Of a stretch of DNA of 64,000 bases, positions 1 to 64,000 are shown piece by piece. Where the stretch lies: contig MTND01000026.1 of assembly GCA_002010305.1 (NCBI GenBank), forward strand, positions 78,236 to 142,235. The letters are read 5' to 3'. The stretch comes from Archaeoglobi archaeon JdFR-42. Lineage in GTDB: Archaea; Halobacteriota; Archaeoglobi; Archaeoglobales; JdFR-42. The position numbers and the translations under genes are program-made. Within the stretch, counting starts at the first letter, position 1; the number at the start of each line of letters is the position of its first letter. Under the pieces are notes generated by a model. That model had not been told where the DNA came from and ran no database searches. It saw only the letters and a program-made list of their open reading frames with translations.

Positions 1-270
1 CGGAGTATCCCTGAAAAAAAAGCAGAAGAATTTCTTACACTCATGAAGGACTCTATTAAATTTGCCCTGAACAATGTGGATGAGGCTTTAGACTATGCCA
101 TGAAATATTCAAGAGGAACTCCTCGAGATCTAGTAAAAAGGTTTGCCCTTATGTACGTAAACGAATACACTTATGAGATGCCTGATTCGATAAAAGAGGC
201 ATTGCAACAGTTGTTTACTATGGCCAGAGACAAGGATCTCGTAGGTAACGTTACTCTTGATATTCTGTAA
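1..270 (+). CDS. MqnA/MqnD-family menaquinone (futalosine pathway) protein, C-terminal fragment; 5' end lies outside the window
   Basis: Frame 1 is open from the window edge (89 codons). The segment 'RFALMYVNEYTYEMPDSIKEALQQLF' resembles the C-terminus of MqnA/MqnD periplasmic-binding-protein-like enzymes. Confidence 0.5.
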   Translation, partial: RSIPEKKAEEFLTLMKDSIKFALNNVDEALDYAMKYSRGTPRDLVKRFALMYVNEYTYEMPDSIKEALQQLFTMARDKDLVGNVTLDIL

Positions 271-348
271 TTTTCCTCGAACTGGATTGTAATCCAAAAG
301 ATAGAGAATGAGAAATATTTTTATGCTACTACCTTACAATCAAGGTCG

Positions 349-3090
349 ATGCTTGAGAAAGAATATCTTGAAATTACCTATTTGAAAGATAATGGTTATG
401 AACGGAAGCTATGTCCTTCGTGTAATAAGTATTTCTGGACGAAAGATACTACTAAAGAATCCTGTGGAGACCCTCCTTGTGAACCTTATTCATTTATAGG
501 TAGTCCTGTTTTTACCAAAAACTTTGATTTATCATCCATGAGAGATGAATTCATTTCCTTTTTTGAGCAAAGGGGTCACGAGAAATTGGACCCCTACCCT
601 GTTGTGGCAAGATGGAGGGACGATATATACCTCACAATTGCATCCATTGCTGACTTCCAGCCTTTTGTAACCTCAGGGGAAGTTCCACCTCCCTCTAACC
701 CCCTAGTAATATCTCAACCCTGTATCAGACTGGATGATCTTGATTCTGTTGGCAAAACCGGAAGGCACCTAACTGTCTTTGAGATGATGGCCCACCACGC
801 TTTCAACAATCCCAAAAAAGAAATCTACTGGAAAAATGAGACTGTGGCATATTGTAAAGAATTTTTGAACAGTCTTGGGGTACACGATGAAGAGATTATA
901 TTTAAAGAGGAGCCTTGGGCTGGTGGTGGAAATGCCGGACCGTGTCTTGAAACTCTCGTTGGGGGACTTGAATTAGCAACCCTTGTGTTCATGAATCTTG
1001 AAACGGCAGCGGATGGTGATATCGAGATTAAAGGGGAAAAATATAGAAAGATGGATAATTACATAGTGGATACTGGTTATGGGCTCGAAAGGTTTGTCTG
1101 GGCCAGTCAGGGCACTCCCACGGTATATGATGCCATATTTCCAGATGTTATTCAGATAATAAAACAAGAAAGTGAAGGCCTAGAAATTCTTTCAACGAAA
1201 GAAGTAGAGAAAGTAGTTGGAGAGAGTTCTAAGCTGGCCGGTATGATGAGCAGTTTAAAGGGAAAAAAGCTCGAAAACTTAAGAATTACTCTGTCCGAAC
1301 GTCTTGGGATGGAAATTTCGGAGCTTCTTGCCATCATAGATCCTATGGAAAAAATGTACGCTCTTGCAGACCACTCCAGATGCCTTCTTTTTATGCTGAA
1401 CGATGGTCTCATACCTTCAAACGCTGGAGCCGGATATCTTGCCCGACTGGTCATTAGACGATCTATAAGGATGGCTGAAGAGATTGGGTTCAAACTTCCT
1501 CTTATTGAATTGTTGAAAGCTCACATGAATGCTCTAAAAGAATTCTCTTTTGAAAAACGTCTTACTTTGATGGATAAAATCCTGAAGTCTGAAGAAGAGA
1601 AATATAGTGTCACCATATCACGAGGTATCAAGATGGTTGAAAGGCTCCTTAAAAAACAGAAAACCATTTCTGAAAATAATCTTGTAGAACTGTATGAATC
1701 CCATGGTCTCCCTCCTGAGGTTGTGAAAAACGTGGCGATGAAAACAGGTGTTGAAATTGAAATTCCAGACACTTTTTATTCAAAACTTGCCCAGCAACAT
1801 ATTAAAGGAGAGAGAGAAGAACAAGAGCTTGATCCTGAATTGATCAAACAGTACCCTCCTACTAGAAAACTGTATTATGAACAACCCTATCAGAAGAGCT
1901 TTGAAGCCATGGTGCTGGGTGTGCGAGGAAATAATATCATTTTGGACAGGACCTTGTTTTATCCAGAAGGCGGAGGTCAGATGTATGATACCGGCTACAT
2001 TCAGAGTGAGCGGGGATCTACCCGAGTAATTGAGGTTCACGAAATGGGAGATATAATCCTTCATAGAGTTGAAGACCCTTCAATGGTCAGTATCGGAGAA
2101 GTTATCAAAGGAGAGATCGACTTTGACAGACGAAAAAGACATATGCAACACCATACAGCCACTCACATAATCCTCTATGCTACAAAAAGAGTTCTGGGTG
2201 ACCATATCTGGCAAGCTGGAGCCCGGAAAGAAGAAGACAAGGCACGACTTGATATCACCCACTACAGGAAACTATCCCGGGAAGAAGTGAGAAAGATTGA
2301 AGAGATCGTCAATGAAATAGTCCGGGCCAACATCAAGGTTGAATGGAAATGGATGGATCGTATTGAAGCTGAAAAAAAATATGGGTTTACTCTCTATCAG
2401 GGTGGAGTACCGCCTGGCAAGCAGATTCGAGTGGTTCAGATCGATAGAGATGTTCAGGCATGTGGTGGCACTCATTGTTCGTATACAGGAGAGGTTGGCG
2501 TGATCAAAATTCTTAGAGCTGATAGGATACAGGACGGAGTGGACAGACTGGAATTTGCGGCTGGTTCTGCTGCCCTGAAACATATTCAGAAAAGAGATGA
2601 AATTCTGGAAGAATCAGCCAAGATACTCAGAGTAGATGTGGAAAAACTTCCAGATACTGTAAAAAGATTTTTTGAAGAATGGAAAGACCAGAAAAAGCAG
2701 ATAGAAAAGATGGTAAATAAGCTTGCCCGCCTCCAAGTAAAAGAACTTATTAAAAGAGCGGAAAAAATAGATAAGATACGACTGGTCACCGAACAATTTT
2801 CAGACATGGATCAGCAAGAGCTTATAAAGATTGGTGAAAAACTAAAAGATGAAAAAAATGTGATTGCAATTTTAATTTCCAATGGGAAATCTCTTAGAGT
2901 CGTTATTTCTGTGAATGACGAGGTGATCCAAAGAGGGATTTATGCTAATACTCTTATCCGAGTGATGTGCAGCACAATCGGTGGAGGTGGGGGGGGTAAG
3001 AGAGATCTGGCCCAGGGTGGTGGAACCAGCCCAGAAAAGGTAGAAGAAGGTATAGAGAAGGTCATCGAATATATTCAGGAGAAGATATGA
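349..3090 (+). CDS. alaS: Alanyl-tRNA synthetase (archaeal type)
   Basis: 913 aa. Editing-domain zinc motifs 'HHTATH' and 'CGGTH' are present, as is the C-terminal DHHA1-like 'GGGGGGKRDLAQGGG'. Confidence 0.97.
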   Translation: MLEKEYLEITYLKDNGYERKLCPSCNKYFWTKDTTKESCGDPPCEPYSFIGSPVFTKNFDLSSMRDEFISFFEQRGHEKLDPYPVVARWRDDIYLTIASIADFQPFVTSGEVPPPSNPLVISQPCIRLDDLDSVGKTGRHLTVFEMMAHHAFNNPKKEIYWKNETVAYCKEFLNSLGVHDEEIIFKEEPWAGGGNAGPCLETLVGGLELATLVFMNLETAADGDIEIKGEKYRKMDNYIVDTGYGLERFVWASQGTPTVYDAIFPDVIQIIKQESEGLEILSTKEVEKVVGESSKLAGMMSSLKGKKLENLRITLSERLGMEISELLAIIDPMEKMYALADHSRCLLFMLNDGLIPSNAGAGYLARLVIRRSIRMAEEIGFKLPLIELLKAHMNALKEFSFEKRLTLMDKILKSEEEKYSVTISRGIKMVERLLKKQKTISENNLVELYESHGLPPEVVKNVAMKTGVEIEIPDTFYSKLAQQHIKGEREEQELDPELIKQYPPTRKLYYEQPYQKSFEAMVLGVRGNNIILDRTLFYPEGGGQMYDTGYIQSERGSTRVIEVHEMGDIILHRVEDPSMVSIGEVIKGEIDFDRRKRHMQHHTATHIILYATKRVLGDHIWQAGARKEEDKARLDITHYRKLSREEVRKIEEIVNEIVRANIKVEWKWMDRIEAEKKYGFTLYQGGVPPGKQIRVVQIDRDVQACGGTHCSYTGEVGVIKILRADRIQDGVDRLEFAAGSAALKHIQKRDEILEESAKILRVDVEKLPDTVKRFFEEWKDQKKQIEKMVNKLARLQVKELIKRAEKIDKIRLVTEQFSDMDQQELIKIGEKLKDEKNVIAILISNGKSLRVVISVNDEVIQRGIYANTLIRVMCSTIGGGGGGKRDLAQGGGTSPEKVEEGIEKVIEYIQEKI

Positions 3091-3842
3091 TTCAGGTTTT
3101 TCCTATAAAAGGTATTCCATTCATTCAGAGGGGGGACGATCTGGGAAAAATACTGGCAGATGTTTTTGAATTCAAAGATGGAGATATACTTGCAGTTTGC
3201 TCTACAGTTGTTTCCAAAGCCGAAGGACGAGTTATTGATCTGAGTTCAATCTCACCTTCACATAAAGCAGTGGAAATCGCCAGAATAGTTAAGAAGGATC
3301 CTAGATTCGTTCAGGCTGTACTTAACGAGAGTGAAGAGATATTGTTAAAAAAACCTTTCCTATTAACCAAAGTTAAGAGTGGAAATATTTGTGTGAACGC
3401 AGGTATAGATGGTTCAAATGTGGATAAAGGCAAAGTGATCCTGCTACCAGAGGACCCTGATGCAAGTGCAGCGGGTATAAGAGACCGCATTCATTTACAT
3501 ACTGGTAAGACAGTAAGCGTTATCATCACAGATACCAATGGTAGGGCTTTTAGAAAAGGGGTAGTGGGAGTGGCCATCGGGTGTGCGGGGATCAAACCTC
3601 TAAAAGACTGGCGTGGAGAGAGAGATATTTTTGGTAATCCTTTGGAAGTGACAATAGAGGCAGTCATAGATGAACTGGCGGGTTTTGCCAATATGATTAT
3701 GGGAGAGGGTGGATGGGGTATTCCGGCTGTTGTAGTTCGGGGTCTTGAAGTGAATAGAGCAGAAAAGAGCATACAAGAGATATATCGGGATGATAAAGAG
3801 GATGTCATTGCCAGAGCATTAAGAGAGGTAAGAGATGTCTGA
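3087..3842 (+). CDS. cofE: Coenzyme F420-0:L-glutamate ligase family protein
   Basis: 251 aa with 'VVSKAEGR', 'NAGIDGSN' and 'ITDTNGRAFRKG', typical of the F420 ligase family. The start overlaps the alaS stop as ATGA. Confidence 0.8.
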   Translation: MIQVFPIKGIPFIQRGDDLGKILADVFEFKDGDILAVCSTVVSKAEGRVIDLSSISPSHKAVEIARIVKKDPRFVQAVLNESEEILLKKPFLLTKVKSGNICVNAGIDGSNVDKGKVILLPEDPDASAAGIRDRIHLHTGKTVSVIITDTNGRAFRKGVVGVAIGCAGIKPLKDWRGERDIFGNPLEVTIEAVIDELAGFANMIMGEGGWGIPAVVVRGLEVNRAEKSIQEIYRDDKEDVIARALREVRDV

Positions 3843-4012
3843 CTTTATAGATTAAATTTAAACTAAAATTGCATCTATTGAACAACTACATTATAAGTTA
3901 TATCCATAAAATTACTTTTTACAAACCCCCCTTTTAGAACGAGTGAAGAACGCTCACTATCCATTAACTTGATCTAGACAAGAGATTATAAATGGTGAGA
4001 GAATTCTAAAGT

Positions 4013-4417
4013 TTATTCTCCCTCACTCTCTTTTTTACTTCCAAAGTACTCTGTTAAAGGGACCTTTCCTGCTTTAACTACCTTAACATTAAGCTGTACA
4101 ATATCTGAAGATATAACGCGTCCTCTGACCGTTTTACGTCTCCTGATACCTTTCTCCTTAGGTCTGTATCCGTATCCACCTGAAAGCAATAGCCTTCTTC
4201 GAGTATTACCGGGTAAATCAGGTCTCATTGGAAATCCGTCTTTATCTGATCCTCCGGTAATCTGCAGTTCATAATCGGGGGGAAGGTCAAACACAGTCCC
4301 TACTACAGTATCCCCTATTTCCTTACCTATCAATTTATTGGCATTCGCACCCTTCACTACAGTTGAAAATGCCTTCCCACTTTTTGGATCCGAGATTACC
4401 ACTCTAAACTCTGCCAT
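4013..4417 (-). CDS. rps6e: 30S ribosomal protein S6e
   Basis: 134 aa with the 'ITGGSDKDGFPMR' S6e signature and a basic C-terminal half. Confidence 0.92.
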   Translation of the reverse strand: MAEFRVVISDPKSGKAFSTVVKGANANKLIGKEIGDTVVGTVFDLPPDYELQITGGSDKDGFPMRPDLPGNTRRRLLLSGGYGYRPKEKGIRRRKTVRGRVISSDIVQLNVKVVKAGKVPLTEYFGSKKESEGE

Positions 4418-4428
4418 TTTATCACCAC

Positions 4429-6201
4429 CTATTTGCCCCAGAAGGGGTTGTTTCTTCGTTTAATATTTAAAAATTCCTCAAAGACTACCATCTCATCGGA
4501 TGTCATAGATCCTGCCAGATCGGTTTCAAGAATTTTGGCATGTTTCTCAGGAATATCAACATACAGTATTTCATCTTCTTTTATCTGTCTTCCTATCATC
4601 ACACCATCGATGGAAACTGCCACTTCACTCCCAGTTTTAGCAATTCCTACATTTTCTCCCCGGTCTTGGATTCCTTTGACTTGGCCAACCACTGTACCGT
4701 TTGTTTTCATCAATTTAACGCCATTTCTCAGCTCTCCACCCAGTACCCTCACACCGGCTATTGCTGGCTTACTTCTCCGGAATATAAAATCTGGAAGTAA
4801 TTCAATCTTTCCGGGACGAATAATTGTCTCAACTTTCATTTTTTCTATTTTCTTCTGTTCTTCTTCCTCCCATTCCTTAAAATCCTCAATAAGCTTATAA
4901 ATGACATTTCCATGGAATATCCTAACATCGTAAGTGGATGCTTCTTCTTCCACACCGGGAAGGATCTTTACATTAAATCCAATTATCACCTTCAGCAAAG
5001 GGTTCTTAACAGTTCCTGCTTCTATAACATCACGTTTGGTTATATTCCCAACTTCTGCAATCCTGATTGGAATATTCTCATTTCTCAATTCATTTATTAT
5101 CGCCTCAAGAGAACCTATAGCATCTGCTTTTACAATAATTCCTTCCTCGTCAGTTTCTATCTTAATGCTCTCATATTCCTTTTTCATTTCTTTCAGGAAT
5201 TCCTCAATATCTTCTTCCTTCTCTACTGATGAGAATTCACTTCCAGCCAGAACGTTTTCGATATCCTGAGCAACAATTTTAATTCCGGCTGCAGCAGAGA
5301 CCTCATCAACCTTCTTAAACTTACTCTCAACTCGCATTTCAGCCATTTCCCGTGGCTTAAAAATACCCTTCACATGAGTTATAACTGGCTCCTCAATTCC
5401 ACCTATTATCAACTTATCACCAGTATGAAGAGTTCCATCATACAGGATGGCATCCATGGTAAGACCAATTCCCCGCTCTTCTTTAATCTCTAAAACAGTT
5501 CCTCTAGCTTTACCAGAGACATGAAGCTTCAAATTGTCTTCCAGAAATTTTTGGGCCAGTCCAACCAGAATCATCAAAAGTTCCGCCACACCTTCACCAG
5601 TCTTGGCACTGATAGGTACAACACACACCGTTCTCTGAAAATCTGTTATTCTATCAAATCGCTCAGCCTGAAAATTTGTGGAGTATAGCTCACCAATTAA
5701 CTCATAAAGCTGCTCTTCCAGTTTAGTTTTAACCATATCTTCCTGCTGATTGAAAGACTCGATAAAAGAGTAAGTGTTGAAACTCTGCCATCCTGCAATC
5801 CTGTCTATTTTATTGGCTGCAACAACGAAGGGGGTTCTTAACGCCTTGAGAATGTTTATTGCTTCATGGGTTTGAGGCTTAAATCCCTCGTTTATATCAA
5901 CAACCAGCACTGCCAGATCAGCCAGAGCACTACCCCTTCTTCTTAAATTGGTAAAAGCATGATGACCAGGGGTGTCTATAAAGAGTAACCCAGGGATAGT
6001 AACCTTGGTCCTTGACAATTTTTTACTGATGTCCATAATTACATCGATAGGGATCTCTGTAGCACCAATATGCTGTGTTATCCCCCCTGCTTCTTTCTTG
6101 ACAACCCTGGAACCCCTTATGGTGTCAAGGAGAGTTGTCTTTCCATGATCAACATGTCCGACCACTGAAACGATAGGGGTTCGTAGAGCCAAGTACAACA
6201 C
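4429..6201 (-). CDS. infB: Translation initiation factor aIF5B (IF-2)
   Basis: 590 aa with GTPase motifs 'GHVDHGKT', 'DTPGH' and 'NKID'. It has a GTG start that abuts the ndk stop. Confidence 0.95.
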   Translation of the reverse strand: MLYLALRTPIVSVVGHVDHGKTTLLDTIRGSRVVKKEAGGITQHIGATEIPIDVIMDISKKLSRTKVTIPGLLFIDTPGHHAFTNLRRRGSALADLAVLVVDINEGFKPQTHEAINILKALRTPFVVAANKIDRIAGWQSFNTYSFIESFNQQEDMVKTKLEEQLYELIGELYSTNFQAERFDRITDFQRTVCVVPISAKTGEGVAELLMILVGLAQKFLEDNLKLHVSGKARGTVLEIKEERGIGLTMDAILYDGTLHTGDKLIIGGIEEPVITHVKGIFKPREMAEMRVESKFKKVDEVSAAAGIKIVAQDIENVLAGSEFSSVEKEEDIEEFLKEMKKEYESIKIETDEEGIIVKADAIGSLEAIINELRNENIPIRIAEVGNITKRDVIEAGTVKNPLLKVIIGFNVKILPGVEEEASTYDVRIFHGNVIYKLIEDFKEWEEEEQKKIEKMKVETIIRPGKIELLPDFIFRRSKPAIAGVRVLGGELRNGVKLMKTNGTVVGQVKGIQDRGENVGIAKTGSEVAVSIDGVMIGRQIKEDEILYVDIPEKHAKILETDLAGSMTSDEMVVFEEFLNIKRRNNPFWGK

Positions 6202-6654
6202 CTATTCATAAACCCAGATTTCATCTACCAGACTATAATCAAGAATTTCTTCCTGTTTAAAAAACAGATCAATCTCCCTGATTGCAGAATCAAGAGAGTC
6301 AGATGCGTGAACAATATTCCGCCCAATATCCAAACCAAAATCTCCACGAATGGTTCCTGATCCGGCTTCCACAGGATTTGTTTTGCCCACCATTTGCCTG
6401 ACCACTAATATAGAGTTCTTGCCTTCTACCACCATAACAACCACTGGTCCTGATGTAATGTAGTCTATTAAGCCTTCAAAAAAAGGCTTTTCTCTGTGCT
6501 CTGCATAATGCCGTTCCGCTAATTCTCTCTGTATCCGAATCATTTTCAATGCAACTATTTTTAGACCCTTCTCCTCAATGCGCTGGATTATCTTGCCAAT
6601 AAGCCTTCTCTGGACACCATCTGGTTTTACCATAAGAAAGGTTCTCTCAGACAT
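6202..6654 (-). CDS. ndk: Nucleoside diphosphate kinase
   Basis: 'FLMVKPDG' and the active-site 'NIVHASDS' are present. I chose the start at 'MSERTF' (6654), which removes the overlap with rpl24e seen in the longer ORF-track call. Confidence 0.94.
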
Positions 6655-6655
6655 G

Positions 6656-6841
6656 CTACTCCCTGCTGAATTGAGTCCACCTGACATTCCTCGGGATTCT
6701 TTTCAGTTTTAACATATTCTTTTCGCATTTGGATGAGCAAAAATAAAGGATTTTTCCATCATTCTTGACGAACATTTTTCCTGTTCCAGGCTCAATCGAC
6801 TCCCCACAGAATGAGCAGTTACGTTGCTGCACTACAATCAC
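6656..6841 (-). CDS. rpl24e: 50S ribosomal protein L24e
   Basis: 61 aa with the zinc ribbon '[17 protein letters not shown]...FCSSKC'. Confidence 0.9.
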
Positions 6842-7047
6842 CTTGCTGATAACTTTTTGGCCTCTCGTGCAGTTTCAAGGAGCATCAACTTATCTCCGAC
6901 CCTAACAGGGCCGATCACATTTCTTGTAATTATACGTCCTTTGTTTTGCCCTTCAAGGATTCTGCATTTTATCTGCAATGCCTCCCCGTGCATACCTGTT
7001 CTCCCAAGAATTTCTATAACTTCGGCCGCCTCTGCCTCTTCAGCCAT
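6838..7047 (-). CDS. rps28e: 30S ribosomal protein S28e
   Basis: 69 aa with '[25 protein letters not shown]'. Its stop overlaps the rpl24e start as ATGA. Confidence 0.9.
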
Positions 7048-7075
7048 TTTCCAACCTCCTTAATCTACTAAAGAT

Positions 7076-7441
7076 TTACTTTTTAAGGGCATTTATCTTC
7101 TTGACAATATTTCCAAGAGCAGATTTATTGCCCCCATCGTCTATTATCGCACATGAAGCTGCAGGCACTTCTATACCACATGCAGCTCCCAGTTCATCCT
7201 TCTTTTTAACATATATGTACGGGATCTTTTTCTCTTCGCAGAGTAACGGAATGTGGGCAACAATTTCAGGGGGGTCCACATCTTCCGCTATATACACTAG
7301 CTTTGCAACTCCTCTCTCGATTGCTTTTGTCGACTCATTTGTCCCTTTTTTAATCTTTCCACTCTCTCTTACCTTTTCAAGCAACTCAAGTGCTTCGTTT
7401 TCAAGATCCTCTGGTACTTGAAATCTAACATGGATACTCAT
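7076..7441 (-). CDS. rpl7ae: 50S ribosomal protein L7Ae (kink-turn RNA binding)
   Basis: '[40 protein letters not shown]' is present. I chose the start at 'MSIHVRF' (7441). Confidence 0.93.
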
Positions 7442-7508
7442 TTCATTCACCTCTCTCGGGTTTCCCCTCATCAATCATCGAACTGATACTCACAAAAGGT
7501 CATTTCTT

Positions 7509-8561
7509 TTAAACTTTTTGGTCTCCCAGTTCTTTCAACATAACCCGGGTACTCCGATTAAAAGCTATTTCTCCAATGGACTTACTGCTTTTCACTATAC
7601 TGTGAAGATTTTCAAGGACAAGTCTGAGATACAAAGAGATATCCCGATCGAGATTTTCATTGAGAATCTTCTCTTTGATAAACTCTACAATTTTGTTTTC
7701 TATCTCAATAAACCTCCGGATGGACATCTCAGAATTCATCAGGTTTTCTGCGAAAAAACTATCAGTTACCTGTTCAAAGGAATCAAAAACCAGTTTCATA
7801 AGATCTATAAGATCGTCTAGGATCGACTGTTCCACATCCATTTCTATAACGTGACTGGCATAATGGGCTATCGCTGAAATATTATCTCCGATCTCCTCAA
7901 GATATTTAGCCACCAACCGGTGGCCAAGAATAAGTCTAAGCTCATCCCAGCCTCTCAACCCAGAAATCCTTCTGAGTATTTTATTTTCTTGCCTAACTGC
8001 AAGGAGATACAACCGGTCTGCATCTTTCTCAAACCGGACTATGGAATTTACAACTTCCAGATCTCTTTCCTTGAAAATAGATTTCAACCCAGAATACATA
8101 GAAATGATTAGCTGGGCAAGCCTCCTCAAAACCTCTTCTATGGGCAGACCCTCAATAGTCAGACAGCGTATTACGATCTCCTTCGATGAGACACTTATAA
8201 TTTCCATCCCTACGAGCTCTCTGACAATTTCACTGAGAGCACCTATGATCTTTGGATCTATTTTTTCGCCTACAATCTGAATCTGATCTACTCCCAGAAT
8301 ATAATGGGCATAAATGTATCTTCTGAGAAAATCTTCATCTTCCATGGGAAAGCGAGATATTCTCGCAATTTCATCTCCAATATCCTGAATCTGGAGATGC
8401 TCAGGCAATATTTTAAGACTGCCATCTGGTTCCCTTACAAGGAGTATGGTATCTCCCTGTGAAAGCTCATTGGATTTTATCCAGTCTTTTGGTAGACTCA
8501 CCATATAACTTGAACCGCCTATAAATTGCAATTTCCTGTATTCAGTTTCTCTTTCCTCCAC
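7509..8561 (-). CDS. AbrB/SpoVT-domain plus PhoU-repeat regulator (archaeal PhoU-like)
   Basis: 350 aa. The N-terminal 'GGSSYMVSLPKDWIKSNELSQGDTILL' is a swapped-hairpin AbrB-type motif, followed by helical PhoU-like repeats. Confidence 0.75.
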   Translation of the reverse strand: MEERETEYRKLQFIGGSSYMVSLPKDWIKSNELSQGDTILLVREPDGSLKILPEHLQIQDIGDEIARISRFPMEDEDFLRRYIYAHYILGVDQIQIVGEKIDPKIIGALSEIVRELVGMEIISVSSKEIVIRCLTIEGLPIEEVLRRLAQLIISMYSGLKSIFKERDLEVVNSIVRFEKDADRLYLLAVRQENKILRRISGLRGWDELRLILGHRLVAKYLEEIGDNISAIAHYASHVIEMDVEQSILDDLIDLMKLVFDSFEQVTDSFFAENLMNSEMSIRRFIEIENKIVEFIKEKILNENLDRDISLYLRLVLENLHSIVKSSKSIGEIAFNRSTRVMLKELGDQKV

Positions 8562-8672
8562 AACTTATCACCTTTTATGTTTAGTATCCCATAAGTATTA
8601 TTTGCTGGATATAAGTATGACATATTAGCAATATATATTTTTTGCCAACTTCAGTGATAAAAAATCAAAAGG

Positions 8673-8680
8673 TTTATAGA
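8673..8680 (+). promoter_or_regulatory. TATA-box-like element upstream of the kor operon
   Basis: 'TTTATAGA' lies about 75 nt upstream of the korD ATG. A 'GGGGGAATTAGG' Shine-Dalgarno-like tract precedes the ATG. Confidence 0.25.
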
Positions 8681-8754
8681 TGATTTCCCTTACATCTCCT
8701 TGGATAAAAAGTAGAATTGGCTAATTTGAGCCCTCTAAAGGGGGAATTAGGATA

Positions 8755-8955
8755 ATGTCTGTAAAAATTAACATCGATAGGAATTTGTGCAAAGCATGTG
8801 GAATATGTGTGGATTTATGTCCAACCATTGTCTTTGAGTATGAGGATAGTCAAAACTTTCCGGTTCCAGCACATGTCGATAAATGCATAAAATGTATGTT
8901 ATGTGAACTACGATGCCCCGACTTTGCTGTTGAGGTTATTATAGAGGAGGACTGA
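8755..8955 (+). CDS. korD: 2-oxoacid:ferredoxin oxidoreductase delta subunit (2x[4Fe-4S] ferredoxin)
   Basis: 66 aa with 'CKACGICVDLCP' and 'CIKCMLCELRCP'. Confidence 0.85.
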   Translation: MSVKINIDRNLCKACGICVDLCPTIVFEYEDSQNFPVPAHVDKCIKCMLCELRCPDFAVEVIIEED

Positions 8956-8956
8956 A

Positions 8957-10075
8957 ATGGAAAAAGTAAGACTGATACAAGGTAATGAAGCTTGTGTGGA
9001 AGGGGCTCTTGCAGCCGGATGTACATTTTTTGCGGGTTATCCGATAACACCTTCATCTGAGATCGCTGAGTTGATGGCATTCCATCTCCCACGCCACGAT
9101 GGCGTATTTATACAGATGGAAGATGAGATAGGAAGCATAGCAGCCATTATTGGGGCATCTATTGCAGGAAAAAAAGCAATGACTGCCACTTCTGGACCTG
9201 GATTTAGTCTGATGCAGGAAAACTTGGGTTTCGCTGCAATGGCAGAAATACCAATAGTGATTGTCAATGTCCAGAGGGGGGGGCCAAGTACAGGAAGGCC
9301 TACCGCCCCTGCTCAGGGTGATGTCATGCAGACTAGATGGGGGACCCATGGAGACCATCCTATTGTAGTGTACTCTCCAACCTCTGTTCAGGAAACATTT
9401 GAGCTTACTGTCCAGAGTTTCAACGTTGCGGAAATGCTGAGAACCCCAGTTATATTGCTTTCAGATGAAGTTATCGCACATATGAGAGAGCGATTTCAAT
9501 ATCCGGAGAACGTTACAGTGATTGATCGAAAAAGGCCAAAAAAGGATGAGAAGGAATATCTACCTTACAAAGATGATGGTAGTGGTATCCCTCCTATGGC
9601 TGATTTTGGAACTGGTTACAGATATCATATAACCGGGTTGATTCATGATGAGAGTGGATATCCAAGTGAAGACCCAGAAATCCAGAGAAAACTCCTTGAA
9701 AGGTTGATGGGAAAAACGGAAAGATATAAAGATGAAATTACTCTTATTGATGAATATTTTACTGATGACATGAATGTAGTGGTTGTGAGTTATGGTTGTT
9801 CCTTCAGATCGGCTATCCATGCAGTCAAAACACTCAGAAAGGAGGGGATCAAAGCGGGGTGTATCAAACTGAAGTCTTTATGGCCTTTTCCCAAAGAGAC
9901 AATTACAAAGATTAGTGAGGGAGTAAAGGGGATTGTAGTACCCGAACTCAATTTTGAACAGATTGCATCAGAGATCAGAAAATATGTTGATGTACCTGTT
10001 AAGGGCGTGAATCGGTATGATGGTAGTGTGATAAGACCCTTTGAAATCGAGAAGACTGTAAGGGGGTTGCTGTAA
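8957..10075 (+). CDS. korA: 2-oxoglutarate:ferredoxin oxidoreductase alpha subunit
   Basis: 372 aa with 'GYPITPSSEI' and 'TATSGPGFSLM', typical of OFOR alpha subunits. The delta-alpha-beta-gamma gene order and adjacency to sucCD favour 2-oxoglutarate as substrate, but specificity was not proven. Confidence 0.88.
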   Translation: MEKVRLIQGNEACVEGALAAGCTFFAGYPITPSSEIAELMAFHLPRHDGVFIQMEDEIGSIAAIIGASIAGKKAMTATSGPGFSLMQENLGFAAMAEIPIVIVNVQRGGPSTGRPTAPAQGDVMQTRWGTHGDHPIVVYSPTSVQETFELTVQSFNVAEMLRTPVILLSDEVIAHMRERFQYPENVTVIDRKRPKKDEKEYLPYKDDGSGIPPMADFGTGYRYHITGLIHDESGYPSEDPEIQRKLLERLMGKTERYKDEITLIDEYFTDDMNVVVVSYGCSFRSAIHAVKTLRKEGIKAGCIKLKSLWPFPKETITKISEGVKGIVVPELNFEQIASEIRKYVDVPVKGVNRYDGSVIRPFEIEKTVRGLL

Positions 10076-10875
10076 TGAGGGCATCATTAAAATCATACTT
10101 CCGGACAGGAAAACTTCCTCATTTTCTGTGTCCTGGTTGTGGACATGGCGCCATAATGGGTGCCCTTGTCAGGGCCATTGATCAGCTTGGTCTTGATAGA
10201 AATAATGTTGTGGTGATTTCTGGTATTGGGTGTGCCGGTAGGAGTTCCAGCTTCATGGATTTCAATACCCTCCATACGACTCATGGGAGGGCACTGGCTT
10301 TTGCCACAGGCTTAAAACTGGCTAATCCAGATTTGGACATTTTTGTCTTCATGGGTGATGGAGATAGCTCGGCTATAGGAGGAAATCATCTGATTCACGC
10401 AGCACGGAGGAATATCGATCTCAATGCAATCGTGGCCAATAATAGTATATATGGTATGACCGGAGGACAGTATTCTCCTACCACCCCTGAAGGCATGTTT
10501 TCCACGACAGCCCCATATGGGAATATAGAGCCCCCTATGGATATCGCAGGAGTTACTGCAGCAGCAGGTGCCAGCTACGTAGCGAGATGGAGTGTGTTCC
10601 ATATCAAACAGGTAATAAAATCAATAGTAGAAGGATACAACAACAAAGGATTCTCCCTGATTGAAGTAATATCTCAGTGTCCCACATATTTTGGAAGGAA
10701 AAACAGGCTGGGATCCCCTTCAAGGATGATCCAGTGGCAGAAAGAGCGATCTGTTACACTGTCCAAAGCTAGAGAGATGAATGAAGAAGAACTGAAAGAC
10801 AAATTTGTTGTAGGTGTTATTGCCAGAAGAGAGCGGGAAGAGTTCTCGAAAAAAATATACTCCTTAATGAGGTGA
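10075..10875 (+). CDS. korB: 2-oxoglutarate:ferredoxin oxidoreductase beta subunit (TPP-binding)
   Basis: 266 aa with 'CPGCGHG' and the TPP motif 'GDGD...IGGNH'. Confidence 0.9.
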   Translation: MRASLKSYFRTGKLPHFLCPGCGHGAIMGALVRAIDQLGLDRNNVVVISGIGCAGRSSSFMDFNTLHTTHGRALAFATGLKLANPDLDIFVFMGDGDSSAIGGNHLIHAARRNIDLNAIVANNSIYGMTGGQYSPTTPEGMFSTTAPYGNIEPPMDIAGVTAAAGASYVARWSVFHIKQVIKSIVEGYNNKGFSLIEVISQCPTYFGRKNRLGSPSRMIQWQKERSVTLSKAREMNEEELKDKFVVGVIARREREEFSKKIYSLMR

Positions 10876-10881
10876 TGATAG

Positions 10882-11409
10882 ATGGACAGATTTGAGTTCA
10901 GACTTGCCGGCTCGGGAGGGCAAGGTCTCATTCTTGCTGGTGTTATAATCGCAGAGGCAGCAGTGATGGAGGGTAAGAACGCAGTACAGACACAATCCTA
11001 CGGAGCGGCTTCTCGAGGGGGATCCAGCATGTCTGAGGTAGTGATCAGTGATGGTGAAATTGATTTTCCAGAGGCACTTAATCCAGATGTTTTTCTTTCC
11101 ATGACACAGCAATCTTACGAGTTATATTATAAGGAAGTAAAGGAGGATGGAATTATAGTGGTAGACAGTGATCTCGTCAAGGATGTCAAAGATACGGAGG
11201 TAAAAGTGGTAAATGTTCCAATTACCAGAATCGCTAGAGACGTTGGAAAAGCTATCGTAGCGAATATAGTCGCCATTGGAGTTCTTACCTCTCTGACCAA
11301 TGTTGTTGATAAAGAAATAGTAGAAAAAGCGGTTCTTGCCAGGGTCCCAAAAGGGACCGAGATTCTTAACAGGAAGGCTCTTCAGGCTGGGTTTGAGTCT
11401 GTAAGGTGA
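10882..11409 (+). CDS. korG: 2-oxoglutarate:ferredoxin oxidoreductase gamma subunit
   Basis: 175 aa with 'GSGGQGLILAG', typical of OFOR gamma subunits. Confidence 0.88.
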   Translation: MDRFEFRLAGSGGQGLILAGVIIAEAAVMEGKNAVQTQSYGAASRGGSSMSEVVISDGEIDFPEALNPDVFLSMTQQSYELYYKEVKEDGIIVVDSDLVKDVKDTEVKVVNVPITRIARDVGKAIVANIVAIGVLTSLTNVVDKEIVEKAVLARVPKGTEILNRKALQAGFESVR

Positions 11410-11413
11410 TCCT

Positions 11414-12541
11414 ATGAAACTCCATGAATACGAGGCGAAAAAAATCTTTAAGGATGCTGGAATACCTGTTCCTGATGGAAAAGTTGTGTTTTCTTCCAGC
11501 GAGGCGAAAAAATTTGCTGAAAGTTGTGGAAAATCTCTGGTAGCCAAGGCACAGGTTAAAGTAGGTGGGCGAGGGAAAGCTGGGGGAATTAAGTTTCCAG
11601 AGAATCCAGAAGAGACCGGGAAAGTTACTTCAGAACTTCTGAGAATGAAAATCAAGGGAGAGGCTGTTGAGGCTGTTTTGCTGGAAGAGAGAGTGGACAT
11701 CAATAAAGAGCTGTACCTTGGGTTTGTAGTAGATAGAGGAAGCAAAAACATAGTATGTATCGTCAGTTCTATGGGAGGAGTTGACATTGAGGAGGTGGCA
11801 AAGAGTCATCCTGATAAAGTCTCAAGGATATACGTAGACCCCCGAATTGGTTTGATGGATTTCCAGCTCAGGAACCTCTTTTTGAAAATTGGATTGGAAT
11901 CCGACATTATGAGACAGGCAATATCTATTGCAAAAAAACTCTACAATGTGTTTGTATCCTTTGATTCGGAACTATGTGAGATAAATCCTCTTGTAGTGAC
12001 TGGAGATAGAAAACTTATAGCTGCAGATGCCGTGCTGAATATCGACGATAATGCTCTTTTCAGGCATCTTGAATTTGAAAAGGTAGATGATTCACCAGAA
12101 TACCGAGCCAGAAAAGCGGGATTGAGCTATGTAGAACTGGATGGTGATATTGGCATCATAGGAAATGGGGCTGGATTGGTGATGGCAACCCTTGATCTGG
12201 TGCATTTCAGTGGAGGGGAACCTGCCAATTTTTGTGATGTTGGTGGTGGCGCCCGAGCAGATAGAATCAGTCTTGCTTTAAATCTGATTCTTGAAAAAAA
12301 AGGTATTAAAGCGATCTTGATCAACATATTCGGTGGTATTACCAGATGTGACGAAGTAGCCAAGGGACTGATCGATGCTTTTGAGCAACTCCAGCTAGAT
12401 CTTAATAAAATTCCCATTGTGGTGAGGCTTGCAGGGACAAACAGAGAAGAAGGATTGAAAATTCTTTCCAAACTGAATCTCATAACAGTTGATACCATGG
12501 AAGAGGCTGCAAAAAAAGTTGTTATAGAAGCGAGGAGATAA
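11414..12541 (+). CDS. sucC: Succinyl-CoA synthetase beta subunit
   Basis: 375 aa with the N-terminal '[12 protein letters not shown]', an ATP-grasp domain and '[13 protein letters not shown]'. Confidence 0.94.
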
Positions 12542-12543
12542 AC

Positions 12544-13410
12544 ATGAGTATACTAGTGGATAAAAATACAAGGGTGGTTGTTCAGGGCATTACCGGTAGA
12601 GAGGGTAGTTTTCATACCAGCCAAATGATTGAATACGGCACCAATATTGTGGCTGGGGTGACTCCCGGGAAAGGAGGAGGAGAAATCCATGGAGTGCCTG
12701 TATATGATACAGTAGAACAGGCTGTACAAGAACGCGATGCAAACTGTTCCATCATTTTTGTTCCTGCTCCATTCGCGGGTGATGCGATTCTCGAAGCTGC
12801 TTACAGTGGTATAGAGCTCATAGTAACCATAACCGAAGGAATTCCAGTCCATGATATGCTAAAAGTATGCAAAATCATAGACAGTATGGGCGTGACTCTG
12901 ATTGGACCAAATTGTCCCGGAGTGATAACCCCTGAAGAGGTAAAAGTTGGCATAATGCCAGGGTATATATTCAAAAAAGGTCCAGTTGGAGTCGTATCAA
13001 GAAGTGGAACCCTAACGTACCAGATAGTAGATGAACTGACCCAGAGAGAAATTGGCCAGAGTACCTGCATAGGAATAGGAGGAGATCCAATCATAGGTAC
13101 GAATTTTATAGAAATCCTTGAAAAATTCGAGAACGATGAGGAAACAGAGGCTGTCGTACTCATAGGTGAGATAGGTGGCAGTGATGAAGAAAATGCTGCT
13201 AAATTTATCCAGAAAGAGATGAGTAAACCCGTAGTGGCATTCATCGCAGGGATCACAGCTCCTCCTGAAAAACGAATGGGGCATGCTGGAGCTATAATTT
13301 CCAGAGGGAAAGGAGATGCTAAATCCAAGATTGCAGCATTGACTGATGCAGGAATAAAGGTTGGAAAAACCCCAGGAGAAGTAGGAGACCTCGTGGAACG
13401 GTTATTTTAG
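12544..13410 (+). CDS. sucD: Succinyl-CoA synthetase alpha subunit
   Basis: 288 aa with '[12 protein letters not shown]', 'SRSGTLTYQ' and the phosphohistidine loop 'GHAGAII'. Confidence 0.95.
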
Positions 13411-13432
13411 TCTCTCATGATTAAAGATAATG

Positions 13433-13439
13433 TTTTTTT
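13433..13439 (+). terminator. Oligo-T tract after sucD
   Basis: A T7 run lies 23 nt downstream of the sucD stop. This is the archaeal intrinsic-terminator style. Confidence 0.35.
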
Positions 13440-13485
13440 AAAAAAATATAAGTAAAAAAGAGGTAAATCATTGGAGGGTGGTATT

Positions 13486-14349
13486 ATGGATGAAAGAGTT
13501 GATGAAATTATCAAAGGTGCCTATGACTGCCATATTCATGGTGGTCCTGATGTAATCCCAAGAAAGCTGGATGTAGTGGAAGTGGCCAGAGAGGCCAAAG
13601 AAGCTGGTATGGCTGGAGTTTTACTGGTTTCCCATGTTACCAACACAGCAGATGAGGCAGCAATAGTCTCTAAAGTTGTACCTGGGATCGAGGTTCTCGG
13701 CATTCAGGTACTGAATTACTATACCGGTGGTCTTAATCCAGAAGCAGTTACAACAGCTCTGAAATTGGGGGCAAGAAGAATTGCCATGCCCTCGATTTCC
13801 GCTGCCAATCATTTTGAGCATGAAGGGAAAAACCCAGAAGATGGAATATCCGTGCTGGACGGGAAGGGTGAACTTAAAGAAGTGGTTCTTGAAATAATAA
13901 ACATCGTGGCAGACTGGGAAGGGCCTGTTGCCCTTACAACTGGTCATCTGTATCCCCATGAATCCGAAATTTTTGTGTCTGAAGCCATTAAAGCTGGAGT
14001 TAAGAATGTTGTTGTGACTCATCCGGAATGGAATCTCGTTAACATGTCTGTAGAACTTCAGAAAGAACTTGCAAAGAAAGGAGCTTACTTTGAGAGATGT
14101 CTATACGCCACCACAGAAATGGGAGGAAATCTTGACCCACAGGTAGTGATAGACCAGATAAGAGAGGTGGGTTTAGAGTCTACAATCTTTTCAACAGACT
14201 TTGGTCAGGTACCGAATCCAAAACCGGTTGATGGCATGAAATCGTTCATTGATCTCATGCTTAAGAGTGGCTTTTCGGAAAAGGATATAGATGTGGTAAT
14301 CAAAGAGAACCCGAAAAAAGTATTCGGATTCGGGCAGGATAATGAGTAA
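13486..14349 (+). CDS. Predicted TIM-barrel metal-dependent hydrolase (amidohydrolase-like), function unknown
   Basis: The N-terminal 'CHIHGGPD' is a metal-binding-like motif. I chose the ATG at 13486, which is preceded by 'GGAGGGTGG'. Confidence 0.45.
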   Translation: MDERVDEIIKGAYDCHIHGGPDVIPRKLDVVEVAREAKEAGMAGVLLVSHVTNTADEAAIVSKVVPGIEVLGIQVLNYYTGGLNPEAVTTALKLGARRIAMPSISAANHFEHEGKNPEDGISVLDGKGELKEVVLEIINIVADWEGPVALTTGHLYPHESEIFVSEAIKAGVKNVVVTHPEWNLVNMSVELQKELAKKGAYFERCLYATTEMGGNLDPQVVIDQIREVGLESTIFSTDFGQVPNPKPVDGMKSFIDLMLKSGFSEKDIDVVIKENPKKVFGFGQDNE

Positions 14350-14355
14350 GCCCTC

Positions 14356-14367
14356 TTTCTTTTTTTT
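14356..14367 (+). terminator. Oligo-T tract
   Basis: 'TTTCTTTTTTTT' follows immediately after the stop at 14349. Confidence 0.4.
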
Positions 14368-14495
14368 ATTGCTTGACATTGTTTGAATGGTTTTTTATGT
14401 ATAATCTATCCAGAGGATTGTAAGTATTCATAACTACTTGTTCATTATTTATTATTGGAAAATTTTTAATAGATGTAATAATAAACAACCTATTA

Positions 14496-15185
14496 ATGTT
14501 CATGAATCAGGTATTCGGATGGATAGGGGTTCTTCTTTTTGGTCTTTCTGTGTTTAATCTCAGTATATTCCTCCATCCTGATAGAGATCCCATAAAACAG
14601 TATGTTAGCAGAAAAATCCGAGTGGCTGTATCCTACACACTGTTACTTCTATATTCACTTATTTTTATTGGTGTCATAAGTGTACTAACCCTTCTTTATC
14701 CCTCCACTACAAGCACATTTCTTAGATATCTGGGTTCCCTAGTTCTTGCCATGGCCTTGATTGTGATGAACGGACACCTCGCATACAATCTTGTCAAAGA
14801 AGGTTTTAAACCAGAAATCACAGAAGACTTCCTCCGGGTGCTGATGTATGTGGCTATCATATTCCTTATTGAAGAAAAAATGAAATTTTATACGGTTCCA
14901 ATTGAGATTGTATTTCCTTTCCTCCTTGTCATATTGCTGTATTTCACAGTCAGTCTTTTTAGATATTCAGAAATAATATCAATGATCGTGGAGCCAGTGG
15001 ATCTATATATGTCAGGTCTGGGTGTCAGGATTTTCTCCATCCTTATCGCAGCAGATTTTATAGGAATGTTTTGGAACCAGATGAGTATGTTTCATTTGTT
15101 ATTTGCTTTTTTTGTTCTTATATACGTAGCCTACTATACTACACAAAACCTCAGACCATTGGTTAGCCAAAAAACAACAGGATGA
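14496..15185 (+). CDS. Multi-pass membrane protein, unknown family (paralog of 57580..58257)
   Basis: 229 aa, highly hydrophobic. The C-terminal half is roughly 50% identical by eye to the ORF at 57580..58257 (compare 'LVKEGFKPE..FL..L.Y.AII.L..EKM' and 'DLY..GLG.R.FSIL'). Confidence 0.7.
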   Translation: MFMNQVFGWIGVLLFGLSVFNLSIFLHPDRDPIKQYVSRKIRVAVSYTLLLLYSLIFIGVISVLTLLYPSTTSTFLRYLGSLVLAMALIVMNGHLAYNLVKEGFKPEITEDFLRVLMYVAIIFLIEEKMKFYTVPIEIVFPFLLVILLYFTVSLFRYSEIISMIVEPVDLYMSGLGVRIFSILIAADFIGMFWNQMSMFHLLFAFFVLIYVAYYTTQNLRPLVSQKTTG

Positions 15186-15285
15186 TGACCCCAGCATCTT
15201 TGATTTGCAATATTGTCAATGTAAATTGACAAATTGTAACTCTGCGAGATATAATATTATCGCTTCTCTATGATGGCTTTTGAGT

Positions 15286-15714
15286 CTATTCTATCTGTTT
15301 TTCTTTAAGTTTTTGCTCCAATTCCCTGTCAAGAAGAGCCAGTATCCTTAACGCGAGATATGCAGCATTCTTACCATTATCAATCCCGACACCTCCAACC
15401 GGTATACCAGAAGGCATCTGGATTATAGAGAGCAGAGCATCAATTCCCAGCAGACTGGCACTTACTGGAACCCCAATAACAGGCTTTGAAGTTATAGAAG
15501 CTATGACTCCAGGTAAGGCTGCTGACAGACCCGCGATTGCAATGAACACCTTTGCATCTGAATTAATAACATATTCCCTGAGCTCTTCAGGATTTCTGTG
15601 AGCAGAAAGGATGCGCACTTCATAGCTCACCCCGTAATCGTCCAGAACCTGAGTAGTTTTTTCAGCAATTTTTTCATCAGAAGCAGAACCCATAATTACA
15701 CTTATATCAGGCAT
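15286..15714 (-). CDS. purE: N5-carboxyaminoimidazole ribonucleotide mutase / AIR carboxylase catalytic subunit
   Basis: 'VIMGSASD', 'SAHRNP' and '[11 protein letters not shown]' are present. I chose the start at 'MPDISVIMG' (15714). Confidence 0.9.
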
Positions 15715-16269
15715 ATTAAGATAGAAGTGTGTTATTGATAAAAATCTTTTGATAACAGGCAAGACTTCAGTGAAAGTCTTTTTGATTTCCAGCATACATT
15801 TCTATCAAACAATCGTAGAGCCTTTAGAATCTACGTTCCAGGGTGATACAAATTTTTTAAGGGATATATGTGCCCATGTACAACCCAGCCCATTACAAGA
15901 CTACAAAAAATATTCCGCTTGACATAGTTCGGTAAAATTTATAACCCTCACAATATCTATAAATCCAATTTCAATCTTCATGCTCCGATAACCATATTTG
16001 CCAGAAACTCATTTAACTCCACTCTAAAGACATCTAAAGGTTCTACTAAATCAGAGGGGGAGATAACGTAAATATGGCAGTCATTTTAACTTTTGCAGGA
16101 ATTATCTTCATAACTAGGGATGACATGAAGAGCATATTGGTATTGAAAGGTAGCAGAGGGGAAGCTGGATAATTCTCAAGTAAAAAACTCAAAAACTCAG
16201 GGAAAGATAGATGAAGACTTTCCTTTTATTATAAACGATTTTGGTGTGGAGTTGATACAATCCCACCGA

Positions 16270-18594
16270 TTAACTCACTATCTCCTTGGTCACTTTCTCT
16301 ATTTCCATCGTATGGATATACATGATCCCAGGAATGAGAGAGACAAACAGAACCACCATAACAAGAATAATTGTTAACACATAGGTTATTGGATAGATTA
16401 CAAAGGGTATGGAATATAATTCACTCTGAAAAGAATTAAGGAATACCCGAGCAGAGAGATGCCCTAGTGGTAATCCTACTACAATACCACCGAGCCCAAG
16501 GAGAAAATTCTCGATAACTAGCGTATATGCCAGCTCTTTTGTAGTATACCCGAGCATTTTCAGAGTGGCTATCTCTCTCCTCCTCTCCAGAATGTTCACC
16601 GTTGTTGTATTAAAAATAGAGGCAAAACCCAGAGATGCTCCAAAGAATAGTGAGAAGAAGATAAATATATAAAAGAAGGACATGAGCTCTAAAATATCTT
16701 CTTCAATATCTTCAATCAGATCAACTCGAAGAACCTCTTTATATTTTTCAAGTCTGCTTTTAACTTCTTCCCTTGCGTCAGGGTCTACATTCAGTATAAC
16801 TCCATTAAAACCTTTAATTCCCAATATTTTTTGCAATTCATCCAGATTAGCATAGCTTACTGGGGTTAATGGTATCTGAATTATATCGTAGACTTCAGCC
16901 TTTCTTATACCAAATTCAGTAAGAAACTCCACTTTCTCCTGCCTAACTATGCTCAGATTAGATGAGATTAGTTCTGGCAAAATCAGCCCTTCAGGTGGTG
17001 GCATATGAATATTCCCTCTATCATCGTAGATTTTGTATAAATTTTGATATTCCAGCCCGATAAGGCTTATTGACTTCGAATTTCCACCTCTTTCAATCAA
17101 AATCCATGTATTTATCAAAGGATAGGCTTCTTTAACCCCTTTCAAAGATTTTATCTCCTTTAAAAGACTTTCATTAACGTATCCATTGAATTTGACATCC
17201 ATATCGTATGCCAGTACCTTGTTGAACTGCAAATCCAGAGCCTGATCCATTGAATCCAAGAATACCATGGATGATAGTATCAACACTATACTCGCTATTA
17301 CACTGAAAGTGGAGTATGCTGTCCTTTTTTTATTTCTGAATAGGTTCCTTATTGAAAGTCTAACCAGCACTGGCAATTTAGAGAATCTCTTGACATCAAT
17401 ACCCCTGAATGTTTGTTCAGAATACCCTTTCAGCCCGTAGAGAATCTCAAGCTCTGCTGCGTGTTTCGCTGCTATGAAGCCTGATATCAAAGGTATTGTA
17501 AGACCGGCAATAAACCCATAAGCCATTACATCATAATGGACTTTTGTCAGATAAAATGGAATATTGAGAATGGCTGTATACTGAGCTGTCAATACAATCG
17601 CAGATAAGTGGCCTACAACAACCCCAACAGCTGAGCCTGATACTCCTATGAATAAGGAGTGTTTCAGGTAGTGCTGGAGTATTGTCTGCTTACTCACTCC
17701 TAGAGCTCTTAACACTGCTATATTGCCACTCTGGGATCTAATCAGTCTTGTAAGGAGGACATATACTGCAAATACAGAAATCAGCAAAAAGAAGGAAGGA
17801 AATAAAATCGATAGCTCTTTAAATCCATCCAGATCCATCTTCAACAGTTTATTGCTGGGCTGATCTTCAACTGTGTAGTAGTTTATTACAGTATACGGTC
17901 TGAGAATCTTCAGTGCTCTATTCAATATTTCATCTCTTGATCTCTTGTCATACACTGTAATCTTCACTTCGTTTATTTCATCTTTGTATCCAAACTCTTC
18001 TAGCATCTTCTGTGGAACATAAGCAATGCCAAATGTTCTTGGAGTAGTTATGAACTCACTCTCTTCAACTACCCAGATGAATTCAGGACTATAAACCAGC
18101 CCAGATACTTCTAACCTCACCTCCCCACCATTTATATTGATGTGTATCACATCCCCTACTCTGATATCATGGTAATCTGCAAATTTCTTCAGTAGGAGGA
18201 CTGATTTGGAATTCTTTGCCATGTAGTTTCCTTCAACCACTACCAGCTTATCCACCCTTGGCTGTTCGTCAGGAATCGAAATAAGTTTTAAAACAGCTCT
18301 TTGATTCTGAATGGTGATGAAACCTTTCAGAGAGATCCTTCCCTCTACCTCTTTAATTCCATTGATTTTCTTTATTTCTTTGACTATATCTTCTGGAGCT
18401 CTATTAAAATTAATAGAAATATCTTCAAAATCTGTTTGCTCGTAAAAATAATTGTATGTTTCCTGTAAATTCATATAGGACATATAAAAGGATGAGAATA
18501 TTGCGATCCCGAGAAATATGATAAAGGTAACTGCCAGGAACATTCCCTTTCGGGCTTTAATGTCTCTTATAACTTTTAAATTCAACGTGTTCAT
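16270..18594 (-). CDS. ABC transporter permease, MacB/FtsX type with duplicated FtsX modules
   Basis: 774 aa. It contains two large extracytoplasmic loops, each followed by an FtsX-type TM bundle, and is adjacent to a MacB/LolD-type ATPase. Confidence 0.88.
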   Translation of the reverse strand: MNTLNLKVIRDIKARKGMFLAVTFIIFLGIAIFSSFYMSYMNLQETYNYFYEQTDFEDISINFNRAPEDIVKEIKKINGIKEVEGRISLKGFITIQNQRAVLKLISIPDEQPRVDKLVVVEGNYMAKNSKSVLLLKKFADYHDIRVGDVIHININGGEVRLEVSGLVYSPEFIWVVEESEFITTPRTFGIAYVPQKMLEEFGYKDEINEVKITVYDKRSRDEILNRALKILRPYTVINYYTVEDQPSNKLLKMDLDGFKELSILFPSFFLLISVFAVYVLLTRLIRSQSGNIAVLRALGVSKQTILQHYLKHSLFIGVSGSAVGVVVGHLSAIVLTAQYTAILNIPFYLTKVHYDVMAYGFIAGLTIPLISGFIAAKHAAELEILYGLKGYSEQTFRGIDVKRFSKLPVLVRLSIRNLFRNKKRTAYSTFSVIASIVLILSSMVFLDSMDQALDLQFNKVLAYDMDVKFNGYVNESLLKEIKSLKGVKEAYPLINTWILIERGGNSKSISLIGLEYQNLYKIYDDRGNIHMPPPEGLILPELISSNLSIVRQEKVEFLTEFGIRKAEVYDIIQIPLTPVSYANLDELQKILGIKGFNGVILNVDPDAREEVKSRLEKYKEVLRVDLIEDIEEDILELMSFFYIFIFFSLFFGASLGFASIFNTTTVNILERRREIATLKMLGYTTKELAYTLVIENFLLGLGGIVVGLPLGHLSARVFLNSFQSELYSIPFVIYPITYVLTIILVMVVLFVSLIPGIMYIHTMEIEKVTKEIVS

Positions 18595-18597
18595 AAC

Positions 18598-19293
18598 TCA
18601 CCATCGGAGTTCATCAGCATCCACAGGAGTCTCATTTTCAACTATTTTGTCTATCCTTCCGTCTTTCAGATAAATCACCCTGTCCGCCATACTAGCAATA
18701 ACTGAATTGTGTGTGACAAGAATAATGGTTATACCTTCTTTCTCATTTATCTCCCTCATAACTTTCAATACTTCTTTTCCTGTTTCAAAATCCAGACTTC
18801 CTGTAGGCTCGTCTGCTAGAATTAATGGGGGTTTTTTTACCAGTGCCCTTGCAATAGCAACCCTCTGCTGTTCACCACCACTTAACTCTGAGGGAAAGTG
18901 ATCTGCTCGTTTCCTCAATCCAACTATACCCAGAACTTCCTCAACATCCATAGGCTCTTTAACTAATTCCGCAGCAATCATTACATTTTCTCTTGCAGTT
19001 AAAGTCGGTATCAGGTTGAAAAACTGAAATATAAAACCTATATTCCTTCTTCTGTGTAGAGTCAGGTCATTTTCACTCAATTTTGAGATATCTAACCCGT
19101 TAAAAACAACTCTACCTTTTGTTGGTACATCTATTCCTCCAATTATATTCAGTAGAGTGGTTTTGCCGGATCCCGATGGCCCAAGAACCACCACAAATTC
19201 CTTTTTACCTAATTCCAAATTAACCTCTTTCAGGGCCACTACATCTACAACACCCATTCTGTAGATCTTCCACACATCATCCAGCTTCAGCAT
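18598..19293 (-). CDS. ABC transporter ATP-binding protein (MacB/LolD type)
   Basis: 231 aa with Walker A 'GPSGSGKTT', signature 'LSGGEQQR' and Walker B 'LILADEPT'. Confidence 0.95.
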   Translation of the reverse strand: MLKLDDVWKIYRMGVVDVVALKEVNLELGKKEFVVVLGPSGSGKTTLLNIIGGIDVPTKGRVVFNGLDISKLSENDLTLHRRRNIGFIFQFFNLIPTLTARENVMIAAELVKEPMDVEEVLGIVGLRKRADHFPSELSGGEQQRVAIARALVKKPPLILADEPTGSLDFETGKEVLKVMREINEKEGITIILVTHNSVIASMADRVIYLKDGRIDKIVENETPVDADELRW

Positions 19294-20787
19294 CTATTTC
19301 TTCCTCGTTCTCCAGTAGTAAAACACACCCAGTATAGCCAATAGCGCAATAGCAGGATACATCCACGAATAGCTTTTTGGAAAGACGTAGATACTGAATT
19401 CTTCAACAATTTCGTACTTCTCAAACCGGGAATCCATGTAACTTACAACCGCTTTAATGTTATGTTTTCCGGCATCTCCAGCCTTTAATTCAAAGGTTGC
19501 TGTAGCCGAGTCACCGCTTTCCAGGCTCCCTATAAAGTAACTCTCCCTTCCTTCAAATCCGTCTGGTAGAAGAAGTTTAACGCTAACTGCCTTAGCATCC
19601 TGATTTCCGCTATTTTCAATTTGCAGTGAAAGTTTAAACATGTCTTCAGGATTGATTGCCTGCGGAGAAGTATATACTCCTGCGATGTCCAAGCTTATAA
19701 TTCCAAGACTACTCACAAAGACCGGGAACTCATAGGACTCATAATATTTATCCCCATGAGAGCTCTCATATTCCACATACAGAGTAAAGAGATGGCTTCC
19801 ACTGGCAGTATTTTTTTCAGCTTTGAGAGTAAACCCTTCTTCTATGACATTATCTCTGCTCAGACTGCCCAAGAATTTCTCTCTTTCTCCGAAAAATACC
19901 TCTGGAAAGTCCAGTCTGGCTTTTATATTCTTAGCTTCATCTGTTCCCACATTTTCAAGGGAAACGTTCAACACAAATTCAGAGTCTGGATAGATTCTTT
20001 CAGGAGTTAATGAGAAACCTGATAAAACTAGCCTTGGATTTCCGTAAATTTCCAGAGCCACAGGGATTTCATCAGTATACTTGTTACCGAATTCATCATT
20101 ATAGCTAATTTTCACCATTAGTGTGTAAGCACCAACTTTTACCTCTCCATCCACTATAAGCTGGACTGGCACATTCCTTTCCTCACCTGAATTCCATCTT
20201 TCAACAACCATATTAGGACTGGCAACAACACCTTTTGGAGTTTCAAAGCTTATGGTTACATCTCTGGCATTACCTCCTGCATTTCTTATCATAAGATCAA
20301 CAATTTTACTTTCCGATGGTTTTATCACCACATCTCCTCCCACCACAAAACTGGGTTTATCAGCCACGATAATTGCAATGGTAGTATCAATTTCTGAAAC
20401 GAGTTTTCCAGTATTGCTTGTAAAACCTGAATCGTCACTGAAATAATTGTATTTCAACTTTAACTTTAATTGATAAATTCCAGACTCTTTTGCAAAAATT
20501 TTGAAAGTCGCAGAAGTAGCTCCAGCGGATAGATCACCTAGATCCAGATGTAATCTTGATACTTCTTTATTTTTGTCTATAAGGGCAAGGTTGTCTTCTT
20601 CTTCGTAAATCTCTAGTTCAATATTTCTGGCATAACTTCCTGAATTTGTTAAATCTACACTCAAAATGAAATAGCCCACAGACGGATTTTCAGGCACAGT
20701 GTGATGATCCACTGTTATAACTGGCTGTCCCGATGCCTCCCACATTAAAAAAACTAGGATTAAAATCGCCCATACCAATTTTCTCAT
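19294..20787 (-). CDS. Secreted repeat beta-sandwich (CARDB/COG1361 S-layer-like) protein with a C-terminal TM anchor
   Basis: 497 aa. It has an N-terminal signal peptide, repeated segments of about 100 aa of the form 'N.G...A.NV.....' and a C-terminal 'YPAIALLAILGVFYYWRTRKK'. Confidence 0.6.
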   Translation of the reverse strand: MRKLVWAILILVFLMWEASGQPVITVDHHTVPENPSVGYFILSVDLTNSGSYARNIELEIYEEEDNLALIDKNKEVSRLHLDLGDLSAGATSATFKIFAKESGIYQLKLKLKYNYFSDDSGFTSNTGKLVSEIDTTIAIIVADKPSFVVGGDVVIKPSESKIVDLMIRNAGGNARDVTISFETPKGVVASPNMVVERWNSGEERNVPVQLIVDGEVKVGAYTLMVKISYNDEFGNKYTDEIPVALEIYGNPRLVLSGFSLTPERIYPDSEFVLNVSLENVGTDEAKNIKARLDFPEVFFGEREKFLGSLSRDNVIEEGFTLKAEKNTASGSHLFTLYVEYESSHGDKYYESYEFPVFVSSLGIISLDIAGVYTSPQAINPEDMFKLSLQIENSGNQDAKAVSVKLLLPDGFEGRESYFIGSLESGDSATATFELKAGDAGKHNIKAVVSYMDSRFEKYEIVEEFSIYVFPKSYSWMYPAIALLAILGVFYYWRTRKK

Positions 20788-21365
20788 TTTTTCAACCTCC
20801 TGCTTTTTATGAAATCTAGAATGATGCTTTCAAAATCTTCTATTTTACCCAGATCCATGAAAGTGGAATATATAGCCAGCCCATCAAGCAATGCCATCAG
20901 AACAATAGCCGTTTTATCTGGATCTTCTACTTCTTCTCTAGTAAGCAACTCCGAAAGAGTTCTCATAAATCCTTTGAAAAAATTTTCAATAAACTCAGGA
21001 TCTCCCGAATGGATCTCTTTCTCGTACACGTACTGCCAGAATCTGACAAGGGCTGGATTTTCAGCCGCTATCCTGAGACTGGTATGTACCACATCTGTTA
21101 TGTTATCTATACCGAATCCAAAATATTTCTGAATAGAATAAATTAAAGTCTCTTTCTCCAAATTGTCCTTGGTTTTAAAATGATAGAAAATAACCCCTTT
21201 AGAAACCCCTGCTAATTTCGCAATATCATTGACTGCGACCTTATGTATAGGCTTCATCGTATATATTTGGAGGGCAGCTTCGAGTATCTTCTCTTTCACA
21301 CTGACTGACTGGTCAGTCAATTTATTTATAGTTTCGGTTACAGTCAAAGTAAATTTCTTGTTCAA
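20784..21365 (-). CDS. TetR-family transcriptional regulator
   Basis: 193 aa with the HTH 'VNDIAKLAGVSKGVIFYHFKTKDNL'. It has a TTG start and its stop overlaps the downstream gene start as ATGA. Confidence 0.85.
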   Translation of the reverse strand: MNKKFTLTVTETINKLTDQSVSVKEKILEAALQIYTMKPIHKVAVNDIAKLAGVSKGVIFYHFKTKDNLEKETLIYSIQKYFGFGIDNITDVVHTSLRIAAENPALVRFWQYVYEKEIHSGDPEFIENFFKGFMRTLSELLTREEVEDPDKTAIVLMALLDGLAIYSTFMDLGKIEDFESIILDFIKSRRLKK

Positions 21366-21505
21366 AGCCAGGATGAGAGTAGTTCTTCAATGATTCTTCC
21401 AGCTCTATTAATTTCCTTAAAAAGTGCTCGCTGTTATCAAGCTACTCTAGAATGAACAAGACCATAATTGTTAAATAGGCTTAGAATGAAGTAATGTCCT
21501 GCCTT

Positions 21506-21577
21506 GCGCCGGTAGTGTAGCGGCTATCACTGAGCCCTGCCACGGCTCCGACCCGGGTTCAAATCCCGGCCGGCGCA
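21506..21577 (+). tRNA. tRNA-Gly (anticodon GCC)
   Basis: A cloverleaf was read by eye. The acceptor stem is GCGCCGG/CCGGCGC, the anticodon loop is CTGCCAC, the T arm is CCGGGTTCAAATCCCGG, the discriminator is A, and no CCA is encoded. Confidence 0.95.
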
Positions 21578-21706
21578 TCTTTTGTTTTAATTAAATTATC
21601 CATTCGATTACACGATCTTTTCCTCAAGATGAAGATAAAATCTAGTCGAATTGGCAGAGTACATGGATAAAATTATTAGCTTTATCTCTCTAAAGGAATA
21701 AGAAGG

Positions 21707-22234
21707 ATGTTAGGGTACAAAATAACATTTTTTGATTTGGCACTCAATACCCTTCTGGACCCTTTATTGCTCGGAATAACAGCTTTGGTATATCTGACTT
21801 TGGGGGTGTGTTTTTTAAGGATTAAATCTAAAAAATCACGGCTGATAATTCTAATGTTCGTGATTCTTTTACCCTTGGGCTATACAGCACCTACTATTCT
21901 TAATACGTACTCTGGCTGGTACTGGTATGGTTATGAGCTAACAGATCATAAGCTTCACATAAAAGCCTGGCTTGTAGATGAAGTCGTGGATTTGGAAGAC
22001 ATAGAGATAATACTTACGAACTCAAGCGATTGGAAACCAACTTTAAGAAAATTCGGCTACGGATCTAGTGAAGTTAGCATGAGTTACTTTAAGCTAAAAA
22101 ACGGAGTTGAAGCCATTGTTTTCAGGCACAAAAACAGCGAGAACTTTGTGGTTATAAACACAAGTGAGGAGTATTACGTAATCATCCATCCGGAAGTAGA
22201 GGAGTTCTATAAAGAAATAAAAATGGAAAAATAG
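21707..22234 (+). CDS. Hypothetical membrane protein (two N-terminal TM helices plus a soluble C-terminal domain)
   Basis: 175-aa ORF. I did not recognise a family. Confidence 0.55.
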   Translation: MLGYKITFFDLALNTLLDPLLLGITALVYLTLGVCFLRIKSKKSRLIILMFVILLPLGYTAPTILNTYSGWYWYGYELTDHKLHIKAWLVDEVVDLEDIEIILTNSSDWKPTLRKFGYGSSEVSMSYFKLKNGVEAIVFRHKNSENFVVINTSEEYYVIIHPEVEEFYKEIKMEK

Positions 22235-22492
22235 AAGAGCGCGAGCAGGTAGAAATGTAAAGGCATTTAACTTTACTGGTGTTTTTGAGATTAATTATCT
22301 TTTTTGTGGGTTTTATGCTTTCTATACTTGCCATAAGTATTTTGACAATTCTATCAATCTTATCGCTATTTACCGGTCATTTATGATTACGCCTTCAGGC
22401 AATTACGCTAAGCAAATGCTGATAAACGAAATGTCAATATAGGTGACTATTTGATTAAGTTATTATACTCCAAAATGGGAATATATTTTATT

Positions 22493-23767
22493 TTATGATA
22501 GGTTTCCCCGAGCCCTTTCAGCTTCGAGAATCCTTTGGACTGCCACCGTATGAGCTGCCAATCTTAGAGGTATTTGTTCTTTCATCGATCGCTTATACAT
22601 GGCATGGAACATACTCCTAACAATTCCATAAAATTCACTCCTGATTTTTTCTTCATCAGGGATCGAGCCTCTAATCCCATATCTCCATTCCAGATAACTA
22701 GCAATAACTCCCCCAGCATTTGCAGATATATCCGGAATTACGTGAATTCCATTTCTCACAAGATGATCATCTGCTTCCGTTGAAATCGCTGCATTTCCAA
22801 TCTCAAGGATTATATGTGCTTTAATGTCTCTTACATTTTTTGAATTGATCTGCTTAGAGAGAGCTGCAGGTACGAGTATATCACACTCACGAGTTATGAG
22901 TTCTTCTAGATCGATAGACTTCGTTCCTGAAAATCCACGCACCGTTCCTGTTTCTTTCTTGTGCTTTACAAGTTTCCAAACATCAATCCCCTTCTCATCC
23001 CATATCCCTCCCTTGGAATCTGCCACCCCTACAACATCAACTCCTTTTTCTTTCAGGAATCTGGCACTCCAAGAACCGGCATTTCCAAATCCAATTACTA
23101 TGGCCTTTGAACCTTTCAGACTCATGGAATTTGCCATATAGAATTCCTCAAGCTGGATTGCTCCCCCCAATCCAGTAGAATACTCTCTTAGTTTGATGCC
23201 GCCAAGAGACACGGGTTTTCCTGTGATGGCCGCTGGGCATCTCTCCTTTCGTAACTTTTCAAATTCTTCCAGCATCCAGGCCATCACTCTTTCGTTTGTG
23301 TATACATCTGGTGCTGGTATATCTTTAAATGGACCGATGAACTCATAAATCTCTCGTATATATTCCCTTGTTATCAATTCCAGTTCTCTGTCACTATACT
23401 CTTTAGGATTTATCACAAGACCTCCTTTTGACCCCCCGAAGGGTATGTTTGCAAGAGCGCATTTTAAAGCCATCAGGTAGGCCAGTTCTGAAAGGTGTGT
23501 AACAGTTAAATCTGGATGATATATCATCCCTCCCTTATAGGGTCCTCTTGCATTATTGTACTGCACTCTATAACCTTGCACATATACTACTCCATTTTCA
23601 AGAGATACTGGAAAGGATACAGATATCGTTCTTTTTGGATTGCTCAGTAGTTTTCGCTCTTCATCACTCAATCCCAGATTTCGATATACTTTCATGAGAA
23701 GATCTCTTGAACAATTACAGTAGTCTTCATCAATTTGCTGAATTTCAGAATAATGTATTAGATCCAT
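22493..23767 (-). CDS. Glu/Leu/Phe/Val dehydrogenase family protein (divergent GDH paralog)
   Basis: 424 aa with 'RGPYKGGMIYHP', 'IPFGGSKGGLVINP' and the Rossmann motif 'GFGNAGS'. Confidence 0.85.
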   Translation of the reverse strand: MDLIHYSEIQQIDEDYCNCSRDLLMKVYRNLGLSDEERKLLSNPKRTISVSFPVSLENGVVYVQGYRVQYNNARGPYKGGMIYHPDLTVTHLSELAYLMALKCALANIPFGGSKGGLVINPKEYSDRELELITREYIREIYEFIGPFKDIPAPDVYTNERVMAWMLEEFEKLRKERCPAAITGKPVSLGGIKLREYSTGLGGAIQLEEFYMANSMSLKGSKAIVIGFGNAGSWSARFLKEKGVDVVGVADSKGGIWDEKGIDVWKLVKHKKETGTVRGFSGTKSIDLEELITRECDILVPAALSKQINSKNVRDIKAHIILEIGNAAISTEADDHLVRNGIHVIPDISANAGGVIASYLEWRYGIRGSIPDEEKIRSEFYGIVRSMFHAMYKRSMKEQIPLRLAAHTVAVQRILEAERARGNLS

Positions 23768-23870
23768 ACATTCACCTGTTTTATCTTTTTGTTATATGTT
23801 ATTTAAACCCAGTGATGAACTTCCTAGTTCAGTCGGTAAGTTTATGTGAGATATCCCTAATTAAGGAGAT

Positions 23871-24137
23871 GTGAAATTCGTTTCAGCACCATGCAGAACA
23901 AGTGCAGCATACGAGGTGAAACCTGATAAGAATCTCAGACTTATCCTTGATGATGTAGCGAAAAAGCTTTCAAATGAGGGATATATACCGGTAGTGGTAA
24001 CATCTCATATTGCCGTATTCAAGAAAGAGTATGAATTAACTATTTTCCCTTCAGGAAGGATACTTATCAAAAAAATTGAGGAAAAAGAGATAGCAGACAG
24101 GATAGCCAGAGAGATTTATGAGGTGTTATTAGAATGA
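23871..24137 (+). CDS. Small hypothetical protein translationally coupled to the short ThiI
   Basis: 88 aa with a GTG start. Its stop overlaps the downstream ATG as ATGA. No family was recognised. Confidence 0.5.
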   Translation: MKFVSAPCRTSAAYEVKPDKNLRLILDDVAKKLSNEGYIPVVVTSHIAVFKKEYELTIFPSGRILIKKIEEKEIADRIAREIYEVLLE

Positions 24138-24760
24138 AAGTGCTTGTCTTGATATCTGGAGGGATTGATTCTCCGGTCGCAGCGTATCTCATGATTCAAA
24201 AAGGGTTTAAAGTTGAGTATGTCCATTTTGATAACCAGCCCTTTACTGATGAAGTTCCCAGAGAAAAGGCAATCCAGCTTGCCAAACACCTTAAACAGTT
24301 CGGAGGGGGAAATACATTTTATATCATTCATCATGGATTGACGCAAACTGAAATACTTAAAAGCCTTGAACGCAAGTATACCTGCATATTTTGTCGCAGG
24401 TTTATGTACCGGATTGGAGAGAGACTAGCAGAGTTCATTGGAGCTGAGGCTCTTGTTACAGGAGAGAATCTCGGGCAAGTAGCCAGTCAGACCCTTCACA
24501 ATCTTAGAGCTGAGAGTGAAGCCATCCGAATCCCTATTATAAGACCCCTTATAGGCTTTGATAAGCAGGAGATTGTGGATCTAGCAAAAAAAATAGGCAC
24601 TTACGAGATATCCATAATTCGAAGTCTGTGCTGCACTGTCACCCCCAGATATCCAGAGACTCGAGCCATCTTGGATAAAATTAAGAGAGAAGAGGGAAAG
24701 CTGGAAATAAACGATATTATTGATTTAAGACTCAAAGAAATGGAATCACTAGATATATGA
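24134..24760 (+). CDS. thiI: ThiI-like PP-loop ATP pyrophosphatase (tRNA sulfurtransferase catalytic domain only; no THUMP domain)
   Basis: 208 aa with the PP-loop 'SGGIDSPVAA' and the ThiI-specific 'GENLGQVASQTL'. Cys residues occur at 'CIFC' and 'CC'. Confidence 0.85.
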   Translation: MKVLVLISGGIDSPVAAYLMIQKGFKVEYVHFDNQPFTDEVPREKAIQLAKHLKQFGGGNTFYIIHHGLTQTEILKSLERKYTCIFCRRFMYRIGERLAEFIGAEALVTGENLGQVASQTLHNLRAESEAIRIPIIRPLIGFDKQEIVDLAKKIGTYEISIIRSLCCTVTPRYPETRAILDKIKREEGKLEINDIIDLRLKEMESLDI

Positions 24761-24883
24761 AAGATGATGATGTTATTTTCCAATAATTGCAGTATTTATG
24801 GGAATAAAAAGGTTAAAGTAAGTTGAACCCTTATGAATTATTATTAACTTCGTTAACAATCTGTGAATTGGAGGATTTACGAT

Positions 24884-27262
24884 ATGGTGAAAGTCAGAGG
24901 ACTGCTGCTGGATGTAGATTATATAACAAAAAATGGGAAAGCCATCCTCAGACTGTGGTGTAAAAGAGAAGATGGTAATATATTCATTGTTTATGATAGC
25001 TCCTTTAAACCATATTTTTACGTGATTCCTCTTGGAGAAATCACTTCTAAAAACCTAGAGGAAGTCGAGGTTGATTTCAGAGGCCAGAAAGTCACTCCGT
25101 TAAAGGTAGAGGTAGAAAAGAGGAAGGATTCTGGTGTGTGGAGTGACGTGTACAAAATCTACGCCAGACATCCCCAGCATGTTCCGAAACTAAGAGAGTA
25201 TTACTCAAGGTTTTGCGACGTAAGAGAGGCAGATATACCTTTTGTGTTCCGATATTTGATAGATAGAGGTCTGACACCTTTAGAATGGATTGAAGTGGAT
25301 GGAGATATAGATAACAGGAAGTTTCTAGAGATTAATGCTCAAACCATTCAGAAAATTGAAGGGGATGCAGATATACCCCTGAAAGTCATGGCCTTTGATT
25401 GTGAAATGCTAAATGAATATGGTATGCCTGATCCCAAGAAATCACCTATCATCCTAATTTCCGTTAAGATGGGGGATGAGGAGATTCTACTCGAAGCTGA
25501 TGGAGATGATGACCGGAGATTGATTGAAGAGTTCCTTTCATTAATACAGGAAAAAGATCCCGATATAATTACAGGCTATAATCAGGATTCTTTTGACTGG
25601 CCATATCTGAGAGAGAGGGCGAGACTTCACAGCATTAAACTGGCAGTAGGCAGGGACGGGAGTGAACCTAGATTCACTGGAGGTATACGGAAAGTTGACC
25701 TTGTAGGGAGGTTGAACATTGATCTGTATTCCATTGTTGAAAGGGACCTTGACATAAAGCTCAAAACACTGGATAATGTCGCTGAATATTTCGGAAAAAA
25801 ACAAGGGATATCTGATATAAAGGCATCAGATATCTACTATCTCTGGACCTCTGGCGATAGGGAAGAGGTGAAACGATATTCCATTCAAGATGCCATTCAC
25901 ACCTATGAAATCGGTAAAGAGCTCCTCCCCATTCAGTATGAGCTAACAAGGATGATAGGACTCCCATTGGATGAAGTCTCCAGAATGGGAAGGGGTAGAC
26001 AGGTAGAATGGCTACTCATCAAAGAGAGTTTCAGGCTCGAGGAACTGGTACCTGCCAGAAGAGGGGATCATTCATCCTATGAAGGTGCTTTCGTCCTCGA
26101 ACCACAAAGAGAGCTTCACGAGCATGTAGTCTGTCTTGACTTTGCTTCCATGTATCCATCCATAATGGTGGCCTTCAATATCTCACCTGATACTCTGACA
26201 GAAGATTGTGATGATTGCCACGTAGCTCCCGAAGTCGGTCATAAATTCAGAAAAAGCCCTGACGGATTTTTCAAAAGAATTCTTATTAAGCTAATAAATG
26301 GAAGAAAGGAGATCAAAGAGCGTATGAAAACTCTGAGTCCATCAGATCCAGAATACAGAATGCTCGACATTAGACAACAGATACTGAAGATACTTACTAA
26401 CTCATTCTATGGTTACACAGGGTGGAGTGAGGCAAAATGGTACAGGCAGGAGTGTGCTGAAGCAACTGCTGCATGGGGCAGGGATTTCATACGTAGATCC
26501 ATGGAAGTTGCCAAGCAAAATGGTTTTTCAGTCCTCTATGGAGACACTGACAGCCTGTTCGTTAAGAAGGATGATCTGGACATGGATCGACTCATAAAAG
26601 AGGTAGAAAAGCTCATAGATAATTTAGCACCCATTTTACCCGTAAGGTTGGAGATAGATGAAGTCTATAAAACCATATTTTTTACAGATAAAAAAAGATA
26701 TGCTGGATTAACACAAGATGAGCGTATAATAGTAAAAGGCTTGGAGGTTAGACGAGGAGACTGGTGTGAACTGGCAAAACGCATACAGTCTGAAATTATA
26801 GAGATTATTCTCAAAGAGAGGAGTCCAGAGAGAGCAGCTCAGGTGGTTCAGGATGTAATTCAGAAGATAAAAAACGCGGATGTGGAGCTGGAAGATCTCG
26901 TTATATACAAGACCCTGACGAAGAAGATTTCAGAATACGATTCCATGCAGGCACATGTCAGAGCGGCAGAGAGAGCCAGGCAGATGAACCTGATATATCA
27001 TGTGGGCTCAAAAATAGGTTTTGTTGTGGTAAAGGGCCATGGAACTGTAAGTGAAAGGGCTTATCCAATAGAGATGTTTGACGAATTCAGAAATGGAATA
27101 CTAAAAGAGAAACATAGCAATCAACAGTATCGTATCGACTTAGATTACTATATAGACCATCAGATACTCCCTGTTGCTCTGAGAATCTTGGGATTTTTTG
27201 GGTATACCAAAGATAAGTTAAAGCAAAAACCAGAACAAATGACGCTGGATTTTTTCAGTTGA
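24884..27262 (+). CDS. polB: DNA polymerase, family B
   Basis: It has Exo I 'FDCEM', Pol motifs 'SMYPSI' and 'YGDTDS', and 'KKRYAG'. I chose the ATG at 24884, preceded by 'GGAGGA'. No intein is present. Confidence 0.95.
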   Translation: MVKVRGLLLDVDYITKNGKAILRLWCKREDGNIFIVYDSSFKPYFYVIPLGEITSKNLEEVEVDFRGQKVTPLKVEVEKRKDSGVWSDVYKIYARHPQHVPKLREYYSRFCDVREADIPFVFRYLIDRGLTPLEWIEVDGDIDNRKFLEINAQTIQKIEGDADIPLKVMAFDCEMLNEYGMPDPKKSPIILISVKMGDEEILLEADGDDDRRLIEEFLSLIQEKDPDIITGYNQDSFDWPYLRERARLHSIKLAVGRDGSEPRFTGGIRKVDLVGRLNIDLYSIVERDLDIKLKTLDNVAEYFGKKQGISDIKASDIYYLWTSGDREEVKRYSIQDAIHTYEIGKELLPIQYELTRMIGLPLDEVSRMGRGRQVEWLLIKESFRLEELVPARRGDHSSYEGAFVLEPQRELHEHVVCLDFASMYPSIMVAFNISPDTLTEDCDDCHVAPEVGHKFRKSPDGFFKRILIKLINGRKEIKERMKTLSPSDPEYRMLDIRQQILKILTNSFYGYTGWSEAKWYRQECAEATAAWGRDFIRRSMEVAKQNGFSVLYGDTDSLFVKKDDLDMDRLIKEVEKLIDNLAPILPVRLEIDEVYKTIFFTDKKRYAGLTQDERIIVKGLEVRRGDWCELAKRIQSEIIEIILKERSPERAAQVVQDVIQKIKNADVELEDLVIYKTLTKKISEYDSMQAHVRAAERARQMNLIYHVGSKIGFVVVKGHGTVSERAYPIEMFDEFRNGILKEKHSNQQYRIDLDYYIDHQILPVALRILGFFGYTKDKLKQKPEQMTLDFFS

Positions 27263-27266
27263 TAAA

Positions 27267-27277
27267 TTTTATTTTTT
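27267..27277 (+). terminator. Oligo-T tract after polB
   Basis: 'TTTTATTTTTT' lies 5 nt after the stop. Confidence 0.4.
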
Positions 27278-27330
27278 AAGAGGGATTTCTCATTTAAAAG
27301 AGTTAAGAGGCGTTGGATAGATCAAGAGGT

Positions 27331-27540
27331 TCAGTGAAATTTGACAAATCCAGGAGGACCATGGGCCTTTTCTTGATAGTATCTGACCTTTTCTCCTGCC
27401 TCCCTTTCATCTCTTGCTGTATCCACTTTCAGCATTCTCGAGATCTTGCTTGTATAACCACATACACACCGTTTTGTTTTTGCATCCTGCCTTGCATACA
27501 AGAATCTCCCACATTTTCTGCATCTGAGTATGAGATACAC
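27331..27540 (-). CDS. Small zinc-ribbon protein (DUF1922-like)
   Basis: 69 aa with 'CRKCGRFLYARQDAKTKRCVCG'. The antisense ORF at 27313..27546 is considered spurious. Confidence 0.55.
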   Translation of the reverse strand: MYLILRCRKCGRFLYARQDAKTKRCVCGYTSKISRMLKVDTARDEREAGEKVRYYQEKAHGPPGFVKFH

Positions 27541-27752
27541 ATTTGAATGATTTTAGCCTTGTTACAAATTCTTTTTGATTCTAATTTATAATCTCACAAT
27601 CCCCCCTTAAACCGAGAGATTAACATTATAAGTAGGTAAATAAGCGGGATTATGTCTTGCATCCGAACTCAGTCACATTCATTTTCCATGCGACTATACA
27701 TCACTCACTACAATGAACTTAGAATGAGACCGTTTTAAGAGAATTTTTAGTT

Positions 27753-29054
27753 TTATTTCTGAACCTTTTCCCATTTATACAGATCGACGATCTCTGCAAG
27801 AGTTCTTCCCCTGTTAATCTCCTCCCTTATCCTCTCCTCATGTTTTTTGACCTCGAGAGAGCGTCTGGCAATCTCATAAGCTCTTTCCTTTGGTATCACC
27901 ATAACTCCATTATCATCTCCCACAATCCAATCTCCAGGCCTGACTTCAAGCCCTCCACATATTATCTTTGTATTTATTTCTCCAAAACCCTTTGGTTCTC
28001 CTGCATTAGGCACAATACCTCTTGCAAAAATGGGAAATCCCATTTCTTCAATCTCTTCAATATCCCTCACTGGCCCATCTATTACCACACCTTCGATTCC
28101 TTTAATCATACAGCTTCTCGAAGCAAGAGCCCCCCAAGGAGTAATATTTTCCGACCCACAATAGATAACAAGTACATCACCTTTTCCTGCAACATCAATC
28201 GCTTCAACAGTTTTGGCCCAATCTCCCTCAAAGGTGTTAACTGTCACAGCTTTTCCCACCATCTTTTTTCCTTTGAGCATGGACTTTATTCCCTCCATAG
28301 CTGGTTGTCGATGCATTGCGTCAGAAATATTCGGTGTAGACACTTCCATAAATATCCTCTTTATCTCCTGTTCAATGTCTTTTTTCCGTTTTTTTATACC
28401 CAGAGATTGTCTATCAGCTGTATCAATAGCTTCTCGTACCTTTCTCGCTGATTCAGTTACTCTGGCGGACTTAACTATATTGCTGCCCACTATGACTATT
28501 CTAGCTCCAAGAGCTACACATTCAGCAGCTGTAGTCGCATCAAGGCCGCCAGCGACAGCCACTGGGATTGAAACTTCGTTTACTATTTTTTTAAGAACTT
28601 CAACCGTTTCCTTACCCACCATTTGTTGATCAATACCCACATGGACATTGATATAATCCACTCCAATATTTTCCATCTCTTTTGCCCTTGAAACAGGGTC
28701 TGGTACGTTAATTAAGTCTACCATGATCTGAGACCCATACTTCTTAGCAGCCCGGATGGCTTCTTTCAGGGTCGCATCATCAGAGAGACCAAGAACCATT
28801 ACGATATCTGCCCCTGATTTTGCAGCCATTTCAACTTCAAGAGAACCAGTATCAATGGTCTTCATATCAGCCAGAATATTTTTATCAGGGAATTTTCTTT
28901 TCAACGTCCTGATGGCATCCATCCCCTCGCTTTTTATAAGAGGAGTTCCTGCTTCGATCCAGTCTGCACCACCGATGATGGCTTCTTCTGCTATTTCAAT
29001 GGCGCGATCCAACTCTACCAGATCCAAGGCTACTTGAAGTATGGGTCTCTCCAT
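27753..29054 (-). CDS. Bifunctional 3-hexulose-6-phosphate synthase (OMPdecase-fold) / RraA-like domain protein
   Basis: 433 aa. The N-terminal 'LQVALDL...ADMKTIDTG...VHVGIDQQ' is HPS-like. The C-terminal '[24 protein letters not shown]...[15 protein letters not shown]' is RraA-like. Confidence 0.82.
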
Positions 29055-29063
29055 CCTACTACC

Positions 29064-29477
29064 TCACGATATCTTCTTTCCTGCATTGGGACCTGGTGTT
29101 AAATCATAGATTTCCTCAACATGTATTTTAACTGCATATTTTGGTTTTGGGAGTTTCATTGGCAAATTCTCTACAAACTTTACAATTTTCTCATAGATCT
29201 CCCCGCTATCAAGTAAGAAGGCTTTTCCCTTGAGCTGATACCCCCTGAAATTTTTGAAATCGATTATTGAAATAGCCACATTTGGATTATTTCTGATATT
29301 TTCAGTGGTTTTCCCTGAAAATATGTCTGCATATATCAGATGCTCATCATCCAGCAACTGTAAAGATCCTTTGTGAACCACATTAGGTATCCCATCAGGG
29401 GTAGAAGTGGCTATAAAGGCGGGCCTTCCTTTGATAAAATCTATCACTTCATCTCCCATTTTTACCATGTATATCAC
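29064..29477 (-). CDS. Pyridoxamine 5'-phosphate oxidase-like FMN-binding split-barrel protein
   Basis: 137 aa with 'PAFIATSTPDGIPNVVHKG...NIRNNPNVAISI'. The exact start is uncertain. Confidence 0.65.
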   Translation of the reverse strand: MIYMVKMGDEVIDFIKGRPAFIATSTPDGIPNVVHKGSLQLLDDEHLIYADIFSGKTTENIRNNPNVAISIIDFKNFRGYQLKGKAFLLDSGEIYEKIVKFVENLPMKLPKPKYAVKIHVEEIYDLTPGPNAGKKIS

Positions 29478-29586
29478 CCTTACCCAGTTGGGTGGTTTGC
29501 TATTTCTATCTTTTGCTATTTCCAGTTTCCAAGGACAGACCGTGTTTCGAAATGTATATATCTCCCACTATCTTCTGAATCCATAA

Positions 29587-31422
29587 ATGAGACTGACAAC
29601 ATTGGTTGTGCTGTGTTTGTTTATTGTAATAAGTCTTCCCTGGGTCTCTTCAGCGGATCTACTTGAGAACACCAGTAGTGTAACTGTCAAAGCCCCGGCC
29701 GTATCCGCAGGTCCTGAGCCAGAGGGTGCTGTGATCGAGATTACCGTATACGTAACTGAAGGAAAGGGAAGAGTTTTCGTAAACACCGAGCCTTTTACTC
29801 AAATAGATATGCAGGGTAGTGCACGACTGGCTGCTATTGTGGCCACAGACCTCCTTGGGATAGATTTCAATAGATTTGATTACTTCTATGTCATCAAAGC
29901 AGAAACTCCAGTTGTGGGAGGTCCATCTGCAGGAGGCGTTATGACCGTTGCTACTGTAGCTGCCATAGAAGGGTGGACCATCAACGGATCTGTGATGATG
30001 ACTGGTATGATCCTCCCTGATGGCTCAATTGGCCCCGTAGGTGGAATCCCTTACAAACTTGAAGCAGCAAAATTAGAGGGTGTAAAGCTATTTCTCGTCC
30101 CTGCTGGTCAGACACTCGTGATAAGAGAGAAAAGAGAGACAGTTGAGCGTGGTCCATTTATTTTTGTCAGGACTGTTAAGGAGCCCATAGATCTTGTAAA
30201 ATATGGAGAGGAGATGGGTATTACAGTAAAAGAGGTCTCTGATTTGAATGAAGCTGTGAAATATTACACAGGATATGCAGTAAAACAATTGATGGGAGGC
30301 AACATCTCATCTCAGACTTACACAGAAATATCAAGGACTATGGCAGATGCAATGAAGAAAGACACAAATAGACTGTTTGAACAGGCTAAGAAATATGGTT
30401 CCTTGACAGGTATTGAAGATCTCTTGAAAGTAGCGCAGGAAGAATACGACTCTGGAAATTATTATTCAGCAACAAGCACTATGCTTACTGCCCGAATTCA
30501 GATGAGACAGATTATATATTCAAATACCCTGATCGATGAGAAAGCCATTAAAGATGAGATGACCTATATTGATAAAGAAATAAACGATCTAAAAGAAGAC
30601 CTCAAAAATGAGTCTATATTAAACTTACAGGCTTTTCAACTAATTGGGACTGCAGAAACCAGACTTTATATGGCTGAGAACTATCTTCAGCAAGCAAAGG
30701 AAGCTGAGAGTTTTTCACAGGCAATTACATATCTGGCCCTTGCAAGAGAACGCCTAGAAACAGCCAAGATCTGGTTAACCCCTTATCATGAAGGAGTGAT
30801 CAGATCTTCTGGAATGGTCATATCTGAGAACAAACTTAGAGACAGGGCCAATTTTTATATTTCTCAGGCTCTATCTCTTGAAACCTATGCATCTTCTATT
30901 GGGGGGCATCAAGAATTACTTTCAATGGCTGATTCCTCTATTGAACTGGCGAGATCCATGTTTGCTGATGGCCTCTATGCTGGTGCTGTGTTATCTGCAG
31001 TGGATGGAATTGTTGATGCCAGTGTGTCCATTGAAGTCATTGGGATTTCTCAAAATCAGCTGAATGAAAAAGTGGAAAAAGCTAGGATTTCAGCAGAAAA
31101 TTCCATATCTAGACTTAAAGATATATCAGAACCTATAATTCCACTAACAGATTACGAATTCGCTAGAACATCAAAGGATCCGCTGATAAAACTAATATTT
31201 TACCGGTCGGCAGATCAGACTGCGAAAGTTCTGACGTTTATGAGCAAATCACAACCTCAGATAATGACAGAAACAGAGAAAGCTGTTAATAATGAGAGTG
31301 GAGTGCCAGCCGAAACTCCTGTACCACAAGAAAATCCAGAACTTCCTGGCTTTACTCTCTCTTATTCAATTTTATCAATTATAGTGACTCTATTTATTAT
31401 AGCCCATTACAGAAGACGCTAA
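29587..31422 (+). CDS. Secreted Lon-like (S16) serine protease with a PGF-CTERM sorting signal
   Basis: 611 aa. It has a signal peptide 'LVVLCLFIVISLPWVSSA', the Lon proteolytic motif 'GGPSAGGVMTVA' with a downstream 'YKLEAAK', a long helical region, and the C-terminal 'PELPGFTLSYSILSIIVTLFIIAHYRRR'. Confidence 0.8.
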   Translation: MRLTTLVVLCLFIVISLPWVSSADLLENTSSVTVKAPAVSAGPEPEGAVIEITVYVTEGKGRVFVNTEPFTQIDMQGSARLAAIVATDLLGIDFNRFDYFYVIKAETPVVGGPSAGGVMTVATVAAIEGWTINGSVMMTGMILPDGSIGPVGGIPYKLEAAKLEGVKLFLVPAGQTLVIREKRETVERGPFIFVRTVKEPIDLVKYGEEMGITVKEVSDLNEAVKYYTGYAVKQLMGGNISSQTYTEISRTMADAMKKDTNRLFEQAKKYGSLTGIEDLLKVAQEEYDSGNYYSATSTMLTARIQMRQIIYSNTLIDEKAIKDEMTYIDKEINDLKEDLKNESILNLQAFQLIGTAETRLYMAENYLQQAKEAESFSQAITYLALARERLETAKIWLTPYHEGVIRSSGMVISENKLRDRANFYISQALSLETYASSIGGHQELLSMADSSIELARSMFADGLYAGAVLSAVDGIVDASVSIEVIGISQNQLNEKVEKARISAENSISRLKDISEPIIPLTDYEFARTSKDPLIKLIFYRSADQTAKVLTFMSKSQPQIMTETEKAVNNESGVPAETPVPQENPELPGFTLSYSILSIIVTLFIIAHYRRR

Positions 31423-31468
31423 TTTTACAGGCATAAGGTTTTTATTTTTAACAACATACCTATAATTG

Positions 31469-31915
31469 ATGGAAAAGCAATACAGATACCCTATAGAATT
31501 CGTAAAGCATTATTATATATCGGTGATTGGAGGGTTCAGTCCCGAACTCGACAGGAGAGAGGTGGGAATTAACCGGGATGCAATTCAATACAATACAGAA
31601 CTCGTAGGCTATCACGATACGGTTATACTGAGAAGGGTAAGGGGAGGTAAGATAAAACCATTTTTTATGAAGAGGCCTTACACACTTATTCCTCTGGATG
31701 AACAGACTCCTGCATCAGTGGAGAAGTCCAGATCTGGAGAAGTTGTTCTTTCGGAGAAACTCCTAGATGAACTGGAAAAGAAAAATATCATCCGAAACCC
31801 ATACATGACTCCATGTATCGGTGAGGAGATCCTGATAAACTCCACTGTCACTAAATTACTGAACGAGAGATGGTTGGAACGTATGGCAGCTAAATATTTT
31901 GGAAGAGTAAACTGA
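31469..31915 (+). CDS. Hypothetical protein
   Basis: 148-aa ORF starting at ATG 31469. No family was recognised. Confidence 0.5.
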   Translation: MEKQYRYPIEFVKHYYISVIGGFSPELDRREVGINRDAIQYNTELVGYHDTVILRRVRGGKIKPFFMKRPYTLIPLDEQTPASVEKSRSGEVVLSEKLLDELEKKNIIRNPYMTPCIGEEILINSTVTKLLNERWLERMAAKYFGRVN

Positions 31916-31947
31916 TGGCTCAGGCCAATATTATTACAGGTGGAGAA

Positions 31948-31969
31948 GAGACTTTTTTCTTTTTGTCTC
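31948..31969 (+). terminator. Short hairpin enclosing a T-rich tract
   Basis: 'GAGAC-TTTTTTCTTTTT-GTCTC' lies 33 nt after the stop at 31915. Confidence 0.35.
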
Positions 31970-32040
31970 ATTATTTCAAACTTATTTCGTTAGAAACACC
32001 TAAATAGATTGCATTCATTAATTAAATATGGTGATATTCC

Positions 32041-33531
32041 ATGTCAGGATATATTGACATGGGATCCGGGTATCAACCCTCTTCCCGTGATATGGCTGAA
32101 GAGATGGCGGGACTTATTGAAAGATGGCTTGGAAATCCTGCTTCAAGAGCCATCCTGAAATTCTGCACTCATCGATGTGAGTGTGGGCGGAGGATTGAGC
32201 TGATCTTACTAAAATATGCTGGCGAAGATGTGGATCTATGTTTCAAATGTAATTTAGCCTACTCACTGGTAAAGAAGATACTGGATAGGATAACTTCCGT
32301 ATTCAATGTAGAAAGGGAGAAAATATCTACAAATCTTAGGGATGCCATGTGGAGGAAGGGATTGGCAAGTGTTCTCGAAGGTATTGCAGCATACGGCCCT
32401 GAGAAACCTTTTACTGCCTTTGCTCCTTTTCTTGTGGTATGGAATGTAACCAATGCCTGTAACTTGAAATGCAAGCACTGTTATCAGAATGCAGACAAAC
32501 CAACTTCTGACGAATTAACTACTGAAGAGGCTCTAATGGCTGTGGACAAGATGGCCGAAGCTGGAGTTGCTTATCTAGCCATTTCAGGGGGAGAGCCTTT
32601 GGTCCGAAAAGATTTCTTTACCATAGTTGAAAGAATTAAAGACAACGACATGGCATTCTCTTTAGCAACAAATGGAACTCTTCTTACTAAAAACAAAGTT
32701 AAAAGACTAGAAGAGAGTAACTGCCTGTTTATCCAAGTATCACTGGATGGAGCAAAACCAGAGACCCATAACACATTCAGAGGTAAAAATAGTTTCGAGA
32801 AAACGATAGAGGGGATTAAAAACGCAGTTGATTCCAGCATCACTGTTGGGATAGCCACAACGGTAACTAAATATAACTACAGGGAAGTCTTTGACATAAT
32901 AAATCTGGCTGAGAAACTTGGTGTGGATATTTTTATGCATTATAACTTCATCCCTACAGGAAGAGGGAAAGAAATGATGGAAATGGATCTATCCCCTGAA
33001 GAGAGAGAGGAATTCCTTAAAAAAATGGCGTCCCAAATACATGCAAGAGATATATCACTCCTCTCAACCGCTCCTCAGTATAGCAGGATATGCAGTGAAT
33101 TCTCTGCAGTGAGTCTGACTCATTTTGATACGTTCGGTCAGAGATCTCAGGGTGTGGATTTTCTGGCTGAATTTGTAGGTGGATGTGGTACGGGAAGGTT
33201 ATATTGTGCTCTCCAGCCGAATGGAGACATAACCCCATGTGTTTTTATTCCCATCGTTGTGGGAAACATAAAGCAGGATGATATTCTAGAGGTATGGCAT
33301 CACAGAGAAGAATTTAAAAAAATACGGGCAAGAGATGAGTTCGAAGGGTGTTCTCGTTGTGAGCATGTGACCATTTGTGGAGGATGCAGAGCCAGAGCTC
33401 TTGGATACTTTGGAGATTTGCAGGGTCCAGATCCAGGTTGCATCATAAATCGCAGATACTGGTGCCGCCTTGAGACTGAAAGTGTAGGAATTAATATAAA
33501 AATTCCTGAAAGAGAGAAGGCATATTCTTAA
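32041..33531 (+). CDS. Radical SAM/SPASM-domain enzyme with a Cys-rich N-terminal extension
   Basis: 496 aa. It has the radical-SAM 'CNLKCKHCY', a SPASM-type C-terminus ('CGTGRLYCALQPNGDITPC', 'CSRCEHVTICGGCRARA...DPGC') and an N-terminal 'CTHRCECG...CFKC'. Confidence 0.9.
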   Translation: MSGYIDMGSGYQPSSRDMAEEMAGLIERWLGNPASRAILKFCTHRCECGRRIELILLKYAGEDVDLCFKCNLAYSLVKKILDRITSVFNVEREKISTNLRDAMWRKGLASVLEGIAAYGPEKPFTAFAPFLVVWNVTNACNLKCKHCYQNADKPTSDELTTEEALMAVDKMAEAGVAYLAISGGEPLVRKDFFTIVERIKDNDMAFSLATNGTLLTKNKVKRLEESNCLFIQVSLDGAKPETHNTFRGKNSFEKTIEGIKNAVDSSITVGIATTVTKYNYREVFDIINLAEKLGVDIFMHYNFIPTGRGKEMMEMDLSPEEREEFLKKMASQIHARDISLLSTAPQYSRICSEFSAVSLTHFDTFGQRSQGVDFLAEFVGGCGTGRLYCALQPNGDITPCVFIPIVVGNIKQDDILEVWHHREEFKKIRARDEFEGCSRCEHVTICGGCRARALGYFGDLQGPDPGCIINRRYWCRLETESVGINIKIPEREKAYS

Positions 33532-33571
33532 GATGTCTTAAAAAGGGGAAGGTATTTATTTTCTTCTCAAG

Positions 33572-34726
33572 ATGTATTTTGCAATGGACAAAAAACTCAG
33601 CCTAGTCTCTATAACAGTGTTTTTGGCATATGTAGGAGCCTTCATCAGAGTACCAATCGTACCTCTTTATGCCAGCAATCTGGGCGCTGACAACTTTGAA
33701 GTAGGGTTAATAACTTTTGGATTTATGATAGTAGCTGGAATTATGGCATTTCCTCTTGGCTTCACATCAGACAAAATTGGCAGAAAGAAACTCATGCTTG
33801 CAGGTCTTGGAATTAGCGCTGTAAGTTCAGTGTTACTTTCATATTCTACAAACCCAGAAGAGATAATTTTAGCATATCTTTTTGGTGGTATTGGAATGGC
33901 CTCATTTGCACCAAGCATATCTTCTTACGTAGGGGATATAGCACAGCGAATGGGACAGTCCTATGGCTGGTTTACTGCCTTTATGCAGGGTGGAATGGCC
34001 TTTGGACCTGCTCTAGGTGGGTTTCTGGCAGGAACAATTAGCTTCCATAATACGTTCATAATCTCTGCCCTCTTTTTTGTATTTAGCATTCTGGTGGTTA
34101 TTCCATTACCTGACAGAGGCCACAGGATAAAGGGCAATAATTTCCTGACCAGCATCAGAGAGTTATTTAATATTCCCCTGATATCTACTAGCTGGTTGGC
34201 AGTGTTTACCATTGCCTTTGCTTTTGGTGTGTTCATGCCCTTCTTCCCTCTATATGCAAGGGATCTCGGTATTGCTACCTTTTTTATCGGACTTCTTTTT
34301 GGCATTCAGTCCATATCCAATGCTGTTGGGCGAATACCAGCCGGATACATATCTGACAAAACTGGAAAAAGAGACCCTTTCATAGTGGGAGGTATGATCC
34401 TGTTCTCTATCCTTATTTATATGATCTCTGTAAGCACAACATTTATCACACTGGCAGTTATTGTGGCTGTACTGGGACTGGCTATGGGAATTACAACCAC
34501 CAATCTAAGCACTATTCTCGCTGAATCTGCGCCAAAGGGCATAAGGGGCCTTACAATGAGCGGATTTAACTCATTTTTATATATCGGCTTCGCTTCCAGT
34601 TCTCTCTTTGGAGGTAAACTTATTGAGAACCTTGGTAGCTATTCTTATGGCTTCATGCTGGGCAGTATTGTATGTCTTTTCGGTGGAGTTGTGTACTGGT
34701 ATGCCACCAGAAAAATTGGAAATTAG
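33572..34726 (+). CDS. MFS transporter
   Basis: 384 aa with about 12 TM segments and the loop 2-3 motif 'SDKIGRKK'. Confidence 0.88.
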   Translation: MYFAMDKKLSLVSITVFLAYVGAFIRVPIVPLYASNLGADNFEVGLITFGFMIVAGIMAFPLGFTSDKIGRKKLMLAGLGISAVSSVLLSYSTNPEEIILAYLFGGIGMASFAPSISSYVGDIAQRMGQSYGWFTAFMQGGMAFGPALGGFLAGTISFHNTFIISALFFVFSILVVIPLPDRGHRIKGNNFLTSIRELFNIPLISTSWLAVFTIAFAFGVFMPFFPLYARDLGIATFFIGLLFGIQSISNAVGRIPAGYISDKTGKRDPFIVGGMILFSILIYMISVSTTFITLAVIVAVLGLAMGITTTNLSTILAESAPKGIRGLTMSGFNSFLYIGFASSSLFGGKLIENLGSYSYGFMLGSIVCLFGGVVYWYATRKIGN

Positions 34727-35246
34727 AGAACCTTCAAATAGGGAGTGGAAAACTCTTTTAAAAGCCTTCAGGTATTATGGAATCTCCACTCCAGGGAATA
34801 TCATGATACTTGAATCCAGCAGCAGAAATGTATTATTGATGTCTCCATCTCTTATCCGTTATATCAAAGGTCTCAACAAAAACTCTAGAGAGGTTATCAC
34901 CTCAGCCGGAATAAAAATTGGGGAATTGGGGCGTAGATTCAGGATCTCCTTGGAAGGGGGAGAATTACTTTCCAAAGATGTATTAAAAAAGTGGATTATC
35001 GTAAGAGAGAGGGGAGAGATGCTCTTTTTGTATGGACGTGATATTTTCGGAACCTCTGTGGAAATCTGTTCTGGAGATATAGCAGAGAATGATTTGGTTT
35101 TTGTTTTCAACCGCAATCGTGGGTTTCTAGGCATAGGAAGAGCAAGAGTAGACGCTAAAAGAATGAAAGAAGACAGGGTAGTGGTGGAAAATCTTGTGGA
35201 TAAAGGAGAGTACCTTCGCAAGATCAACCTTTTCTCTTCCTTTTAG
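34701..35246 (+). CDS. NIP7-like PUA-domain protein (ribosome biogenesis, UPF0113)
   Basis: 'ERGEMLFLYGRDIF', 'LGIGRARV' and 'DKGEYLRK' are present. I chose the ATG at 34701, which overlaps the MFS 3' end by 26 nt. Confidence 0.65.
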   Translation: MPPEKLEIREPSNREWKTLLKAFRYYGISTPGNIMILESSSRNVLLMSPSLIRYIKGLNKNSREVITSAGIKIGELGRRFRISLEGGELLSKDVLKKWIIVRERGEMLFLYGRDIFGTSVEICSGDIAENDLVFVFNRNRGFLGIGRARVDAKRMKEDRVVVENLVDKGEYLRKINLFSSF

Positions 35247-36420
35247 TTTTCAATTTAACTTCATAATAAGATAATGGATGTGATATTTTTCCACATAGCC
35301 TGTCAGGATTGAAGCAATTATGGTAACTCTTCATGGTCTGGCAGGAGGGAGGTGTATAGATTTCTCCTCTACCACTTCTAATATGATTAACCTGATATCT
35401 GGTACGTTCTTCATCAAAATCCGGAGATGCTTTGTACACAGCCACCACATCCTCGACAGACATTCCCGTATTCAGCAAAAAAGACGTCAACGCAAATCTG
35501 GCAGAATGAGGTAAGTTAATTCCAGAACGTATATCCCCTATCATCCTTTTTATACATGGAGGGAAGCTTTCTACATCAACTTTCTCAAATCTAACTGGTT
35601 TGAAAGATTTTTTTACTTCTTTTAATTTCTTATCTATACTTTTAAGATACCTTTTCAGTTCATCGCAGTATACAGCCTTAAAGCTCTCCTCTATTTTGAT
35701 GCGTATAATCTCCTCAAGAGCTCTGATCAATTCACTTTTTGTAACGGTAACGTATCCCTTTGCCAGATCCCTAAAAAATAATTTCCATTCACCTTCTCGC
35801 AGGGAAGATGACACCTTCAGAAAATCAGAAATATGAAGCCGGATATTTCCCTCAAACTTGGCCCGAACTCCCAGATTTTTTGAAATAATCTTCAAAATTT
35901 CATCATCTTCACGATTTAAAAGTTTACCCGCTCTTTTGGACTCAAAAATTGCAAATCGTCTTTTAAGCCATCCATCCCCTGCACATCCAACAAGAACCAG
36001 AGAGAAATAAAAGGAGAGTATGGACAGTTTAATCTCTTTTAACCTCTCAATGTTAATAAAGTCTTCAAGGTAATCACACCCCTGAAGGCACCTTCCACAT
36101 CCAGAACATAGCTCATAGTTCCTCACTCCCTCAGGTCCTATAGCCTTCTCTGGACAGACTGAAATGCACGATATGAACTCACAGTCTCTGCAAGAAATAG
36201 TTTGTTGACTTCCTGATTTTTCCATTGTTTCATCTATTATACGCTCCATTTCTGAAAGAGAGCCCTCTATCACCTCGAGGACCTTTTCCAATCCCTCATT
36301 TCTGCAAGCTTGAAAAAATAAACTCTGATTTGAAACCAGATCCTCAAGGGAAACGTTAAGTTCGTTTGAAAGAGATACGAAAGATAAGAAAGGATATCTG
36401 GCAAGAATAAGCTCAAGCAT
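35224..36420 (-). CDS. priL: DNA primase large subunit PriL, with an extra ferredoxin-like Cys insertion
   Basis: 398 aa. It has the N-terminal 'ARYPFL' and a C-terminal Fe-S domain ('PPCIKRM', 'HSARFALTSFL', 'PPSCQTM', 'CFNPDRLCG'). An additional 8-Cys insert lies at residues 77-115. Confidence 0.9.
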   Translation of the reverse strand: MLELILARYPFLSFVSLSNELNVSLEDLVSNQSLFFQACRNEGLEKVLEVIEGSLSEMERIIDETMEKSGSQQTISCRDCEFISCISVCPEKAIGPEGVRNYELCSGCGRCLQGCDYLEDFINIERLKEIKLSILSFYFSLVLVGCAGDGWLKRRFAIFESKRAGKLLNREDDEILKIISKNLGVRAKFEGNIRLHISDFLKVSSSLREGEWKLFFRDLAKGYVTVTKSELIRALEEIIRIKIEESFKAVYCDELKRYLKSIDKKLKEVKKSFKPVRFEKVDVESFPPCIKRMIGDIRSGINLPHSARFALTSFLLNTGMSVEDVVAVYKASPDFDEERTRYQVNHIRSGRGEIYTPPSCQTMKSYHNCFNPDRLCGKISHPLSYYEVKLKTKRKRKG

Positions 36421-36423
36421 CGT

Positions 36424-37161
36424 TTATTCTGATTCTATTCTCGGCGCCAAGAGATACTCCACCTTCACTCTGCCATCTGCGATAGTAAACTCAAACCGGG
36501 CTGGGTAATCAGTACCAAGGTGTATGGTCACAAACTCACTCCTAGAAATGGGTTTTACAAACTCTTTCAGATAATCCAGCGAGAACATGCTCCTAGCAGT
36601 CTCAGGAACAAAATCTACCAGCTCCGCTTTTGTAAGAGAAAATACTATTTGATCCGTATCTCCTTCTGCCTCAATGTAAAAATTATTTTCATCAGTCTTT
36701 AGTACCACATGGTCACTTATTTTCTCTCCTGCCAGAATAGCCTTCTTAAAGTCATCAGTTTTCATAGTGATCCTAGCCGGCAACTCAAGATTTGGTACTT
36801 TTGGCTCTTTCCTTATGGCTGATGGATCAATAAGAGTATACGTGTATCTTAATCCGCTGAACTGTACTTTAAGGGTGTTGCTTCCCTCATCTATTACCAG
36901 CTCCACTTCATCTTCCTTTCTGGCCATTTTTAAGATGTCATACAGCCTATTTACATCTACTCCCACTTCAGCTTCTGTTGCGGAAAACGAGTCAAAAGCA
37001 TCTTTTTTCAGCTCTACCGAGACCATGGCTACATTTGCAGGATCTACAGCTCTGGAAACAACTCCTTCTTCAAGAATCCTGAATCTTGCTTCGGGAACAA
37101 GAGTGAGAATAGCCTCAATTCCAGTTCTCAAAATATCTGCGGAAATTAGGGCATCCAGCAT
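36424..37161 (-). CDS. pcn: DNA polymerase sliding clamp (PCNA)
   Basis: Archaeal PCNA pattern with start 'MLDALISADILR'. The C-terminus 'VEYLLAPRIESE' is typical. Confidence 0.93.
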   Translation of the reverse strand: MLDALISADILRTGIEAILTLVPEARFRILEEGVVSRAVDPANVAMVSVELKKDAFDSFSATEAEVGVDVNRLYDILKMARKEDEVELVIDEGSNTLKVQFSGLRYTYTLIDPSAIRKEPKVPNLELPARITMKTDDFKKAILAGEKISDHVVLKTDENNFYIEAEGDTDQIVFSLTKAELVDFVPETARSMFSLDYLKEFVKPISRSEFVTIHLGTDYPARFEFTIADGRVKVEYLLAPRIESE

Positions 37162-37335
37162 TTTAACCTCTCCACACACTCCTGATGGTTGAGGATTGTG
37201 CACAACCTTTGCTCATAGGTTGCTGTATCCTGTATATATCTTTTTCTTAAAGTCCCTGAAGAGACTTTACAAGCCCGGTGAATTAGTAGTCTAGAAGTTC
37301 AGGCAAGAAGATGTGAAAAAGATATGACGATAAGT

Positions 37336-37644
37336 TCAGTCATATTCTCTCCATGTTTTTCCACATTTGGTACACCGAAAGAATCTTACTTCACTCTCAT
37401 CAGCTGATCTCAACTGCCTTAACCACCAGTACGCAATATTATATCCACACCTCGGACATTTGGTTTCAGTGGTGGGAAGGACGCCTTCTACACCTTCTTC
37501 AATCACCGGAATCTCTCTTTTTCTTCTTTTTTCACTGGATACGAATGCAGCACCTTCATTAGTTGAGATATATCCGCATTTACGACATTTCAACCCTTTA
37601 TCGGACACCATCATTATACTCCTACATTTGGGACAGAATTCCAT
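37336..37644 (-). CDS. tfs: Transcription factor S (TFS / RpoM-like)
   Basis: It has the N-terminal zinc ribbon 'CPKCRS...CRKCG' and a C-terminal ribbon 'CPRCG...SADE...CTKCG' with the acidic 'ADE' loop. Confidence 0.9.
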   Translation of the reverse strand: MEFCPKCRSIMMVSDKGLKCRKCGYISTNEGAAFVSSEKRRKREIPVIEEGVEGVLPTTETKCPRCGYNIAYWWLRQLRSADESEVRFFRCTKCGKTWREYD

Positions 37645-38038
37645 ACAGGTCCTCCTTTGCATCCTGAATCATTTTCTTATGGTCAAAGGCAAGATCTGGA
37701 AGTGCATCCAATGGAAACAATTCCACTTCTTTAGCATCACTTCCAGCCCTTAAATTCTCACTGGTGGGAAGCACTATGTAGCAGATAGATACTACATGAC
37801 CTCTGGGATCTCTTGCAGGACTGGAATATACTCCAACCAGTTTAAAGACTTTTCCGTCAACTCCAACTTCTTCCCTCACCTCTCTTAGCACGGCACTTTC
37901 AACTTCTTCACCGTATTTTACCATACCTCCTGGCAATGCATACAACCCTTTATATGGAGGGTATTTTCTTTTAATCAAAACGATTTTTCCTTTAAAAGGG
38001 AGAATTGCATCAACTGCCAGGGTTATTTTCTTTTCCAT
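37622..38038 (-). CDS. NUDIX hydrolase
   Basis: 138 aa with the Nudix box 'GGMVKYGEEVESAVLREVREEVGV'. Confidence 0.88.
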   Translation of the reverse strand: MEKKITLAVDAILPFKGKIVLIKRKYPPYKGLYALPGGMVKYGEEVESAVLREVREEVGVDGKVFKLVGVYSSPARDPRGHVVSICYIVLPTSENLRAGSDAKEVELFPLDALPDLAFDHKKMIQDAKEDLYGILSQM

Positions 38039-38679
38039 GATACTGCGATATTACTCCCCTTTTTAAAATAGGTTTCTCCAATTCGTCTAGACCATTCGAT
38101 ATTACCGACTTCTGACACAAGATGAGCGTCACTCCCTGTGGAATAATTTAAACTATAATGTCTGCATATTCCAAGAGTGTAATCATCAGGAACTAGATAG
38201 GCTTCATTAATTTCTATGGCAACAGAATTTTCAACCATGATTTCAAAGAGATCTTCCACTAATTCCATATTCCTTATTATCCAATTCGCTCCCACACCAT
38301 AATGGGCAAGGACATCAACATCGTTATCCTGAAAAACTTTGATAAGGAGTTTATGGTATTCCTGAAAATTCAGAGGTCTGTGAATACCCACCACAACAAA
38401 ATCCAAGAAATCACGGGAGTTTGGAGGTATATCCAAGGTCCCATCCGGAAACACTTCAGCTTCAATTCCACTAAGAATTTCCAGGCTGTATTTCTCAACA
38501 GCATCCTCTATTTCCCTGTACCGGTTTTTAATTTTCCTTGCTGTGAGGCCCGTAATATGAGAGGGGCCGTGGTCTACTATTCCTATAATCTTCATTCTCC
38601 GTTCAACCGCCTTTCTTGCTATCTCTTCTATGGTACCATTTCCATCAGAATAACAAGAATGAACATGTAGATCAGTCAT
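38023..38679 (-). CDS. PHP-domain metal-dependent phosphoesterase
   Basis: 218 aa with 'DLHVHSCYSDG' and 'IGIVDHGP'. Confidence 0.8.
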   Translation of the reverse strand: MTDLHVHSCYSDGNGTIEEIARKAVERRMKIIGIVDHGPSHITGLTARKIKNRYREIEDAVEKYSLEILSGIEAEVFPDGTLDIPPNSRDFLDFVVVGIHRPLNFQEYHKLLIKVFQDNDVDVLAHYGVGANWIIRNMELVEDLFEIMVENSVAIEINEAYLVPDDYTLGICRHYSLNYSTGSDAHLVSEVGNIEWSRRIGETYFKKGSNIAVSWKRK

Positions 38680-38726
38680 TGGTAATGGAAAAGAGTATAT
38701 ATGTCTATTAAAAACTTATCACTCGC

Positions 38727-39491
38727 ATGAATCTGCTACTACCGGTGGCACTGCTCTTGATGCTGGGTTTCGCGATTATGCGATTGAGAGTTGTTGGTGT
38801 ATTTGGATGGATAATATTTGCCCTTTTCTGGTTTTCCAAAGCTCCGGGATACATTCAGATAGGAGACTACTACAACACAGGAATAGTGTTACTGGCCGGA
38901 ATCTTCTTTATTCTATTAAGTTATACCATTTCAGTTGTAGATCCAGATAAGCTGAAATTGATGTCCCAAGTAACCTTTTTTTCAACCCTTGCGGGGTTAA
39001 TTTATTTCCCTTTTGCTATTATTGAGACACTGAGAGATTCTCTGATCTCTCTGGTAATTAATCTGATCCTTACCACAGGTCATTATTTGGGTTATAATCT
39101 CACTCTGTATTCCTGGAACATCATTGAGTCCAATGGTCGATATGTGGAGATCATCCCGGCCTGCACTGCTATTGAGAGTATAGCTCTTTTCACGGGAGCC
39201 TCTTTTGGTGTGTCAGCTCCCTTCAACAGGAAGATTAAAGCTTTTGTCATTTCAGTCTTTCCAATTTTTTTCCTCAACATTTTAAGAAATGTATTTGTAA
39301 TTTTAGCCTATTCCTATAGCTGGTTTGGTGATAACAGTTTCTATATTGCTCATCACGTTATCTCAAAAATAGGGGCCACTGTAGCCCTTATTGCCATAGC
39401 CTATGCTGTATTTGAGATTCTCCCAGAACTTGAAAATCTCCTAGTGGGTCTTAAAAACACATTTATTGAGGTGATGAGGGGTAAAAAATGA
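38727..39491 (+). CDS. artA: Archaeosortase (exosortase-family transpeptidase, ArtA-like)
   Basis: 254 aa, polytopic. The candidate catalytic residues appear in the expected order: Cys in 'IIPACTAIES', Arg in 'NILRNV' and His in 'IAHHV'. Confidence 0.78.
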   Translation: MNLLLPVALLLMLGFAIMRLRVVGVFGWIIFALFWFSKAPGYIQIGDYYNTGIVLLAGIFFILLSYTISVVDPDKLKLMSQVTFFSTLAGLIYFPFAIIETLRDSLISLVINLILTTGHYLGYNLTLYSWNIIESNGRYVEIIPACTAIESIALFTGASFGVSAPFNRKIKAFVISVFPIFFLNILRNVFVILAYSYSWFGDNSFYIAHHVISKIGATVALIAIAYAVFEILPELENLLVGLKNTFIEVMRGKK

Positions 39492-40069
39492 TCGAGAGAT
39501 CTGTCTGGCCTATTATTACAGTGCTTGGATTTATGGTCGTTATAGGGATGACCGTTAATATCATCCTGTCAGCCCTTTTTTTCTTTGGAATTATATTCAC
39601 CCTTTTTTTCTTTAGAGATCCTGATCGACAACCGGCTGGGACAGGTGCTGTCTCTCCTGCCGATGGGAAAGTTAAAAAAGTAGAAGGTAATAAGGTTGAA
39701 ATATTCATGAATCTCTTAGACTGTCATGTTAATAGAGTTCCTTGGGGGGGAACTGTAACGAAAATTATATACTATAAGGGGAGTTTTTTTCCAGCATTCA
39801 GGGATGACATCGAAGAAAATGAGCGAAATGAAGTAATTATTTCCACAGATTATGGTGAGTTAACGGTAACCCAGATAGCGGGATTTTTTGCACGAAGAAT
39901 TACTTGTTATCTTAGCAAAGGCCAGAAAGTTAGGAAGGGCGATAGGCTGGGTATGATTCGCTTTGGGTCTCGAGTTCATGTGCATTTTCCAAGAGCTTTT
40001 CGGATCATCGTTAAGGAAGGGGATAGAGTAAAGGCCGGAGAGACCATTATCGCGGTTGTGGAGTCATGA
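39488..40069 (+). CDS. psd: Archaetidylserine (phosphatidylserine) decarboxylase proenzyme, short archaeal type
   Basis: 193 aa with N-terminal TM helices and the self-cleavage motif 'RFGSRV'. It overlaps artA as ATGA. Confidence 0.87.
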   Translation: MIERSVWPIITVLGFMVVIGMTVNIILSALFFFGIIFTLFFFRDPDRQPAGTGAVSPADGKVKKVEGNKVEIFMNLLDCHVNRVPWGGTVTKIIYYKGSFFPAFRDDIEENERNEVIISTDYGELTVTQIAGFFARRITCYLSKGQKVRKGDRLGMIRFGSRVHVHFPRAFRIIVKEGDRVKAGETIIAVVES

Positions 40070-40731
40070 AATTCGAAATTATTGAAGGAATAAGACTTCC
40101 AGATCTAGTATCCATATGCAATCTCCTGGTAGGTCTCCTGGGGATCTGGGTATCCTTTCTTAACCTATATTATGGTTGCATTGCAGTGATAATCTCTACA
40201 CTACTCGACGGACTCGATGGGATTGTTTCTAGGGTTGAACATGGAGGAATGGGGAGAGAGATGGACTCTCTGGCAGATATTGTATCTTTTGGAATACTTC
40301 CTTCGTTACTTCTTCTTTTGTATACTCAGAACCAATTTAACGGACTCTCTTTTGCCATCGCCGGAGCCTTTGCAGTCACTGGTATGCTCAGACTTGCCTG
40401 GTATAATATCCTTCAGGAGAGACATTTCCGGGGAATTCCAATTACTTTTTCAGGACTTCTAGTTTCACTCCTTATAGTGAATGAGTTCGGTGGTGGTTTT
40501 GTTCTGGCTGTATCTGCAATCCTAGCAGTTCTCATGATATCTCCTGCACGCTATCCAAAAATCCTGGACAAGAGAGTTGTATGTCTGTTCGCTCTAACCC
40601 TGATTGCATCTCTCATATACCTGCTTTCTGGAATTGAAATCCTGATGGCGTTTCTTTATGCTGTCTTTTTTCTTATGATCTTATATGCCACATCTCCACT
40701 ATTTATATGGAGGTACATGAATGAAGGATGA
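40066..40731 (+). CDS. pssA: CDP-alcohol phosphatidyltransferase (archaetidylserine synthase-like)
   Basis: 221 aa with 'DGLDGIVSR...GREMDSLADIVSF', which fits the D-G-x2-A/S-R...G-x3-D-x3-D motif. It overlaps psd as ATGA. Confidence 0.85.
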   Translation: MKFEIIEGIRLPDLVSICNLLVGLLGIWVSFLNLYYGCIAVIISTLLDGLDGIVSRVEHGGMGREMDSLADIVSFGILPSLLLLLYTQNQFNGLSFAIAGAFAVTGMLRLAWYNILQERHFRGIPITFSGLLVSLLIVNEFGGGFVLAVSAILAVLMISPARYPKILDKRVVCLFALTLIASLIYLLSGIEILMAFLYAVFFLMILYATSPLFIWRYMNEG

Positions 40732-41080
40732 GATAACCAACAGAGATAACGCCCTGTTTGAAGCAGGGATTAAACTGGGAGCTGTATACCATCAGTTTAT
40801 AGGTATGCCAATAAGAGTTGAATTCATAGAAGAGGCTGAGAAGATCATAGCAAAAAGTATTGCCTCACAGCCTTATGTAATAGACGTCAATGTAGATATA
40901 GATCCAGAGAAGGTTAAAAAGAACTACTCAGACTTCGGTTATGCCGAGTTGAAGGGTGAGTACTTGTCTGTCACTGTGGTTGTGGAATACGGTGGAGTGA
41001 GAGTTACAGCAGGGATGGACTACGACGAAGAAAAGGAATATCCTCTGATGAGGATTGAAAAAATAGAGTCACAAGAGTGA
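40721..41080 (+). CDS. Small conserved archaeal protein, possibly MptD-type dihydroneopterin aldolase (COG2098-like)
   Basis: 119 aa. 'LFEAGIKLGAVYHQFIGMPI' resembles the motif I recall for the archaeal DHNA/MptD family. It overlaps the pssA end by 11 nt. Confidence 0.45.
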   Translation: MKDEITNRDNALFEAGIKLGAVYHQFIGMPIRVEFIEEAEKIIAKSIASQPYVIDVNVDIDPEKVKKNYSDFGYAELKGEYLSVTVVVEYGGVRVTAGMDYDEEKEYPLMRIEKIESQE

Positions 41081-41088
41081 ACTCGGAC

Positions 41089-42090
41089 TCATGGGAACAT
41101 GGGCAGGTGTTCCAGACCTCGCTGTTCAGGCAAACCAAGCATCAAATTCATATTCTGGATGGCTTGACCAGAGGCTCCTTTGACAAGATTATCTATGGCA
41201 GAGATGATGACAAATTGTTCTCCTTCTCCAAAAATCCCTATATCACAGAAATTCGATCCTCTTACTCTAGCAACAGATGGAGAGGACACGAACCTGACAA
41301 AAAAACAGTCATTGTAAAATTCTTCGTAAACTTCCTTAACTTCTTTGGAAGTAAGAGGGCCCTTCAAATATATATGAGCTGTTGTTAAAATTCCGCGATT
41401 AACAGGTATCAGATGAGGGGTAAAGGAGATCCGGAAATCCCCTCCAAGCTTCCATAGCTCCTGTTTTATTTCAGGGGTATGCCTGTGATCTACTACTCTG
41501 TAAGGAACAATGTTATCGCTTATATGCGGAAAATGCGTAAACTCTGTGGGAATTGCTCCTGCTCCTGTTACACCTGACTTGGAATCAAACACAACCATAT
41601 CTATCAGTTTTTCCTTTGCCAAGGGAGCAGCAGCGAGAATAGCTCCGGTAGGATAACAACCTGGATTAGCAATGAGATTGGCTATAGATAAATCCCTATA
41701 CAGTTCCGGAATTCCATATACCGCTTCCCGATATCCCTTATGGGTAATCCCATACGTTGCCTCGTACACATCCTTTTCCAGACGATAATCAGCACTCAGG
41801 TCTATTACCCTCAAACCCATATCCAGCAGATCAGGAATAAATTCCATGGATGTTCCGTGGGGTAAAGCAGAAAACACTACATCACAATCCTTAAATTTCT
41901 CGACAGAGACATTGGTAAACTCCAAGGTATAGGCGCCTTTTAAGTGGAGGTGAAAATCTCCTATACTGGTCCCTGCTGCTTTCCTAGAGGTAACCACTCG
42001 TACCCCAACATCTGGATGGGATTTCAACAATCTCAACAGTTCACTCCCAGTATATCCACTTCCACCTAAAATGCCTACATCCAGCTTCAT
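41089..42090 (-). CDS. argC: N-acetyl-gamma-glutamyl-phosphate reductase (ArgC/LysY family)
   Basis: 'GGSGYTGSELLRLL' and the active-site 'NPGCYPT' are present. I chose the start at 'MKLDVGILG' (42090). Confidence 0.9.
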   Translation of the reverse strand: MKLDVGILGGSGYTGSELLRLLKSHPDVGVRVVTSRKAAGTSIGDFHLHLKGAYTLEFTNVSVEKFKDCDVVFSALPHGTSMEFIPDLLDMGLRVIDLSADYRLEKDVYEATYGITHKGYREAVYGIPELYRDLSIANLIANPGCYPTGAILAAAPLAKEKLIDMVVFDSKSGVTGAGAIPTEFTHFPHISDNIVPYRVVDHRHTPEIKQELWKLGGDFRISFTPHLIPVNRGILTTAHIYLKGPLTSKEVKEVYEEFYNDCFFVRFVSSPSVARVRGSNFCDIGIFGEGEQFVIISAIDNLVKGASGQAIQNMNLMLGLPEQRGLEHLPMFP

Positions 42091-42250
42091 ATGAGAGCCC
42101 ACCTCTTTCACCAGTTTCTCCATATTATATGTAAATTTACATTTAGTACTCTTTTTTCCAGTATTTTTCCCTGTAGTCCAGTTGAAACAGGTAAATTTCT
42201 TTTGAAATCCGATAAAAAATTTTTTATTTCATCCCATATAGCTATTATCA

Positions 42251-43639
42251 ATGGAAGACCTTATCAAGAGAGCCAGACAGTGTGCCAGTGAAATAAAAAA
42301 ATACGATGATATTCTAATAGTATCCCATATTGATGCCGACGGATTAACTTCAGCCGCTATAGCCCATATTTCCCTTGAGAGGGCTGGAATATCTTCAAAA
42401 GTGTGTTTTGTAAAACAGCTTGACAAGACATATTTGAATAAAATTGAAGAAGAGTCCTATGACCTTGTTTTGTTTACTGATCTTGGAAGCGGTATGCAAG
42501 ATGAAATACTTGGACGGGATTTAAACGCTGTCATCGTGGATCATCACGTTCCGAGGGGAGATAATATCAGGTTTCATCTCAATCCTCACCTTGTGGGATT
42601 CGATGGATCCGATCAGTTAAGTGGTTCCTCCACCACATACCTTCTATCCACCCAGCTTGGTATGAATTACGATCTGGTAAACCTAGCAGTTGTGGGGGCT
42701 GTTGGAGACCTCCAGGATTCAAAAAAAGGGAGACTGGTTGGTTTAAACCGGGAAATAATGCTGGAAGGAGTCAGGAATGGGTTTATTGACAACCAGATAG
42801 ACCTCCGGATGTTTGGGAAACAAACCAGACCGGTTTACAGAATGTTACAGTATTCCTCGGATCCCATTATCCCAGGTATTACAGGAAGAGAAGAAGGATG
42901 TATAGAATTTCTCCGTAACCTGGGTATTCCATTAAAAGAAGGAGAGAAGTGGCGCCGTTGGATTGACCTTGATTTTTCAGAAAAGCGAAAAATTGTCTCG
43001 GAGCTGGTTAAACTTGCAATAGAATCAGGTATAAACGCTTCACTGATTAACAGACTTGTGGGAGAGGTCTATATCCTTTTATCTGAGCCTGAAGGAACTG
43101 AACTGAGAGACGCTATGGAATTTTCTACCCTCTTGAACGCTACAGCTAGATACGGTTATGAAGAGGTGGGTTTGAAAATATGTATAGGAGATAGGGACAG
43201 ATCCCTCTCCACAGCTCGACGATTGCTAGCGGAACACAGAAAAAATCTGGCTGATGGGCTCAATCTTGTGAAAGAGAATGGAATTGAAGAAATGGAGAAC
43301 CTTCAGTATTTTCATGCTGGTAAGAAAATCAGAGAGACCATTGTAGGAATAGTGGCAGGCATGTCAATACCTTTGACCAACACTGAGAAGCCCATAATTG
43401 CCTTTGCCAAGAAAGACGAGGGTATTAAAGTATCTGCCAGAGCCACCCAAAATTTGGTACGTAAAGGGATAAACCTAGCAGAAGCTATTAATAGGGCGGC
43501 AAAAGAAGTTGGAGGGGTCGGGGGAGGACACAATATCGCTGCTGGAGCGACGATTCCTGATGGTAAAGAGGAGGAATTCCTCCAAAGACTCAATAGAATT
43601 CTTGAAAAACAATTGAAAAGTAAGGGAGCGAGATTATGA
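42251..43639 (+). CDS. Archaeal RecJ-like DHH/DHHA1 phosphoesterase (GAN/Cdc45-RecJ family)
   Basis: 462 aa with 'SHIDADG', 'TDLG', 'VDHH' and the DHHA1 motif 'GGGHNIAAGA'. Confidence 0.88.
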   Translation: MEDLIKRARQCASEIKKYDDILIVSHIDADGLTSAAIAHISLERAGISSKVCFVKQLDKTYLNKIEEESYDLVLFTDLGSGMQDEILGRDLNAVIVDHHVPRGDNIRFHLNPHLVGFDGSDQLSGSSTTYLLSTQLGMNYDLVNLAVVGAVGDLQDSKKGRLVGLNREIMLEGVRNGFIDNQIDLRMFGKQTRPVYRMLQYSSDPIIPGITGREEGCIEFLRNLGIPLKEGEKWRRWIDLDFSEKRKIVSELVKLAIESGINASLINRLVGEVYILLSEPEGTELRDAMEFSTLLNATARYGYEEVGLKICIGDRDRSLSTARRLLAEHRKNLADGLNLVKENGIEEMENLQYFHAGKKIRETIVGIVAGMSIPLTNTEKPIIAFAKKDEGIKVSARATQNLVRKGINLAEAINRAAKEVGGVGGGHNIAAGATIPDGKEEEFLQRLNRILEKQLKSKGARL

Positions 43640-44592
43640 AGGAGAAATTGCTCAAAATATTTGAGGAGATCTTCAGGACTTATGGGTACAGGATTACAAG
43701 AGATACTTTTTTCGATCTGATTGCTGAAAGAGAAGAGACGATCTTCATAAGATATATGAGAGGGGATGAAAAGCCAGAAGAGATAAATCGGAATGGAAGA
43801 ATCATAATGATGTCTCTTTCCAGAATAGAGGATTCAATAATCCAGAAATTCAACAGACATGGGATCGAGATATGGGATCGAGATCGTATAATGTATGAAA
43901 TTGGCAAAGCTGTAGTTCAGGATCTTGAAGGAGTGAGTGAGGTCAGTCCATCATACGGTATTTCAAATTACAGTATTTCAGAGGTGACCGACTACATGGA
44001 TGCAGAAAAGTCTGATGAGAGATTCTCTCGAGAAGTGATATTCCTCAAAACATTCCCTGTCAGGGTGTCACGGGAAGAGGTAGAAGCTAAATCCCGAAGC
44101 GAAGTTGGAAGAGTTGATAGAGTCATCCTCAAGTTGGTTCCTCACTGGAAGTATTCTTTCACTATCAGCCATACGAGGAAAATTGGAGACAGGAGCGTCG
44201 AAATAAATGAAGAGGGTAATGGGTTCTTCAATGCAGTTAATGGAGTGGAAGAAAAGGATATCCACGGTTCTCTAATCGACAGTCTGGAAGTAGAGGGAGA
44301 TTATTCCATAGAACCCCCGAAAATACCAAAAGATAAGGCTGAAGAGATGATTGTAGATCTAATACTGAAACGATATACAAAAAAATTGAAAATTAAAAAA
44401 CTTACGGGAGATTCCTACATCGTTGAGACCATAGTGGTTAAACCCTCCAGAAAAGATCTTACACTGGAGCTAGATATGATCTATCTTCCAGTCTGGGAAG
44501 TCAGCGGACAGAGGGGTGTTGCCTTCTATAACGCAACCAGTGGGACACTGTTAGAAATTCCTGTCGATGATGATGTCGAAATAATTCAGTAA
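43636..44592 (+). CDS. Hypothetical protein translationally coupled to the RecJ-like gene
   Basis: 318 aa. It overlaps the recJ-like stop as ATGA. No family was recognised. Confidence 0.6.
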   Translation: MKEKLLKIFEEIFRTYGYRITRDTFFDLIAEREETIFIRYMRGDEKPEEINRNGRIIMMSLSRIEDSIIQKFNRHGIEIWDRDRIMYEIGKAVVQDLEGVSEVSPSYGISNYSISEVTDYMDAEKSDERFSREVIFLKTFPVRVSREEVEAKSRSEVGRVDRVILKLVPHWKYSFTISHTRKIGDRSVEINEEGNGFFNAVNGVEEKDIHGSLIDSLEVEGDYSIEPPKIPKDKAEEMIVDLILKRYTKKLKIKKLTGDSYIVETIVVKPSRKDLTLELDMIYLPVWEVSGQRGVAFYNATSGTLLEIPVDDDVEIIQ

Positions 44593-44677
44593 TTATACAA
44601 ATTTTCTTGGATACTTTACCATATTTCTACCATCGTGTTTGTATGACCAAAGCAAAAAATTTAAATTTTTAAAACGT

Positions 44678-44687
44678 AATACGTATT
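44678..44687. promoter_or_regulatory. Perfect 10-bp palindrome between a TATA-like tract and the gdhA start
   Basis: 'AATACGTATT' lies downstream of 'AAAAAATTTAAATTTTTAAAA' and 15 nt upstream of the ATG. Confidence 0.2.
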
Positions 44688-44701
44688 GCAGGTGATGTAA
44701 C

Positions 44702-45952
44702 ATGAATGAGGACCCTCTTCAAATTGCCCATTTACAGCTGGAAGAAGCGGCAGAAATGATGGACCTGGATGATGGATTACTGGACTATCTTAAAACTCCT
44801 GACAGAGTGATGCAGGTAAAGGTGCCCATACGCATGGATGATGGTTCTATAAAGGTTTTTACAGGATACCGTTCACAGCATTGTGGTGTTAGAGGCCCAT
44901 ACAAGGGAGGTATCAGATACCATCCAGATGTTACCATGGAAGAAGTGATTGCCCTTTCCATGTGGATGACTTGGAAGTGTGCGGTTGTAGACATACCATA
45001 CGGAGGTGGAAAAGGTGGTGTGGCCTGCAATCCAAAAGAGATGAGCAGTGGAGAACTTGAAAGACTTACACGCCGATATACTTCTGCAATTCTCCCCCTC
45101 ATCAGTCCAGACAGAGATATTCCCGCCCCTGATGTATATACAAACCCTCAGATAATGGCATGGATTATGGATACCTACAGCATCTTTCAAGGATATTCAG
45201 TCCCCGGGATTGTAACGGGAAAACCTGTAGAACTTGGTGGTTCTAAAGGGAGAATATCATCAACAGGCAGAGGAGTTGCAATAACAGCTAGAGAAGCTGC
45301 TAAAAAAATTGGTGTTCGACTAAACAATGCCCGAGTCGTAATTCAGGGTTTTGGGAACGTTGGATATTATGCAGCAAAGATCCTGAGCGAATGGGGTGCT
45401 AAAATCATAGCGGTAAGTGATTCAAGGGGTGGAATCTATCGAGCAGAGGGATTGACCGTGGACAAAGTTCTGGAGCACAAAGTAAAGACGGGCTCTGTTG
45501 TTGGTTTTAACGGAACTAAGGAAATTAGCAACGAAGAGCTGCTTGAATTAGAATGTGAGGTGTTGATTCCTGCTGCTCTAGAGAATGTTATAACAAAAAA
45601 GAATGCTGACAATATCAATGCACGAATAGTTGCTGAAGGTGCTAACGGACCTACCACTCCAGATGCAGACAGAATTCTGGACGATAAATGTGAACTGGTG
45701 TTACCTGATATCCTAGCCAACTCTGGCGGTGTCGTCGTCAGTTATTTCGAATGGGTTCAGGACTTAAACAGATATTTCTGGGATGAAGAAAGAGTAAATC
45801 AGGAATTGGAGAGAATTATGGTGAAAAGTTTCAATGAGGTACTTGAAGTTAAACGTGAACTAGGAAAAGAGGCCACATGGAGAGCAGCTACCATGACACT
45901 GGCCCTCAAACGTGTTGTTGAGGCCTTTGAGCTCAGAGGTCTGTGGCCTTAA
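44702..45952 (+). CDS. gdhA: Glutamate dehydrogenase
   Basis: 416 aa with 'RGPYKGGIRYHP', 'IPYGGGKGGV', 'GGSKGR..STGRGV' and 'GFGNVG'. Confidence 0.95.
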   Translation: MNEDPLQIAHLQLEEAAEMMDLDDGLLDYLKTPDRVMQVKVPIRMDDGSIKVFTGYRSQHCGVRGPYKGGIRYHPDVTMEEVIALSMWMTWKCAVVDIPYGGGKGGVACNPKEMSSGELERLTRRYTSAILPLISPDRDIPAPDVYTNPQIMAWIMDTYSIFQGYSVPGIVTGKPVELGGSKGRISSTGRGVAITAREAAKKIGVRLNNARVVIQGFGNVGYYAAKILSEWGAKIIAVSDSRGGIYRAEGLTVDKVLEHKVKTGSVVGFNGTKEISNEELLELECEVLIPAALENVITKKNADNINARIVAEGANGPTTPDADRILDDKCELVLPDILANSGGVVVSYFEWVQDLNRYFWDEERVNQELERIMVKSFNEVLEVKRELGKEATWRAATMTLALKRVVEAFELRGLWP

Positions 45953-45965
45953 TCCCTCTATAATA

Positions 45966-45982
45966 TTTTTTCTTATATTTTT
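45966..45982 (+). terminator. Oligo-T tracts after gdhA
   Basis: 'TTTTTTCTTATATTTTT' lies 14 nt after the stop. Confidence 0.4.
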
Positions 45983-46026
45983 GAATCAATTATTTTATCT
46001 AGCATCTATGGATAACTCAAAAATAA

Positions 46027-46098
46027 TGGACCTGACGGGATTCGAACCCGTGGCCTCTGCCTTGCGAAGGCAGCGCTCTACCCCTGAGCTACAGGCCC
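46027..46098 (-). tRNA. tRNA-Ala (anticodon CGC)
   Basis: The reverse complement folds as a cloverleaf. The acceptor stem GGGCCTG/CAGGTCC carries the G3:U70 alanine identity pair, the anticodon loop is TTCGCAA, and the T arm contains GGTTCGAATCC. Confidence 0.95.
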
Positions 46099-46345
46099 TT
46101 TAATTCCTTAGCTGCTATTCCAATAGAGTACTAGAACCTACTTTTCCAAGAGATGGTTTAATTCAGGTGAGAAATCAACATATATTTAAATTTTGGTAAT
46201 AACTCTTTTTTCTTCCATTCAGTATACGATAGGCTTCTCTACACAATTCTATCAAGATGAAATTCTTTAATGTATAAAATTTAACGCAAAATGCAACATG
46301 TAAAAGAAAGAAAATAAAAATTGAAAATAATTTAAAGAATACGCT

Positions 46346-46633
46346 CTATTGTTCTTTTTCTTTGATTACAAATCCTTCACCAAACTCAGTAGTAATGTAG
46401 TCAATTTCCATTCCATTAAGTTCCTCATTGAGATCTTTTTCACAAATTACCTTGACACCAAAGTTTTCTTCAACAACATCGCCTTCTTTTTCAACTTCTT
46501 CGAGATCAAGGCCAAACTGAACTCCACCACAGCCTACATCAGCAACATAAACCCTCAGATACCAATCTGATTTATTTTCTTCTTCCATAACTTCTTTGAT
46601 CAGGCCAGCGGCCTTTTCTGTAATGTATACCAT
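46346..46633 (-). CDS. HesB/IscA-fold protein lacking the C-terminal Cys pair
   Basis: 95 aa with 'ITEKAAGLIKEVM' and 'LRVYVADVGCGGVQFGL'. It ends 'EFGEGFVIKEKEQ' where a CGCG motif would be expected. Confidence 0.65.
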   Translation of the reverse strand: MVYITEKAAGLIKEVMEEENKSDWYLRVYVADVGCGGVQFGLDLEEVEKEGDVVEENFGVKVICEKDLNEELNGMEIDYITTEFGEGFVIKEKEQ

Positions 46634-46734
46634 TTCTACACCTCATTTTTTCGGACTCTTTGTCTCACAATATATATATGTATTGGTCATATCATCAAAA
46701 AATTATTAATAAAATGATTGTATTAATTTGGCAT

Positions 46735-47532
46735 ATGAGCAATATTCACGAAGAGATTTTGCACCTAATGACATGCTCTAAAAGACGTCTTGAGATTTTG
46801 AAAAAGCTATTGGAAGGAAGAAAAGTTCAAAAAGAACTCAGTGATGAACTTCAAACAAGACCTGCAAATCTTGCGTTTCAGATCAAACTACTGGAAAACA
46901 GCGGGATTGTCAAAAGGAGTGGGAGGACAATCCAGTTAACTGACACTGGGCTATTGCTTGTCAAATCCCTTGAAAAGTTTGCCATGAATATAGAAACCAT
47001 AATGAAATTTGAGAATCTATGGAAAGGTCATATAACTGAATGCATCCCAGAAGAATTTGTTATTAGACTATATCAGCTCAACAATGGGTCTGTGGTAGAG
47101 GCTTCTCCAGAGGATCTTGAAAAAGCTCATAGGGCATATCTGGATCTGGTTTCTAAATCTAGAAACCTTATGGGAGTATCACCTATTTTCCATCCAGAAT
47201 ATGTTGACGTTTTTCTGGAGGTAGCAAGCAAGGGGGCTTCAATTTCTCTGGTGTTCACAAAACAGGTTGTGAAGAAACTACTGGACGAATACATGGAAGC
47301 GCTGAAAGAGGCTGAAAAATACGATTTAAAACTGTTTGTTTATGGGGATGAAATAAAGGTTGCTTTTACAGTTTCAGAGAGATTTCTATCCTTTGGTCTT
47401 TTTACAAGGGATGGTGAATATGATTTCTTCAGGGATCTGATTTCTATGTCTCCTGAAGCGATACAATGGGGTATGGACCTTTTCCATTATTATGCCAGGC
47501 GATCTGAAGTTTTGGATGTGTCGCTAATTTGA
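46735..47532 (+). CDS. Winged-helix (ArsR-like) transcriptional regulator with a DUF1724-type C-terminal domain
   Basis: The wHTH is 'RRLEILKKLLEGRKVQKELSDELQTRPANLAFQIKLLENSGIVK', followed by a C-terminal domain of about 170 aa. I chose the ATG at 46735. Confidence 0.72.
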   Translation: MSNIHEEILHLMTCSKRRLEILKKLLEGRKVQKELSDELQTRPANLAFQIKLLENSGIVKRSGRTIQLTDTGLLLVKSLEKFAMNIETIMKFENLWKGHITECIPEEFVIRLYQLNNGSVVEASPEDLEKAHRAYLDLVSKSRNLMGVSPIFHPEYVDVFLEVASKGASISLVFTKQVVKKLLDEYMEALKEAEKYDLKLFVYGDEIKVAFTVSERFLSFGLFTRDGEYDFFRDLISMSPEAIQWGMDLFHYYARRSEVLDVSLI

Positions 47533-47643
47533 ATCTTTTTCAACTTTTTTGAATCATTTTCAAAATAAATAATTAGGAAATTATTTATCCTTGAAAAACA
47601 CATCGGATAGTTGTGGTCAAACTTATTTGGTGATGGGGGGTAC

Positions 47644-48402
47644 ATGCCATATGGAGGGAGATGGCTTAAGATATTGCTCCCTATCATCTCCCTCTCTTTA
47701 ATTCTAATGGGTTACATGGGGCCGGTCTTCCTGCAACCCCCCACATCCCTCCAACAAAATGATTATCTGGAGGGGTTTTGGCTTGAAAATGGAGCCCTGA
47801 CTATGTCTTTTACCGATGGACGCTATCAGTCTGTTCAGAAAGTAACAGTATCTTTTTTTGATGCAAAACTCTTTGCACCACCTACATATACTCTTGAAAT
47901 AAATTCCCCCCAGAAAGATGTTGTTCAGTTGCCAGTACCGAAACTTCCTGAAAAAATCTCTCATGTTGCAATAATCATAGACACTGGGGGAGAAGTAGAA
48001 TACCTGACGACAGCAACCTTCAGGACATTTATACCTTCTCTGTTTCTTATATTAGGTTATGCCATGATGGCAATTTCAGCCCTGTTACTGTTGAGTAGAG
48101 TAGGCCAGACATCCAGTCTCTTTGAAGCGAGAACCGCAGAAAGAATATCCATATTGCTGCAGGCCATTGCATTTGGATTCATAATTCCCTTTACTATCAG
48201 CATCACACTCGCTAGAATTCTGGACATCTCCACATTTCTCACTGACCCCAAAATCATGTTTGAAGGTCATGAAGTTTATTTTAGGTCTGGTATTCTTGCA
48301 GGAGTGGTTTCTGGAGTGGCAGGAATGTTTTTAATGGACTTATACCTCACTGCAGTTAGGTGGATTAACAAGATGAATCGAGGGTTCAGGAAAGTTTTTT
48401 AG
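47644..48402 (+). CDS. Hypothetical membrane protein
   Basis: The ORF has an N-terminal TM helix, an extracytoplasmic domain of about 110 aa and 3-4 C-terminal TM helices. I chose the ATG at 47644. Confidence 0.5.
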   Translation: MPYGGRWLKILLPIISLSLILMGYMGPVFLQPPTSLQQNDYLEGFWLENGALTMSFTDGRYQSVQKVTVSFFDAKLFAPPTYTLEINSPQKDVVQLPVPKLPEKISHVAIIIDTGGEVEYLTTATFRTFIPSLFLILGYAMMAISALLLLSRVGQTSSLFEARTAERISILLQAIAFGFIIPFTISITLARILDISTFLTDPKIMFEGHEVYFRSGILAGVVSGVAGMFLMDLYLTAVRWINKMNRGFRKVF

Positions 48403-48450
48403 AGAGTGAGATAGCATAACTTTTTTATTAATCAGAGCTTATTTTCCAAT

Positions 48451-49911
48451 ATGGATCTGATCACCTCTTCTGAAATGAGCGTTGTAGATATCAACTGTGA
48501 ATATTTTGGTCTCTCAAGGTTACAGCTTATGGAGAATGCTGGTCGAGCCCTTGCTTCTGAACTGCTAAAACGATTTCGGAAAGGGAAAGTTATCGTTGTG
48601 GCAGGAAAAGGAAACAATGGGGGCGATGCTTTCGTCATGGCCCGTCATTTGAAGAACTTTGACGTAGAGATATTCATACTTGGAAAAATATCCGACATAA
48701 AAACCAGTGAGGCCAGAAAAAATCTACAGATACTTGTGAATGGCGGATATAAAATTACAGAAATCCGTGATTCAGCTCATATCCCAGAGTTCAGTGGGAA
48801 TATTCTTGTCGATGCCATCCTTGGTACAGGAGTTAAGGGTAGTTTAAAAGACCCAGAAAAAACCGCTGTAGAAAAAATTAATGAAGCAGATATATTTACT
48901 TTATCTGTCGACGTTCCAACTGGTCTTGACCCAGATACCGGAGAGGGAGAACTGGCAGTACAGGCAGACCTTACCGTTACATTCCATAAAGCCAAACCAG
49001 GCCTTATCACTGAAAATGCAAAGAGGTTCGTTGGTGAAATGATTGTTGCCGACATAGGAATACCAAAATCCTTTGAAAAGATGATCGGTGTAGGGGAAGT
49101 AAAAGTATCTTACAAAAGAGATACAGAAGGTCATAAAGGTACCCATGGTAAAATTCTGGTCATAGGAGGGGGGCCTTACACAGGTGCTCCCGTGTTAACT
49201 GGTCTTGCAGCTCTTAGAGGAGGAGTGGATCTGGCTGTTCTTGTCGTACCAGAAAAGATTTCAAAGGTTGTAGCTTCATATTCCCCTGATCTGATTGTTC
49301 GCTCATATCCTGGAGACCATCTGACTCCAGAAGCCCTTCCATATATATACCCATATCTAGAGACCTCTGACGTTGTCGCAATTGGGATGGGACTGGGTCG
49401 AGAGAATGAAACAATAATTGCTGTAAGAGAAATTCTGGAAAAATGTAAAAAAGCTGTCGTAGATGCAGATGCATTAAGGGCTCTTGATTTTCCTCTGGAA
49501 AAAAATATTATTCTTACTCCCCACGAAGGTGAATTTAAGAGGCTTTTCAACCCCATATCCTGGGACACCCTTCAAGAAAAATCCCAAGAGGTTGAAAGAT
49601 GGGCTAAAGAGATAGGAGCTACCATCATTCTGAAAAATCCGATTGATGTAGTTTCCAACGGAAAGATGACAAAAATTAACCTGACTGGAAATGCTGGTAT
49701 GACAGTCGGTGGAACGGGAGACGTGATGGCAGGAGTTGTTTCTGCATTCTTTGCTATGAGTTCAGATACATTTCATGCAGCGTGTGCAGGGGCTTTTATC
49801 ACTGGGCTGGCAGGCGATAAAGCATACGAGAGAATGGGATACAACTTCACGGCAACGGATGTGATCCAGTATATACCTGAGGCCATTAAGGAGAGTCTAT
49901 CCTTCGGTTAA
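48451..49911 (+). CDS. nnr: Bifunctional NAD(P)H-hydrate repair enzyme (epimerase/ADP-dependent dehydratase)
   Basis: 486 aa. It has the YjeF_N motif 'AGKGNNGGDAFV', and its C-terminal carbohydrate-kinase-like domain contains 'GGTGDVMAG'. Confidence 0.9.
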   Translation: MDLITSSEMSVVDINCEYFGLSRLQLMENAGRALASELLKRFRKGKVIVVAGKGNNGGDAFVMARHLKNFDVEIFILGKISDIKTSEARKNLQILVNGGYKITEIRDSAHIPEFSGNILVDAILGTGVKGSLKDPEKTAVEKINEADIFTLSVDVPTGLDPDTGEGELAVQADLTVTFHKAKPGLITENAKRFVGEMIVADIGIPKSFEKMIGVGEVKVSYKRDTEGHKGTHGKILVIGGGPYTGAPVLTGLAALRGGVDLAVLVVPEKISKVVASYSPDLIVRSYPGDHLTPEALPYIYPYLETSDVVAIGMGLGRENETIIAVREILEKCKKAVVDADALRALDFPLEKNIILTPHEGEFKRLFNPISWDTLQEKSQEVERWAKEIGATIILKNPIDVVSNGKMTKINLTGNAGMTVGGTGDVMAGVVSAFFAMSSDTFHAACAGAFITGLAGDKAYERMGYNFTATDVIQYIPEAIKESLSFG

Positions 49912-49912
49912 G

Positions 49913-50944
49913 TCAAATAGAGCCTTCCAGAAGAGCAGATTTTCCATATTCTGTAATTGAATACACCACTCTATCGTCTTTTTTGGTAGCAATAACAAGG
50001 CCCATACTTTCCAGTTCTTTGAGATGCTGGTATATAGCCTGAAAAGAGATTTCCTTTATATGAGACATCCATTTCCATAAGACGTACCCATGAGACGGGT
50101 TTCTATAGAGGTTTCTCAGAATCATAAGCTTGGTTTCTGTAAGAGAGTGTGTGTGAGATTTAAAGCGGCCTGCCACTATACAAACGATTGAATTTCCCTT
50201 TACTTTTCTTGCACCAGCATATGAGGCAGATGCAGAAGCACTGGCTAATATTCCTTCCTTTGCAAGATTCTCCTGGGCTTCAAGGATTTCCTTCTCGTTA
50301 ACATATACTAGCTTAACCATTCCTTTCTCTTGTAGCTGCATTACCTCTTTAAGGAAGTGATTATGTCCAACCAGATAGGATGCGATGCTCGAATCTTTGC
50401 CAGTAGATGATTCTGGCATCACCCCGAAAAACATAGGTGATTTCTTAGCTAGACCCATATTAACCATCTCAATGCTGGCTCTAACACTCATAACTAGGTG
50501 GCTCCCACTCCCTACCGGCAATACAACTGATTCAGGTTCTATCTCTTCAAGAATCTCGTAGGTGGTTGTCTTCTCTCCCACATGCATGTTCAGGTTACGA
50601 AGGAGAGTATCTTCTTCTTCCTTAGCTGTTTTTGCACCCAAAAGTAGAAGAGGTAGATTTGTTTCACTGGTCACAAATTCAATACCAGCTTTAGAACAAT
50701 ATGAAGCAAGAGAGACAATACGATCGTAATCCCAGTTGCACACAATTTTGTTTTTGCCAGTACTCTTAAGATACGATACAAAAAAAGCAGAAAATCTATC
50801 TTCAAAACTTCCTGTAGGATTTATGCGCTCATCCTTGATGAATATACCATTTGAATCCTCATAGAGTGGTGTGCCTCCTTCTCCAAGAGTCAATTGGTAT
50901 TTAAGAGAAGGAAGGAGTTCCCTATATTTCCATATGCCCTTCAC
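49913..50944 (-). CDS. Threonine-synthase-like (fold-type II PLP) domain lacking the catalytic Lys, fused to a PadR-type wHTH; putative transcriptional regulator
   Basis: 343 aa with a GTG start. ThrC-like features are 'WKYRELLP', 'LGEGGTPL', 'NPTGSFEDRF' (E48 where the canonical sequence is SFKDR) and 'PVGSGS'. The C-terminal 'NPSHGYVLWKWM...IYQHLKELESMGLV...YSITEYG' is PadR-like. Confidence 0.8.
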   Translation of the reverse strand: MKGIWKYRELLPSLKYQLTLGEGGTPLYEDSNGIFIKDERINPTGSFEDRFSAFFVSYLKSTGKNKIVCNWDYDRIVSLASYCSKAGIEFVTSETNLPLLLLGAKTAKEEEDTLLRNLNMHVGEKTTTYEILEEIEPESVVLPVGSGSHLVMSVRASIEMVNMGLAKKSPMFFGVMPESSTGKDSSIASYLVGHNHFLKEVMQLQEKGMVKLVYVNEKEILEAQENLAKEGILASASASASYAGARKVKGNSIVCIVAGRFKSHTHSLTETKLMILRNLYRNPSHGYVLWKWMSHIKEISFQAIYQHLKELESMGLVIATKKDDRVVYSITEYGKSALLEGSI

Positions 50945-50958
50945 AATGCAACATATTT

Positions 50959-50975
50959 CTTAAATACTATTAAAG
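50959..50975. promoter_or_regulatory. Imperfect 17-bp palindrome in the 55-bp divergent spacer between the regulator gene and pdxS
   Basis: In 'CTTAAATA-C-TATTAAAG', 7 of 8 arm positions are complementary. It overlaps the positions where TATA boxes are expected for both divergent, probably leaderless genes. Confidence 0.3.
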
Positions 50976-50999
50976 TGTTTACTTGAATAGGTGAAGTAC

Positions 51000-51902
51000 A
51001 TGATAGTGGAACTGGAAAAACTGAGACATGGAACTGAACTGCTCAAACGGGGATTTGCCAAAATGCAAAAAGGTGGAGTGATAATGGATGTAACCACCCC
51101 TGAGCAGGCCCAGATAGCTGAAGATGCTGGAGCAGTGGCTGTGATGGCTTTGCACAGAGTTCCTGCTGATATACGAGCCGTAGGAGGAGTGGCAAGGATG
51201 GCTGATCCAAAGATTATTCAGGCTATAATGGATGCAGTCACGATTCCTGTCATGGCAAAGGTCAGAATAGGTCATTTTGCTGAAGCCCAAATCCTTGAAG
51301 CTCTTGGAGTTGACATGATCGACGAATCTGAAGTCCTTACTCCCGCAGATGAGATGTTTCATATAGACAAGAGACAGTTCAAAGTGCCATTTGTATGTGG
51401 AGCCAGAAATCTTGGAGAGGCTTTGAGAAGGATAGACGAAGGTGCTGCTATGATTAGAACCAAGGGAGAGGCTGGAACAGGAAATGTTGCAGAGGCTGTA
51501 CGCCATATGCGTCTAATCATGGGTGCAATACGAGAGCTGAAAGGAAAGAGTGAAGAAGAGCTCAAAGCATATGCCAGAAAAATCGAAGCACCTTATGAGC
51601 TGGTTGTAGAGACAGCAGATCTCCAGAGATTGCCCGTGGTTAATTTCGCTGCTGGTGGAATAGCCACTCCAGCCGATGCTTCTTTGATGATGCAGCTTGG
51701 TGCTGATGGTGTGTTCGTAGGATCAGGTATATTCAAATCTGAGAACCCAGAAAGGATGGCCAATGCCATTGTGGAAGCTGTAAATTACCATGACGATCCA
51801 TATACTCTCGCTGAAATTTCCAAAGGTCTTGGCGAGCCCATGAAGGGTATAGATATTCGAGAGCTGTCTGAAGAAGAGAAACTTCAGACCCGAGGAATAT
51901 AA
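51000..51902 (+). CDS. pdxS: Pyridoxal 5'-phosphate synthase, synthase subunit
   Basis: 'KGGVIMDV', '[13 protein letters not shown]', '[11 protein letters not shown]' and '[10 protein letters not shown]' are present. I chose the ATG at 51000. Confidence 0.96.
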
Positions 51903-52508
51903 ATGCGGATAGCTGTCGTTGGAGTCCAAGGAGATGTAGAAGAGCACATTATAGCCACTAAAAAAGCTATGGATGCTGAAGGACTTAAAGGAGAAGTAAT
52001 TCCCGTCAGAAAGCAGGGTGTTGTACCTGACTCGGATGGAATAATAATTCCCGGTGGAGAGAGCACAACCATCTCTCGGCTTATTTTTAGAGAAGGTATC
52101 GCAGAAGAAATACTGGCCTTAGCAAACAACGATGTCCCAGTTATGGGAACATGTGCAGGACTGATAACTCTTGCAAAACATGGAGATGAGGAGGTAAAAA
52201 AAACTGGACAAAAATTGCTTAGACTTATGGATGTACAAGTTAAAAGAAATGCCTTCGGAAGACAGCGTGAGAGTTTCGAGGTCCCTCTAGAGGTTAAAAA
52301 CATAGGCATATATCCTGCGGTATTTATTCGAGCCCCTGCTATCGTTGGAGTCGGAAAAGAGGTGGAGGTGTTAGCAACTTTCGAAGACTTTGTGGTTGGA
52401 GCCAGACAAGACAACATTATTTCTTTCGCTTTTCACCCTGAATTAACAGATGATCTGAGAATTCACAGATACTTCTTGGCCATGTGTAAAACAGCATCTC
52501 GACAATAA
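51903..52508 (+). CDS. pdxT: Pyridoxal 5'-phosphate synthase, glutaminase subunit
   Basis: 201 aa with 'PGGESTT', 'GTCAG' and 'FHPE'. It starts one nt after the pdxS stop. Confidence 0.93.
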   Translation: MRIAVVGVQGDVEEHIIATKKAMDAEGLKGEVIPVRKQGVVPDSDGIIIPGGESTTISRLIFREGIAEEILALANNDVPVMGTCAGLITLAKHGDEEVKKTGQKLLRLMDVQVKRNAFGRQRESFEVPLEVKNIGIYPAVFIRAPAIVGVGKEVEVLATFEDFVVGARQDNIISFAFHPELTDDLRIHRYFLAMCKTASRQ

Positions 52509-52529
52509 AGTTAATGAGTATCCATTCAA

Positions 52530-53111
52530 TTATCTCTTTTTAAACCCTTTGGCCACCACATAAATCTCGGCACTTTCTTTTCGTGATGCTTTTGGTCCGT
52601 GAAGTTTCACAAAGTAAAATTTACTTTTTACCTCTCTTACATAGGAAGGGAGCAGATCTCCTTGGAACACCTTGACCACAAAATTTCCTTTCTCTTTAAG
52701 CAAATTTTCCGCAATTTTCAGAGCATTCTCAGCCAGAAAAATCGATCTTGCATGATCATAACTCCATCGTCCAGAAAGATTTGGAGATGCATCGCATATA
52801 ACGACATCTGCTTCCTTGACTATCTCTTTCAACTGATTCAGAGTCTCTTCGTTGGTTATATCACCTCTTAAAAATTCAACACCATCTAGGGGAGGCATTG
52901 GAGAGATGTCCACCGCAACAACTTTTCCTGAAGTTATTTCTGAAGCAACCTGGCTCCACCCTCCTGGAGATGCCCCAAGATCAACAACAATACTTTCAGA
53001 CCCTATGACCTTGAATTTCTTATTAATTTGCTTCAGCTTAAAAGCAGCCCTTGATCTGTATCCTTCCTTTTTTGCAAGTTTAAAATAGTAATCTTTCATC
53101 TTCCGGGCCAT
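52530..53111 (-). CDS. rlmE: 23S rRNA (uridine-2'-O)-methyltransferase RlmE/FtsJ
   Basis: 193 aa with 'YRSRAAFKL', 'VVDLGASPGGWSQV' and 'DASPNLSG'. Confidence 0.9.
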   Translation of the reverse strand: MARKMKDYYFKLAKKEGYRSRAAFKLKQINKKFKVIGSESIVVDLGASPGGWSQVASEITSGKVVAVDISPMPPLDGVEFLRGDITNEETLNQLKEIVKEADVVICDASPNLSGRWSYDHARSIFLAENALKIAENLLKEKGNFVVKVFQGDLLPSYVREVKSKFYFVKLHGPKASRKESAEIYVVAKGFKKR

Positions 53112-53116
53112 ACTGT

Positions 53117-53620
53117 CTATTCCACCGCCTTTTGACCCTTTTCCTTTACAGCATTTAATGTTTTCTGGAATTCATGAAGAAATATAGAGGCTACTTTTTC
53201 TATTTCATCCATAAACTCCTCTGTTACCTTCATCCCCTTTTCATACCCAGGACATTCTACAAGAGGGGATAGACGTATTGCTACTTCGTCAGTATACTGA
53301 ACGCTGTGGATTTTGAATGGAAGCAGTCGGCAGACAATTGGTTTTACTTCATTGATCTTACATGTCAGATCATCCTTCAGGAAGATGCATTTATTTTTTT
53401 CTTTTTTCAAATAAAAATTTTGATCTGATTCATTGAACACATAAAAGTCATCGTAACTTTTCCCAATACGTTTTATATCCTGAAGTGTGAGAACTATTTC
53501 CCTTCTGCAACATCTTGCATGGCATTCTTCAAATAGACAGCTCCATCTGGAAATCTGGGTGTCTATGGTAATCATAGATGTTATTATCCTGCTTTTTCGC
53601 TTTATAGTTTTTGTTCCCAT
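53117..53620 (-). CDS. YkgJ-family cysteine-cluster (CxxCxxCC-like) protein
   Basis: 167 aa with 'CLFEECHARCCR' and further Cys residues at 'CIFL', 'CKI', 'CRLLPF' and 'ECPG'. Confidence 0.65.
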   Translation of the reverse strand: MGTKTIKRKSRIITSMITIDTQISRWSCLFEECHARCCRREIVLTLQDIKRIGKSYDDFYVFNESDQNFYLKKEKNKCIFLKDDLTCKINEVKPIVCRLLPFKIHSVQYTDEVAIRLSPLVECPGYEKGMKVTEEFMDEIEKVASIFLHEFQKTLNAVKEKGQKAVE

Positions 53621-53653
53621 AATGATTATATGGTTGAAAGAAAGCTTTAATAT

Positions 53654-54790
53654 GTGTCCAGATGTGAGGAAATAGGTTTATATGCAGGAAAAGGCACCAG
53701 TCATTCCTGGTTATGGTTTGTAGAGTGCCTTGAAAAATTTACTCCTTCAATTCGTTTGCTGGATGAGACCGATATCAGAAAGAAAAATTTAGAGTCCATA
53801 TCCGTCATTATTATCCCAGGGGGGGATACCATTTCCATGGCTCATGCCATGGGGAAAGATGGGTTATCTTATTTACATAATCTGATTAAATCTGGAGCCA
53901 CGTATATGGGATCATGTGCCGGTGCCTATTTACCATTAAAATCTTCCCTTAAACCCCTTTCTCATTTCAACCTTGTCCGGTTGAAAGTAGAAAATCTGGT
54001 TAAAGATCTTCCCATATCAATTGCTCAAGAATACAAATTCTCCGTACCATACGGATGCAGATATGTTATTCATCCAGTGCGAGGAGAAATGGCCCTCGAG
54101 ATGGATGGTTCAATCATCCATGCTCCTTTGTATGGTGGACCTTCATTTTCCTCTATAAATGGAGATGGAGGCATTAAAATCCTAGCCCGCTATTGTAGTT
54201 TTACGTCAGGTACCGAATTTCTGGTAGATAGAGATACAGCCTCATCTATGCTAATTGGTAAGCCAGCTGTGGTGAAATTTTCATGTGGTAGCGGTGATGT
54301 TTACTTACTAGGGCCTCATCTCGAGCACCCCTCCACTAAAGAGGGGAATCAATGGATTCGGGTCATTTTAAGTCCTAAAATTACAACAAACCAAGACGAC
54401 ACATCAGAAATTGGTGTACGAAGAAATTTAACCACTTTGGCCAGTGTCATTTCAGATCTAATGGTAGCAGGAACTTCTTTTTATTCCATGCCTATCTTCT
54501 GGAAGATAGGAATAAAGACATGGGAGCCTGAGAAACTCCATTATTTTATAGATGCCATATGGAAAAGGCTGAAATGGCTTATAAAACTTGGATGGATGGT
54601 AGAAATCAATGAGAGTGAACATCTGGAAAAGATTGCAGGAGAAGTATTGAGCATGGTGAAAGAAATACGATCCATAGTAAAAGATGGAAAGAGTGCAAGA
54701 GAAGAGGCAGAGATCATGTTTGAGAGATGTCGCATCTTGACAAAACTATTCCTTGAAAACTATTTTGCTACCAGGCAGATAGTATGGTGA
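53654..54790 (+). CDS. BPL_N-like (class I glutamine-amidotransferase-fold) domain protein, function unknown
   Basis: 378 aa. 'IGLYAGKGTSHS...IIPGGDT...GATYMGSCAGAYL' resembles the N-terminal domain of eukaryote-type biotin protein ligases. It has a GTG start. Confidence 0.5.
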   Translation: MSRCEEIGLYAGKGTSHSWLWFVECLEKFTPSIRLLDETDIRKKNLESISVIIIPGGDTISMAHAMGKDGLSYLHNLIKSGATYMGSCAGAYLPLKSSLKPLSHFNLVRLKVENLVKDLPISIAQEYKFSVPYGCRYVIHPVRGEMALEMDGSIIHAPLYGGPSFSSINGDGGIKILARYCSFTSGTEFLVDRDTASSMLIGKPAVVKFSCGSGDVYLLGPHLEHPSTKEGNQWIRVILSPKITTNQDDTSEIGVRRNLTTLASVISDLMVAGTSFYSMPIFWKIGIKTWEPEKLHYFIDAIWKRLKWLIKLGWMVEINESEHLEKIAGEVLSMVKEIRSIVKDGKSAREEAEIMFERCRILTKLFLENYFATRQIVW

Positions 54791-54794
54791 TTAG

Positions 54795-55280
54795 ATGAGA
54801 CGGGTACGACATATTCACCTAGGTGAGCTGAATTCCCTGTGGTACTGGACAAAAGCTAAAAATCCTCTTGTGGTCACAAGAAATTATGTTGTAGTTGCCA
54901 TATGTCGTATTTTACCTTCATTACGGTTAAAAAATATACTGTATAGGTCTATTGGGGTTAAAGTTGGTAGGCATGTTTCTTTTGGGCTTGAATCCACTAT
55001 AGATATCTTTTTTCCTGAATTGATCGAAATAGGAGATAACACCATAATCGGATATAACTCAGTTATTTTGGCTCATGAATTTCTTAGAAATGAGCTGAGA
55101 GTAGGTGAAGTGGTTATTGGGAGAGATGTTACTATCGGAACCAATGTGACAATTCTTCCTGGAATTGAAATTGGAGATGGAGCTGTAGTGTCCTCTAACT
55201 CACTGGTAAACCGGGATGTACCACCCTATACCATGGTCGGTGGAGTTCCTGCAAGAGTGATAAAAACCTTAAAAAATTGA
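54795..55280 (+). CDS. Hexapeptide-repeat (left-handed beta-helix) acyl/acetyltransferase
   Basis: 161 aa with the repeats 'IGDNTIIGYNSVI', 'IGRDVTIGTNVTI' and 'IGDGAVVSSNSLV'. Confidence 0.8.
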   Translation: MRRVRHIHLGELNSLWYWTKAKNPLVVTRNYVVVAICRILPSLRLKNILYRSIGVKVGRHVSFGLESTIDIFFPELIEIGDNTIIGYNSVILAHEFLRNELRVGEVVIGRDVTIGTNVTILPGIEIGDGAVVSSNSLVNRDVPPYTMVGGVPARVIKTLKN

Positions 55281-55395
55281 GATGGCATAAAGGAGTGAAA
55301 ATATTTATAATCATTAAGGTTTTGGCTTTTCTTAAATTTTGCAAAGTTTTTCACACATTAAGAGCTATGCACTCCCTTTCTCCTATATTTTCTAA

Positions 55396-55908
55396 TTAAT
55401 ATTTAAGTTCAAATATCTCAAATTTCTCTTTTCTGGCTCGACATATAGGGCAAATGGGAGGAGGATCAGGTCTCGCACACAAATACCCACATACAGTACA
55501 TCTCCAGACCAGAACCTTTTCATCTCCTTTTATCTCCTTTATTATCTGAGATGAAATATCTCTATTTTTCTTTTTTGTAGATCTCCTTTCAGGAATCGCA
55601 TCGAGCCTCCTCTCACCGCTCACGTATCTTTCATCCACGTACAAAGCACAGTAACACCTTCCATATTCCTCAAGATCTGGATCACGATATTCACACGGAC
55701 ATATTATATCAAAGTCCTCAATTCTGTTGCCTGACGCCAGCCTACATGGGCACGATCTGTATCCATATCGTTTTTCGTTTATGAGTAAACCTTCCAGAAG
55801 CCCCCAGAGGATTTCTCTATCAGGATTCAGAATATATCCTTCTCCATCCGCAATTCCTTTCAATTCATCATACAATTCCTGTATCTCTCTTTCAGGAACT
55901 TTGTCCAT
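55396..55908 (-). CDS. Ferredoxin:thioredoxin-reductase-catalytic-subunit-like domain fused to a rubredoxin-like domain
   Basis: 170 aa. It has the FTRc pattern 'CPCR...CPC...CYC' and a C-terminal 'WRCTVCGY...CPICRA'. Confidence 0.8.
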   Translation of the reverse strand: MDKVPEREIQELYDELKGIADGEGYILNPDREILWGLLEGLLINEKRYGYRSCPCRLASGNRIEDFDIICPCEYRDPDLEEYGRCYCALYVDERYVSGERRLDAIPERRSTKKKNRDISSQIIKEIKGDEKVLVWRCTVCGYLCARPDPPPICPICRARKEKFEIFELKY

Positions 55909-56464
55909 TGAGAGTATGGTATATATCTATAATTATATATGGTTTCTCCGAGATGGATTTTCCTGTTCAAATATATGACTTAGTAATAAATCCCGAACCC
56001 TTAGTGACCTCTGATAGATATGGATTAAAATCCATCATTATGGTGGACAAGGATTTTAACGTAAGGAGAGAATGACCAGATAAAAAGCTTATATAAAAAA
56101 CAAGATAACAGATTTTTTGAGCTATGTTATTCTATGCTTAATATTGCCACTGTCTCCTAATATATATCCAATCCAGATACTTTTACAACCCTATGAGCCT
56201 TGTATATGTAAACGATGTCCATGACTTTAAAAAACAAAGGAGAGGGGAGAAATTAGAAAAACAACCAATGTACCAAAAAATAAATATAGGACAACCCTTT
56301 ACCTGAACTCTGGGATAGTCCAAAATGTAAGGAGGAGTATTGGCAATTTGAAAACTATGGTTTACAATATCCTGTAAGCTTATCTAAAACGGTAAATGCT
56401 GTAGCTGTCGTTGATGGATGGAGTCCTTTGAAGAGCTTGTATCTTGAAATCCCACGTAGAAGGC

Positions 56465-56537
56465 AGCCCCGTGGGGTAGCGGTCAATCCTGCGGGACTCT
56501 GGATCCCGCGACGCCGGTTCGAATCCGGCCGGGGCTA
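56465..56537 (+). tRNA. tRNA-Gln (anticodon CTG)
   Basis: The acceptor stem is AGCCCCG/CGGGGCT with an A1-U72 pair. The anticodon stem is CGGGA/TCCCG with loop CTCTGGA, the T arm is GCCGGTTCGAATCCGGC, and the discriminator is A. Confidence 0.92.
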
Positions 56538-56551
56538 TATTTTTATCTACA

Positions 56552-57340
56552 CTAACATGAATCTCTTTTTCTGAATCTGGCAACTCTACCTGCAATCTTG
56601 GCAGCAGCTACTCCAGCTCCAAATCCATTGTCAATATTAACTGTAACAAGCCCGGGAGAACAGCTCTGTAACATGGAGTAAAGGGCAGCAATACCTCCTG
56701 ACCCGGCTCCATACCCAACAGATACAGGTACACCAACAATAGGAATATCAACGAGTCCTGCCACTACAGATGGCAAAGCCCCTTCCATTCCGGCAGCAAC
56801 GATGGCCACATCCACATCTTCTTCAACTATCCTCTTAACGGCCGGAACAAGCCTGTGAAATCCTGCGACGCCCACATCATAGAACTTTAAAGTTCTACAT
56901 CCCATTTCTTCAGCCACAATTCGGGCTTCTTCAGCAACTCTCACATCAGAGGTTCCACCACAGAGAACCGCTACAACACCACCGTTTAGCTCAACCACAA
57001 AATCCTGCTTTTTAATTACAGCGATTCTTCCCTCCTTATAGAGTTCCAGTCTGTAATCTTTAAAATCTTCAGTCAGGAGATCTATATATTCAGGTTTCAT
57101 TCGTGTGATTATGCAACGGCCTGTCCTTTCAAGGAATCTATAAGTTATGCGTTTGATCTCCTGATAATCCTTGTTTTCTCCATATACTACCTCGGGTATT
57201 CCAGTTCTAACATCCCTTGTTATATCGAGGCATATCTCATCGCTCAGTTTCTCCATCTCAAACAGCTTCACCCGCTTCTCAGCATCTTCGAGAGAGATTC
57301 GCCCTGCAAGGAGGTCTTCCAGAATATCCTTTAAAGTCAT
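56552..57340 (-). CDS. larB: LarB-like pyridinium-3,5-biscarboxylic acid mononucleotide synthase (PurE-related, COG1691)
   Basis: 262 aa. The N-terminal region reads 'ILEDLLAGRISLEDAE...DITRDVRTGIPEVVYG', followed by a PurE-like 'GGTSD...AAGMEGALPSVVAG..D.PIVGVP'. Confidence 0.85.
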   Translation of the reverse strand: MTLKDILEDLLAGRISLEDAEKRVKLFEMEKLSDEICLDITRDVRTGIPEVVYGENKDYQEIKRITYRFLERTGRCIITRMKPEYIDLLTEDFKDYRLELYKEGRIAVIKKQDFVVELNGGVVAVLCGGTSDVRVAEEARIVAEEMGCRTLKFYDVGVAGFHRLVPAVKRIVEEDVDVAIVAAGMEGALPSVVAGLVDIPIVGVPVSVGYGAGSGGIAALYSMLQSCSPGLVTVNIDNGFGAGVAAAKIAGRVARFRKRDSC

Positions 57341-57579
57341 ACTATCACCTAAATATAATCTGTTAAATTCTCATACACTTACCACAGTGACTGTAATCAT
57401 CTTTCGGTAATATTACTTTGCCACCGTAATATATTTCCTTCAATGCTACTACATAATGATTTTCCACGTTGATAGAGAACAAACGAAGAAATACAATTAA
57501 TTGAAATAAGTGGTAAAATCAGTGAAAAAAATATTTAAGGAAATTGAAAATCTAACATGGTTCGAGAGATTCTTGAATC

Positions 57580-58257
57580 TCACTTCATCCTGAGCAATCG
57601 CCGTATATTTTCAGCAGTATATAGAAGAGTCAGCATGAAAGCTATGTGACCAAGAGCAAGAAGACCCCAGAAAACATTTTCAGAGTGATTGTATGCGATG
57701 AATCTTAATCCCGTAAGAATGGAAAAGAGTCTTATTCCCAAACCAGGAGTATACAGATCCAAGAATTCTATTATCACATGGGCCAGTTTACTATATTTCC
57801 ACAACATCACACTAAAGTAGATAGTGACCCCTATAAGTAAACCAGATAGTATCGGGATAACTAGAAAAGGAATTCTCATTTTTTCAAACACCAACCAGAT
57901 TATGGCGAAATATATAAGAGAATCCAGAAATTTTTTGGAGAGTTTAGGTGTAAAACCTTCTCTAACAAGCCTGATGAGTGTATCAGACTCCACTGTTACA
58001 AGTCCTATCCAGAGGACAGAAGTTGCTAGGATAAGAATCCATCTTGCCCTTTCACTTTGGACTACAAAATTGAATAGTCCGATGACATACATAAACAAAA
58101 CTACAGTGATGACTATGGCAATGTGCCATTTTGATGGATTTATTTGCCTGTCAACAAAATCTTTTACACTTTTATTTCCCAGCATAGTATTGAAGTTTAT
58201 AATAGAGAGAGTGGTGAGAGTAACTCCAAAAAATACATAAAGAGGGGGGGCGAACAT
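57580..58257 (-). CDS. Multi-pass membrane protein, unknown family (paralog of 14496..15185)
   Basis: 225 aa. It shares 'LVREGFTPK..FL..LIYFAIIWL..EKM', 'YFSVMLWKYS', 'LDLYTPGLGIRLFSIL' and 'YTAENIRRL' with the ORF at 14496. Confidence 0.7.
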   Translation of the reverse strand: MFAPPLYVFFGVTLTTLSIINFNTMLGNKSVKDFVDRQINPSKWHIAIVITVVLFMYVIGLFNFVVQSERARWILILATSVLWIGLVTVESDTLIRLVREGFTPKLSKKFLDSLIYFAIIWLVFEKMRIPFLVIPILSGLLIGVTIYFSVMLWKYSKLAHVIIEFLDLYTPGLGIRLFSILTGLRFIAYNHSENVFWGLLALGHIAFMLTLLYTAENIRRLLRMK

Positions 58258-58740
58258 TAATTTAAAAATTATTACAATAATACATAAATTTTCTGATAAT
58301 TACAAAAATAGCTACGCAGGCAGATAAATCTTCCACATAGAGGAGGAACCTTTGTTACTATTCTGATGATGAATATGTCAAAAACAGGTGTGAGCCTGTA
58401 ACCATAAAAATCACTTGCTACCCTAACACAATAACCCCTGAAATGTTACCATCAATACTTCCAGCTCGTGACACTGAAGAGATTAGAAGAAAAACAGATA
58501 GAGGTAAACATAACTCCATCAGAAAAAAATAGTCTCTCACATAGACAATACTACTTGTAAGGAGAACAGGTACACCTGTTATCACTTTATCTCTGGGTGA
58601 ATGCTTATCAATCCCATGGCTCTAATTTTTAGTTATCATACCTTCCTGACCTTAATCCATATTATATCAGAAATGAGAGCAATTCTTCCACGAGAAGGAA
58701 TTACTAGGAAATAAGAAGGGTAGAATTTGACATCAAGGTA

Positions 58741-59340
58741 TTATTTTCTACACATATTAAGAAAGTTTTCAACAATTCTCAGACCGCTTTCTCCACTTTT
58801 TTCTGGATGGAACTGCACACCCACTACATTTTTCCTAGCGATAATAGAAGGGAATTCTTTTCCATATTCAGTGAGTGTGATGATCTCTTTGCCTTCGGTC
58901 TCCATATAATAAGAGTGTACAAAATACATGTAAGTATTATCTTCGACTCCATCTAGAATCTCGTGGTACTGCCGTATTTTGAGGTTATTCCAGCCCATGT
59001 GTGGTATTTTAACATCTCCTTGGATTCTTACCACTCTGCCTGAGATGATGTTCAGTCCCTTAAAAAGGCCTCCTTCCTCACTTTCTGTTGCATAGAGTTG
59101 CATTCCAAGGCATATACCCATAATTGGTTTGCTATTCACCCAATCCATAATGGCATCTTGCATAGGTGCGAGGTTACTGATAGCACATTTAAAAGCTCCA
59201 ACTCCTGGAAGTATGATTCCATCACAGGTTTCGAGATCTTTGAGGCCAGATGAGATGAGCGGGTGGGCATTGAATCGTTTTACAGCCATGGAAATGCTTT
59301 TGAGATTCCCTACACCGTAATCTACTATACCGATGCGCAT
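58741..59340 (-). CDS. hisH: Imidazole glycerol phosphate synthase, glutamine amidotransferase subunit
   Basis: 199 aa with 'VDYGVGNL', 'LPGVGAF', the nucleophile motif 'GICLGMQ' and 'VQFHPEKS'. Confidence 0.9.
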   Translation of the reverse strand: MRIGIVDYGVGNLKSISMAVKRFNAHPLISSGLKDLETCDGIILPGVGAFKCAISNLAPMQDAIMDWVNSKPIMGICLGMQLYATESEEGGLFKGLNIISGRVVRIQGDVKIPHMGWNNLKIRQYHEILDGVEDNTYMYFVHSYYMETEGKEIITLTEYGKEFPSIIARKNVVGVQFHPEKSGESGLRIVENFLNMCRK

Positions 59341-59440
59341 ACAACTTCTCTTTTTAATCTCATGGGTTAAAATGTTTTGCCTGATGTATCAAATATCACA
59401 ACATTTATTTACTCCAACCAATAACCAATTATTGATTGTT

Positions 59441-61270
59441 ATGAAACACATCATGCTTGGAAATGAAGCGATTGGAAGAGGCTTCATTGAGGGAGGTGTG
59501 CAGGTAGCGGTCGGATACCCTGGAACTCCTTCAACTGAGATTCTCCAGTATATCATAGATAATGCAGGAGAATACGGAATATACACAGAATGGTCTGTCA
59601 ATGAAAAGGTAGCTATGGAGGTTGCCATAGCAGGTTCAGTGGCAGGAGTTAGAAGTCTGGTAACCATGAAATCTGTGGGTTTGAATGTGGCATCAGATCC
59701 CATCAACGCTTACGCATATATGGGAGTTAGAGGTGGGATGGTTATCGTGTCCGCTGATGATCCCTCTTGCCACTCTACACATACAGAGCAGGACTCGAGA
59801 TACCATGCGAAACTGGCATATCTACCAGTATTCGAACCATCTAACCCTGGTGAAGGGAAAGACATGGCTTCTGTAGCCTTTGAGTATTCAGAGAGATGGG
59901 AGCAGCCTGTCCTTTTTAGGACAACAACTAGAATAGGGCATTCAAGGTACCCAGTTGTGTGGAAGGGTAGAAACAATGGAGATAGAGTCCCAGAATTTAT
60001 TAGAGACCTTACAAAATATGTCAATCTCCCTCAAAATGCTCGAAGGATGAGACAGGAGCTTGTAGAACGGATGGAGAAGATAAAAAAGGATATCAATAAT
60101 CTGGAGTTTAACCGTGTAGAGGGTGATGGGAGTATCGGAATTGTTGCATCTGGCATATCGTATGGTTATGTCAAAGAAGCGGTTGATAAACTGGACATTG
60201 AATGCAGAATTCTAAAGATTTCAACACCTTACCCTCTCCCTGAGGAGATGGTGGTACAATTCCTAGAAGATCTTGAGAGGGTTCTGGTGGTAGAAGAAGT
60301 TGAACCAATTGTTGAAGAAGGAATTATAAAAATTGCGAACAAACACGGTTTTTCCATTCCCATCTATGGGAAGGAATTCGTCCCTCTAACCGGGGAACTA
60401 TCTCCCGATATTGCATACAACAGTATTGCAAGATTTCTAGAGAGACCTGAAAAAGATCTTTCGAAGTTTGAAGAAATGGTAAATAGAATATCTGAGTTTA
60501 TCCCACCAAGACCTCCTGTCCTGTGCCCAGGGTGCCCTCATAGAACTGCTTTTTATTCCATAAACAGGGTGGAAAAGAAGCTTTTTAAGAAAGAAAGGAA
60601 TATAGTGAAACCTTCTGATATAGGATGTTATACTCTTGGATATCAGCCTCCTCTGAGCGCAGTAGATACTAACTTCTGCATGGGAGCAAGTGTTGGAGTT
60701 GCCAGTGGCCTTTCCAAGCTAATCGAAAAACCTGTAGTAGCAACCATAGGAGATTCTACTTTTTTCCACGCAGGGATTCCTCCCTTGCTCAATATGGTAT
60801 TTAACAGAGCGAAAGCCACTGTAATCATACTGGACAATAGAACTACAGCTATGACAGGTCATCAACCTCATCCGGGTGTTGGAAAGAACGTGAGGGGTGA
60901 AAAAGTCCCACCTATTATTGTGGAAGAGATCGTAAAGGCCTGTGGGGTTGATTTTGTCCGGGTGGTAGATGCTTTTGATGTGAAAACCTTCGAAGAGACT
61001 CTTAGAGAAGCTGTAGAATACGATGGTGTTGCAGTAATAGTCTCCAAAGGACCATGTGCACTTCTGGATGTGAGAGATAAAATAAGGGCTGGTGAGACCA
61101 TACCTGTGTATTATGTGTCAGATGATTGTACTGGATGTAAATCCTGTCTTAATTTAGGATGTCCGGCCATAACTTTCGACGAGAAAGCAGGTATAGAAGA
61201 GACCTTGTGTGTGGGATGTTCTGTGTGTGCTCAGGTATGTCCTGTTAATGCTATAAAGGTGGTCGAATGA
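59441..61270 (+). CDS. iorA: Indolepyruvate:ferredoxin oxidoreductase alpha subunit
   Basis: 'MLGNEAIGRG', 'GYPGTPSTEI', the TPP motif 'GDSTFFHAG' and two C-terminal 4Fe-4S motifs ('CTGCKSCLNLGCP', 'CVGCSVCAQVCP') are present. I chose the ATG at 59441 rather than the ORF-track 59333. Confidence 0.92.
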   Translation: MKHIMLGNEAIGRGFIEGGVQVAVGYPGTPSTEILQYIIDNAGEYGIYTEWSVNEKVAMEVAIAGSVAGVRSLVTMKSVGLNVASDPINAYAYMGVRGGMVIVSADDPSCHSTHTEQDSRYHAKLAYLPVFEPSNPGEGKDMASVAFEYSERWEQPVLFRTTTRIGHSRYPVVWKGRNNGDRVPEFIRDLTKYVNLPQNARRMRQELVERMEKIKKDINNLEFNRVEGDGSIGIVASGISYGYVKEAVDKLDIECRILKISTPYPLPEEMVVQFLEDLERVLVVEEVEPIVEEGIIKIANKHGFSIPIYGKEFVPLTGELSPDIAYNSIARFLERPEKDLSKFEEMVNRISEFIPPRPPVLCPGCPHRTAFYSINRVEKKLFKKERNIVKPSDIGCYTLGYQPPLSAVDTNFCMGASVGVASGLSKLIEKPVVATIGDSTFFHAGIPPLLNMVFNRAKATVIILDNRTTAMTGHQPHPGVGKNVRGEKVPPIIVEEIVKACGVDFVRVVDAFDVKTFEETLREAVEYDGVAVIVSKGPCALLDVRDKIRAGETIPVYYVSDDCTGCKSCLNLGCPAITFDEKAGIEETLCVGCSVCAQVCPVNAIKVVE

Positions 61271-61863
61271 ATGGCGATAAAAGTATAAACGTCGTGATGT
61301 GTGGAGTAGGTGGCCAGGGAATAGTCCTTGCATCGAGAATTCTTTCTGAGGTTGCAGTTTCAACTGGAAATCAGGTATACTGCACGGAGAGTCATGGAAT
61401 GGCTCAGAGGGGTGGATCTGTTGTAGCCCATATAAGAATAGGAAGAAGAGTCCACAGTGGGTTGATTCCATTAGGAGAGGGAGATCTTTTAATTGGCTTT
61501 GAGCCAATAGAAGCTGTTCGAAGTCTACCTTATATCAGAGAAGGTGGTAGTGCTGTGATCAATTCATATAAGATCCCCACTGTAATGAAGACCGTACCTT
61601 ATCCTGAAATAGATATGGTGGAAGGTTTCATAAGGGATCATATTAAAAAGGCTTACTTCCTAGATGCCACCTCTCTTGCAAAACCAATCAACCCAAGAAG
61701 TGTAAATATGGTGATGCTTGGAGCGGCCACAAAAATTGCCTTGCCTTTTTCCAAGAAAGAAGTGTTGGATGCCATAAAAAGCAATGTTCACGAGAGATTC
61801 TATAAGTCTAACGTGAGGGCTTTTGAAGCAGGATTTAAAGCGATGGAGGATGTTCTAGAATAG
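61267..61863 (+). CDS. iorB: Indolepyruvate:ferredoxin oxidoreductase beta subunit
   Basis: 198 aa with 'GVGGQGIVLAS' and 'ESHGMAQRGGSV'. It overlaps iorA as ATGA. Confidence 0.9.
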   Translation: MNGDKSINVVMCGVGGQGIVLASRILSEVAVSTGNQVYCTESHGMAQRGGSVVAHIRIGRRVHSGLIPLGEGDLLIGFEPIEAVRSLPYIREGGSAVINSYKIPTVMKTVPYPEIDMVEGFIRDHIKKAYFLDATSLAKPINPRSVNMVMLGAATKIALPFSKKEVLDAIKSNVHERFYKSNVRAFEAGFKAMEDVLE

Positions 61864-61918
61864 CCTCACTCCTGTTATTTTTTAAAAAAAGATTCGAGGA
61901 ATTTCTCGAGAGGAACAC

Positions 61919-62170
61919 TCAAGAAGATTCCTCAAAAGAATTTCCTCCAGCTACAGGCGGAAACATAGCCACTTCATCCCCGTCATGTAAAGTGTGCTCT
62001 ATTTCGGCCTTTTTACCGTTTACCAGAATCAGATGGGCCTCATCCCTCGGTATTTTGAGAATGTTTAAGAGATCCTCTACCTTCACCCCATATTTCAATT
62101 CTACATCCTTTTCTCGACCAAAGCGCCTCAAGGTGGCGAAGAACTTCACCTTCACTTTGATGTTCTTCAT
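61919..62170 (-). CDS. MoaD/ThiS-type ubiquitin-like beta-grasp protein with an internal di-glycine followed by a 7-aa tail
   Basis: 83 aa from 'MKNIKVKVKFFATLR'. It ends 'GDEVAMFPPVAGGNSFEESS'. Confidence 0.78.
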   Translation of the reverse strand: MKNIKVKVKFFATLRRFGREKDVELKYGVKVEDLLNILKIPRDEAHLILVNGKKAEIEHTLHDGDEVAMFPPVAGGNSFEESS

Positions 62171-62171
62171 A

Positions 62172-62432
62172 TCAATCCCTCTTTCTGAAGTACCACTTAT
62201 ACAGCAAGGACATGTTAGTGGGAAATATCCCGACCCTATCTCCATCTTTCAGAGTCCTTCCCGTGCTGGAATATTCCCCGTTTACAAATATGAGTCCTAC
62301 ATCATCCTCATCGATATTTAGATGTGAAAGGAGGGAAAAAATATCCTGGCTCTCTTCTTGTCTAAGGTGGATGACTCCGTTGTCCTTTCCAGCTTTATCT
62401 TTTAACACACCGTACAAATGCACTTCGATCAT
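62172..62432 (-). CDS. Beta-grasp (ThiS/MoaD-like, Ub-Mut7C-like) protein without a C-terminal Gly-Gly
   Basis: 86 aa from 'MIEVHLYGVL' (an alternative ATG is at 62453). 'IFVNGE....L.DGDRVGIFPTNMSLLY' is paralogous to the ORF at 62446..62703. Confidence 0.65.
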   Translation of the reverse strand: MIEVHLYGVLKDKAGKDNGVIHLRQEESQDIFSLLSHLNIDEDDVGLIFVNGEYSSTGRTLKDGDRVGIFPTNMSLLYKWYFRKRD

Positions 62433-62445
62433 AGAATTACTGCCT

Positions 62446-62703
62446 CTATACATATAGCAGGCTCATGTCACGTGGAAATATTCCAACCCTGTCTCCTTTT
62501 CTGACTTTGGAGTCTAGATCACTCAGCTTTCCGTTTATAAATATATTACTGACCTCCTCAGCTTTTATTCCAATGATATCTAGAATGTTTCTAATGGTAC
62601 CCTCGCTCATGTTTAAATTGAGGATGCTTTCTCCATCCGGTCTTTTGTCTGGAGCTACTCTCCTCAGTTTTCCGTAAAGCCGTATTTCTATGTGATTATT
62701 CAT
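62446..62703 (-). CDS. Beta-grasp (ThiS/MoaD-like, Ub-Mut7C-like) protein without a C-terminal Gly-Gly
   Basis: 85 aa from 'MNNHIEIRLYGKL'. It ends 'GDRVGIFPRDMSLLYV'. Its ATG overlaps the aor stop region by 8 nt. Confidence 0.7.
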   Translation of the reverse strand: MNNHIEIRLYGKLRRVAPDKRPDGESILNLNMSEGTIRNILDIIGIKAEEVSNIFINGKLSDLDSKVRKGDRVGIFPRDMSLLYV

Positions 62704-64000
62704 ATTTGTGGACTTTATCGAGTTCCTCATCTGGCACATCAAAAACGGTATTGTGTGGAGGGAGTGGTTCAAATTTCATAAACTCCGGCAATCTGTCGTG
62801 GGCTGAAGTAAATCCTGCCGCCTCATTGAACTTTCGTTCCATCTTCACAATATCCTGTCCCAAGGATACAGCATCATCCACACTCCATTCTGTGCCAAGG
62901 ACGCCATTGCAAGTTTCGACCATTCCTTCAAAACCCTCAGGAATATCAATTATTGCGAAGGCCGTGAACAGACAGTATCCGGTTGAATCTATAAAGGCTG
63001 TGGACGCCTGGAAATTTCTCGATAGTTCGGCCTTGGTGGGTTCGAAGGGATCTGCCTTTCCTCCTACGTTGAGTATCTCTGTTGCTATGGTATACCCAGA
63101 AGTGTGGTCTGCTCCCATGGTAGATGTGGCATAGGTAACGCCTATACCCTTAACAGCTCTTGGTTCATAGGCTGGCATGGCCTGTCCTTTCACAACAGGA
63201 ACTCGGGTTACCCCTAACGCTTTTCCTGTGAAAGCGGCTCCATTACCCAAGATTTTTCCAAGAGCTGTACCTTTGTCTATCTCCTTCAACAACTCAATAG
63301 CTTTTTCCCCATCTCCGAATTCAGCCAGACCCCCTTCCATGGCGACAGCTATAGTATTACCCGCCTCTATGGTATCAAGACCTATGTCATTGCATATCTT
63401 TATCAATTCTCCTGTTACATCAAGGCTATCGATCCCACAGTTGGGTCCAAAAGCCCAGATGGATTCATATTCCTGCACAGAGACAAGCTCCTCACCATTT
63501 TCCTTTGGCCATATGTTTGAACACCGAATTATACACCCGGGATGACAGGGGTGTCCTGTTTTACCTGCACCGCCCCTCTTTTTCACTCCTTCTGCAAGAG
63601 CTTCTCCAGATACTTTTGCAGCCCCTTCAAATCGTCCGCTAGAGAAGTTTCTCGTGGGTAATCCGCCTGCTTCATTCATTATATTGATCAGAACGGCGGT
63701 TCCATAGGAATTCAAAGCTCCACCTAGTTTGGTAACATCGTGGGTCTGAAGAGCCTCAACCAGCTTCTTCTTCCCTTCTTTGAATTTTTCCTTATCAGCC
63801 ATTTTCACTCCTGGTGCCTCTTTCCCATCGACAACAATGAACTTGAGGCCTTTCGAGGCCATCACTGCGCCAAGACCCCCTCTACCGGCATATCTGCTTG
63901 GCCTACCCTCGAGATCATTGAAACACACTCCGGAGTTGGCCATAAGCATTTCAGCCGATTTTCCTACTCCGCATATCCCCACAGCATCTCCAAATTCTCT
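62696..64000 (-). CDS. aor: Tungsten/molybdenum aldehyde:ferredoxin oxidoreductase (AOR family); the N-terminus lies outside the window
   Basis: The frame is open to the window edge (434 codons present). 'YAGRGGLGAVMASKGLKFIVV', 'GHPCHPGCIIRC' and 'GADHTSGY' are typical of AOR-family enzymes. Confidence 0.93.
   Translation of the reverse strand, partial: REFGDAVGICGVGKSAEMLMANSGVCFNDLEGRPSRYAGRGGLGAVMASKGLKFIVVDGKEAPGVKMADKEKFKEGKKKLVEALQTHDVTKLGGALNSYGTAVLINIMNEAGGLPTRNFSSGRFEGAAKVSGEALAEGVKKRGGAGKTGHPCHPGCIIRCSNIWPKENGEELVSVQEYESIWAFGPNCGIDSLDVTGELIKICNDIGLDTIEAGNTIAVAMEGGLAEFGDGEKAIELLKEIDKGTALGKILGNGAAFTGKALGVTRVPVVKGQAMPAYEPRAVKGIGVTYATSTMGADHTSGYTIATEILNVGGKADPFEPTKAELSRNFQASTAFIDSTGYCLFTAFAIIDIPEGFEGMVETCNGVLGTEWSVDDAVSLGQDIVKMERKFNEAAGFTSAHDRLPEFMKFEPLPPHNTVFDVPDEELDKVHKYE

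Follow-up and report, generated by a model that had tools for sequence, protein, structure and literature searches.

The aor locus and its three small genes

The window, by which we mean the whole 64,000-nt stretch of an Archaeoglobi archaeon JdFR-42 contig that was analysed, ends within an aor gene on the minus strand. The 3′ part of this gene (62696..64000, minus strand) encodes AFOR_C and the end of AFOR_N of a tungsten aldehyde:ferredoxin oxidoreductase (AOR), and its 5′ end lies outside the window. The enzyme upstream of the small genes is a genuine AOR: the part in the window matches Pfam AFOR_C at 1.4e-79, chains 9mqx_D (4e-89) and 1aor_A (4e-80) are nearest to it among solved structures, and the full gene in the source contig encodes 582 aa. 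The source genome, an archaeal one assembled from a metagenome, also carries a histone gene.

Three small genes follow aor on the minus strand in the order A (62446..62703, 85 aa), B (62172..62432, 86 aa) and C (61919..62170, 83 aa), and all are coupled. The stop of aor and the start of A overlap by 8 nt (ATGAATAA), A and B are separated by 13 nt that contain GAGG, and B and C are separated by a single nucleotide with GAGGG just before it. A first-pass annotation of this DNA had described three coupled beta-grasp genes after aor, and lengths and junctions are as it gave them. About 30 nt past the stop of C, a run of seven T (61884..61890, minus strand) is a putative archaeal transcription terminator, which, judged from sequence alone, may mark the end of the operon. 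The iorB gene, convergent to the array, ends at 61863.

All three genes are under purifying selection, with dN/dS between 0.08 and 0.37 (A, 0.13 for locus L003 against L029; B, 0.08–0.37; C, 0.09–0.24). The small ORFs are thus conserved as coding sequence, as the first-pass annotation had supposed, and these ratios together with the conservation rule out a reading as pseudogenes or chance ORFs. Contigs unrelated to this one also argue against chance, since they contain the same cassette of AOR, A, B and C, each position with its own type of C-terminus.

C-termini, profiles and folds of A, B and C

The first-pass annotation held that two of the three proteins have no Gly-Gly (GG), and the termini read from the sequence agree. 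A ends in GDRVGIFPRDMSLLYV (FPRDMSLLYV before the stop codon) and B in GDRVGIFPTNMSLLYKWYFRKRD (LLYKWYFRKRD), and neither contains GG. The C-terminal peptide of A, DMSLLYV (62449..62469, minus strand), sits where MoaD has its PVxGG tail. In B, the corresponding region is the aromatic peptide NMSLLYKWYF (62187..62216, minus strand), which defines the family. The conserved ending of B is DM.LLY[KRS][WQ][YH]F, and its family comprises 1,798 clusters (E<=1e-3). Across 19 aligned B proteins, the M, L, Y and F of this peptide never vary. Moreover, the motif [DN]MxLLY[KRS][WQ][YH]F was found in 598 stretches of metagenome contigs, 578 of them encoding a relative of B.

Orthologues of A with the identical ending at the equivalent position occur in several other loci (L003, L005, L010, L011, L033 and L092), and most A proteins end in [DN]M[SAG][LM]LY[VCIA]; that of L027 ends in MAMIIV. 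Group identities show that A is no closer to other A proteins than to B, and is often nearest to the B of its own locus. By these sequence comparisons, A is a recurrent duplicate of B, a B-like paralogue that has lost the aromatic tail. A first homologue search had suggested that A belongs to a stand-alone family of 105 aa ending in DMAALVV. The group identities speak against this placement, and the 105-aa proteins are not linked to AOR.

Profile searches place the three proteins differently. Both GG-less proteins pass Pfam Ub-Mut7C (cut-off 23 bits; A, 36.6; B, 25.6), and on Pfam ThiS (cut-off 22.5 bits) A fails with 21.4 while B passes marginally with 24.1. B fails NCBIfam moaD_arch (23 bits, cut-off 49.5), A fails the SAMP1 profile NF041918 (14.7 bits, cut-off 60), and B gives no match to NF041918. 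C is a MoaD/SAMP1-type beta-grasp protein that matches ThiS at 1.7e-13 (51.3 bits) and passes moaD_arch (TIGR01687; 51.5 bits) and Ub-Mut7C (38.7 bits), and it falls below the NF041918 cut-off with 41.4 bits. The core of B, of C and of a further GG-less partner found in other loci, which we call type E, is homologous throughout (hhalign E 1e-19 to 2e-23). No solved structure of a B-type protein was found; the best profile match was 1vjk (E 0.006). The same Pyrococcus furiosus structure is the best solved relative of C (5e-9), with an alignment that stops exactly at GG.

The description of the third protein as classical MoaD-like therefore holds for its profile matches, but not for its C-terminus. 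C reads FPPVAGG followed by a seven-residue tail, NSFEESS (61922..61942, minus strand); the GG codons occupy 61943-61948 (minus strand), corresponding to residues 75-76, and the profiles end at residue 76. With these seven residues after GG, C as encoded is not a classical GG-terminal MoaD, and it cannot be adenylated at GG in this form. Most C proteins end exactly at GG: 64 of 66 among those from metagenomes, and about 31 of 41 among those from the genome set. About 10 C proteins besides that of the window carry tails; the other tails (FC, SC, E, CLP, QRRVI, ASPELF) are unrelated in sequence, and one close relative, from the same cluster at 90% identity, bears another tail, 17 aa long. Hence the tail after GG is not conserved.

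Fold modelling covered A of the window and one natural B~C fusion homologue, 42% identical to B of the window. The AF2 model of A is a beta-grasp (pLDDT 88, pTM 0.77) whose nearest folds are SAMP1, MoaD and TtuB, with the C-terminal peptide modelled at low confidence (pLDDT ~52). The fusion is predicted as two beta-grasp domains (pLDDT 84) that match MoaD 6jbz_B, SAMP1 and 1vjk, while the orientation of the domains is not confident (pTM 0.46) and the aromatic tail is of low confidence. The beta-grasp fold proposed by the first-pass annotation was thus recovered in both models.

Recurrence of the partners beside one AOR clade

The AORs found beside these genes form one laterally spread clade, which keeps 60-71% identity over a range that includes Bathyarchaeia, Chloroflexota and Bacillota, among others. 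AOR lies directly upstream of B in 66 of the 67 B-first metagenome loci with enough upstream sequence. Conversely, 60 of 83 AOR-first loci have a GG-less partner, which is A or B in 42 and E in 18; the family of E, the second partner type in this clade, exceeds 3,400 clusters. Many of the 23 AOR-first loci without such a partner are on contigs that break off. At least 11 loci with more than 1.4 kb of downstream sequence have AOR without B or E, and most of these still have C or a radical SAM gene.

B and C are adjacent in most loci, in either order, and some loci have AOR and B with no C adjoining. Triples of A, B and C are a minority. Fused forms were also found, B~C in some genomes and C~E elsewhere in the clade, where E is often fused behind C and GG is therefore internal. 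In the two fusion loci examined, the fusion protein lies directly after AOR, and every fusion seen joins C, never AOR. The core unit is hence the GG-less partner B with the GG carrier C, to which some loci add A, a duplicate of B. For the triple array that the first-pass annotation had treated as a unit, this means that the cassette does recur, but the pair of B and C is its core.

When all ORFs of at least 90 aa in 83 loci were clustered, only three families recurred, namely AOR, a radical SAM/SPASM protein and the beta-grasp genes; MoeB, MoaE, MoaA and pyridine-disulfide oxidoreductase were not among the recurrent families of this set. The radical SAM/SPASM gene is a frequent further neighbour, and resembles the gene beside AOR in Thermococcales, for which a possible role in cofactor maturation has been suggested (PMC11323500). 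The idea that B and the radical SAM gene are mutually exclusive alternatives was abandoned, since loci L094-L097 show the order radical SAM gene, AOR, B and C.

Genes for E1 (ThiF/MoeB), JAMM, MoaE and MoeA were absent from the 64-kb window in a crude motif scan, from the 10 kb flanking each side in the source contig, which were scanned with Pfam, and from the other loci with Pfam content listed. Accordingly, activation of C and removal of its tail would depend on genes outside the examined regions.

A candidate maturation module and its known relatives

The fold, the conservation, the strict linkage to AOR and the pairing or fusion of B with C are established. On this basis, we consider a maturation module for the tungsten cofactor, dedicated to AOR, to be the best reading, at about even prospects, and the chance that aor, A, B and C form one operon in which an AOR has its own maturation set is equally balanced. 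Under the maturation reading, C would be a MoaD-type sulfur carrier. Its short tail would be removed, and an E1 of MoeB/UbaA type, with its gene elsewhere, would adenylate and thiocarboxylate the exposed GG, so that C could provide the sulfur of the AOR tungstopterin. B, like A as its duplicate without the tail, would be a MoaD paralogue that has lost the capacity for activation and that may bind C. The conserved aromatic peptide, in place of a GG tail, may dock on apo-AOR or on an enzyme of cofactor synthesis, and this docking would steer delivery of sulfur or cofactor to the AOR of the same operon.

A more specific version is possible but doubtful: the GG-less partners (B/A and E) and C may form an escort of two beta-grasp domains for the tungsten cofactor, that is, a chaperone or insertase specific to AOR, in which the aromatic tail docks on apo-AOR and C delivers sulfur or pterin. 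The roles named by the first-pass annotation (delivery of sulfur to the cofactor, action as a chaperone or subunit, and tagging of the SAMP kind) stay the right set of candidates.

It is rather unlikely that A, B and possibly C are permanently bound structural or regulatory subunits of this AOR clade, for example for channel capping, oligomerisation or docking of an electron partner. TmoB and RnfH are beta-grasp subunits in other redox complexes, and the likeness can be invoked here. The start/stop overlap and the spacers of 1-13 nt suggest co-translation at fixed ratios, B lies almost solely directly after AOR, its aromatic tail resembles a docking peptide, and the identity of the AORs across phyla is unusually high. 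Since some loci have AOR and B without an adjacent C, B can also work where no carrier gene adjoins it. However, either B or E can serve as the partner and the gene order is variable, which would be odd for an obligate subunit; the loci in which AOR has neither partner (at least 11) and the restriction of fusions to C also argue against subunits. Beta-grasp subunits are lacking in the AORs characterised so far, which are either homodimers or AorABC complexes, and AorD and AorE are absent from the purified AOR of Aromatoleum aromaticum (PMC6365974), although neither type of enzyme belongs to this clade. A nucleic acid role for A and B, as RNA-binding beta-grasp domains of Mut7-C type, or their interpretation as decaying duplicates of C without function, is highly improbable. 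Both proteins exceed the gathering score of Ub-Mut7C, and among plasmid sequences B matched Mut7-C RNase proteins alone, weakly, with 39.5% identity over 43 aa. This assignment was nevertheless rejected, because no Mut7-C or PIN domain occurs in A, in B or in any neighbour list examined, and because the profile scores C equally well and thus does not separate A and B from MoaD. Decay is excluded by dN/dS of 0.08-0.37 and by the family-specific conserved tail.

Two further explanations concern what C does with its GG. We regard it as improbable that the B:C or E:C pair carries finished or nearly finished tungstopterin as an AOR-specific insertase, with the pterin held between two beta-grasp domains like the halves of the AOR N-terminal domain and with no need for a free GG. 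That domain consists of two metallopterin-binding beta-grasp units, for which an origin from MoaD-like precursors has been proposed (PMC1949818). The pair is fused in both orders, and the internal GG of C~E would suggest that a free GG may be dispensable altogether; the tails on C of the window and on some ten others point the same way, and the literature searched yielded no AOR-specific cofactor chaperone. Nevertheless, this proposal is purely inferential, with no pterin-binding residues identified and with a domain orientation in the B~C model that is not confident, and the near invariance of GG in C (64 of 66) indicates that GG chemistry matters. It is also quite improbable that C, after cleavage of its tail, is a SAMP- or ubiquitin-like modifier, with A and B as non-conjugatable decoys or adaptors that regulate tagging. 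A tail after GG is typical of ubiquitin-type precursors that need JAMM or another protease, but the neighbourhoods examined contain neither an E1 nor a JAMM gene. The fold of C is like that of SAMP1 and its sequence weakly so, but its score is under the SAMP1 cut-off and above that of moaD_arch. All three ubiquitin-like proteins (Ubls) of Thermococcus kodakarensis, including the one adjacent to AOR, form protein conjugates (PMC11323500), but the strict tie to a single cofactor enzyme speaks for a supply of cofactor more than for tagging in general.

Because they can reduce carboxylic acids that are not activated, tungsten AORs are sought after in biocatalysis and in gas fermentation, and cofactor maturation limits their heterologous production. 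B, E and C are concrete accessory genes for co-expression and knock-out with AOR. The families of B (~1,800 clusters) and of its sister type E form a large, sharply defined and easily recognised set that is nearly always beside one AOR clade. TorD/NarJ-type and XdhC-type chaperones serve other molybdo-enzymes, and we know of no dedicated AOR chaperone; if the escort exists, it would fill the role of such chaperones on a ubiquitin fold. Moreover, A, B and E are further ubiquitin-fold proteins without Gly-Gly chemistry that are kept in the same pathway, and they bear on the evolution of non-conjugated ubiquitin-like adaptor domains from sulfur carriers.

Several Ubl precursors or fusions are processed at GG, including QbsE/QbsD of Pseudomonas, the MoaD-MoaE fusion MoaX of Mycobacterium and the ubiquitin/Rpn11 system of Caldiarchaeum; it is known for these whether a protease or the protein itself makes the cut, and in most cases a JAMM gene lies beside them. 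C of the window is like QbsE, MoaX and Caldiarchaeum ubiquitin in being made with residues past GG, and unlike the QbsE/QbsD and Caldiarchaeum systems in that no protease gene is in the examined neighbourhood. The structure 6fno, which we put beside these precursors, is among those matched by the B~C fusion model. Pfam Ub-Mut7C (PF14451) takes its name from a domain at the N-terminus of Mut7-C RNases; A and B share its beta-grasp core, but are stand-alone, linked to AOR and distinct in C-terminal motif.

The first-pass annotation had pointed to an association of MoaD-like proteins with AOR in comparative genomics. This is found in the available portions of the surveys by Iyer, Burroughs and Aravind in 2006 (PMC1779556) and Makarova and Koonin in 2010 (PMC2948915), which note MoaD-family genes beside AOR genes in a ‘tungsten cofactor biosynthesis’ neighbourhood whose sporadic occurrence in archaea and bacteria fits a cluster that moves between genomes. 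C, a MoaD-like gene strictly adjacent to AOR, fits this neighbourhood. As far as these portions go, the published neighbours are GG carriers, often with MoeB, MoaE or MoaA near, and a GG-less partner is not mentioned; in our loci, in contrast, no E1 or MoaE is near and the usual companion is GG-less B or E with its own tail. The linkage of AOR to MoaD is therefore already known, whereas the family of GG-less partners with its own tail is undescribed as far as the literature searched, where no account of such partners of AOR was found.

In A. aromaticum EbN1, the operon of the AOR structural genes continues with two small MoaD-like genes, aorD and aorE (products WP_041646405 and WP_041646407); their addition raised the specific activity of the recombinant enzyme, and their products are absent from the purified AOR (PMC6365974, PMC9295118). 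The enzyme there belongs to another AOR subfamily, has three subunits and is NAD-linked, and AorD/AorE are likened to the genes of the window by description only. The closest functional analogue of C is UblC (TK1065) of T. kodakarensis, a MoaD-family protein encoded beside AOR and a radical SAM gene, without which AOR and FOR do not reach full activity when the medium is low in sulfur (PMC11323500). UblC is treated in that work as a conventional Ubl with a C-terminal di-glycine, and the locus described there is without a GG-less partner, whereas C of the window carries a tail of seven residues and has two GG-less neighbours.

The operon and its three small genes

Re-reading of the sequence gave the same junctions as the first-pass annotation. 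The 3′ part of aor runs from 62696 to beyond 64000 on the minus strand (Pfam AFOR_C, 1.4e-79), and its full product on the source contig, the aldehyde:ferredoxin oxidoreductase AOR, has 582 aa. Its stop overlaps the start of gene A (62446–62703, minus, 85 aa) by 8 nt (ATGAATAA). Gene B (62172–62432, minus, 86 aa) follows after a 13-nt spacer containing GAGG, and gene C (61919–62170, minus, 83 aa) after a 1-nt spacer preceded by GAGGG. A T7 run (61884–61890) lies 3′ of C, and the convergent iorB ends at 61863. Proteins A and B end in ...GDRVGIFPRDMSLLYV and ...GDRVGIFPTNMSLLYKWYFRKRD, respectively.

A, B and C are real genes. Their exact proteins were called in two independent assemblies (one archaeal genome), and the AOR-A-B-C cassette recurs in distant contigs with position-specific C-termini: FP[RK]DMSLLY[VC] and then the stop for A, LLY[KS]WYF plus four residues for B, and AGG plus 5–7 unrelated residues for C. 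Between related loci, dN/dS (Nei-Gojobori) was 0.08–0.37 for all three. The AlphaFold2 model of window A is a confident beta-grasp (pLDDT 88, pTM 0.77), nearest among solved folds to SAMP1, MoaD and TtuB. Moreover, the model of a natural B~C fusion protein has two beta-grasp domains (pLDDT 84) and matches di-ubiquitin, ISG15, MoaD and SAMP1. Therefore both purifying selection and the beta-grasp fold are found, and the proposal that these small ORFs are conserved beta-grasp coding sequences stands.

Several other genes of the region were noted. On the source contig, just past the window end, there is a second AOR gene further upstream that encodes a longer paralogue (631 aa) and is accompanied by a 4Fe-4S ferredoxin gene of its own (L001 4953–8167); between it and the AOR-A-B-C operon lies a gene for a GT2 glycosyltransferase. 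Another sulfur-transfer enzyme in the window, a ThiI-family PP-loop ATPase without recognisable THUMP domain (23871–24760, plus; 208 aa, 3e-68), is encoded about 37 kb from A, B and C and is preceded, with a 4-nt overlap, by an ORF of 88 aa that matches no Pfam family. On the minus strand, one protein apparently combines a PALP (pyridoxal-phosphate-dependent) enzyme domain with a PadR-like transcription regulator domain at its C-terminus (49913–50944), and a ferredoxin:thioredoxin reductase catalytic-subunit-like domain is joined with a rubredoxin-like domain in one fusion (55396–55908).

The AOR clade and its GG-less partners

A search of species-representative genomes, with three aligned AORs as the query, gave 294 relatives. 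The best 80 of the 294 are 59–71% identical to the window enzyme and belong to Bathyarchaeia, Chloroflexota, Bacillota, Bipolaricaulota, Thermotogota, Desulfobacterota and Actinomycetota, a spread that points to one AOR clade with lateral transfer. The solved chains closest to the window AOR are 9mqx_D and P. furiosus 1aor.

Among 83 neighbourhoods surveyed from AOR, the order AOR-B-C (with contig-end and radical-SAM variants) accounts for about 30, AOR-A-B-C for 7, AOR-B for 3, and AOR-C-A-B and AOR-A (contig cut) for 1 each; 18 have a different GG-less partner, E, and in 23, many of them contig ends, no GG-less partner was found. When the survey started from B in metagenome contigs, upstream sequence was long enough to judge in 67 of the best 80 loci, and in 66 of these 67 B is closely preceded by the 3′ end of an AOR gene in the same orientation; the single exception (L103) looks rearranged. 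The orders there were AOR-C-B (24), AOR-B-C (23), AOR-C-A-B (8), AOR-B (7) and AOR-A-B-C (2). Both sets of counts therefore give a pair, one GG-less partner and one GG carrier, as the recurring unit. The triple array is real and recurs elsewhere, but it is a minority variant of this unit. In addition, the B tail motif [DN]MxLLY[KRS][WQ][YH]F occurs in 598 stretches of metagenome contigs, 578 of which encode a B relative.

The only other recurrent neighbour of the clade is a radical SAM and SPASM protein of ~337–395 aa with an AbrB-like N-terminus, encoded between AOR and C (L032, L037, L050, L054, L055, L075, L078, L080, L087, L088) or upstream of AOR (L094–L097).

Profile-profile comparison relates B to C (probability 99.6%, E-value 2e-23) and to E (99.2%, 1e-19). 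Judged from the alignments, the beta-grasp core is common to all three families, which diverge past the FP closing the last strand. Mean identities are 46% for A-A, 44% for A-B, 50% for B-B and 26–27% for A or B with C, and at several loci A is nearer to its own-locus B than to other B proteins (L003 52%, L011 55%, L027 62%). Such a pattern is consistent with B having been duplicated locally more than once to give A, which then lost the aromatic extension. At E<=1e-3 the B family comprises 1,798 clusters, whose names are either 'hypothetical protein' or 'molybdopterin converting factor small subunit'; the E family has more than 3,461. No NCBIfam model was found for B or E, and no Pfam model for E. 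E-type proteins (about 123–130 aa) are GG-less beta-grasp proteins accompanying the same AOR clade. Their tail reads KSMWPFQYRHG, ~25 residues, then GLHH[STA]Y, with SMWPFQYR invariant. E follows C in AOR-radical SAM-C-E loci (L037, L043, L054, L058, L060, L066, L068, L071, L075, L080, L087, L088) or lies upstream of AOR (L049, L052, L059, L064, L072, L086).

Other relatives of A and B were also seen. Stand-alone GG-less proteins of 102–107 aa with a ~20-residue insertion and the ending FGRDMAALVV (P0003–P0023; L006 7665–7982, L007 4158–4478, L008 689–997) occur in Desulfobacterales and others, where AOR is not adjacent and neighbours vary; no Pfam or NCBIfam family matched them. A further tail variant reads M.LIDGG.Y.[RK]Y (P0068, P0071, P0084, P0092, P0125, P0129, P0137, P0155). 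Tandem double beta-grasp proteins of 165–169 aa (P0110, P0113, P0124, P0128, P0163) have a B-like first half (tail RMSLMFVEI) and a second half without any GG.

Fusions, the GG motif and possible roles

The strongest evidence for joint action of GG-less partner and carrier comes from fusions. In eight B~C proteins (174–181 aa) the linker retains the aromatic motif and the C-terminus is GG; at both loci examined the fusion gene directly follows AOR or its adjoining A. At L092, AOR is followed by an 86-aa A ending FPRNMSLLYV and then by the fusion. A divergent cysteine-desulfurase-like gene (Aminotran_5; L092/L093 2521–3660) adjoins this operon; it might supply sulfur and was seen at only this one kind of locus. 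C~E fusions (200–216 aa) are frequent and have E after C, so the GG of C becomes internal.

The first-pass annotation described C as a classical MoaD-like copy with GG. The MoaD/ThiS match and the GG are present, but the GG is not terminal: window C reads ...GDEVAMFPPVAGG, then NSFEESS, then stop, a tail that had been missed. With this one correction its observation is confirmed, and its interpretation is partly supported. Alignments of all MoaD/ThiS profiles, and that of the closest relative with a solved structure (P. furiosus 1vjk, 5e-9), stop precisely at the second Gly, residue 76. GG is the exact C-terminus of 64 of 66 C proteins in the metagenome set, and short tails follow GG in about 10 of 41 of the genome set, without common sequence (FC, SC, E, CLP, QRRVI, ASPELF, NSFEESS). 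P0289, a Logan assembly protein from the same 90%-identity cluster as window C, has GG-DSFGTPFRATLRIFLKK (17 residues) versus GG-NSFEESS, pointing to an indel or frameshift directly downstream of GG. Thus, the tail is unconstrained while GG is conserved. A propeptide that is removed would fit; given the C~E fusions, a role of C tolerating a blocked end could also fit. A crude scan of the window showed no gene for a JAMM protease or E1 activating enzyme, and none was present within 10 kb either side on the source contig or in the other Pfam-listed loci.

We favour, at about an even chance, a cofactor maturation module dedicated to AOR. C would be the sulfur carrier for the AOR cofactor. B, of which A is a duplicate, would be a paralogue that cannot be activated; it would form a complex with C and dock through its aromatic tail on apo-AOR or a synthesis enzyme. 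The analysis itself establishes the fold, selection, the linkage to AOR, and the pairing and fusion of partner with carrier, whereas activation and processing of C, its complex with B and the docking target of the tail are inferred. A permanent small-subunit role for A, B and C is unlikely, although the genes sit directly beside AOR; in A. aromaticum the products of two MoaD-like genes 3′ of aorABC, AorD and AorE, were absent from the purified enzyme (PMC6365974, PMC9295118). An escort of pterin by the beta-grasp pair independent of GG, to be set beside the internal GG of C~E and the conserved GG of C, is improbable. SAMP-like tagging with A and B as regulators ranks just below it, although SAMP1 is among the nearest folds. 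Pfam assigns B-family proteins to Ub-Mut7C, but this label has no functional meaning here, because MoaD-type C scores just as well and no Mut7-C RNase was seen near such genes in the loci examined. Mut7-C and junk readings are effectively excluded.

Relation to known AOR systems

The AOR-MoaD association mentioned in the first-pass annotation is indeed in the literature: reports from 2006 and 2010 describe MoaD-family genes adjoining AOR and read them as serving tungsten-cofactor synthesis (PMC1779556, PMC2948915). Nothing in the literature searched mentions partners linked to AOR that are devoid of GG, carry conserved aromatic tails or occur as fusions with the carrier. The link itself is already known, whereas the GG-less partner families, their near-obligate linkage and their fusion are, as far as could be found, undescribed. 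These families offer testable candidates for the machinery that matures AOR.

The radical SAM/SPASM neighbour resembles the radical SAM gene that adjoins AOR in Thermococcales. In T. kodakarensis, deletion of the AOR-adjacent MoaD-type UblC lowered AOR activity to ~54% and abolished FOR activity in low-sulfur medium (PMC11323500), and addition of aorD and aorE raised the specific activity of recombinant A. aromaticum AOR (PMC6365974, PMC9295118).
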